A DNA stretch of 32,000 nt. Origin: Rhodobacter capsulatus SB 1003 (GTDB lineage Bacteria; Pseudomonadota; Alphaproteobacteria; Rhodobacterales; Rhodobacteraceae). The notes under the pieces were generated by a model. That model was not told the DNA's origin, searched no databases, and was given only the letters and a program-made list of their open reading frames with translations. This document shows, one piece after another, positions 1 to 32,000 of this stretch (within the stretch, counting starts at the first letter, position 1; every line of letters starts with the position of its first letter). The stretch covers positions 2,430,001 through 2,462,000 of the forward strand of contig NC_014034.1 in assembly GCF_000021865.1 (NCBI RefSeq). Reading direction: 5' to 3'. Position numbers and translations under genes: made by a program.

Positions 1-1
1 C

Positions 2-2086
2 GCGCGCCGGGCGGTGGAGAAATTCTTCACCCCCGGCAATCTGACGGCGCTGCGCGAACTGGCTTTGCGCCGCACCGCCGAGCGGGTCGACGACCAGATG
101 ACCGAGATCCTGCGGCAAAAGGCGATCGAGGGGCCCTGGGCCGCGGCCGAGCGGCTGCTGGTCTGCCTGGTCGCCGATGGTAGCAGCGATGCGCTGATCC
201 GGCAGACGGCACGGCTGGCCTCGGCGCTGAATGCGGACTGGATCGCGCTCCTGCTGGCGCCGCCCGGCGATCCGGCGCAACCGGACCGGCGCGCGAGCGA
301 GGCGCTGCGGCTGGTCGAGACGCTGGGGGGCACGGCGCAGCGGCGGACCAGCGCCGATTTTGCCGCGGATATCCTGCGCGTGGCGCGGCGCGAACATGTC
401 ACGCAGATCCTGCTCGGGCATCGGCCGCGCGGCCCGCTGGCGCGGCTGCTGCGCCAAAGCCTGGCCGAGGCGCTGGCCGCCCGCGCCGAGGGGATCGCGG
501 TGCATCTGCTGCCCCTGCCCGGCCCGGCGCCCGCGGCGGCGCGCCGACGCCTTGACGCCCTGCGCCGGGGCCTGACGCGGCCGGGCCTGCCCGCCGATCT
601 GGCGCTTGCGGGGCTGGCCACGACCGGGGTGATCGCGATCGGCCATGCTTTGGCCGCGGTGATGGAACTGCCGAACCTGTCGATGATCTTTCTGGCGGGC
701 GTGCTGATCTGCGGCACGTTGCGCGGCACCCGGGCGGCGGTTCTGGCGGCGCTTCTGTCCTGTCTGGGCTACAATTTCTTCTTCATCGAGCCGCTGCACA
801 CCTTCAGCATCGCGCGGCCGCATGAATTCCTGGCGCTGCTGATCTTTCTGGTCGTCGCCAGCCTGACCGGGTCCTGGACCGGGCGGATCCGCGCGCAGGC
901 CCGCGCGGCGCTGGCGCAGACCCGGGGCGTCGAGGCGCAGGCGGCGTTTTCGCGCCAGCTCTCGGCGGCGTCTTCGGCCGAGGATGTCGCCTGGGCGATG
1001 GTGACGCAGGTGCAGGGCGGGCTGGGCGGCAAGGCGATCCTGCTTCTGGTCGAGGGCAGCGAGCTGGTGCCCTGCGCCGCCTGGCCGCCCGAGGAAATCG
1101 CCGATCCGGTCGAGATGACCGCGGCGCGCTGGGCGTTTGAAAAAGGCGAGGTGGCGGGCTGGCGCACGGCGACGCTGCCGAACCTGCGGCTGCGCTTTCA
1201 CCCGCTGGCGACGCCGCGCCATGTGGTGGCGGTGCTGGGCTACGAGCCGCCCGACCGCGACCAGCCGCTCTCGGTCGCCGACGAGGCGAAGCTGGCCGTG
1301 GCGGTGGAACAGGCGGCGGTGGCGCTGGACCGCGCGCTTTTGGTGCGCGAGGCGGTGAAGGCGGCGGCGATGCAGGAAAACGAGAACATCCGCGATGCGC
1401 TTTTGGCCTCGCTCGGCCATGATCTGCGCACGCCTCTGGCCGCGATCACCGGCGCGGTGACGACGCTGCAACGGGGCGAAACCGACCTGCGCCCCGATCA
1501 GCGCACCGAGCTGCTGGACACCATCGGGCAGGAAGCCGCGCGGCTGAACCGCTTCGTGGGCAACCTTTTGGAGATGAGCCGGATCGATCAGGGCGTGGTC
1601 AAGGTCCGCCGCGACTGGGTCGATGTCGGCGATGCGATCCGGCTGGCGGCCGAGCGGGCGCGCAAGACCCATCCGGGGCGGCAGACCCGGGTCAGCCTGG
1701 CCCCCGATCTGGGCTTCGTGCGCGGCGATCAGGATCTGCTGTCGCAGGTGATCTTCAACCTGCTCGACAACGCACATAAATACGGCGAAAGCGAGGTCAG
1801 CGTGCATGCGCGCAATGAAGGGGATCAGGTGGCGATCAGCGTGACCGACGACGGCCCCGGGGTGAAACCGGCCGATCTGGAGCGGATCTTCGAGAAATTC
1901 TTCCGCGCGGGCGGCACCGACCGGCGCAAGCCCGGCACCGGGCTGGGGCTGTCGATCTGCCGCGGCCTCGTGCGGGCGATGGGCGGCACGATCAAGGCCG
2001 AAAGCCCCGCCATCCGCCGCCGCGGCACCCGGCTGATCGTGCGGCTGCCGCTGGCGGAACTGCCGCAGGACGAGGAGGCGAGATAG
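2..2086 (+). CDS. kdpD: Sensor histidine kinase KdpD, 5'-truncated by window edge. The in-window part covers the USP-like region, the membrane domain, a GAF-like region and the HisKA/HATPase core.
   Basis: The frame is open from the window start (..ARRAVEKFFTPGNLTALRELALRRTAERVDDQM, the conserved KdpD linker). A hydrophobic four-helix block follows (LALAGLATTGVIAIGH...LIFLVVASLTG). H-box SLGHDLRTPLAAI, N-box NLLDNAHKY and G-boxes DDGPGV and GTGLGLSI are present. It is followed 2 nt later by an OmpR-type regulator. Confidence 0.9.
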   Translation, partial: ARRAVEKFFTPGNLTALRELALRRTAERVDDQMTEILRQKAIEGPWAAAERLLVCLVADGSSDALIRQTARLASALNADWIALLLAPPGDPAQPDRRASEALRLVETLGGTAQRRTSADFAADILRVARREHVTQILLGHRPRGPLARLLRQSLAEALAARAEGIAVHLLPLPGPAPAAARRRLDALRRGLTRPGLPADLALAGLATTGVIAIGHALAAVMELPNLSMIFLAGVLICGTLRGTRAAVLAALLSCLGYNFFFIEPLHTFSIARPHEFLALLIFLVVASLTGSWTGRIRAQARAALAQTRGVEAQAAFSRQLSAASSAEDVAWAMVTQVQGGLGGKAILLLVEGSELVPCAAWPPEEIADPVEMTAARWAFEKGEVAGWRTATLPNLRLRFHPLATPRHVVAVLGYEPPDRDQPLSVADEAKLAVAVEQAAVALDRALLVREAVKAAAMQENENIRDALLASLGHDLRTPLAAITGAVTTLQRGETDLRPDQRTELLDTIGQEAARLNRFVGNLLEMSRIDQGVVKVRRDWVDVGDAIRLAAERARKTHPGRQTRVSLAPDLGFVRGDQDLLSQVIFNLLDNAHKYGESEVSVHARNEGDQVAISVTDDGPGVKPADLERIFEKFFRAGGTDRRKPGTGLGLSICRGLVRAMGGTIKAESPAIRRRGTRLIVRLPLAELPQDEEAR

Positions 2087-2088
2087 GA

Positions 2089-2775
2089 ATGCGCCGTTTG
2101 CTTGTCGTCGATGACGACGACCAGATCCAGACCATGCTGCGGATCGCGCTGGAAACGGCGGGCTACGAGATCGTCGCCGCGACGACCGGGCAGGAGGCGA
2201 TCCGGCTGGCGGCCAGCATCGCGCCCGAGGCGATCCTGCTCGATCTGGGCCTGCCCGACCGCGACGGCAAGGAAGTGCTCAAAGCCGTGCGGGCCTTCAG
2301 CGCGGTGCCGGTGATCGTGCTTTCGGCCCGCGACCGCGAGGCGGAAAAGGTCGAGGCGCTGGATCTGGGCGCCGATGACTATCTGGAAAAACCCTTCGGC
2401 ATCAGCGAGTTGCAGGCCCGTTTGCGCGCCGCCGCCCGCCATGCGACGCGGGCAAAGGGGGAAACGACGCGGCTGGTGCTGGGCGCGCTGAGTGTCGATC
2501 TGGAGAAGCGGCTGGTGCAAAAGGACGGCCAGCCGGTGCGGCTGACGCCAAAGGAATTCGCGCTGCTCTCGGTTCTGGTGCGCAATCCGGGCCGGGTGGT
2601 GACGCATCGGCAGATCCTGACCGCGGTCTGGGGCCCCGCCCATCACGACGACACGCAATATCTGCGCGTCTTCATCGGCCAGCTGCGCGCCAAGATCGAA
2701 CCCGATCCGGCCGCGCCGGTGCTGATCGTGACCGAACCGGGCGTCGGCTACCGGCTGGCGGAGGGGCCGCTCTAG
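2089..2775 (+). CDS. kdpE: OmpR-family response regulator KdpE
   Basis: Receiver domain (LLVVDDDDQI...LLDLGLPDRDG...LSARD...K) plus a winged-helix C-terminus (LTPKEFALLSVLVRNPGRVVTHRQIL...VGYRL). GAGGAGG lies upstream of the ATG. The gene is adjacent to kdpD. Confidence 0.9.
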   Translation: MRRLLVVDDDDQIQTMLRIALETAGYEIVAATTGQEAIRLAASIAPEAILLDLGLPDRDGKEVLKAVRAFSAVPVIVLSARDREAEKVEALDLGADDYLEKPFGISELQARLRAAARHATRAKGETTRLVLGALSVDLEKRLVQKDGQPVRLTPKEFALLSVLVRNPGRVVTHRQILTAVWGPAHHDDTQYLRVFIGQLRAKIEPDPAAPVLIVTEPGVGYRLAEGPL

Positions 2776-2798
2776 CGGCCACGCCCCGACCCGGCGGC

Positions 2799-3938
2799 TC
2801 AGGCGGCCAGAGCGGCCAGGACGCGGGCGATGTCGGCCTCTGCCAGATCGGTGAAACAGGGCAGCCCGAGCAGCCGCGCCGCCACATCGGCGCTGACCGG
2901 CAGCGGATCGCACGAAAGCCCGGCATAGGCCGGATGCGCCGAAAGACCGCCGCCATACCAGGCGCGAAAGTCGATCCCCGCCGCATGCAGCCGCCCCGCC
3001 ATCGCCGCCGCCTGCCCGGCATCACGCGCCTCGACCAGCGCATAACAGGCCGAAATCTCGGGCGCGGTCCAAAGCCCTATCCCCGCCGCCGCCCCCGCCC
3101 GCGCATAGGCGGCGGCGACCCTGTCCCACTGCGCGCGCTTTTGCGCAAAACCGTCCAGCTCGGCCAGCGCCACCGCCGCCGCATATTCGCTCATCTTGCC
3201 ATTCAGCCCGGCAACCTGCGCCTCGCGCGACAGATAAAAGCCGTTGTTGAGACCCTTGTAGGCCTCCTGCAGCAAAAGGGTGTCGCGCGACAGCACCAGC
3301 CCGCCCTCGCCGCAGCCGAAGGCTTTGGTGGCATGCAGGCTCACCGCCAGCGGGATCGAGCGCGGCAGATCCCCCCCCGACGCCATCAGCCCGTCCAGAC
3401 AGGCCGCCGCATCGATCACCACCGCGATCCCGGTCTCGTCGTGGAAATCCTGCCAGCCCTGCAGGTCGATCGCGCGGCCATAGGGCGCCACCGGCAGCAC
3501 CAGCCCGACCTCGGCCAGCCGCGGATGCCGACGCAGCGCCGCGGGCTCCATCGCCCAGCTGGCGGGGTCGATATCGACCAGATGGCAATCATAGCCGCAA
3601 GACAGCGCCGCCCCCGCCGTCGCGACGAACGTATAGGCGGGCAACAGGCACAGGCGCCCGCGCGCGCGCGACAGGCCGCGCGCCGCGCGGATCGCGGCGA
3701 CCAGCGCCATCGTGCCGGTGCTGCAGGAAATCACCCCGGTCCCGCCCAGCCCCAGCCGCGCCGCCATCCGCGCTTCGAGCTGCGCCACCAGCGGGCCGTG
3801 ATTGGAATAAATTCTGCTCTCGTCGATCTGGCGCAGATATGGCACAAGGGTTTCTGTCCGCGGCAAGGCAGGCCGGGCAACCGGAAGCCGCGGCCTGCCT
3901 TCGGGCGGCGGCGGGCCGGGCGGTGTCGGGGTCAGCAT
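2799..3938 (-). CDS. DegT/DnrJ/EryC1/StrS-family PLP-dependent sugar aminotransferase
   Basis: This is the C-terminal 379 aa of the 851-aa track ORF. The N-terminus LPVARPALPRTETLVPYLRQIDESRIYSNHGPLV is typical of the family. The PLP-lysine motif SLHATKAFGCGEGG is present. The only canonical in-frame start upstream of the conserved N-terminus is the ATG at 3938. No SD is visible there, so the start is uncertain. Confidence 0.85.
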   Translation of the reverse strand: MLTPTPPGPPPPEGRPRLPVARPALPRTETLVPYLRQIDESRIYSNHGPLVAQLEARMAARLGLGGTGVISCSTGTMALVAAIRAARGLSRARGRLCLLPAYTFVATAGAALSCGYDCHLVDIDPASWAMEPAALRRHPRLAEVGLVLPVAPYGRAIDLQGWQDFHDETGIAVVIDAAACLDGLMASGGDLPRSIPLAVSLHATKAFGCGEGGLVLSRDTLLLQEAYKGLNNGFYLSREAQVAGLNGKMSEYAAAVALAELDGFAQKRAQWDRVAAAYARAGAAAGIGLWTAPEISACYALVEARDAGQAAAMAGRLHAAGIDFRAWYGGGLSAHPAYAGLSCDPLPVSADVAARLLGLPCFTDLAEADIARVLAALAA

Positions 3939-3953
3939 GAGGGGAGCTCTAGA

Positions 3954-4622
3954 TTGGACATCATTCTGTTCGGTGTCGGCCAGATCGCCGAGGTCATGGC
4001 ACATTACGTTCAGCAAGATCCGCATCTCAATCTGGTGGGCTTCACCGTTGACCGCGCCTATCTGCCGCCCTCGGGAGAGTTCAAGGGCCTGCCCGTCGCC
4101 GCATGGGACGAAGCCGACACCCTTTTCCCCCCCGGGAAGATTCGCATCCTCGGGCCTGTCAGCTATCGTGGCAACAACACGTTTCGCCGGGACCGTCATT
4201 TCGAGGCGAAAGAACGGGGCTACAGCTTCGCCAGCTACATCCACCCCTCCTCGCATGTGAGCGGCGCCGAGATCGGCGAGAATTCGGTGATCCTCGAGGA
4301 CTGCACCGTGCAGCCCTATGCGAAGCTTGGCACAGGATCGATCCTGTGGAGCAAGGTCCATATCGGCCATCATGCGCAGATCGGGGATTTCTGTTTCTTT
4401 GCCTCTTTTTGCGGCATCGCGGGCAATGCGCGGGTGGGCGATTGCACCTTTTTCGGCGGCCAGACCGGATTGGCCGACAATCTCAGCGTCGGATCGGGCT
4501 GCATCATCGGCGCGGGCACGCCGGTGACCGAGAACATCCCCGATGGCGCGCTGGCGATCTCGCGCGGGGTGCGCGTCCTGCCCAACGGGGCGCGGCGGTT
4601 CGCGCGAAGGCTGCTGGGCTAG
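3954..4622 (+). CDS. NeuD/PglD-like sugar N/O-acetyltransferase (left-handed beta-helix, hexapeptide repeats)
   Basis: This is the C-terminal part of track ORF 2934..4622. A Rossmann-like N-terminus (DIILFGVGQIAEV) is followed by hexapeptide repeats (IGENSVILEDCTV..LGTGSILWSKVHIGHHAQIGDFCFF..IAGNARVGDCTFFGGQTGLADNLSVGSGCIIGAGT). A TTG at 3954 lies 7 nt after GAGGGGAG. The exact start is uncertain. Confidence 0.75.
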   Translation: MDIILFGVGQIAEVMAHYVQQDPHLNLVGFTVDRAYLPPSGEFKGLPVAAWDEADTLFPPGKIRILGPVSYRGNNTFRRDRHFEAKERGYSFASYIHPSSHVSGAEIGENSVILEDCTVQPYAKLGTGSILWSKVHIGHHAQIGDFCFFASFCGIAGNARVGDCTFFGGQTGLADNLSVGSGCIIGAGTPVTENIPDGALAISRGVRVLPNGARRFARRLLG

Positions 4623-4640
4623 CGGCCGGGGCGATCGGGC

Positions 4641-5291
4641 ATGACGACCGTCGCGGTGATGCAGCCCTATTTCTTTCCCTATGGCGGCTATTACCGGCTG
4701 CTGGCGGCGGCGGATGTCTTTGTCATCCTTGACTGCGTGCAGTTTCCCCGCCGCGGCCGGGTGCATCGCTCTTCCCTGCCCGGCGCGGGCCGCTGGATCA
4801 CCCTGCCGCTCGAGCCCGCCCCGCGCGACAGCCTGATCAGCGCGATGCGCCTTGCCCCCGATGCCGCCGGACGGCTCTGGCCGCAATGCCGCAAGCTGCC
4901 CGGGCCGATGCCCGCCGACACCCCCCTGCGCCGCGCGGTGCTGGATCTGCTGCAGACCCCCGAGGGTGCGCTGGTGCCCTATCTCGAACGCTCGCTGCGG
5001 ATCGTGGCCGAGGCGCTCGGTTTCGATGGCCGGATCTGCCGCGGCAGCGACCTTGAGCTGCCCGCGGGGCTGACTGCGCAAGAGCGCATCCTCGAGATCG
5101 TGCGCAGGCAGGGCGGAACCCGCTACATCAACGCGCCGGGCGGCACCGCGCTTTACGATCGCGCGGTGTTTTCGCGCGCGGGCATTGATCTGAATTTCCT
5201 GCCCCCCTATACAGGAAAACATACATGTTTTCTGCCCGCCCTGTTCGAACGGACCGTGGCGGAGTTGCGTGCAGACATCTTGGAAGGCTGA
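4641..5291 (+). CDS. WbqC-like family protein (unknown role in amino-sugar/O-antigen pathways)
   Basis: The N-terminus VAVMQPYFFPYGGYYRLLAAADVFVILDCVQF matches the WbqC-family signature as I remember it (MQPYFFPYIGYF). It sits next to an aminotransferase and an acetyltransferase, which is usual for this family. Confidence 0.7.
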   Translation: MTTVAVMQPYFFPYGGYYRLLAAADVFVILDCVQFPRRGRVHRSSLPGAGRWITLPLEPAPRDSLISAMRLAPDAAGRLWPQCRKLPGPMPADTPLRRAVLDLLQTPEGALVPYLERSLRIVAEALGFDGRICRGSDLELPAGLTAQERILEIVRRQGGTRYINAPGGTALYDRAVFSRAGIDLNFLPPYTGKHTCFLPALFERTVAELRADILEG

Positions 5292-5308
5292 CCCTTCCGA
5301 TCCGTGTG

Positions 5309-5318
5309 CCCCCCCCCC
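5309..5318. repeat. Homopolymeric C10 tract in the wbqC-like/methyltransferase spacer
   Basis: Direct read: gtg cccccccccc gaaaa. It is the longest homopolymer I found in the window. It lies 27 nt upstream of the ATG at 5345, in frame with the upstream-extended ORF 5225..6262. Confidence 0.95.
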
Positions 5319-5344
5319 GAAAATCCCCGAGCGGAGAAGCGTCC

Positions 5345-6262
5345 ATGGCCCCAAGCGACCCCGGTGACACCGTGATGCCGCCCGCCTTCGTCGATCCGCT
5401 CGGCCATGCGCCGCTGCTGCCCGGCGCCGACGGCCTTTCGCTGATCGCGCCCGGCAGCGGCACCGTCTGGCCGGTCAGCGCGGGGATCGCCGATCTGGTG
5501 CATCCGCGGCCGCAGCCGACTGACCCGGCGCCGCCGCAATTCGACCGGCCCCTGCCCGCGGTCGAGGAAGCCTTTCTGCGCTGGACCTTCCGCGCCTTCG
5601 GCGGCGACGAGGACACGCTGCGCCGCAAGGTCATCGACAAGCTCGATCTGGCGCCGGATGCGGTGGTGCTTGACAATGCCTGTGGCGGCGGGGCGAACAC
5701 GCGCCTGCTGCAGGAACGGCTGCCGCGCGGGGTCTTGTGCAGCACCGACATTTCGCTGGAACTGCTGGCGCATGGCGCGGGCCGGTTTGCCACGGACACC
5801 GGCTGCCGCACGATCTGGTGCGGGGCGAATGCGCTTTATCTGCCCTTTCCGGATCAAAGCTTCGATGCGGTGCTGAGCACCGGCGGCTTCAACCAGTTCG
5901 GCGATCCGGTGCGGGCGATCGCCGAGATGACCCGCGTGACCCGCCCCGGCGGCCGCATCGTCATCGCCGACGAGGGCTATGCGCCCTGGCTGCAACAGAC
6001 GCTGACCGGGCAGATGGTGCTGAACGACAATCCGCTGATGGCCTGCGCGCCGCCGCTGCAGGCGCTGCCCGCCGTGGCGCAGGAGGTCCGGCTCGAATGG
6101 CATCTGGGCAACGCCTATTACTGTCTCGACTTCCGGGTCGGGGCGGCGCCGCCCGCGGTCGATCTTGACCTGCCGCACGAGGGGCTGCGCGGCGGCACGA
6201 TCCGCAGCCGCTTCGAGGCGATGCGGCAACGGCACGAAACGGAAACCGGGGCCGACCGATGA
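5345..6262 (+). CDS. Class I SAM-dependent methyltransferase with a Trm112-like (Cys-less) N-terminal extension
   Basis: Motif I VLDNACGGGANT. Post-I/II region ALYLPFPDQSFDAVLS. Motif RPGGRIVIAD. The ATG at 5345 is preceded by GGAGAAG. The earlier ATG at 5225 would overlap the upstream gene by 67 nt. Confidence 0.8.
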   Translation: MAPSDPGDTVMPPAFVDPLGHAPLLPGADGLSLIAPGSGTVWPVSAGIADLVHPRPQPTDPAPPQFDRPLPAVEEAFLRWTFRAFGGDEDTLRRKVIDKLDLAPDAVVLDNACGGGANTRLLQERLPRGVLCSTDISLELLAHGAGRFATDTGCRTIWCGANALYLPFPDQSFDAVLSTGGFNQFGDPVRAIAEMTRVTRPGGRIVIADEGYAPWLQQTLTGQMVLNDNPLMACAPPLQALPAVAQEVRLEWHLGNAYYCLDFRVGAAPPAVDLDLPHEGLRGGTIRSRFEAMRQRHETETGADR

Positions 6263-6918
6263 GCGACGAGACCACCGGCCGCGGCAAGGTGTTCTGCATC
6301 GGCTTTCCGAAGACCGGCACCACCTCGCTGGAAACCGCGCTGCACCGGCTGGGCTACAAGGTCTGCCGCGGCGCTTCGAGCAACAATCACAGCAACTTCC
6401 TGATGGCGCTGCAGGTGCTGGGCGACACCGACGAGATCGCCCGGGTGATCCGCCATTTCGACGCTTTCGCCGACATGCCCTTTGGCGGCACCGATCTTTA
6501 TCTGTGGCTCTCGCGCCGCTATCCCGAGGCGCGGTTCGTACATACCCTGCGCGCGCCCGAGGCCTGGTATCAGTCGCTGCTGAACCAGCTGGCGAAGGTG
6601 GGGGCCAGCTCTGACGCCCCGCTCGAGGCGCTGCATGCGGCGGGGGGATATGGCGCGGCGATGATCGTGCGCCGGGTCTGGGGCATCACCGACCCGCTGA
6701 GCCAGAAAGACCGCCTGCTGCGCCACTATCACGATCTGAACGCCGCCATCCTGGCGCATTTCGAGGGCTGCGCGAATTTTCACGCCTTCAACCTGACCGA
6801 GGAACGGGACTGGACCTCGCTGTGCCGGTTTCTGGACAAGCCGGTGCCGGATCTGCCGTTCCCGCATGACAACCCCGGCCAGGGCAAGGCTGCGCGCGCC
6901 GTGCCGCAGAGCGGATGA
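6259..6918 (+). CDS. Sulfotransferase family protein (PAPS-dependent, Sulfotransfer_4-like)
   Basis: 5'-phosphosulfate-binding loop GFPKTGTTSLETAL at the N-terminus. 3'-phosphate-binding-type motif RFVHTLRAPEAWYQS. ATGA start/stop overlap with the methyltransferase. Confidence 0.75.
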   Translation: MSDETTGRGKVFCIGFPKTGTTSLETALHRLGYKVCRGASSNNHSNFLMALQVLGDTDEIARVIRHFDAFADMPFGGTDLYLWLSRRYPEARFVHTLRAPEAWYQSLLNQLAKVGASSDAPLEALHAAGGYGAAMIVRRVWGITDPLSQKDRLLRHYHDLNAAILAHFEGCANFHAFNLTEERDWTSLCRFLDKPVPDLPFPHDNPGQGKAARAVPQSG

Positions 6919-6922
6919 CGCG

Positions 6923-7903
6923 ATGACCCCGAACGACACGGCCCGCACGCGGCCCCCCGGCCCCCCCGCCTGGTTCATCGTGACCAGCCACGGCTGGAGC
7001 GCAAGCCACTGGCTCGCCCACAACCTGACCCGGCATCCGCAGATCGCCTGCCTGCATTCCAGCGCCGCCCTGCCTGCCGATCAGCCCGAGCCCTATGACA
7101 TCGCGGAGCTGATGGCGCGGCAGGATTATGCCCGCCTCTTCGCGCTGATCGCGCAGTTCCGCGCGGGCTATGGCACGCGCGCGACCACCCCGCCCGCCGA
7201 TCTTTACCGCCCGCTGGAGGCGCGGACCGACGCGCGGCTGATCGGTTCCGTCCACAGTTTCCGGCTGCGCGACCTGCCGGCGCTGGCCCCCGATCTGACC
7301 CCGCCGGACCGCGGGCTGCGGATCGTCAACCTGATCCGGCACCCGGTCAATCTGGTCAATTCGGGGGCGGGCCAGTTCGAGCTGACCTTCCGGCTTGATC
7401 TGAACGAATTGCAATGGATCACCCGGCGCATCGTCGAGACCGGGCTGGACAGCTTCGAGCGGATCGCGGCGCGGCACCGGATCTGCCCGGGCGATCCCGA
7501 GGTTCTGGCCTTTTTCGGCGCCTGCGTCACGCTCCGGGGCCTTGCCGCGGATTTTGCCGCCCGCGACCGGCTGCGGGAGCTGGGGCTGAGCGGCTATGCG
7601 GGATCGGTCCGGCAAGAGGATGTCACCCGCGATCCGGCGGTCTTTCGCGATCTGCTGACGCGGCTCGGCCCCGGCGCCGTCGATTGCCCGCAGGCCTATC
7701 TGGATCAGGTCTTCGCCGACCCCCGCCGCAATGTGCACAATGCCCGGCCCCGTCCGACCGACCCGGCCGCGCTGTTCGCCGACTGGGCCCCCTGGCAGCA
7801 GGAGGCCTTTGCCTTCTGCCTTGATGCCTTCGGGCTGCGCGCGCCCTATCAGGCCGAGGGCTATGCGCTCGAGATGGTGCCGCCGGGAAAGGATCTCGCA
7901 TGA
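6923..7903 (+). CDS. Hypothetical protein, possibly a divergent sulfotransferase fold with a degenerate PAPS loop
   Basis: The ATG at 6923 lies 4 nt after the preceding stop. WFIVTSHGWSASHWLAHNL occupies the position of the PSB loop but lacks the Lys/Arg-Ser/Thr-Gly-Thr-Thr signature. RIVNLIRHPVNLVNS resembles the sulfotransferase 3'-PB motif. There is no other recognisable domain. Confidence 0.55.
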   Translation: MTPNDTARTRPPGPPAWFIVTSHGWSASHWLAHNLTRHPQIACLHSSAALPADQPEPYDIAELMARQDYARLFALIAQFRAGYGTRATTPPADLYRPLEARTDARLIGSVHSFRLRDLPALAPDLTPPDRGLRIVNLIRHPVNLVNSGAGQFELTFRLDLNELQWITRRIVETGLDSFERIAARHRICPGDPEVLAFFGACVTLRGLAADFAARDRLRELGLSGYAGSVRQEDVTRDPAVFRDLLTRLGPGAVDCPQAYLDQVFADPRRNVHNARPRPTDPAALFADWAPWQQEAFAFCLDAFGLRAPYQAEGYALEMVPPGKDLA

Positions 7904-8808
7904 CGCTTGTCGCCAATATCCAGGTCGGCAACGAAGTCGAGCTGATCGAACAGCACATCGCCTATCATCTGGCGCTGGGCGTGGACGGGTTCGTGATCGC
8001 GGACATGGCCTCGGTCGATGGCACCTCCGAGATCCTGGACCGCTACCGCGGCGACCGCCGCTTCGTCCTGCGCAAGTTCGAGACCGAGGCGCTGATCAAT
8101 GCCGAGGGCGTGCATACGGCCGCGGTCGGGCGCTGGATGCTGCAGGCCACCCGCGACCACTTTGCCCCGGACTGGGTGATCCGGATGGATGCCGACGAGT
8201 TTCTCTATCCGGCGGGCGATCTTGGCGCCTGCCTTGCGGCGCTCGGCCCCGGGGCCGCCTTTCAGATCGCGCGGCGCAACGTGATCTTCGCCGAGGGGCA
8301 GCCGATCCCGGCGATCCCGCAGACGCAAGATGCCCTTGCCGCCTTCGAGATCGTGGCGCAGCCGGTCAGGACCTCCCGGCGGGACTATGCCGGCGACGAC
8401 AGCCTGCCGCTGATCCTGACCGAGGTCGGCCCGAAGGTGATCGCCCGCGCCGATCAGGTTGCGGCCTATGCGACGGGCGGGCATGGCACGCTGGACCGCG
8501 CGGGCGAACGGATCGAGGCGCCCGCGGCCAGGGGGCTGCTGCTGGTGCATTTCTGGTTCACCACGCCGGGCCGCTTTCTGCGCAAGGCGCGGTTCACCGC
8601 CGAGACCGAGGCGCTTTTGCGCCACCATCCGCAGGCGCCGAAGGGCTGGCAATGGTCGCGCTGGGCGGGGCTGGCGCAGCCCGGCGACGCCGAAAGCGCG
8701 GCGGCGGTCATGCGCGAATATCAGCGCCAGTTTCCCGACGCCGCCCGTCTTGACGCGCTGCGCGGCGCCGGGGTCGTCTGCGCTGTCGCATCGCATGGTG
8801 CCCTATGA
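7900..8808 (+). CDS. Glycosyltransferase family 2-like protein (Glyco_tranf_2_4-type)
   Basis: N-terminus VANIQVGNEVELIEQHIAYHLALGVDGFVIADMASVDGTSEIL and DxD-type motif IRMDADEF. ATGA overlap with the upstream gene. Confidence 0.65.
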   Translation: MTLVANIQVGNEVELIEQHIAYHLALGVDGFVIADMASVDGTSEILDRYRGDRRFVLRKFETEALINAEGVHTAAVGRWMLQATRDHFAPDWVIRMDADEFLYPAGDLGACLAALGPGAAFQIARRNVIFAEGQPIPAIPQTQDALAAFEIVAQPVRTSRRDYAGDDSLPLILTEVGPKVIARADQVAAYATGGHGTLDRAGERIEAPAARGLLLVHFWFTTPGRFLRKARFTAETEALLRHHPQAPKGWQWSRWAGLAQPGDAESAAAVMREYQRQFPDAARLDALRGAGVVCAVASHGAL

Positions 8809-9764
8809 TGGCGCGGCGGATGTCTTCGCTCTGGCGGCGTCAGGGCCGCATTCTTGCCCCGGCGGATCTTGACGGGATCCGGCTTGTGCAATGCCCGACC
8901 GGCTGGCAGCTGCCGAACGGGCTTTTGCGCATCGCCGCCGCCTGCCGCAACGCTTCGAATGTCTCGATCCTGCAGGTGATGGATTGCGACCCGGCGCAGG
9001 GCATGAAGATCGTGCGGCCGCCGCGGATCGAGCCCGTCGCGCTGGAGGCGATCGCGCGGGGCGGTCTGGCGGGCATCGGCCCCTGCGACGCGCTTTGGGA
9101 CGGCGCGGAGCTGCTGCTCGCGACCTCCTCGATCACGCTGCGCGGGCGCCTTTACGATGCCGGGATCGAGGTGATGACCAGCCGCGATGGCGGCACCACC
9201 TTCACGCCGCCGCGCGGGCTGCTCGGCCCGGCCGAGAACGGCGGCTTTCCGGTCTCGATGCCCTGCCTGCGGCGGCTGGCCGGGGGCGACTGGCGGATGT
9301 GGTTCACCGCCTTCACCGAATGGCGCCCCGAGGTGCAGCCGACCCCGGACGCGCGCTATTGCATCCGCTCGGCGCGCTCGGCGGACGGGATCACCTGGAC
9401 GGTGGACCCGGCCCCGGCGATCGCGCGCGGTCCGGGCGAGGCGGGGCTGGCGCGGCCGACCGTTCTGGAAGGGCCCGAGGGGCTGGAGATGTGGTTCAGC
9501 GCCCGCGGCCCCTATGCGCCGGAGGATCCGAGCCTGCGGCGGTACCGGCTCTGCCATGCCCGATCTGACGACGGCACGCAGTGGCAGCGCGCCGACGACC
9601 GGCACGGCTTTTGCAACCCGCCCGCGCCCGACGACTGGGACGGGCAGATGCAATGCTACCCCACCGTGCTGCGGCTGGCGGATGGACGGCAGGTGATGCT
9701 TTATTGCGGCAACGGCTACGGCGCGGCGGGCTTCGGCTGGGCAAGCCGCGAAACGCAGGACTGA
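8805..9764 (+). CDS. Hypothetical protein, predicted beta-propeller (Asp-box/BNR- or GH32/43-like)
   Basis: Three S-x-D-G-x-x-W/F motifs (SRDGGTTF ~aa126, SADGITW ~aa192, SDDGTQW ~aa254) at 62-66 aa spacing. Recurrent W-F/MWF strands. ATGA overlap with the glycosyltransferase gene. No obvious signal peptide. Confidence 0.55.
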   Translation: MMARRMSSLWRRQGRILAPADLDGIRLVQCPTGWQLPNGLLRIAAACRNASNVSILQVMDCDPAQGMKIVRPPRIEPVALEAIARGGLAGIGPCDALWDGAELLLATSSITLRGRLYDAGIEVMTSRDGGTTFTPPRGLLGPAENGGFPVSMPCLRRLAGGDWRMWFTAFTEWRPEVQPTPDARYCIRSARSADGITWTVDPAPAIARGPGEAGLARPTVLEGPEGLEMWFSARGPYAPEDPSLRRYRLCHARSDDGTQWQRADDRHGFCNPPAPDDWDGQMQCYPTVLRLADGRQVMLYCGNGYGAAGFGWASRETQD

Positions 9765-9766
9765 GG

Positions 9767-9782
9767 GCGGGCGGCTGCCCGC
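9767..9782. terminator. Short GC hairpin between convergent genes (possible bidirectional terminator)
   Basis: gcgggc-ggct-gcccgc (6-bp stem, 4-nt loop) in the 21-nt gap between the stops at 9764 (+) and 9786 (-). There is no U-tract. Confidence 0.25.
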
Positions 9783-9785
9783 GCC

Positions 9786-10550
9786 TCACAGGATCTCGCC
9801 GCCGTCGATCACCAGCGCCAGCCCGGTCACGAAGGAAGAGCGGTCGGAGGCAAGATAGACGATGCCCTCGGCAACCTCGGCCGTGCTGGCCCAGCGCCCC
9901 ATCGGGATCGTTTCGGCCACATAGGCTTCAAGCGCCGCGCGCCCGCCCATCTGGGTTTCGAACCCGGCATTGAAAGGCGTGTCGACAAAGCCCGGGCAAA
10001 GCGCGTTGAAGCGGATGTTTTCGCGCGCATAATCGGCCGCCATCTGGCGCACCATCGCCACCGCGGCATGTTTCGTCGTGGCATAGGAAATCATGCCGCG
10101 ATCATATTGGCAGCCGGAATTCGAGGCGGTGACGATCACCGATCCGCCGCCTTGCGCCCGCATCGGCGCCACCACCGCCTGCGCCAGCACGAAATGCGCC
10201 CGCACGTTCAGCGCCCAGGCCAGATCCATCTGCGCCGCGCTGACCTCTTCGAGCTTGCCGGGGATCTGGATCCCGGCGTGGGAATGCAGCACGTCCAGCC
10301 GCCCGTGCCGCGCCAGCACCCCCGCCACCACCGCCGCGATCGCCGCATCGTCGCGCACATCGAGCGCGGCACTTTCCGCCTGACCGCCCGCCGCACGGAT
10401 TTCCCCGGCGGTGGCGGCGGCCAGACCCGCGTCGAGATCGGTGACGACCAGCCGCGCCCCCTCGTCCGCCATCGCAATGGCGCCCGCGCGGCCAATTCCC
10501 GACCCTGCGGCGGTCACCAGCGCGACCCGCCCGTCCAAGCATCCGGTCAT
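9786..10550 (-). CDS. Short-chain dehydrogenase/reductase (SDR) family oxidoreductase
   Basis: TAAGSGIGRA cofactor motif. The NSG...YATTKHA catalytic region (YxxxK). PG...T C-terminal motif. AGGAGA SD. It lies 10 nt downstream of the permease gene stop, so it is probably the last gene of the transporter operon. Confidence 0.9.
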   Translation of the reverse strand: MTGCLDGRVALVTAAGSGIGRAGAIAMADEGARLVVTDLDAGLAAATAGEIRAAGGQAESAALDVRDDAAIAAVVAGVLARHGRLDVLHSHAGIQIPGKLEEVSAAQMDLAWALNVRAHFVLAQAVVAPMRAQGGGSVIVTASNSGCQYDRGMISYATTKHAAVAMVRQMAADYARENIRFNALCPGFVDTPFNAGFETQMGGRAALEAYVAETIPMGRWASTAEVAEGIVYLASDRSSFVTGLALVIDGGEIL

Positions 10551-10560
10551 TTCCTGTCTC

Positions 10561-11367
10561 CTATTGAGGGTTGGGCTTCTCGCCGCGGCGCAGGGTGATC
10601 TGCGCGATCACCAGCATCAGCAGCGACACCGCCATCACCATCGTGCCGATGGCATTGATTTCGGGCGTCACCCCGCGCCGGATCGACGAGAAGATGTAGA
10701 TCGGCAGCGTCGTTTCCGACCCCGCGACGAAAAAGGCGATGATGAAATCATCGAAACTGAAGGTGAAGCTGAGCAGGAACCCCGCCAGGATCGCCGGGGC
10801 CAGAAGCGGCAGCGTCACCTGCCGGAAGGTGGCCAGGGGCCCTGCCCCCAGATCGGCAGAGGCCTCCAGCAGCGCGCGGTCCATCCCCTCGATCCGCGCC
10901 CGGACCAGGATGATGACCAGCGACATGGTGAAAAGCCCATGCGCCGCGATCAGCGAGCCCGCCCCCATCGACAGCCGCCAGCCCGTCGCGCCCTCAAGCC
11001 AGGGGTTGACCGCATCAAAGACGGTGACAAGGGCGATCAGCGTGGCAATGCCGATCACGATGCCCGGGATCATCACCGCGATATAGATCAGCGCATCGAA
11101 GAGCGTGCGCAAACGTCCCTTCATCCCGCTCAGCGCCAGCGCGGCCAGCGTGCCGACGATGCTGGCCAGCACCGCCGAGGAGAGCGCGATCAGCGCCGAG
11201 GTCTGCAGCGCATCGAGCACGAAAGGGTTCGACAGCGCCCGGCCATACCACTGGGTCGAAAATCCCTGCATCTGGCTGGCATTGCGACCGGCGGAAAAGC
11301 TGAACAGCGCGATGATGCCGATCGGCAGATACAGGAAGGCATAGACGACGAAAGCGTAAAGTCTCAT
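10561..11367 (-). CDS. ABC transporter permease, PotC/PotI-like
   Basis: Six hydrophobic segments. N-terminus YAFLYLPIGIIALFSF and an EAA-like loop (LLEASADLGAGPLATFRQVTLPLLAP), typical of spermidine/putrescine-type permeases. Confidence 0.85.
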   Translation of the reverse strand: MRLYAFVVYAFLYLPIGIIALFSFSAGRNASQMQGFSTQWYGRALSNPFVLDALQTSALIALSSAVLASIVGTLAALALSGMKGRLRTLFDALIYIAVMIPGIVIGIATLIALVTVFDAVNPWLEGATGWRLSMGAGSLIAAHGLFTMSLVIILVRARIEGMDRALLEASADLGAGPLATFRQVTLPLLAPAILAGFLLSFTFSFDDFIIAFFVAGSETTLPIYIFSSIRRGVTPEINAIGTMVMAVSLLMLVIAQITLRRGEKPNPQ

Positions 11368-11374
11368 GGCGCCC

Positions 11375-12232
11375 TCACATCAGACCGACATCGTCGCGCG
11401 CCGCGCCGATGCGTTTGAGAAACCGCATGTAAAGCGTCACCGTGACCAGCATGATTGCCACCAGCGTCACGGCAAGCGCCGAGCCGAAGGCCCAGTTGCG
11501 CGATTGCAGGAAGAGATCGACAAGCGCATTGCCGACGAAGAAGACCTTGCCGCCGCCCAGCATCTGCGGGATCAGATATTCCCCCATCAAGAGGATGAAG
11601 ACGAGCATCGATCCGGTCGCCACCCCGGGCAGCGACAAAGGCAGGGTGATCTGCACAAAGCTGCGCCAGGGCGGCGCCCCCAGATCCCCGGCCGCCTCCA
11701 GCAGCCGCCGGTCAAGCTTTTCCAGGCTGACATAGATCGGAAACACCATCAGCGGCAGATAGCCATAGACGATGCCCACGAGAACCGCGAAAGGCGTGTT
11801 GATCAGCCGCAGATCGCCCAGCCCCAGATCGGACAGAAGCTGCGGAATGCCGCGCCCGCCCAGAAGAAAGATCCACGCATAGCTGCGGATCAGGATCGAG
11901 GTCCAGAACGGCACGATCACCAGCACCAGAAGCGTCGTGCGCCAGCGCGCCGTGACCCGCAGGGCCAGGAAATAGGCCAGCGGATAGGCGATCAGAAGCG
12001 CCGCCAGCGTTCCCGCAGGCGCCAAAAGCAGCGTGTTTTGCAACGCCGTCCAGCGCGCGCCAAGATTGGCATATTGCGCCAGGGTGAAGGCCGGGGCGTA
12101 GCCGCCCGCAGCCCCCCTTTCGCCAAAGGAATAGACCAGAACGACGATCAGCGGCAGCACCAGCAGCACCGCATACCAAAGCCCCGCCGGGGCCAGCAGG
12201 ATCGCGCGCGCCATTCGTTGCGAGATCGCCAT
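11375..12232 (-). CDS. ABC transporter permease, PotB/PotH-like
   Basis: EAA loop LLEAAGDLGAPPWRSFVQITLPLSLPG. A multi-TM profile. An 8-nt gap to the next permease. Confidence 0.85.
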   Translation of the reverse strand: MAISQRMARAILLAPAGLWYAVLLVLPLIVVLVYSFGERGAAGGYAPAFTLAQYANLGARWTALQNTLLLAPAGTLAALLIAYPLAYFLALRVTARWRTTLLVLVIVPFWTSILIRSYAWIFLLGGRGIPQLLSDLGLGDLRLINTPFAVLVGIVYGYLPLMVFPIYVSLEKLDRRLLEAAGDLGAPPWRSFVQITLPLSLPGVATGSMLVFILLMGEYLIPQMLGGGKVFFVGNALVDLFLQSRNWAFGSALAVTLVAIMLVTVTLYMRFLKRIGAARDDVGLM

Positions 12233-12242
12233 CTTGCCCCCC

Positions 12243-13397
12243 TCAGGCCGATTTGAACCGCGCCATCAGCTCGGCACGGTTCGGGTCGGTCAAGGTCGCC
12301 GCGGCGCCGAATTCGAGCGCGTTCAGCAGCTCGGCCGCCGGATGCAGGATCGGATCGTTCAGCAGCTCGGCGGGGAGCTGCGCATTGACCCGGGCATCGG
12401 CCACCGGGAAACCATGCGCCAGCGCCTCGCGCGCATTGACCTGCGGATCGATCAGGAAATTCAAAAGCGCATAGGCGGCGTCGCGATGGGGCGCATTCTT
12501 CGGGATCGCATAGTAATCCGACCAGATCTCGCCGCCCTCCTTGCCCAGCGCGAACTGGATTTCGGGCAGGTCGCGGTTAAGCTGCTTGCCCTCGCCGGTC
12601 CAGCACATCGTCAGCCAGGCATCGCCATTGCGCATCGGCGGCTGATAATCCGAGGTGATCGCGAAGAGATGCGGTTTCACCTCGATCAGCAGCTTCTCGG
12701 CCTCGGCCAATTCGGCCGGATCGACCGAGTTGAAGGAATAGCCGAAATATTTCAACGCACTGCCGATCGTCGTCAGTTGATAGTCATGCACGATCGTGCG
12801 GCCCGAAAAATCAGTTCGGGTGACATCGAAGAACTCTTTCCAGCTGGTGAAGGGCGCCTTTGCCTTGCCCGAATCCCAGGCCATGCCGGTCGTGCCCCAG
12901 TTCTTCGGCACGGCATAAAGCTTGCCGCCGACGGTCCCCGCCTCGGCAAAGCGCGCCTCGAAGGCGGCGGCGTCGTAATTGGGCAGTTTCGACAGATCGA
13001 GCGGTTCGATCAGATCGGCCTCGACATAGGTGGTGATGGTGTAATTCGTCGGCACGAACAGATCCCAGCCCGAGCCGCCCGCCTGCAGCTTGGCCAGCAT
13101 CTCCTCGTTCGAGCCGAAGACATTGACCTGCACCGCGGCGCCGGTCTGATCGCGGAAGAGGTCGAAATTCGCCGCGTCGTGATAATTCGGCCAGGTGGCC
13201 AGGATGACGCGGTCGCCGATGTCGCCCGCCAGCGCGGGGCCCGGGCGCAGCATCGGCAGCGTGCCGCCCAGAACCGCCATCGCCGTGCCCAGCCCGGTCA
13301 CGCCCAGAAAGTGGCGCCGGGTCACCGATCCCTTGCGGTAGCGGTGCAATTCTTCCATGAACTTCTGCCGGGTGATCGGCGTGTCATCGGTTTTCAT
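12243..13397 (-). CDS. Periplasmic substrate-binding protein, PotD/PotF family, with a Tat-like signal
   Basis: Twin-arginine motif TRRHFLGVTGLGTAMAVLG. Mature part ILATWPNYHD...FVPTNY...WGTTGMAW, typical of polyamine-type SBPs. AAGGGA lies 8 nt before the ATG. An internal Met at 13358 is an alternative start. Confidence 0.85.
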   Translation of the reverse strand: MKTDDTPITRQKFMEELHRYRKGSVTRRHFLGVTGLGTAMAVLGGTLPMLRPGPALAGDIGDRVILATWPNYHDAANFDLFRDQTGAAVQVNVFGSNEEMLAKLQAGGSGWDLFVPTNYTITTYVEADLIEPLDLSKLPNYDAAAFEARFAEAGTVGGKLYAVPKNWGTTGMAWDSGKAKAPFTSWKEFFDVTRTDFSGRTIVHDYQLTTIGSALKYFGYSFNSVDPAELAEAEKLLIEVKPHLFAITSDYQPPMRNGDAWLTMCWTGEGKQLNRDLPEIQFALGKEGGEIWSDYYAIPKNAPHRDAAYALLNFLIDPQVNAREALAHGFPVADARVNAQLPAELLNDPILHPAAELLNALEFGAAATLTDPNRAELMARFKSA

Positions 13398-13421
13398 CTG
13401 TCGGATCCCTTGTTGGAGAGG

Positions 13422-14549
13422 TCAGTCCTGGCCCAGGATCAGGCCCGCGCCCGCATCCCAGAGAACGTGGAGCATCACGCCCACGTCTGCGCCCGGCAGT
13501 GCTCTTTCGGCCTGTCTGGGCAGCATGACCTGCAACGCCCCGAGAACCGGATGCGCCAGCAGATATTCGATATGTTCGCCATAAAAGGTCATGTGGGTGA
13601 CCCTCGCCGCGATCGCGGGCACGCCCGGTTCGGGCGCCAGCGCCAGCCGCAGCGCCTCGGGGCGGATCGCCACCTCGACCGCGGCGCCCGCGGGGGCGAC
13701 AAAGGGCGCGGTGACCTCGACGCGCAGCCCGTCCGCCAGCTCGACCTCGGCCCGTCCCCCGGTCGTCGCGCGGACACGGGCGGGCAGGATATTGGCGCGG
13801 CCGACGAAATCGGCAACGTAACGGTTGGCGGGCGTGTCATAAAGCTCGCGCGGGGTGCCGATCTGCATGATCCGGCCCTTGCCCATGATGCAGATCCGGT
13901 CCGACATCGAGAGCGCCTCCTGCTGGTCATGGGTGACCAGAATGAAGGTGATGCCAAGGCTGCGCTGCAGGCTGAGCAGTTCCATCTGCATCTCGGCGCG
14001 CAGCTTGGCATCCAGCGCCGCCATCGGCTCGTCCAGCAGCAGGATCTTCGGCTCGTTGACAATGGCCCGGGCCAGCGCCACGCGCTGCTGCTGCCCGCCC
14101 GACATCTGCCAGATCCGCCGCGGCCCGAAATCGCCCAGCCGCACCGTGTCCAGCGCCTTCGCCACCCGCCCCGCAATCTCGGCCCTGGGCAGTTTCGGGC
14201 GGCGCTGGCGCAGCCCGTAGGCGACATTTTCGGCCACCGTCATGTGCGGAAACAGCGCGTAATGCTGAAACACCATGTTGACCGGGCGGCGATAGGCGGG
14301 CTCGGAGGCCAGTTCCCGCCCGTCGATCAGGATCGTGCCCTCGGTCGGGGTCTCGAAGCCCGCCAGCATCCGCAGCGCCGTCGTCTTGCCGCAGCCCGAG
14401 GGGCCGAGGAAGGAGAGAAATTCCCCCTTCCGGATCCGGAGGTTCAAGCTGTCAGCTGCCAGAACCGCGCCGAAGCGCTTGCTCGTATTGACGAATTCCG
14501 CAATGGATTCGCTGGCGCCGACGGTGTGGTGCCCCGTCGCTTCTGTCAT
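13422..14549 (-). CDS. ABC transporter ATP-binding protein, PotA-like
   Basis: Walker A GPSGCGKTT, signature SGGQQQRVALARA, Walker B LLLDEP, and a C-terminal TOBE-like regulatory domain. Confidence 0.9.
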   Translation of the reverse strand: MTEATGHHTVGASESIAEFVNTSKRFGAVLAADSLNLRIRKGEFLSFLGPSGCGKTTALRMLAGFETPTEGTILIDGRELASEPAYRRPVNMVFQHYALFPHMTVAENVAYGLRQRRPKLPRAEIAGRVAKALDTVRLGDFGPRRIWQMSGGQQQRVALARAIVNEPKILLLDEPMAALDAKLRAEMQMELLSLQRSLGITFILVTHDQQEALSMSDRICIMGKGRIMQIGTPRELYDTPANRYVADFVGRANILPARVRATTGGRAEVELADGLRVEVTAPFVAPAGAAVEVAIRPEALRLALAPEPGVPAIAARVTHMTFYGEHIEYLLAHPVLGALQVMLPRQAERALPGADVGVMLHVLWDAGAGLILGQD

Positions 14550-14671
14550 GTGATCGTCTTTCCCTGTCGGTCAACCCTTTGGCGGGCTATCCCTTGATTT
14601 GCAGAAAATCCTAAGCAACACTGCAGGCGTTGTATATATCACAAAAAGCATACCGGCAGAGGGAAGACGAA
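14550..14671. promoter_or_regulatory. Divergent promoter/operator region (transporter operon vs LuxR-type regulator)
   Basis: This 122-nt spacer contains the most AT-rich stretch of the window (ttgtatatatcacaaaaagcata, 14630-14652). It also has two self-palindromic PstI-like hexamers, TTGCAG (14599-14604) and CTGCAG (14621-14626), spaced 22 bp centre to centre. Confidence 0.4.
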
Positions 14672-15463
14672 ATGGAGCGGGAATGGATCGCCTGCAGCGC
14701 CCGCGTGGTCGAGGTGCTGGACAGCGCCGAATTCGCACCCGCGCTGGTGGCGGCGCTGCGCAGCGTGACCCCGTTCGAACACAGCGTCACCTTTGCCTAT
14801 TACCGGGATTTCCGCCCCATCGCGCTGCATGACGATTTCCCGGACTGGAAGCGGCAGGTGATGGTGGCGGATTATCAGGCCGGGCCCTATCTGCTCGATC
14901 CGTTCTATCTGCAGTCGATGGCGCCGCTGGTGCCGCGGCTGGTGCGGCTGCGCGATCTGGCGCCCGACCGCTTCTATCAAGGCGAATATTTCCGCAATTA
15001 CTATGTCCGGACCGAGCTGGCCGAGGAGATCGGCTTCATGCTGGATGCGGGCGGCGGGGTCAGCGTGGTGATTTCGGCGATGCGCGAAAGCCGGGCCTTT
15101 TCCGCGAGGGAATTCAAGGCCTTGCAAGAGGTCTTTCCGTTCGTTGCGGCGGCCGCGCGGCGCAACTGGGAGGGGCTTGCAAGCCGCTTCACCGCCGGGG
15201 CCGCCCCCTCGCCCGGGCCGCAGCTGGCCGAGCTGATCGAGCGCGCCTTTCGCAATGTCGGGCGCAACCTGCTGACCCCGCGCGAGCGCGAGATCGTCGA
15301 ATTCGCGCTCAAGGGCTATTCCGCCGAGGCGACAAGCCAGGCGCTTGCGATCTCGCCGGGGACGGTGCGGATCCACAAGCGCAACATCTACAGCAAGCTG
15401 CGCATCAGCTCTCAGGGCGAGCTGTTTTCGCATTTCATCGCGGCGCTGGCAGAGCTGGACTGA
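14672..15463 (+). CDS. LuxR-family transcriptional regulator (C-terminal GerE/LuxR HTH, N-terminal putative ligand domain)
   Basis: HTH LTPREREIVEFALKGYSAEATSQALAISPGTVRIHKRNIYSKLRISSQGELF. The ATG at 14672 lies 7 nt after AGAGGGA. The track ORF starts at an upstream TTG (14630). Confidence 0.8.
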   Translation: MEREWIACSARVVEVLDSAEFAPALVAALRSVTPFEHSVTFAYYRDFRPIALHDDFPDWKRQVMVADYQAGPYLLDPFYLQSMAPLVPRLVRLRDLAPDRFYQGEYFRNYYVRTELAEEIGFMLDAGGGVSVVISAMRESRAFSAREFKALQEVFPFVAAAARRNWEGLASRFTAGAAPSPGPQLAELIERAFRNVGRNLLTPREREIVEFALKGYSAEATSQALAISPGTVRIHKRNIYSKLRISSQGELFSHFIAALAELD

Positions 15464-15597
15464 CGGCCAAGCGCGGCCGCAGCTGCCCCGGGGACCCCGC
15501 GCAGCCGGTTTTTGCCAAAACACCGGCGGTCTTCAGAAGGATATTTCACCGCCGGGCGCATAGGCTGTCGCCACCCCGCTCAGGACAGGAGACCCCT

Positions 15598-16563
15598 TTG
15601 ACGGACAGCTTTTTCAGCCCGGTTTCGGGCCTTGATCTGCCGCGCTTTGCCGGCGTGCCCAGCTTCATGCGCCTGCCGCATGTGCCCCTTGATCACCCCC
15701 GTTTAGCCGAGGTGCAGATCGGTCTGATCGGCGCGCCCTGGGATGGCGGCACGACGAACCGCCCCGGGCCGCGGCACGGGCCGCGCCAGCTGCGCGATGC
15801 CTCGACGATGATCCGGGCGGTGAACGGCGCAACCCGGGTGGCGCCCTTCGATCTGGCCCGCTGCGCCGATCTGGGCGATGTGGCGCCCAATCCGGGCGAT
15901 CTGATGGACAGCCTTGCGCGGATCGAGGCGTTTTATGATCGCGTCGTCGCGGCGGGCATCCGGCCGCTGACGGCGGGGGGGGACCATCTGTGCACGCTGC
16001 CGATCCTGCGCGCGCTGGCAAAGGCGCGTCCGGTCGGGCTGATCCAGTTCGACAGCCACAGCGACCTGAACGACGTCTATTTCGGCACCGCCCGCTACAC
16101 CCATGGCACCCCCTTCCGCCGCGCGGTGGAAGAGGGGCTGATCGATCCGAGCCGCTATTGCCTGATCGGCCTGCGCGGCACCGCTTTCGGCCACGAGGAT
16201 CTGGATTTCGCCGCCGCGACCGGCATCCGCATCATTCCGGTGGCCGAGCTGCATGCCCGCGGCGCGGCCGAGGTGATGGCCGAAGCGCGGGCGATCGCGG
16301 GCAGCGGGCCGACCTATGTCACCTATGACATCGATTTCGTCGATCCGGCTTTCGCGCCCGGCACCGGCACGCCCGAAGTGGGCGGCCCGACCTCCTGGAC
16401 GGCGCTGGAGGTGGCGCGGGGGCTGCGCGGGCTCGACATTATCGGCGCCGATCTGGTCGAGGTCTCGCCGCCCTTCGATCCGGCGGGCAACACCGCCTGG
16501 CTGGGCGTCAACCTGATGTTCGAAATGCTCTGCGTCCTTGCCGAGCGGATCGCCAGCGCCTGA
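15598..16563 (+). CDS. Agmatinase/guanidino-acid hydrolase (arginase/ureohydrolase family)
   Basis: Mn-ligand motifs GGDHLCTLP, FDSHSDLND and TYDIDFVDPAFAPGTGTPEVGG, plus VEVSP. The TTG start is preceded by CAGGAGA. The substrate (agmatine vs guanidinobutyrate/-propionate etc.) cannot be decided by eye. Confidence 0.9.
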   Translation: MTDSFFSPVSGLDLPRFAGVPSFMRLPHVPLDHPRLAEVQIGLIGAPWDGGTTNRPGPRHGPRQLRDASTMIRAVNGATRVAPFDLARCADLGDVAPNPGDLMDSLARIEAFYDRVVAAGIRPLTAGGDHLCTLPILRALAKARPVGLIQFDSHSDLNDVYFGTARYTHGTPFRRAVEEGLIDPSRYCLIGLRGTAFGHEDLDFAAATGIRIIPVAELHARGAAEVMAEARAIAGSGPTYVTYDIDFVDPAFAPGTGTPEVGGPTSWTALEVARGLRGLDIIGADLVEVSPPFDPAGNTAWLGVNLMFEMLCVLAERIASA

Positions 16564-16620
16564 CCGGGCGGATCACCGACAGGCGAGGTCCCGCCGGGGC
16601 CCGCTATGCCGCAGCCCGGC

Positions 16621-17487
16621 TCAGACCTCGGCCAGCGCCCGCAACAGCTGCTGCGCGCGCGCCCGCAGCGGCGTGTCGCGGCGATAAAAGGCGCGCAGCG
16701 GCAGCGTCGGCACATGCTCGATCGGGCGGGTGACAAGCCCCGTCGTCAGCAGGCTTTCGGCGGTCATCGCGTCGATGATGCCGATGCCGCCGCAGGCGGT
16801 GATCATGTGGCAGACGGTCGAGCTGTAGGGCACCTGACAGGCCAGCCGATAGGGCAGCCCCTCGGCCCGGAACACCCGGCGGATCACGGCGCCCATGGGC
16901 GACCAGTCCGGATCGAAGCCGACCAGCGGCTGATCGCGGAAATCCCCGACCACCAGCGAGGCCCGCGCCGCCAGCGGATGATCGGGCAGCATCACCGCGA
17001 CCAGAGCCACGTCGCCCAGCGTCTCCTCGGCCAGATCGGGGCGGGGCGGCACCGCCAGCTGCATGCCGATATCGGCCCGCCCCCGGCCGACGTCCTCCTC
17101 GGGCTCGCCCACCCACAGCCGCAGCGACCGCGCCCAGCCGCGATAGCCCGCCCGCGCCAGCCGCGGCGCCAGATAGCCCTCGACCACCGCGGGCGTGGCC
17201 GAGATCGTGACCGGGCGGCTCTGATCGCCGCGGATCGCCTCGATCCGGGCGCGAATGTCCTTTTGCGCGGCAAAGACGGCACCGGTCTGGGCATAAAGCT
17301 CCAGCGCCTCGGCCGAGGGTTCCAGCCGGTTGCCCCGGCGCTGAAACAGCAAAAACCCCAGACGGCTTTCCAGCCGCTTCAGCCGGTCGCTGATCGCGGG
17401 CTGCGACAGGCCCAGCACGCGGGCCGTCTCGGTCGTGGTGCCGACCCGCATCAGCGTGCCGAAAAGCTCGATTTCCGCCAGATCCAT
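16621..17487 (-). CDS. LysR-family transcriptional regulator
   Basis: N-terminal HTH MDLAEIELFGTLMRVGTTTETARVLGLSQPAISDRLKRLESRLGFLLFQR, then a substrate-binding domain. I prefer the MDL start (17487) over the track start 17523. It is divergent from the hydrolase-pip-opp genes. Confidence 0.85.
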   Translation of the reverse strand: MDLAEIELFGTLMRVGTTTETARVLGLSQPAISDRLKRLESRLGFLLFQRRGNRLEPSAEALELYAQTGAVFAAQKDIRARIEAIRGDQSRPVTISATPAVVEGYLAPRLARAGYRGWARSLRLWVGEPEEDVGRGRADIGMQLAVPPRPDLAEETLGDVALVAVMLPDHPLAARASLVVGDFRDQPLVGFDPDWSPMGAVIRRVFRAEGLPYRLACQVPYSSTVCHMITACGGIGIIDAMTAESLLTTGLVTRPIEHVPTLPLRAFYRRDTPLRARAQQLLRALAEV

Positions 17488-17585
17488 TATCAGTTTTCCG
17501 ATACTACCTCGATTATTTCTCATTATCCCGATTACGCCCCAGGCTCTAGCCTGATCGCGACAGAGCCAGGACAGGAGCGGATTCG

Positions 17586-18509
17586 GTGTTCTTTGATCCC
17601 GACAACGATTGGTCGCAGCGCGCGGCCCGGGTGGTGGCAGAACTGCCCGCGCGGTTTGCGGCCGACGGGCTGCGGGCGGACAATCACGCCGTCGTCGCGC
17701 TCCGCGAGGAGGGCCGCGCCCGCCCCAGCGGTTACGCCCATCGTGGCGACTGGGGCTGCTACCCCTGTTCGCTGGTGAAAAGCTTTCATCTGGTGCATGC
17801 GCTCGCCGCGCTCGACGCGGGGTGGCTTGCCCCCCATCCCGAACTCGACCGGGCGCTGCGGGACATGATCCTGTGGTCCTCGAACACGGCGACGAATTAC
17901 GTGATCGACCTGTTGACCGGGACCACGGGCGACACCCTTCTGGACGGCGCCGCGCTGGCCGACTGGATGGCCGCGCGCGAGGGGCTGAACCGCTGGTTCG
18001 ACAGTCTGAACTGGCCCGAGATGGCGGGCTGCAACCTGACGCAAAAGCTGATGGATGACACCCGCTATGGCCGCGAGGCGCAATTTGCGGCGCAGCGGGG
18101 CGGTTATCTGAACCGGCTCACGCCGCTGGCCACGGCGCGGCTGATGGCGGCGCTCTTTGACGGTTCCCTGCCGCTTTCGCCCGCCGCAACGGCCCGGGCG
18201 CAGGCGCTTTTGGCGCGCGATCCGCAGGGGCCGGAGGCCGCCAATCCGAACTATCAGCTGTCGGAATATCTGGGCGGGCAGATGCCCGCGGGGGTGCGGA
18301 TCTGGTCGAAGGCCGGGCACAATCTCTGGACCGGCGATCCCAAGGCCTCGTGGTTCAAGCATGACATGATCCGGCTGGCCGCGCCGGGGCAAAAGCCCTT
18401 GATCTTCGTTCTGATGACCCAGGGCGAGCGGCTGGCGAATGAAGTGCCCGACGCCTTCCCGCGCATCGGCCGGTTCCTGTTCGACGCCCTGAGCGGTTCG
18501 GGCGCATGA
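17586..18509 (+). CDS. Serine hydrolase, class A beta-lactamase/penicillin-binding fold, no signal peptide
   Basis: SxxK (CSLVKSF), SxN (WSSNTA) and KxG (SKAGHN) motifs occur in canonical order and spacing. The N-terminus MFFDPDNDWSQRAARV is not hydrophobic. The GTG start lies 8 nt after AGGAG. Confidence 0.7.
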   Translation: MFFDPDNDWSQRAARVVAELPARFAADGLRADNHAVVALREEGRARPSGYAHRGDWGCYPCSLVKSFHLVHALAALDAGWLAPHPELDRALRDMILWSSNTATNYVIDLLTGTTGDTLLDGAALADWMAAREGLNRWFDSLNWPEMAGCNLTQKLMDDTRYGREAQFAAQRGGYLNRLTPLATARLMAALFDGSLPLSPAATARAQALLARDPQGPEAANPNYQLSEYLGGQMPAGVRIWSKAGHNLWTGDPKASWFKHDMIRLAAPGQKPLIFVLMTQGERLANEVPDAFPRIGRFLFDALSGSGA

Positions 18510-19525
18510 CCCCATCGCTGCGGCCGCTTTTCCCCGAGATTACCCCGCGCAAGACCGGGCGGCTGCGCGTCTCGGCGCTGCACGAGATCCACTATGAAGA
18601 CTGCGGCAATCCCGCGGGCCAGCCGGTCCTGATCCTGCATGGCGGTCCGGGGGCGGGCATCGCGCCGTTTTTGCGCCGCAGCCACGATCCGGCGCGCTAT
18701 CGGATTGTGCTCGCCGATCAGCGCGGCGCGGGGCAATCGACGCCACCAGGCGAGCTGAGGGAAAACACCACCGCCGATCTGGTCGCCGATATCGAGGCGC
18801 TGCGGGACCATCTGGGCATCGCGCGCTGGCAGATCGTCGGCGGTTCCTGGGGCTCGACGCTGGCGCTGGCCTATGGGCTGGCCCATCCCGGGCGGATCAC
18901 TGGGATGATCCTGCGCGGCATCTTCACCGGGCGGCGGGTGGAACTGGACTGGTTTTACCAGCACGGCGCCGGGATGATCCTGCCCGAGGCCTTTGCCGCC
19001 TATCGCGCCCTGATCCCGGCGGCGGAACAGGAGGCGATGATCGCCGCCTATCACCGCCGCCTGACCGGCCCCGCGGGCCCTGAACGCCTCGCCGCGGCCA
19101 AGGCCTGGGCCGATTGGGAAGAAGCCGCGCTGCGGCTGATCCCGCGCCCCGCCGCCCCCGAAGACCCGCAGGAGACCGAGGCCTTTGCCCGGATCGAATG
19201 CCATTACTTCGCGAACGGCTGCTTCTTTCCGACCGATGGCTGGCTTCTGGATCAGGTCCGCGCCTCTGCCGCCCTGCGCGCCGTTCCCTGCCACATCCTT
19301 CAGGGCCGCTACGATCTGGTCACCCCCGCCGCCACCGCGCTGGCGCTGGCAAAGGCCTGGCCCGAGGCCACCCTGACCCTTGTTCCCGATGCCGGACATT
19401 CCGGCACCGAACCCGGCATCGCCGATGCGATGGTGCGTGCCGCCACCGCCCTTGCCGATCAAGACCCGCGCCAAGACGGGTCCTCCCTGCCCTCCCCACA
19501 GTCCACAGAGGAAACCCCCGCATGA
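18506..19525 (+). CDS. pip: Prolyl aminopeptidase (proline iminopeptidase), alpha/beta hydrolase
   Basis: PEITPRKTGRLRVSALHEIHYEDCGNPAGQPVLILHGGPG..., DQRGAGQS, and the nucleophile elbow GGSWGSTLAL. ATGA overlap with the upstream hydrolase gene. Confidence 0.9.
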   Translation: MTPSLRPLFPEITPRKTGRLRVSALHEIHYEDCGNPAGQPVLILHGGPGAGIAPFLRRSHDPARYRIVLADQRGAGQSTPPGELRENTTADLVADIEALRDHLGIARWQIVGGSWGSTLALAYGLAHPGRITGMILRGIFTGRRVELDWFYQHGAGMILPEAFAAYRALIPAAEQEAMIAAYHRRLTGPAGPERLAAAKAWADWEEAALRLIPRPAAPEDPQETEAFARIECHYFANGCFFPTDGWLLDQVRASAALRAVPCHILQGRYDLVTPAATALALAKAWPEATLTLVPDAGHSGTEPGIADAMVRAATALADQDPRQDGSSLPSPQSTEETPA

Positions 19526-21105
19526 CCCTTCGCTTCAAGTCCCTGCTCACCGCCGCCTCGCTGATCGCGCTCATGGCGGGTGGCGCTTTGGCCGAAACCG
19601 TGCTTGACCGCGGCAACAACGGCGACCCGGAAACGCTGGATCCGCACAAGAATTCGACCATCCCCGAGGCGAACCTGATGCGCGATCTCTTCATGGGTCT
19701 GACCATGCATGACGGCGCGGCCAATCTGATCCCCGGCGCGGCGGAAAGCTGGAGCGTGTCGGAAGATGGCAAGGTCTGGACCTTCAAGCTGCGCCCCGGG
19801 GCGCTCTGGTCGGATGGCACGCCCGTGACCGCCGCGGATTTCGTCTGGTCCTGGCAGCGCGTGGTGTCGCCCGCCACCGCGGCGGAATATGCCTATATGC
19901 TGGCGCCGGTGCTGAATGCCGAGGCGATCACCAAAGGCGAGAAACCGGCAGCCGATCTGGGCGTGCGGGCTGTTGACGCGACGACGCTGGAGGTCACGCT
20001 GAAAGCGCCGACCCCCTATTTTCTGGAAATGCTGACGCATCAGGCGACCTATCCGCTGCAGCGCGCGGACGTCGAGAAATTCGGCGCCGATTTCACCAAG
20101 CCCGGCAATCTGGTGTCGAACGGCGCCTATGTGCTCGACAGTTTCGTGCCGAATGATCACATCTCGCTGGTGAAGAACCCGACGTTTTACGACGCCGAAC
20201 ATGTCGCCTTTGACCGGGTGAATTTCTACCCGACCGAGGATGCCACCGCCGCCGTGCGCCGCTTCGAGGCGGGCGAGCTTGACATGATGCTTGATTTCCC
20301 GGCCGAGCAGACCGCGGCGCTGAAGCAGACGCTCGGCGAGCGGGTCAAGATCGGCCCGACGCTCGCCACCTATTACTACGGCTTCAAGCTCGACAAGGCG
20401 CCGTGGTCGGAGCTGGAGATCCGCAAGGCGGTCTCGATGGCGATCGACCGCGACTATCTGGCCGAGGAAGTCTGGCAGAACACGATGATCCCCGCCACCA
20501 CGCTGGTGCCCCCGGGCATCGCGGGCTATGCCGTCACGCCCCCCGATTGGGCCGGGCTGAGCCAGATCGACCGCGAGGATCAGGCCCGCGCGATCCTGGC
20601 GCGTCACGGCTACACCGAGGCGAACCCGCTGAAGATGGAAATCCGCTTCAACACCAATGAAAACAACGCCAATACCGCCGTCGCGCTGCAGGAACTGCTC
20701 AAACCGATGGGGATCGCGGTGACGATGGTCAACCTTGATATCGCCGCCCATTACGCGCATCTCGAACAAAAGGGCGATTTCGACGCCGCCCGGGCGGCCT
20801 GGTTTGCGGACTACAAGGACCCGGAAAACTTCCTGTCGCTGTGCACGACGGGCGCGGGCAACAACTATTCGCTTTACTCCAACGCCGAATATGACGCGAT
20901 GCTGCAGGCCGCCTCGGTCGAACCGGATGCGGCCAAGCGGATGGAGCTGCTGGCGAAAGCCGAAGAAAAGGGCGTGATCGAGGATCAATGCGTGATGCCC
21001 CTGATGTTCTACAGCTACCGCGGCCTGGTCTCGGACAAGCTCGCGGGCTGGCAGGCCAACAGCCTTGACGTGCATCCGAGCCGCTTCCTGTCCCCGGCCG
21101 AATGA
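19522..21105 (+). CDS. oppA: Oligopeptide ABC transporter substrate-binding protein (family 5, OppA/MppA-like)
   Basis: Sec signal MTLRFKSLLTAASLIALMAGGALA. NNGDPETLDPHK...ESWSVSEDGKVWTFKLRPGALWSDGTPVTAADFVWSWQR closely parallels E. coli OppA as remembered. The ATG at 19522 overlaps the pip stop (ATGA). The track ORF start at 19114 is an upstream run-on. Confidence 0.9.
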   Translation: MTLRFKSLLTAASLIALMAGGALAETVLDRGNNGDPETLDPHKNSTIPEANLMRDLFMGLTMHDGAANLIPGAAESWSVSEDGKVWTFKLRPGALWSDGTPVTAADFVWSWQRVVSPATAAEYAYMLAPVLNAEAITKGEKPAADLGVRAVDATTLEVTLKAPTPYFLEMLTHQATYPLQRADVEKFGADFTKPGNLVSNGAYVLDSFVPNDHISLVKNPTFYDAEHVAFDRVNFYPTEDATAAVRRFEAGELDMMLDFPAEQTAALKQTLGERVKIGPTLATYYYGFKLDKAPWSELEIRKAVSMAIDRDYLAEEVWQNTMIPATTLVPPGIAGYAVTPPDWAGLSQIDREDQARAILARHGYTEANPLKMEIRFNTNENNANTAVALQELLKPMGIAVTMVNLDIAAHYAHLEQKGDFDAARAAWFADYKDPENFLSLCTTGAGNNYSLYSNAEYDAMLQAASVEPDAAKRMELLAKAEEKGVIEDQCVMPLMFYSYRGLVSDKLAGWQANSLDVHPSRFLSPAE

Positions 21106-21116
21106 TCCCCCGTCCC

Positions 21117-21136
21117 GGCCGGGCTTTCGCCTGGCC
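21117..21136 (+). promoter_or_regulatory. Intercistronic stem-loop after oppA
   Basis: ggccgggc-tttc-gcctggcc forms an 8-bp stem with one G.U pair, starting 12 nt after the oppA stop. The 12-mer ggccgggctttc occurs again at 21133-21144. Confidence 0.35.
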
Positions 21137-21162
21137 GGGCTTTCCTGCACAAGGCCGGGACC

Positions 21163-22086
21163 ATGACACGTTTCATCCTGCGACGTCTGCTGACCGCGAT
21201 CCCGACGCTCTTTCTGATCGTCACGATCTCCTTTTTCCTGATGCGCGTCGCCCCCGGCGGCCCGTTCAATCAGGAAAAGGGGCTCAACCCCGCGGTGATC
21301 GAGAACCTCAAGCGCGTCTATCAGCTCGATCAGCCGCTCTGGAGCCAGTATCTGCATTACCTGTCCAATCTGCTGCACGGCGATCTGGGGCCAAGCTACA
21401 CCCGGCCCGATTTCACCGTGACCGAGATGTTCGCGACCGCTTTGCCGATCTCGATCCAGATCGGCACGATGGCGCTTTTGCTGGCGCTGACGATCGGCTC
21501 GGTTCTGGGCATCATCGCGGCGCTGAACCAGAACCGCGGGCTGGATTATCTTGTCGTCGCCACCGCCACGGCGGGCAGCACCATCCCGACCTTCGTCATC
21601 GCGCCGCTTTACCAGCTGACCTTCGCGCTCTCGCTCAGCCTCGTGCCGGTCGCGGGCTGGGGCGGCGGGGCGCTGGTGAACAAGATCGGCCCGGTGCTGA
21701 CCCTGATGCTGCCGCAACTGGCCGTCGTCGCCCGGCTGATGCGCGGCGCGATGATCGAGGCTTTGCGCGCCCATCACATCCGCACCTGCCGCGCCATGGG
21801 GCTTTCGGAATTTTCCGTCGTCGGGCGGCACGCGCTTCGCTCGGCGGTGATGCCGATCATCTCCTATGCCGGGCCGGCGGCGGCCTCGCTTCTGACCGGA
21901 TCGGTGATCGTCGAGACCGTCTTCGGCATTCCCGGCATCGGGCGCTATTTCGTCGAGGCGGCGCTGGCGCGCGATTACACCGTCGTCATGGGCACGGTCG
22001 TCGTGCTGGCCGCTTTCACCATTCTTTTCAACCTGATCGTCGATCTGCTTTATGCCATCGTCGATCCGCGGGTGCGCCATGACTGA
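21163..22086 (+). CDS. oppB: Oligopeptide ABC transporter permease OppB
   Basis: MTRFILRRLLTAIPTLFLIVTISFFLMRVAPGGPF...HGDLGPSY parallels E. coli OppB. Six TM segments. Confidence 0.9.
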   Translation: MTRFILRRLLTAIPTLFLIVTISFFLMRVAPGGPFNQEKGLNPAVIENLKRVYQLDQPLWSQYLHYLSNLLHGDLGPSYTRPDFTVTEMFATALPISIQIGTMALLLALTIGSVLGIIAALNQNRGLDYLVVATATAGSTIPTFVIAPLYQLTFALSLSLVPVAGWGGGALVNKIGPVLTLMLPQLAVVARLMRGAMIEALRAHHIRTCRAMGLSEFSVVGRHALRSAVMPIISYAGPAAASLLTGSVIVETVFGIPGIGRYFVEAALARDYTVVMGTVVVLAAFTILFNLIVDLLYAIVDPRVRHD

Positions 22087-23188
22087 GACTGCCCCCCTGG
22101 CCCCCGGCCGCTCGCTCTGGTCCGACGCCTGGGCGCGGCTGCGGGCGAACCGCGCCGCCAGCCTTTCGGCGCTTTACCTGCTCTTGATGGCGCTTTGCTG
22201 CGGCATCGGGCCGTTTCTGGTGCCGAACGATTACACCACGATCCACCAAAGCTACACCAAGGTGCCGCCGCGGCTCTCCGCCTATCCGACGCCCGAGATG
22301 ATCGGCCCGGCGCTCGATCAGGTGGCCAAACGCGCCCGGGTCGAGATCCGCGGCTGGCAGCAAACCGGGGCCGAGATCACCGCGACGCTGACCGCCCCGC
22401 GCGGCGTCGATGACCGCGCCGCACGCTATTTCGACCGCTCCGACCTCTTCGACGGCGCCAGGATCACCCCGGGCAGCGACACCGGCACCGCCACCCTGAC
22501 CGCCACGGTGGAACGGAAATGGTTCCTTTTTGGCACCGATGCGAATGGCCGCGACCTGCTGGCCCGGACGCTGGTGGCCGGTCGCGTCTCGCTCGCCATC
22601 GGCCTCATGGCCGGGTTGGTCGCGGTGGTGATCGGGGTGCTTTACGGCGCCACCTCGGGCTTCATCGGCGGCAAGGTGGACGAGGCGATGATGCGCGTCG
22701 TCGACATCCTGTATTCGCTGCCCTTCATCTTCTTCGTGATCATGCTGGTCGTCTTTTTCGGGCGCAATTTCCTGCTGACCTTCCTCGCCGTCGGCGCGGT
22801 GATGTGGCTTGACATGGCGCGGATCGTGCGCGGGCAGACGCTGGCCCTGAAACGGCTTGAATTCGTGCAGGCGGCCGAGGCCTTGGGGGTCAGCCGCGCG
22901 GGCATCCTGCGCCGTCACATCCTGCCCAACCTTCTGGGCCCCGTCATCATCTACATGACGCTTCTGGTGCCGACCGTGATCATCATGGAAAGCTTCCTGT
23001 CCTATCTGGGCCTTGGCGTGCAAGAGCCGATGTCCTCCTGGGGGGTGCTGATCTCGCAGGGCGCGAAGAACATCCCGCATGCGAACTGGCTTCTGGCCTT
23101 TCCGGCGCTGTTCCTGATTTCCACCCTTTTCGCGCTGAACTTCATTGGCGACGGGCTGCGCGACGCCCTCGACCCGCGGGACCGCTGA
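22079..23188 (+). CDS. oppC: Oligopeptide ABC transporter permease OppC, with an enlarged first periplasmic loop
   Basis: GRSLWSDAWARLRANRAA..., FGTDANGRDLLART..., WLDMARIVRGQTL..., FIGDGLRDALDPRDR. The ATG at 22079 overlaps the oppB end (ATGACTGA). Confidence 0.9.
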   Translation: MTETAPLAPGRSLWSDAWARLRANRAASLSALYLLLMALCCGIGPFLVPNDYTTIHQSYTKVPPRLSAYPTPEMIGPALDQVAKRARVEIRGWQQTGAEITATLTAPRGVDDRAARYFDRSDLFDGARITPGSDTGTATLTATVERKWFLFGTDANGRDLLARTLVAGRVSLAIGLMAGLVAVVIGVLYGATSGFIGGKVDEAMMRVVDILYSLPFIFFVIMLVVFFGRNFLLTFLAVGAVMWLDMARIVRGQTLALKRLEFVQAAEALGVSRAGILRRHILPNLLGPVIIYMTLLVPTVIIMESFLSYLGLGVQEPMSSWGVLISQGAKNIPHANWLLAFPALFLISTLFALNFIGDGLRDALDPRDR

Positions 23189-23189
23189 G

Positions 23190-24782
<1,593 letters not shown>

Positions 24783-24857
24783 GGCGGAACCGGGGCGGCG
24801 GCCCGAAAGCGGCCGGGGAACAGGCTGCGCCCTCCGGGCCTGGCCGTGGGCCCCGGT

Positions 24858-25748
24858 TCAGCCGCGCCGGGGCTGCAATTCGCCGCGGTAATAAAGCGCG
24901 GCCACATGCGTCGCCTCGGTGAAGAACAGCCAGCGCGAGAGCGCGATCCCGCACAGATGCACGCCAAGCGCAAACCCGGGCGCCAGCCCCCAAAGCAGCA
25001 GACCCGCGGGGGCGACCCCGGCCAGAAGCACGGCAAGGCCGCGCCAGAGCGGCGATCCGGCCGCGCCGGAGCGATCGACCAGTTCCCGGGTGACGAAACT
25101 CGGCCCGCTGCGCGGCAACTCGAAGCTGCGCACCTCGGCCCCCCCGCCCAGCCCCCCGCCCAGCCCCCCGCCAAGCCCCGTCGCCCAGGCCCGCGTCAGG
25201 CCAAGGGCGGCGATGCGGCGATCCCCAAGCCCGAAGAAGGCGGCGAGAGCTGCGCCAAGCGCCAGACAGGCAAGCGCGGAGATCCCGGGCGGGGCGATCA
25301 GGAAACTGCCCCCCGTCGCGGCACAGGCAAGATAGAGCAGCGGCACCGACCCGTGATGCCAGCGCGGCACCGCACGCAGGCTGGCATAGATCATCGCGGT
25401 CGCGACCACCGTGGCAAGGCAGAGCAGCGCCCCCAACATGCCGAAAAGACGCAGATCCGGCCCGCCCAGCAGCGCCGACACCGCGGGCGGCGCCAGAACG
25501 ACAAGCGCCGCGACCGCCCCCCAGGCCTCGCGCGAGAGCCAGCTTGTACGCCAGCGCCGGAACGCGAAACGGGCGCGCAAGGGATGCGCCAGATGGAAGG
25601 CCGAGGCGGTCAGACCGGCAAGGACCAGCCCGTAGCCCGCCAGCCAGGCGCCTGGCCCCGCGCCAAGCCCAAGGCCCGCGGCCGCCAATGTGCCGAAGCC
25701 CGCGCCCGAAAGCGTGGTGAACAGGATCACCGAGGGGGCCGCGCGCAT
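24858..25748 (-). CDS. DmsC/YnfH-type molybdoenzyme membrane anchor subunit (SoeC-like)
   Basis: Polytopic hydrophobic protein (about 8 segments). N-terminus PSVILFTTLSGAGFG and WLSREAW are typical of DmsC-type anchors. Its start shares 1 nt with the ferredoxin-subunit stop (TGATG). Confidence 0.65.
   Translation of the reverse strand: MRAAPSVILFTTLSGAGFGTLAAAGLGLGAGPGAWLAGYGLVLAGLTASAFHLAHPLRARFAFRRWRTSWLSREAWGAVAALVVLAPPAVSALLGGPDLRLFGMLGALLCLATVVATAMIYASLRAVPRWHHGSVPLLYLACAATGGSFLIAPPGISALACLALGAALAAFFGLGDRRIAALGLTRAWATGLGGGLGGGLGGGAEVRSFELPRSGPSFVTRELVDRSGAAGSPLWRGLAVLLAGVAPAGLLLWGLAPGFALGVHLCGIALSRWLFFTEATHVAALYYRGELQPRRG
25141..25176. repeat. In-frame 12-nt x3 tandem repeat inside the anchor-subunit gene
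   Basis: The repeat reads cccccgcccagc | cccccgcccagc | cccccgccaagc. It encodes GLGGGLGGGLGG on the minus strand. Confidence 0.9.
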
Positions 25749-26464
25749 CAGCGCCGCCCCAGAATGGCGTCAAGCCAGGCCGAAAGCCCGCCCCCCGGCA
25801 CCAGGGGCGCAAGGCCGCCCCCCGCGCCCAGCTGATCCTTGGGCCGCGGCGGCAGGTAGCGGCTGCTGGGCTTCGTGCCGAATTCGGGCATCGGCGCGAA
25901 GCCGCCGCGGTCGGCGACCAACCGGCCAAGCGGGCTTTCGGCGTCGGCGGGATCGCCGAAATGCCGCGCGCCGGTGGGACAGGCCCGGACACAGGCGGGA
26001 ATGCGGTCTTCCGCGGGCCTTGCGGGATCGTCGATGCGATTGGCGCAAAGGGTGCATTTGCGCATCACCCCCGCCACCGGATCAAGTTCCCGCGCGCCAT
26101 AGGGGCAGGCCCAGGCGCAAAGCCCGCAGCCCAGACAGCGGCTGGCGTCGATCTGCACCAGACCATCGGCGGTCTGCTGGCTCGCCCCGGTCGGGCAGAC
26201 CGGCACGCAGGGCGGATTTTCGCAATGCACGCAGGTGCGCGGATAGTGGATCAGCCGCGCCGGGGCCCCGTCCGCGATCACCTCGTAGGAATGCACGCGG
26301 TTGAGAAAGGCACCGAAGGGGGCCTTGCCATAGGCGTCGGCATCGGGCAGCCGGGTGTCCTCGTTCGCATTCTGCCAGCCCTTGCAGGCGATGGTGCAGG
26401 CGTGACAGCCGGTGCAGGCGTCAAGGTCGATGACAAGGGTGCGTTTGGGGGCGGTTCGGCTCAT
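25748..26464 (-). CDS. Four-cluster 4Fe-4S ferredoxin subunit (DmsB/PsrB-type, SoeB-like)
   Basis: Four Cys groups: CTGCHACTIAC, CVHCENPPCVPVCP, CLGCGLCAWACP and CTLC...CVRACP. ATGA overlap with the catalytic subunit gene. No signal peptide. Confidence 0.85.
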   Translation of the reverse strand: MSRTAPKRTLVIDLDACTGCHACTIACKGWQNANEDTRLPDADAYGKAPFGAFLNRVHSYEVIADGAPARLIHYPRTCVHCENPPCVPVCPTGASQQTADGLVQIDASRCLGCGLCAWACPYGARELDPVAGVMRKCTLCANRIDDPARPAEDRIPACVRACPTGARHFGDPADAESPLGRLVADRGGFAPMPEFGTKPSSRYLPPRPKDQLGAGGGLAPLVPGGGLSAWLDAILGRR

Positions 26465-29223
26465 GCGGGCCTCCGGCGCAGGATCTTCAGGGCAAGGGCG
26501 GGGAACTGCGGCAGGGCAAAGCGGCGCGGGCCGATCCGCTCGATCCGCACCCGCAGATCGAACCAGGCGGCCTGCCCGGTCACCGGATCGGCGTTCCAGG
26601 CCCGCGCGCCGGTCGCGTCGGGCGGCATCAGATCATGCATCAGGTGATTGAGAAGAAATCCCTTTTCCGCCTCGGGCGCGGTTTTCGACAGCCCCCAGGC
26701 GCCCTGCCGCTTGCCGATCGCATTCCAGGTCCAGACGGTCTGCGGATTGAGCGCCGCCATCGGCGCGACGGGAACCTCGATCGCCCCATGCGGCGAGGTC
26801 ACCCGCGCCCAGTCGCCCGCGCGAAAACCCTGTGCCCGCCAAACCGATTTCGGAATGTAAAGCACGTTATGGCCCAGGATCTGCCGCAGCCAGGCGTTCA
26901 TCGAGCCCCAGGAATGATACATCGCGGGCGGGCGCTGGGTCAGCGCATGCAGCGGATAACCGGCCTCGGTGGCGGTGTTTTGCGGCGCCGTCCAGTCGGG
27001 CAGCGGATCCATCGCCGCGCGCAGCCGCGCGCGCAAATGTTCGGGCGGCTGATGGACCCCGTGCCCCTCGGCGGCCAGCTGAAAGCGGCGCAGCGGCTCG
27101 CACCAGAGGCTGAACAGATAGGGCTGCGGCTTGTCCTGCAGACCCAGGCTCACCGCCCAGTCCTGCCAGGCCCGGTTCCAGGGCTTGAAGAACTGCGCCT
27201 CGGCCGGGATCTGCATCTGAAACACGCCGCCGTTTTCGATGTAACGGTCCAGCTGCGCCGGGTTGGGCGCACCGCGGCCATGCGCAGCGCCGTCGCCGCG
27301 CCAGCCCGCCAGAGGGCCGATGCCGGGGCGGCGCTGGTGGTGGATCAGGTAATCGGCATAATCCTTGAACGCGGGCTGGCCCTCGGGCCCGACAAAGCCG
27401 GGCAGGCCCAGCCTTGCCCCCAGATCGCACAGCACCGACTGGAACGGCCGCACGTCGCGGTCGGGCTCGGTCAGCGGCCAGCGGATCGAATCCGCCAGCC
27501 GGTCGCCGCGGCCGATGGGGCGGTCGAGCAGGCTGATCGCGTCATGCCGTTCCAGATAGGTCGTGTCGGGCAGCACCAGATCGGCATAGGCCACGGTTTC
27601 GCTGGCATAGGCGTCCGACAGGATGATGTGGGGAATGACATAGGCGCCCGTCTCGTCGCGATCTGTCAGCCAGCGCGCCACCTCCTCCGGGTTCATCGAG
27701 GAATTCCACGCCATATTCGCCATGTAAAGAAAGAGCGTGTCGATCCGGTAGGGCTGCCCGGCATGGGCATTGCCGATCACGCGTTGCATCAGGCCATGGG
27801 CGGAAAAGGGATTTTCCCAGGTAAAGGCGGCATCGATCCGGGCCGGGCGGCCATCGGGCAAAAGCGCCAGATCGGCCGGAGAGCGCGGAAAGCCCAGATG
27901 CGGACCCGGCAGCGGCTGGCCCGGTTCGGCCTTGAACTGCGGCACCGGATGGGCGGCAAGCGGCTTCGGATAGGGCGGCTTGAAACGCAAGCCCCCGGGG
28001 GTCTCGATCGCGCCCAGCAGCATCTGCAACAGATGCAGCGCGCGGGCGGTCTGAAAGCCGTTCGAATGCGCCGCGATGCCGCGCATGGCGTGAAAGCCGA
28101 CCGGGCGGCCGATCATCCGGTCGTGACGATGGCCGCGAAAATCGGTCCAGGGCTGGTCAAGCGTGATCGCCGCGTCAAAGGCGACCCGGGCCAGTTCGGC
28201 GGCCAGCGCCCGGATCCGCGCGGCGGGGATGCCGACGCGCTCTGCCACCGCCTGCGCCGAGTGGCGCGGATCAAGGTAGCGTTCGGCCAGGGTCTCGAAG
28301 ACGGTGCGGTGCCCGGGATGCCGCCCGCCCAGATCGGGCTCGACGCCCTCGCCATCAAAGGGCGCAAGCGCCCCGCTGCGGCGGTCGATCACCAGCGCGC
28401 GCCCCGTATCGTCGCGCAGGTAAAGCCCGCTTTCCGGCCCCTGCCCCGCGATCAAGAGACAGGGCGCATCGGTGAAGCGGGCGAGATAGTCCAGATCGAT
28501 CCGCCCCGCGACCAGCAACTCATGCACCAGCGCCAGGATCAGAAGCCCGTCGGTGCCCGGCGTGATCCCCAGCCAGTCATCGGCCACCGCATTGTAACCC
28601 GTCCGGATCGGATTGACCGAAACCACCCGCGCGCCGCGGGCCTTCAGCGCGCCAAGCCCGCGCTTGATCGGGTTGCTGTCGTGATCCTCGGCGACGCCGA
28701 ACAGCACCAGGATCTTCGCCCGGTCCCAATCCGGCTCGCCGAATTCCCAGAACGCGCCGCCGATCGACATGATCCCCGCCGCCGCCACATTGACCGAACA
28801 AAACCCGCCATGGGCGGCAAAATTCGGCGTGCCAAAGGCCTGCGCCCACCAGCCGGTGAAGCTTTGCGACTGATCGCGGCCGGTGAAAAAGGCCAGCTTT
28901 TCAGGGGCTTCCGCGCGGATCTTCGCCAGCCAGCCGGTGGCGATCTGCAGCGCCTCCTCCCAGCTGATTTCCTCGAACGCGCCAGAGCCGCGCGGCCCCA
29001 CCCGTTTCAGCGGCGCGCGCAGCCGGGCGGGGGCCGTCACCTGCATGATCCCCGCCGCGCCCTTGGCGCAGATCACGCCGCGGTTGACCGGATGATCGCG
29101 GTTGCCCTCGATGTAGCGCACCTGCCCCGAGCGCAGATGCACGTCGATGCCACAGCGGCAGGCGCACATGTAACAGGTCGTCTTGCGGATCTCGTCGGCA
29201 TCGGCAGGCGGAGGTGCGGTCAT
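26461..29223 (-). CDS. Molybdopterin (Mo-bisPGD) oxidoreductase catalytic subunit, DmsA/PsrA superfamily, no Tat signal (SoeA-like)
   Basis: 920 aa. The N-terminal FS0 motif CYMCACRCG...C begins at residue 17. VICAKGAAG and HGGFCSVN (candidate Mo-ligand Cys region) are present. The size and the A-B-C gene order are as in the DmsABC/PsrABC/SoeABC families. Confidence 0.85.
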   Translation of the reverse strand: MTAPPPADADEIRKTTCYMCACRCGIDVHLRSGQVRYIEGNRDHPVNRGVICAKGAAGIMQVTAPARLRAPLKRVGPRGSGAFEEISWEEALQIATGWLAKIRAEAPEKLAFFTGRDQSQSFTGWWAQAFGTPNFAAHGGFCSVNVAAAGIMSIGGAFWEFGEPDWDRAKILVLFGVAEDHDSNPIKRGLGALKARGARVVSVNPIRTGYNAVADDWLGITPGTDGLLILALVHELLVAGRIDLDYLARFTDAPCLLIAGQGPESGLYLRDDTGRALVIDRRSGALAPFDGEGVEPDLGGRHPGHRTVFETLAERYLDPRHSAQAVAERVGIPAARIRALAAELARVAFDAAITLDQPWTDFRGHRHDRMIGRPVGFHAMRGIAAHSNGFQTARALHLLQMLLGAIETPGGLRFKPPYPKPLAAHPVPQFKAEPGQPLPGPHLGFPRSPADLALLPDGRPARIDAAFTWENPFSAHGLMQRVIGNAHAGQPYRIDTLFLYMANMAWNSSMNPEEVARWLTDRDETGAYVIPHIILSDAYASETVAYADLVLPDTTYLERHDAISLLDRPIGRGDRLADSIRWPLTEPDRDVRPFQSVLCDLGARLGLPGFVGPEGQPAFKDYADYLIHHQRRPGIGPLAGWRGDGAAHGRGAPNPAQLDRYIENGGVFQMQIPAEAQFFKPWNRAWQDWAVSLGLQDKPQPYLFSLWCEPLRRFQLAAEGHGVHQPPEHLRARLRAAMDPLPDWTAPQNTATEAGYPLHALTQRPPAMYHSWGSMNAWLRQILGHNVLYIPKSVWRAQGFRAGDWARVTSPHGAIEVPVAPMAALNPQTVWTWNAIGKRQGAWGLSKTAPEAEKGFLLNHLMHDLMPPDATGARAWNADPVTGQAAWFDLRVRIERIGPRRFALPQFPALALKILRRRPA

Positions 29224-29387
29224 GGCTCTTTATCACGACTTTATTTGTGGAGTTTTTGCACATTCCGCAGCCAAATTGAATTCCAAAGACGGGGGTTTTT
29301 CAGAAGGAAATTCTCTGCACGGGGAAAGGCTCTGCCGGATCTGCCGCATTGCCCCCGCCCCGGCCCGGCCCGCCGGGCAAGGTTGCG
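29224..29387 (-). promoter_or_regulatory. Intergenic region: likely terminator of the AI-2E gene plus promoter of the molybdoenzyme operon
   Basis: A GC palindrome gcccggc-gg-gccgggc lies just after the AI-2E stop (plus strand ~29355-29370). It is followed towards 29224 by an unusually AT-rich stretch (tttatcacgactttatttgtggagtttttgcacattcc...ccaaattgaattccaaag). Confidence 0.35.
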
Positions 29388-30434
29388 TCATGCCTCCCCC
29401 CGCCGCGCGGCGCCAATGGCAAGCCCGTCGCCGTTTTGCACAACCGTCGCCCAAAGCAGCAGCGGCAAGGCGACGATGCCGCCGATCGCCCCCCAGAGCC
29501 AGAGCCCGAACAGCAGCGCCACGAAGACCAGAAGCGGGTTCAACGCCATCCGTCGCCCCACCAGCGCCGGAGTGACGAACTGCCCCTCGAGCGTGATCAG
29601 CGCGCCATAGACCAGCACCGGCACGGCCGCCGCGCCGCCATCAAAGGCGGCAACCCCGGCCAGCAGCAGCGCCACGGCCACCGCAGCCGGGCCCAGATAG
29701 ACGACGTAATTGAGCAGGAAGGCCACGATGCCCCAGGAAAGCGCGCCGGGCAGGCCCAGCGCCTGCAGCGCAATCGCGGTGGCGATGCCCAGAGCGGCAT
29801 TGATCAGCGTGATCGTCAGGAAATAGCGCGAGACGATCCCCTCGGCCCGGCGCAGGCGCTGCGACAGCTGCCCGCGCCCGGCGGGGCTGACCAGCCTGCG
29901 CGCGGCCCAGTCATAGATCTCGCTGCGGGTGAGCAGGAAGAAGAACAGCGTGCCGACAAAGGTCAGCGCCTGCGCGGCGATCGCGGGGGCGATCATCAGC
30001 GCGCCGGTGGTGACGGCGGGCAGATCGACCATCTGTTGCGGCGCGGGCCCCGCCTCGGCGCGGGCGCCTTCCGCCACCGCGCCCGAAAGCTCGCGCGTGG
30101 CGGCCTTCAACCCGGCAAACAGGCCCCGAAACGCCTTCATCACCTCCTGACTGTCGGCCCAGACCTTGGGCGCCTGATGCACCAGCTCGGCAATCAAAGG
30201 TTGCAGCAGCAGCCCGAGCGTGCCGAAAGCCGCCAGCGTCAGCACGAGGCTGGCCGAGGCCCCCATCGCCGGGGAAAACCGCAGCCTTTCCCACAGATCC
30301 GAGAGCGGCGAGAGCACGACGCCGACGACCAGCGCCAGCGCCATCGGCGCGGCAAGGTCGCGCAGCGCCGCAAGCGCGGCCACCGAGGCGATCAGCCCCA
30401 GCGCGACAAGCGAAAGCTGCGCGGCCCGATCCAT
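29388..30434 (-). CDS. AI-2E family transporter (PerM/UPF0118)
   Basis: A multi-TM protein. The C-terminal signature ...LNYVVYLGPAAV...TLEGQFVTPALVGRRMALNPLLVFVALLFGLWLWGAIGGIVALPLL is typical of the family. Confidence 0.85.
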   Translation of the reverse strand: MDRAAQLSLVALGLIASVAALAALRDLAAPMALALVVGVVLSPLSDLWERLRFSPAMGASASLVLTLAAFGTLGLLLQPLIAELVHQAPKVWADSQEVMKAFRGLFAGLKAATRELSGAVAEGARAEAGPAPQQMVDLPAVTTGALMIAPAIAAQALTFVGTLFFFLLTRSEIYDWAARRLVSPAGRGQLSQRLRRAEGIVSRYFLTITLINAALGIATAIALQALGLPGALSWGIVAFLLNYVVYLGPAAVAVALLLAGVAAFDGGAAAVPVLVYGALITLEGQFVTPALVGRRMALNPLLVFVALLFGLWLWGAIGGIVALPLLLWATVVQNGDGLAIGAARRGEA

Positions 30435-30443
30435 CGCCGCCCC

Positions 30444-31355
30444 CTAGTGCCGCGCGGCGCCATTGCGCGCGGATTTCGGCCGGGGCCCCGGCTTCGCCCC
30501 CGCCTCGGCCCTGCGCGCGGTCGCACGCGCGGCGTCCGTCTTGCGCGCCACCGCGGTCGAGACGGTTTCAAGCGTTTCCCCGGCGGCCTCGGCAACGGCC
30601 TCGGCCTTGCCGCGCAGCGTCGGACGGTCGCGCCCGAACACCCGTCCGGCCTGCACCGCAAGCCCCGCAAGCGCCAGCGGCAGCACATATTTCAGCGCCG
30701 GTCGGCTGTGCGACGACAGCGCCATCAGCCCCGCCCCCGCGGCGATGCCCGCGGCGCTTGCCGCCACCGGATGGCGCGCGGCGATGTCCTTGCCCTCCGC
30801 AAGCCCCTGCCGCGCGGCGCGGCCGCCCGCCTCCATCGCCTCCCAGACCGATTGCCGGGCGGTGACGATCAGATCCGCGGCCTCGTCGCCCAGCCCCTCG
30901 AGCCCGTGCCGGAAAGCCTCCGAGAGCTTGCGCGCCCTTTCGGCGGCGATATCGGCCTTGGCCTCGGCGCTGGCCTTGCCGGTTTCATACAGGGACAACA
31001 GCTCGTCCCGGGCGGCATCGCGGGCGGCCTCGGCGGCCGCAAGCCAGCGGTCGTCGTCCCAATCGAGCGTCTCGAAGACCGCGCCGCCCTCGTCTTCCCA
31101 GCGCGCCAGCGTCTCAGGATGCGGCGGGGTCGCGGCGGGGGCCTCCGGCTTGCGGCGCAACAGCGCGTAACCGGCCAGCGCCAGAACACCGGCCCCCAGC
31201 GCCCCGGCCCCCAGCGCCAGCGGCAGCGCCTTGGGCGCGCGCGGCGCGGCGGGTCCGCCGCCCAGGGCACCGGCAAGCGCACCCAGCTGCGAGCGCAGCG
31301 CGGTTTCCCGCGCGACAAGTTCCGCCGTCAGGCGACGTTTCGAGGAAAAGGTCAT
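30444..31355 (-). CDS. Hypothetical Ala/Gly/Arg-rich membrane-associated protein (possibly stress-related, DUF3618-like; family not resolved)
   Basis: The ATG at 31355 lies 7 nt after AAGGAG. An N-terminal coiled segment is followed by one TM (LPLALGAGALGAGVLALAGYALL), an acidic/helical middle and two further hydrophobic segments. Only 9 nt separate it from the AI-2E gene. Confidence 0.55.
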   Translation of the reverse strand: MTFSSKRRLTAELVARETALRSQLGALAGALGGGPAAPRAPKALPLALGAGALGAGVLALAGYALLRRKPEAPAATPPHPETLARWEDEGGAVFETLDWDDDRWLAAAEAARDAARDELLSLYETGKASAEAKADIAAERARKLSEAFRHGLEGLGDEAADLIVTARQSVWEAMEAGGRAARQGLAEGKDIAARHPVAASAAGIAAGAGLMALSSHSRPALKYVLPLALAGLAVQAGRVFGRDRPTLRGKAEAVAEAAGETLETVSTAVARKTDAARATARRAEAGAKPGPRPKSARNGAARH

Positions 31356-31366
31356 CGGAGACTCCT

Positions 31367-31396
31367 TGGTTGATCCGGCCCTGGTTGATCCGGTCC
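31367..31396. repeat. Tandem 15-nt direct repeat abutting the Shine-Dalgarno of the 30444..31355 gene
   Basis: tggttgatccggccc | tggttgatccggtcc (14/15 identical). On the coding (minus) strand it reads GGACCGGATCAACCA GGGCCGGATCAACCA, then AGGAG. Confidence 0.9.
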
Positions 31397-31435
31397 CTTG
31401 CGGGCCGGGGATGGCATTTGACGAAAGAAGCGGGC

Positions 31436-31765
31436 TCAGCGGCCCAGGGCCCCGCGCAGCGCCCGCCCGGCCAAGAGCAGGATCACCAGCGAGAGCGCCG
31501 CCGCCCCCCCCGAGGCGAGGCCAAGCGCGGCGGGCAGGCTCCAGCCCGCCTGCTGCAGCTGCACGACGCTGGCCGCGAGGCCCAGCCCGATTGCCGCCAT
31601 GGCCAGCATCGTGGCCAGCAGGCTCAGCATCAGGCTGCCCAGGCCCAGACGCAGCCGCGCCTGCGCCTCGATCTGCCAGAGCCTCAGACGCAGCTGCGCC
31701 ATTTCCTGCGCCGCCAGACCGATCCGCGCCAGCAGCCACAGGGTTTCACGGACACCCGCGCTCAT
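31436..31765 (-). CDS. Small membrane protein, holin-X (Phage_holin_3_6)/YqjE-like
   Basis: 109 aa. An amphipathic N-terminus (LAAQEMAQLRLRLWQIEAQARL) is followed by two TM helices. It starts 3 nt after the upstream gene stop. There are no phage genes nearby. Confidence 0.45.
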   Translation of the reverse strand: MSAGVRETLWLLARIGLAAQEMAQLRLRLWQIEAQARLRLGLGSLMLSLLATMLAMAAIGLGLAASVVQLQQAGWSLPAALGLASGGAAALSLVILLLAGRALRGALGR

Positions 31766-31768
31766 CGC

Positions 31769-31966
31769 TCAGGCCGAGGCCGAGGAAGACCGCGGCCCGG
31801 CCAGCAGCCAGACGACGAAGCCAAGCACCGGCAAAAGCAGGATCAGAAGCACCCAAAGCAGCTTCTGCCCGGTGGAAACGCGCGCGCCCAGAACGGAAAT
31901 CAGCGCCCAGAGATCGAGCACCAGAACCAGAATGCCGCCAAGGCCGGTGTAGGGGATGTGATCCAT
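31769..31966 (-). CDS. Small membrane protein with a PLDc_N (cardiolipin-synthase N-terminal-like) domain
   Basis: 65 aa with two TM helices. LDLWALISVL...KLLWVLLILLLPVLGFVVWLLAGPR matches the PLD-nuclease N-terminal domain pattern. GAGGAAG SD upstream. Confidence 0.6.
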   Translation of the reverse strand: MDHIPYTGLGGILVLVLDLWALISVLGARVSTGQKLLWVLLILLLPVLGFVVWLLAGPRSSSASA

Positions 31967-32000
31967 GTCGGTCTTCCTCGGATGGTTTCCTGTCCAACGC

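Follow-up and report, generated by a model that had tools for sequence, protein, structure and literature searches.

A conserved eight-gene cassette of Rhodobacter capsulatus SB1003 with a predicted role in the methylation and sulfation of a glycan

Gene organization of the cassette

The window analysed in the present study is a stretch of 32,000 nucleotides from Rhodobacter capsulatus SB1003, which contains a real, previously uncharacterised set of eight genes, rcc02257 to rcc02264. This numbering was derived by inference from one published tag, and six of the inferred tags go unmentioned in the literature that we searched. The genes, hereafter g1 to g8, and the features of their junctions are as follows:

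2799-3938, minus strand: g1, DegT/DnrJ/EryC1-family PLP sugar aminotransferase (379 aa; presumed rcc02257)
3939-3953: 15 bp separating the start codons of the divergent genes g1 and g2 (sequence reading)
3954-4622, plus strand: g2, left-handed beta-helix hexapeptide sugar N-acetyltransferase of the NeuD/PglD/VioB type (222 aa; TTG start)
4641-5291, plus strand: g3, WbqC-family protein (216 aa)
5309-5318, plus strand: C10 homopolymer between g3 and g4, 27 nt 5' of the g4 start
5345-6262, plus strand: g4, class I SAM-dependent methyltransferase (305 aa)
6259-6918, plus strand: g5, canonical PAPS-type sulfotransferase, Sulfotransfer_4 (219 aa)
6923-7903, plus strand: g6, divergent, putative sulfotransferase-fold protein (326 aa)
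7900-8808, plus strand: g7, GT-A fold glycosyltransferase, Glyco_tranf_2_4 (302 aa)
8805-9764, plus strand: g8, five-bladed beta-propeller (319 aa; alternative start at 8820)
9765-9785: GC-rich spacer of 21 bp where g8 and an SDR gene converge, stop codon to stop codon (sequence reading)

All eight ORFs were present at the positions and on the strands proposed in the first-pass annotation of this DNA, as were the ATGA overlaps at 6259, 7900, and 8805 and the 4-nt gap (CGCG, 6919-6922) that splits g5 from g6. The three overlaps suggest translational coupling, and the 4-nt overlaps of g4/g5 and g6/g7 also appear in the independent annotation of an Allorhizobium plasmid. The g8 gene is represented in RefSeq by a 314-aa product, and a start at ATG 8820 would abolish the third overlap; its homologues in Allorhizobium and Cereibacter are annotated at 319 aa. 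A further in-frame ATG is located upstream of g6 at 6866, and deposited 326-aa products (P0078) fit the start at 6923.

The g2/g3 and g3/g4 gaps are 18 and 53 nt, respectively, and the C tract in the latter has eight residues (C8) in DSM 1710 and is missing from other genera. A divergent g1/g2 spacing of 14-16 bp was also found in DSM 1710, R. maris, Cereibacter, and the Allorhizobium annotation; because the two starts are 15 bp apart, the promoters would have to sit within neighbouring ORFs. The TTG start of g2 is preceded by the Shine-Dalgarno sequence GAGGGGAG. The g8/SDR spacer contains no T-run, and a terminator scan was empty there. The GC3 values of the cassette ORFs (0.79-0.89) are of the coding type, and none of the eight proteins has a hydrophobic segment (maximum KD19 1.62).

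The flanks agree with the earlier description, with kdpD/kdpE upstream and the SDR gene and a Pot-like ABC importer downstream. As also claimed, the window carries no dehydratase, nucleotidyltransferase, flippase, polymerase, or PAPS gene, nor does it hold an exporter or any gene for an acceptor, an initiating transferase, or PAPS synthesis.

Predicted functions of the encoded proteins

Profile searches backed seven of the eight family calls of the first-pass annotation, the exception being the 6923-7903 product (g6), which had no Pfam or NCBIfam match; the libraries searched lack a curated model for two of the cassette protein families. The g1 protein matched PF01041 (E 7.4e-49), its translation carries the PLP-lysine motif SLHATK...GEGG, and the solved structures closest to it are those of 3ju7, DesI (2po3), WbpE, and perosamine synthase. 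Its NCBIfam equivalog scores were all far under the cut-offs (DesI, 104 bits vs 650; PseC, 94 vs 423), and, thus, the sugar and nucleotide are not assignable. The g2 protein matched Hexapep (E 2.5e-15) and TIGR03570 (E 3e-37; 128 bits, under the 160.8-bit cut-off), and is closest among solved structures to the perosamine N-acetyltransferase PerB, PglB, PglD, and VioB. Regarding g3, which matched the WbqC family (PF08889, E 1e-30), no solved structural relative was found. An aminotransferase/acetyltransferase/WbqC trio had been described as the classic route to N-acyl-amino-dideoxy sugars; this description holds for the first two enzymes and was limited to them because WbqC is a family without known function. 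A 117-aa WbqC fragment was observed in one R. capsulatus strain.

The g4 protein matched Methyltransf_11 (E 2.6e-16) and stands closest, among proteins of solved structure, to the sugar O-methyltransferase RebM (3bus), to MitM, and to a D-glucose O-methyltransferase. The g5 protein matched PF17784 (Sulfotransfer_4, E 9.6e-34) with canonical PKTGTT and R...S motifs; FPKTGTTS (residues 16-23) and R98...S106 are invariant across seven orthologues, and 9kf1, SgdX2, and the schistosome oxamniquine sulfotransferase are the nearest proteins of solved structure. In Cereibacter, g4 and g5 are fused into a single 524-aa methyltransferase-sulfotransferase protein.

The fold of g6 was assessed with an AlphaFold (AF2) model (pLDDT 89.7), the top Foldseek matches of which were sulfotransferases throughout (E 1.4e-4, TM 0.4-0.5), and Sulfotransfer_3 was weakly matched by 10 of 38 g6 relatives. 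Together with the Sulfotransfer_4 match of g5, these findings support the original proposal of two sulfotransferase-fold proteins. In g6, R139 is invariant and S147 is kept in 37 of the 38 relatives at the canonical spacing of 8 (the 3'-phosphate motif), and E232 is invariant in the family. The Lys/Arg of the sulfotransferase donor-binding loop normally contacts the sulfate donor; in g6 this position, which is variable across the family, is occupied by W25. We therefore regard g6 as a putative sulfotransferase-fold protein that has kept the 3'-phosphate motif and lacks the donor-contacting Lys/Arg, and two sulfation steps cannot be assumed.

The g7 protein, previously called GT2-like, matched Glyco_tranf_2_4 (PF13704, E 2.4e-12) above the cut-off (47.7 bits vs 27.5) and has a DADE (DxD) motif; it is predicted to be soluble, and a sequence search gave no solved relative. 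The call of a propeller protein for g8 was borne out by its AF2 model (pLDDT 93.7), which is five-bladed and has three Asp-box-like S-x-D-G motifs and conserved arginines. By TM-score it is most similar to GH130 mannoside phosphorylases and to a mannoside synthase (0.66-0.69); by E-value, the structural search placed GH159 first, with GH43 and sialidases nearly as good. Among PDB sequences, the g8 profile matched GH130 (E 5e-10) partially and out of register (query 129-259 vs chain 15-149), and in Pfam it matched BNR_2 alone (E 0.014), with no match to the GH130 family PF04041.

Recurrence of the cassette and neighbourhoods of g6 relatives

All eight genes were found in unchanged order in six other hosts from two alphaproteobacterial orders, including Cereibacter, R. 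maris, Neotabrizicola, Fulvimarina, and Allorhizobium (on a plasmid). Insertion sequences adjoin the cassette on one or both sides in three hosts; it is located between IS66 and IS3 elements on the Allorhizobium plasmid, and adjoins transposase, IS21, and relaxase genes in Cereibacter. This recurrence and setting strongly support the earlier view of a portable tailoring module; the cassette travels between bacteria as one unit. Within R. capsulatus it is not limited to a single strain, being present in both SB1003 and DSM 1710, and synonymous divergence between these strains was similar for the cassette and its flanking genes. The dN/dS ratios of all eight genes (0.16-0.50 vs DSM 1710; 0.13-0.25 vs R. 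maris) indicate purifying selection and, thus, real genes rather than chance ORFs. A ninth gene, encoding a B12 radical-SAM enzyme of a type common in natural-product pathways, is present in most other hosts (3' of g8 in five other genera), and is absent from R. capsulatus and the Allorhizobium plasmid copy.

Among distant relatives of g6, a g6-like and a g8-like gene lie within about 1 kb of each other in 18 of 19 assessable genomes from several phyla, and this pair is the deeply conserved core of the cassette. Canonical sulfotransferases were found near g6 relatives in at least 13 of 20 genomes, WbqC proteins also accompany them, and one distant locus places CysD-like, CysN/CysC-like, and CysQ-like (PAPS synthesis) genes beside WbqC, DegT, a sulfotransferase, and GTs. 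This comparative context supports the predicted sulfation. Giant GT2-Sulfotransfer_3-GT4-TPR proteins are encoded immediately 3' of g8-g6 at four Pfam-scanned loci, and a large ORF at a fifth (L019) fits the same sulfotransferase profile. Wzm/Wzt-type exporters occur near g6 relatives in two metagenome contexts, one with a Wzt that has a Wzt_C domain and the other with a coiled-coil-g6 protein (coiled coil of roughly 570 residues) encoded beside Wzm/Wzt. Fusions among g6 relatives further include Ank-g6-Wzt_C, TagF-like domains, and a single 503-aa Sulfotransfer_4-g6 protein (P0144), the locus of which also encodes DegT, a UbiE-like methyltransferase, a hexapeptide acetyltransferase, WbqC, and a further sulfotransferase.

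Interpretation and comparison with known systems

We consider it probable that the cassette forms a self-contained unit of eight soluble cytoplasmic enzymes, is horizontally mobile, and tailors a glycan, the backbone and export genes of which are located elsewhere in the genome. Most likely, an N-acetylated amino sugar is made, and methyl and sulfate groups are put on a cell-surface glycan; we infer both this target and the chemistry. Judging from its family and PLP lysine, g1 would aminate a nucleotide-linked keto-sugar, most plausibly the common 4-keto-6-deoxyhexose intermediate from housekeeping dehydratases, and g2, from its family, would N-acetylate the new amine, with g3 assisting in some way. 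The sugar may then be moved onto an acceptor glycan by g7, perhaps together with g8, which as a GH130-like propeller could act on a sugar-1-phosphate or could trim a residue or transfer one. The sugar or a neighbouring one would be O-methylated by g4 and O-sulfated by g5 with PAPS as the donor, and g6, presumably derived from Sulfotransfer_3, may work alongside g5, either catalysing an unusual second transfer or binding a nucleotide or substrate. The Wzm/Wzt neighbours and the coiled-coil, Wzt_C, TagF-like, and sulfotransferase fusions of g6 relatives suggest that the product may be a terminal or side-chain decoration, and the glycan may be built on the cytoplasmic side, in the manner of an ABC-transporter-dependent pathway.

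The solubility of all eight proteins, and the lack of linked genes for a lipid carrier, flippase, or exporter in R. capsulatus, Cereibacter, Fulvimarina, and the P0144 locus, would also suit a soluble or secreted small molecule, such as an osmolyte, a signal, or a natural product built on an amino sugar or pseudo-oligosaccharide bearing sulfate and methyl groups; g7 and g8 would then link two small units. The solved relatives of g5 and g4 include small-molecule enzymes by name (the oxamniquine sulfotransferase; RebM and MitM) as well as SgdX2, which we take to be a natural-product enzyme, and the glucose O-methyltransferase, and most hosts add the B12-binding radical-SAM enzyme. However, the exporters, multi-domain GT-sulfotransferase-TPR proteins, and Wzt_C/TagF-like fusions associated with distant g6 relatives are features of polymer assembly, and no PKS, NRPS, or cyclase, the typical scaffold genes, was found at any locus inspected, which makes a small-molecule product rather unlikely.

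Modification of a protein (flagellin, pilin, S-layer, or adhesin) with an amino sugar of the bacillosamine or pseudaminic-acid type appears improbable: no flagellar, pilin, or S-layer gene lies near the cassette in any alphaproteobacterial host, and the other contexts indicate polysaccharide assembly, although g2 is akin to the pilin-glycosylation acetyltransferases PglB and PglD, a soluble GT-A without lipid-carrier genes fits direct cytoplasmic modification, and two GT41 (OGT-like) proteins are encoded beside a g6 relative, WbqC, and DegT at one distant locus only. It is also very doubtful that in R. capsulatus the cassette persists only as a remnant, decaying or silent, with its ninth gene lost and no partner pathway in the host. 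The missing radical-SAM gene, the WbqC fragment noted above, and the dN/dS of g5-g7 (0.35-0.50), which exceeds that of the flanks, point in this direction, whereas SB1003 and DSM 1710 both have intact copies of all eight ORFs, dN/dS is well under 1 within the species and against R. maris, and the Allorhizobium plasmid copy lacks the same gene.

In the searched literature, no sulfate or amino-dideoxy sugars are reported in R. capsulatus glycans. The first-pass annotation considered the known bacterial cases to be essentially rhizobial (Nod factor and LPS sulfation) and mycobacterial (sulfolipids); the literature is wider, and excerpts of published work describe sulfated surface polysaccharides with gene clusters, such as marine Cobetia and Vibrio capsules.

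Tailoring of a surface glycan, the reading that we prefer, may be compared with several known systems. The g8 propeller resembles GH130 beta-mannoside phosphorylases and mannoside synthases in size, blade number, TM-score, and best sequence-profile match, but differs in its Asp-box-like motifs, conserved arginines, and lack of a PF04041 match, and GH159, GH43, and sialidases fit almost equally. The VioA/VioB (viosamine), Per/PerB (perosamine), and PglE/PglD (bacillosamine) systems share the pairing of DegT with a NeuD/PglD/VioB-type N-acetyltransferase, and the solved relatives of g1 and g2 are exactly these enzymes; in contrast, the cassette has no linked dehydratase or nucleotidyltransferase, and g1 and g2 are divergently transcribed.

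Rhizobia sulfate the Nod factor through NodH with NodPQ, and Sinorhizobium LPS through LpsS. As predicted for the cassette, a PAPS-type sulfotransferase acts there on a sugar of a glycoconjugate that is either secreted or surface-located; mobile DNA carriage is also shared, one cassette copy being on the Allorhizobium plasmid, and NodPQ-like CysD and CysN/CysC genes are adjacent at one distant g6 locus. Unlike these systems, the cassette brings its own amino-sugar, methylation, and transfer enzymes, and in R. capsulatus has no PAPS genes; g5 belongs to Sulfotransfer_4.

Among O-antigens of the ABC-transporter-dependent type, that of E. coli O9a has its chain termination and length set by the kinase/methyltransferase WbdD, which has a coiled coil and is read by the C-terminal domain of Wzt. 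The R. capsulatus window has none of these partner features, and g6 is of the sulfotransferase fold rather than a kinase. Nevertheless, soluble cytoplasmic enzymes add small groups in both cases, with methyl retained and sulfate predicted to replace phosphate in the cassette, and g6-family domains are fused to a coiled coil beside Wzm/Wzt or to Wzt_C, with a Wzt carrying Wzt_C at another g6 locus. The terminal-cap parallel to WbdD/Wzt is an analogy drawn from g6 relatives, not membership of that system.

Organization of the cassette and its predicted enzymes

ORF listing, codon-position GC, and a reading of the gene junctions resolved the cassette into eight genes, g1 to g8, at the following window positions.

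2799-3938, minus strand: g1, predicted DegT-type aminotransferase
3954-4622, plus strand: g2, predicted acetyltransferase, TTG start
4641-5291, plus strand: g3, WbqC-like protein
5345-6262, plus strand: g4, predicted methyltransferase
6259-6918, plus strand: g5, predicted sulfotransferase
6923-7903, plus strand: g6, sulfotransferase-like protein
7900-8808, plus strand: g7, predicted glycosyltransferase
8805-9764, plus strand: g8, propeller protein; the alternative start at 8820 matches the 314-aa RefSeq product

The three ATGA overlaps (6259, 7900, and 8805) and the 4-nt gap that precedes 6923, which were described in the first-pass annotation, are present in the sequence. The cassette is separated from kdpE by 23 bp and from the convergent SDR gene by 21 bp. 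The divergent start codons of g1 and g2 are only 15 bp apart (window 3938-3954; 14-16 bp in R. maris, Cereibacter, and Allorhizobium), a layout shared by four genera, and each promoter must, therefore, sit within the opposite ORF. A promoter/terminator consensus scan within the locus returned nothing of note, Rfam families had zero matches in the window, and none of the eight products contained a membrane segment. The SDR gene (9786-10550) was weighed as a possible ninth gene of the cassette and excluded because it is convergent, is missing from the cassettes of other hosts, and diverges as the flanks do; among the other loci, matches to it were found only in L007, at about 31% identity and more than 3 kb away.

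Exact protein look-ups placed the stretch from KdpE to the SDR protein at ADE85986 to ADE85995 of R. capsulatus SB1003. Since one published paper equates rcc02246 with ADE85976, g1 to g8 correspond by inference to rcc02257 to rcc02264. Of the six tags that were looked up (all but rcc02258 and rcc02264), none is named in a paper of the searched literature. The tags rcc02242-47 were rejected for the cassette because they belong to an unrelated sulfonate-assimilation locus; this published 26-kb sulfonate/isethionate-assimilation locus, together with cysE2 (rcc02246), lies about ten genes upstream of the window (rcc02222-rcc02247).

Regarding g1, a PF01041 match at 167 bits and an SLHATK...GEGG motif with the PLP lysine identified the product as a DegT/DnrJ/EryC1 protein, the solved relatives of which are DesI, WbpE, and perosamine synthase. 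None of the NCBIfam equivalogs searched (DesI, PseC, LegC, ArnB, and WecE) reached its cut-off, with the best scores being 104.5 bits vs 650 for DesI and 94 vs 423 for PseC. The g2 protein is a predicted hexapeptide acetyltransferase, probably of the NeuD/PglD/VioB-like type, that is close to PerB, PglB, PglD, and VioB; it matched Pfam Hexapep over the threshold and scored 128.1 bits with full-length coverage against TIGR03570, the cut-off of which is 160.8 bits. WbqC (PF08889) was matched by g3 at 107.7 bits vs a cut-off of 21.3 bits; a solved relative was sought and not found, and the literature retrieved by name gave no sign of a characterized function for WbqC. The g4 protein is a class I methyltransferase; RebM, which is a sugar O-methyltransferase, and a glucose O-methyltransferase are among its nearest solved relatives. 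The g7 protein is a soluble, GT2-like GT-A glycosyltransferase, with both the domain (PF13704 at 47.7 bits vs a cut-off of 27.5) and the DxD motif (DADE within IRMDADEFLY) being found. Sulfotransfer_4 (PF17784) was matched by g5 at 117.5 bits vs a cut-off of 22.8 bits, and its 5'-phosphosulfate loop FPKTGTTS (residues 16-23) and 3'-phosphate motif R98...S106 were invariant in seven orthologues; g5 is a predicted PAPS-dependent sulfotransferase of the canonical Sulfotransfer_4 type with PKTGTT and R...S. Family and fold support the predicted aminotransferase, acetyltransferase, methyltransferase, sulfotransferase, and glycosyltransferase functions.

A C10 homopolymer occupies 5309-5318 in the g3-g4 spacer, 27 nt 5' of the g4 start. 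The tract, which is shortened to C8 in strain DSM 1710 of R. capsulatus and was not seen in other genera, could be a slipped-strand site. Elsewhere in the window, 31436-31765 (minus strand) holds a 109-aa ORF with a GC3 of 0.92 and no Pfam match at E <= 1e-5.

The divergent sulfotransferase-fold protein and the propeller protein

The proposal in the first-pass annotation that g6 has a sulfotransferase fold was borne out by an AF2 model (pLDDT 89.7). In a Foldseek search of the PDB with this model, the 21 highest-ranking matches were all sulfotransferases, including the sulfotransferase domains of the olefin synthase and of CurM as well as TPST, Teg14, and Stf0; the scores were modest (best E 1.4e-4, TM 0.4-0.5). 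The protein itself matched nothing in Pfam or NCBIfam, and its profile found nothing meaningful among PDB sequences. An exhaustive profile search of 1.84 billion cluster representatives defined a family of 787 at E <= 1e-3, and 10 of 38 sampled relatives weakly matched Sulfotransfer_3 (best E 1.3e-5). The 3'-phosphate motif LIRHPVNLVNS, for which the family consensus is [LV][IV]R[HN]P..[VL].S, contains R139, which is invariant, and S147, which was conserved in 37 of the 38 relatives; their canonical spacing of 8 is that of the Sulfotransfer_3 domains encoded in neighbouring genes. E232 is also invariant, and H45, H111, N270, and H272 are near-invariant.

A donor-loop Lys/Arg was looked for and not found: a local hhalign alignment (E 0.0035, at a low probability of 9%) placed the PRAGST Arg opposite W25, a column that holds W, Q, M, N, or H in 30 of the 38 relatives and R in only 2. 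A comparison of the g6 family with the g5 orthologues by hhalign yielded nothing (probability 0.1%). The link between g6 and sulfotransferases comprises only the fold search, the weak Sulfotransfer_3 matches of the relatives, and the local hhalign match to the PRAGST loop. Considering the fold, the retained R...S motif, and the variable, mostly non-basic W25 column, g6 is sulfotransferase-derived, as judged from sequence and model; it probably still binds a 3'-phosphoadenosine nucleotide, and sulfate transfer is only a candidate activity.

Members of the g6 family are fused to other domains in the combinations Sulfotransfer_4-g6, Sulfotransfer_1-g6, TagF-like-g6-Sulfotransfer_1-TPR, Ankyrin-g6-Wzt_C, Coiled-coil-g6, and g6-methyltransferase. 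These natural fusions show which enzymes cooperate and, thus, offer clear starting points for biochemistry. In a set of proteins of about 800-970 aa, the g6-type domain is N-terminal; in P0208, P0211, and P0219, which were scanned, it is followed by ~600 further residues without any Pfam match, and P0220, P0231, P0259, P0261, P0262, and P0289 probably belong to the set as well. Another relative, P0215 (L029 10001-12886; 961 aa), consists of a coiled coil of roughly 570 residues and a C-terminal g6 domain, an architecture that resembles a chain-length ruler; the neighbouring genes encode Wzm/Wzt-type ABC proteins, two Methyltransf_21 proteins, and a PhyH dioxygenase.

The g8 protein was confidently modelled (pLDDT 93.7) as a five-bladed propeller with three Asp-box-like motifs, and its nearest structures were GH130 phosphorylases and synthases, GH159, and GH43. 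There was no PF04041 match, and the similarity to GH130 is at the fold level only; BNR_2, below the threshold, was its only Pfam match. A partial GH130 sequence match was discarded for mapping catalytic residues because it was out of register.

Distribution and history

Outside R. capsulatus, the full cassette was found in the same order on an 83-kb plasmid of Allorhizobium pseudoryzae, flanked by IS66 and IS3, and in Cereibacter azotoformans and C. sphaeroides, adjoining transposase, IS21, and relaxase genes. Full copies were also found in Rhodobacter maris, Neotabrizicola, and Fulvimarina. Relatives of g6 were present in only 20 of 185,579 species genomes. In five genera, a B12-binding radical-SAM gene (DUF4070, 532-542 aa) lies directly 3' of g8; this ninth gene is absent from R. 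capsulatus and the Allorhizobium plasmid. In the two Cereibacter species, g4 and g5 form a single 524-aa methyltransferase-Sulfotransfer_4 protein with no stop between them. The positions of both features in the compared loci are as follows.

L027 8407-10005; L028 12816-14444; L007, L008, and L009 about 12.85-14.5 kb: B12 radical-SAM gene
L005/L027 3968-5542; L026 8437-10011: g4-g5 fusion gene, Cereibacter

The genes g8 and g6 lie within about 1 kb of each other in 18 of 19 assessable genomes, including those of Calditrichota, Rhodothermales, Deltaproteobacteria, Verrucomicrobiales, and Gammaproteobacteria, and are directly adjacent in nine; the 150 best family representatives included no g8-g6 fusion protein. 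DegT and N-acyltransferase genes usually lie close by, as a WbqC gene often does. Canonical sulfotransferase genes accompany g6 relatives in at least 13 of 20 genome loci and in two further metagenome contexts; Wzm/Wzt-type exporter genes were found in two metagenome contexts, and CysD-like, CysN/CysC-like, and CysQ-like genes are adjacent in one locus. In four Pfam-scanned loci, a GT2-Sulfotransfer_3-GT4-TPR protein of 900-2600 aa is encoded directly after g8-g6, and the same sulfotransferase profile matched a large ORF in a fifth (L019). The g8-g6 pair is the core that is conserved across phyla. In Thalassotalea (L018 5067-6320), a 417-aa Peptidase_S74 protein is encoded just 5' of a DegT-WbqC-acetyltransferase-g8-g6 run; in endosialidase tailspikes, the Peptidase_S74 domain acts as an intramolecular chaperone.

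Within R. capsulatus, the marks of a recently acquired island (deviant composition, bounding repeats or mobility genes, and absence from sister strains) were looked for and not found, and signs of mobility were confined to other hosts. Between SB1003 and DSM 1710, dS was 0.10-0.21 in the cassette and 0.09-0.25 in the flanks, ranges that overlap; the GC3 of the cassette was flank-like, its composition was unremarkable, and no repeats bounding it were found. Since divergence and composition follow the flanks and repeats are missing, the cassette is an old resident of the species, and the question raised earlier of whether it is strain-specific is answered in the negative on the basis of these two strains. 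The dN/dS ratio was below 1 for all eight genes and highest for g5-g7 (0.35-0.50), the products of which were 85-88% identical between two R. capsulatus strains (window 6259-8808 vs L004), compared with 95-98% for the flanking pot genes; at similar dS, the centre of the cassette, thus, evolves faster in protein than the flanks. In an R. capsulatus strain with the locus-tag prefix ACTTAM, the WbqC product (P0009) is only 117 aa vs 216 aa elsewhere, and the cassette may be damaged there.

The cassette is not found after kdpE in the sister species R. viridis, where kup follows. In that species, TniB/TniQ transposition genes (L024 1-2358) precede kdpFABCDE, and KdpE is more than 90% identical to that of R. 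capsulatus, which suggests that the kdp operon itself may be mobile.

Possible function of the cassette

The view that the locus is not a complete O-antigen or capsule cluster holds for the 32-kb window, in which an initiating transferase, a polymerase/flippase, an ABC exporter, and nucleotide-sugar precursor genes were all missing from the called genes. The best supported reading is a cytoplasmic tailoring cassette that acts on a glycan made elsewhere. It would build an N-acetylated amino sugar and then transfer it, and this sugar or a neighbouring residue would be methylated and sulfated on the glycan, with g6 and g8 serving as a conserved accessory pair. We infer the order of these reactions, the sugar that serves as the substrate, the acceptor, and any role as a chain cap.

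The main rival is that the cassette produces a soluble natural product, which is consistent with the lack of a membrane or export gene, the small-molecule enzymes among the relatives of g4 and g5, and the radical-SAM gene found in other hosts. However, the wider g6 family sits in polymer-assembly contexts, which argues against this rival.

The cassette draws on known kinds of chemistry, namely, the sulfation and methylation of glycans and the acetylation of amino sugars; what is new is the g6 family, its pairing with g8, and the fixed mobile gene combination. Above the threshold, the searched libraries gave neither family models nor solved relatives for the g6 and g8 families. The genetic origin of sulfate in bacterial polysaccharides is poorly mapped, and the cassette, with its eight or nine genes, travels between genera as one compact unit. 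R. capsulatus is the model for gene transfer agents, the adsorption of which depends on surface polysaccharide. By possibly adding sulfate charge and methyl groups, the cassette is a candidate modifier of GTA or phage adsorption, biofilm, and serotype in a genetically tractable strain. The capsule receptor locus of RcGTA, rcc01081-88, is distinct from the cassette, and the literature on the LPS composition of R. capsulatus and on PAPS genes yielded nothing usable.

A more far-reaching proposal, which we regard as unlikely, is that adjacent g6, which lacks the donor-contacting Lys/Arg, and the GH130-like g8 form the core of a glycan-modifying machine that has yet to be described and is spread over several phyla. 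Together with canonical sulfotransferases, it would add a sulfated amino sugar, as a cap or a side group, to glycans built at the cytoplasmic face, with a coiled-coil ruler tether and a Wzt_C-type readout in some lineages. Chain termination in E. coli O9a employs methyl and phosphate, whereas the proposed g6-g8 machine would use sulfate instead; if this proposal is true, the machine would represent a sulfate-based counterpart of the O9a system.
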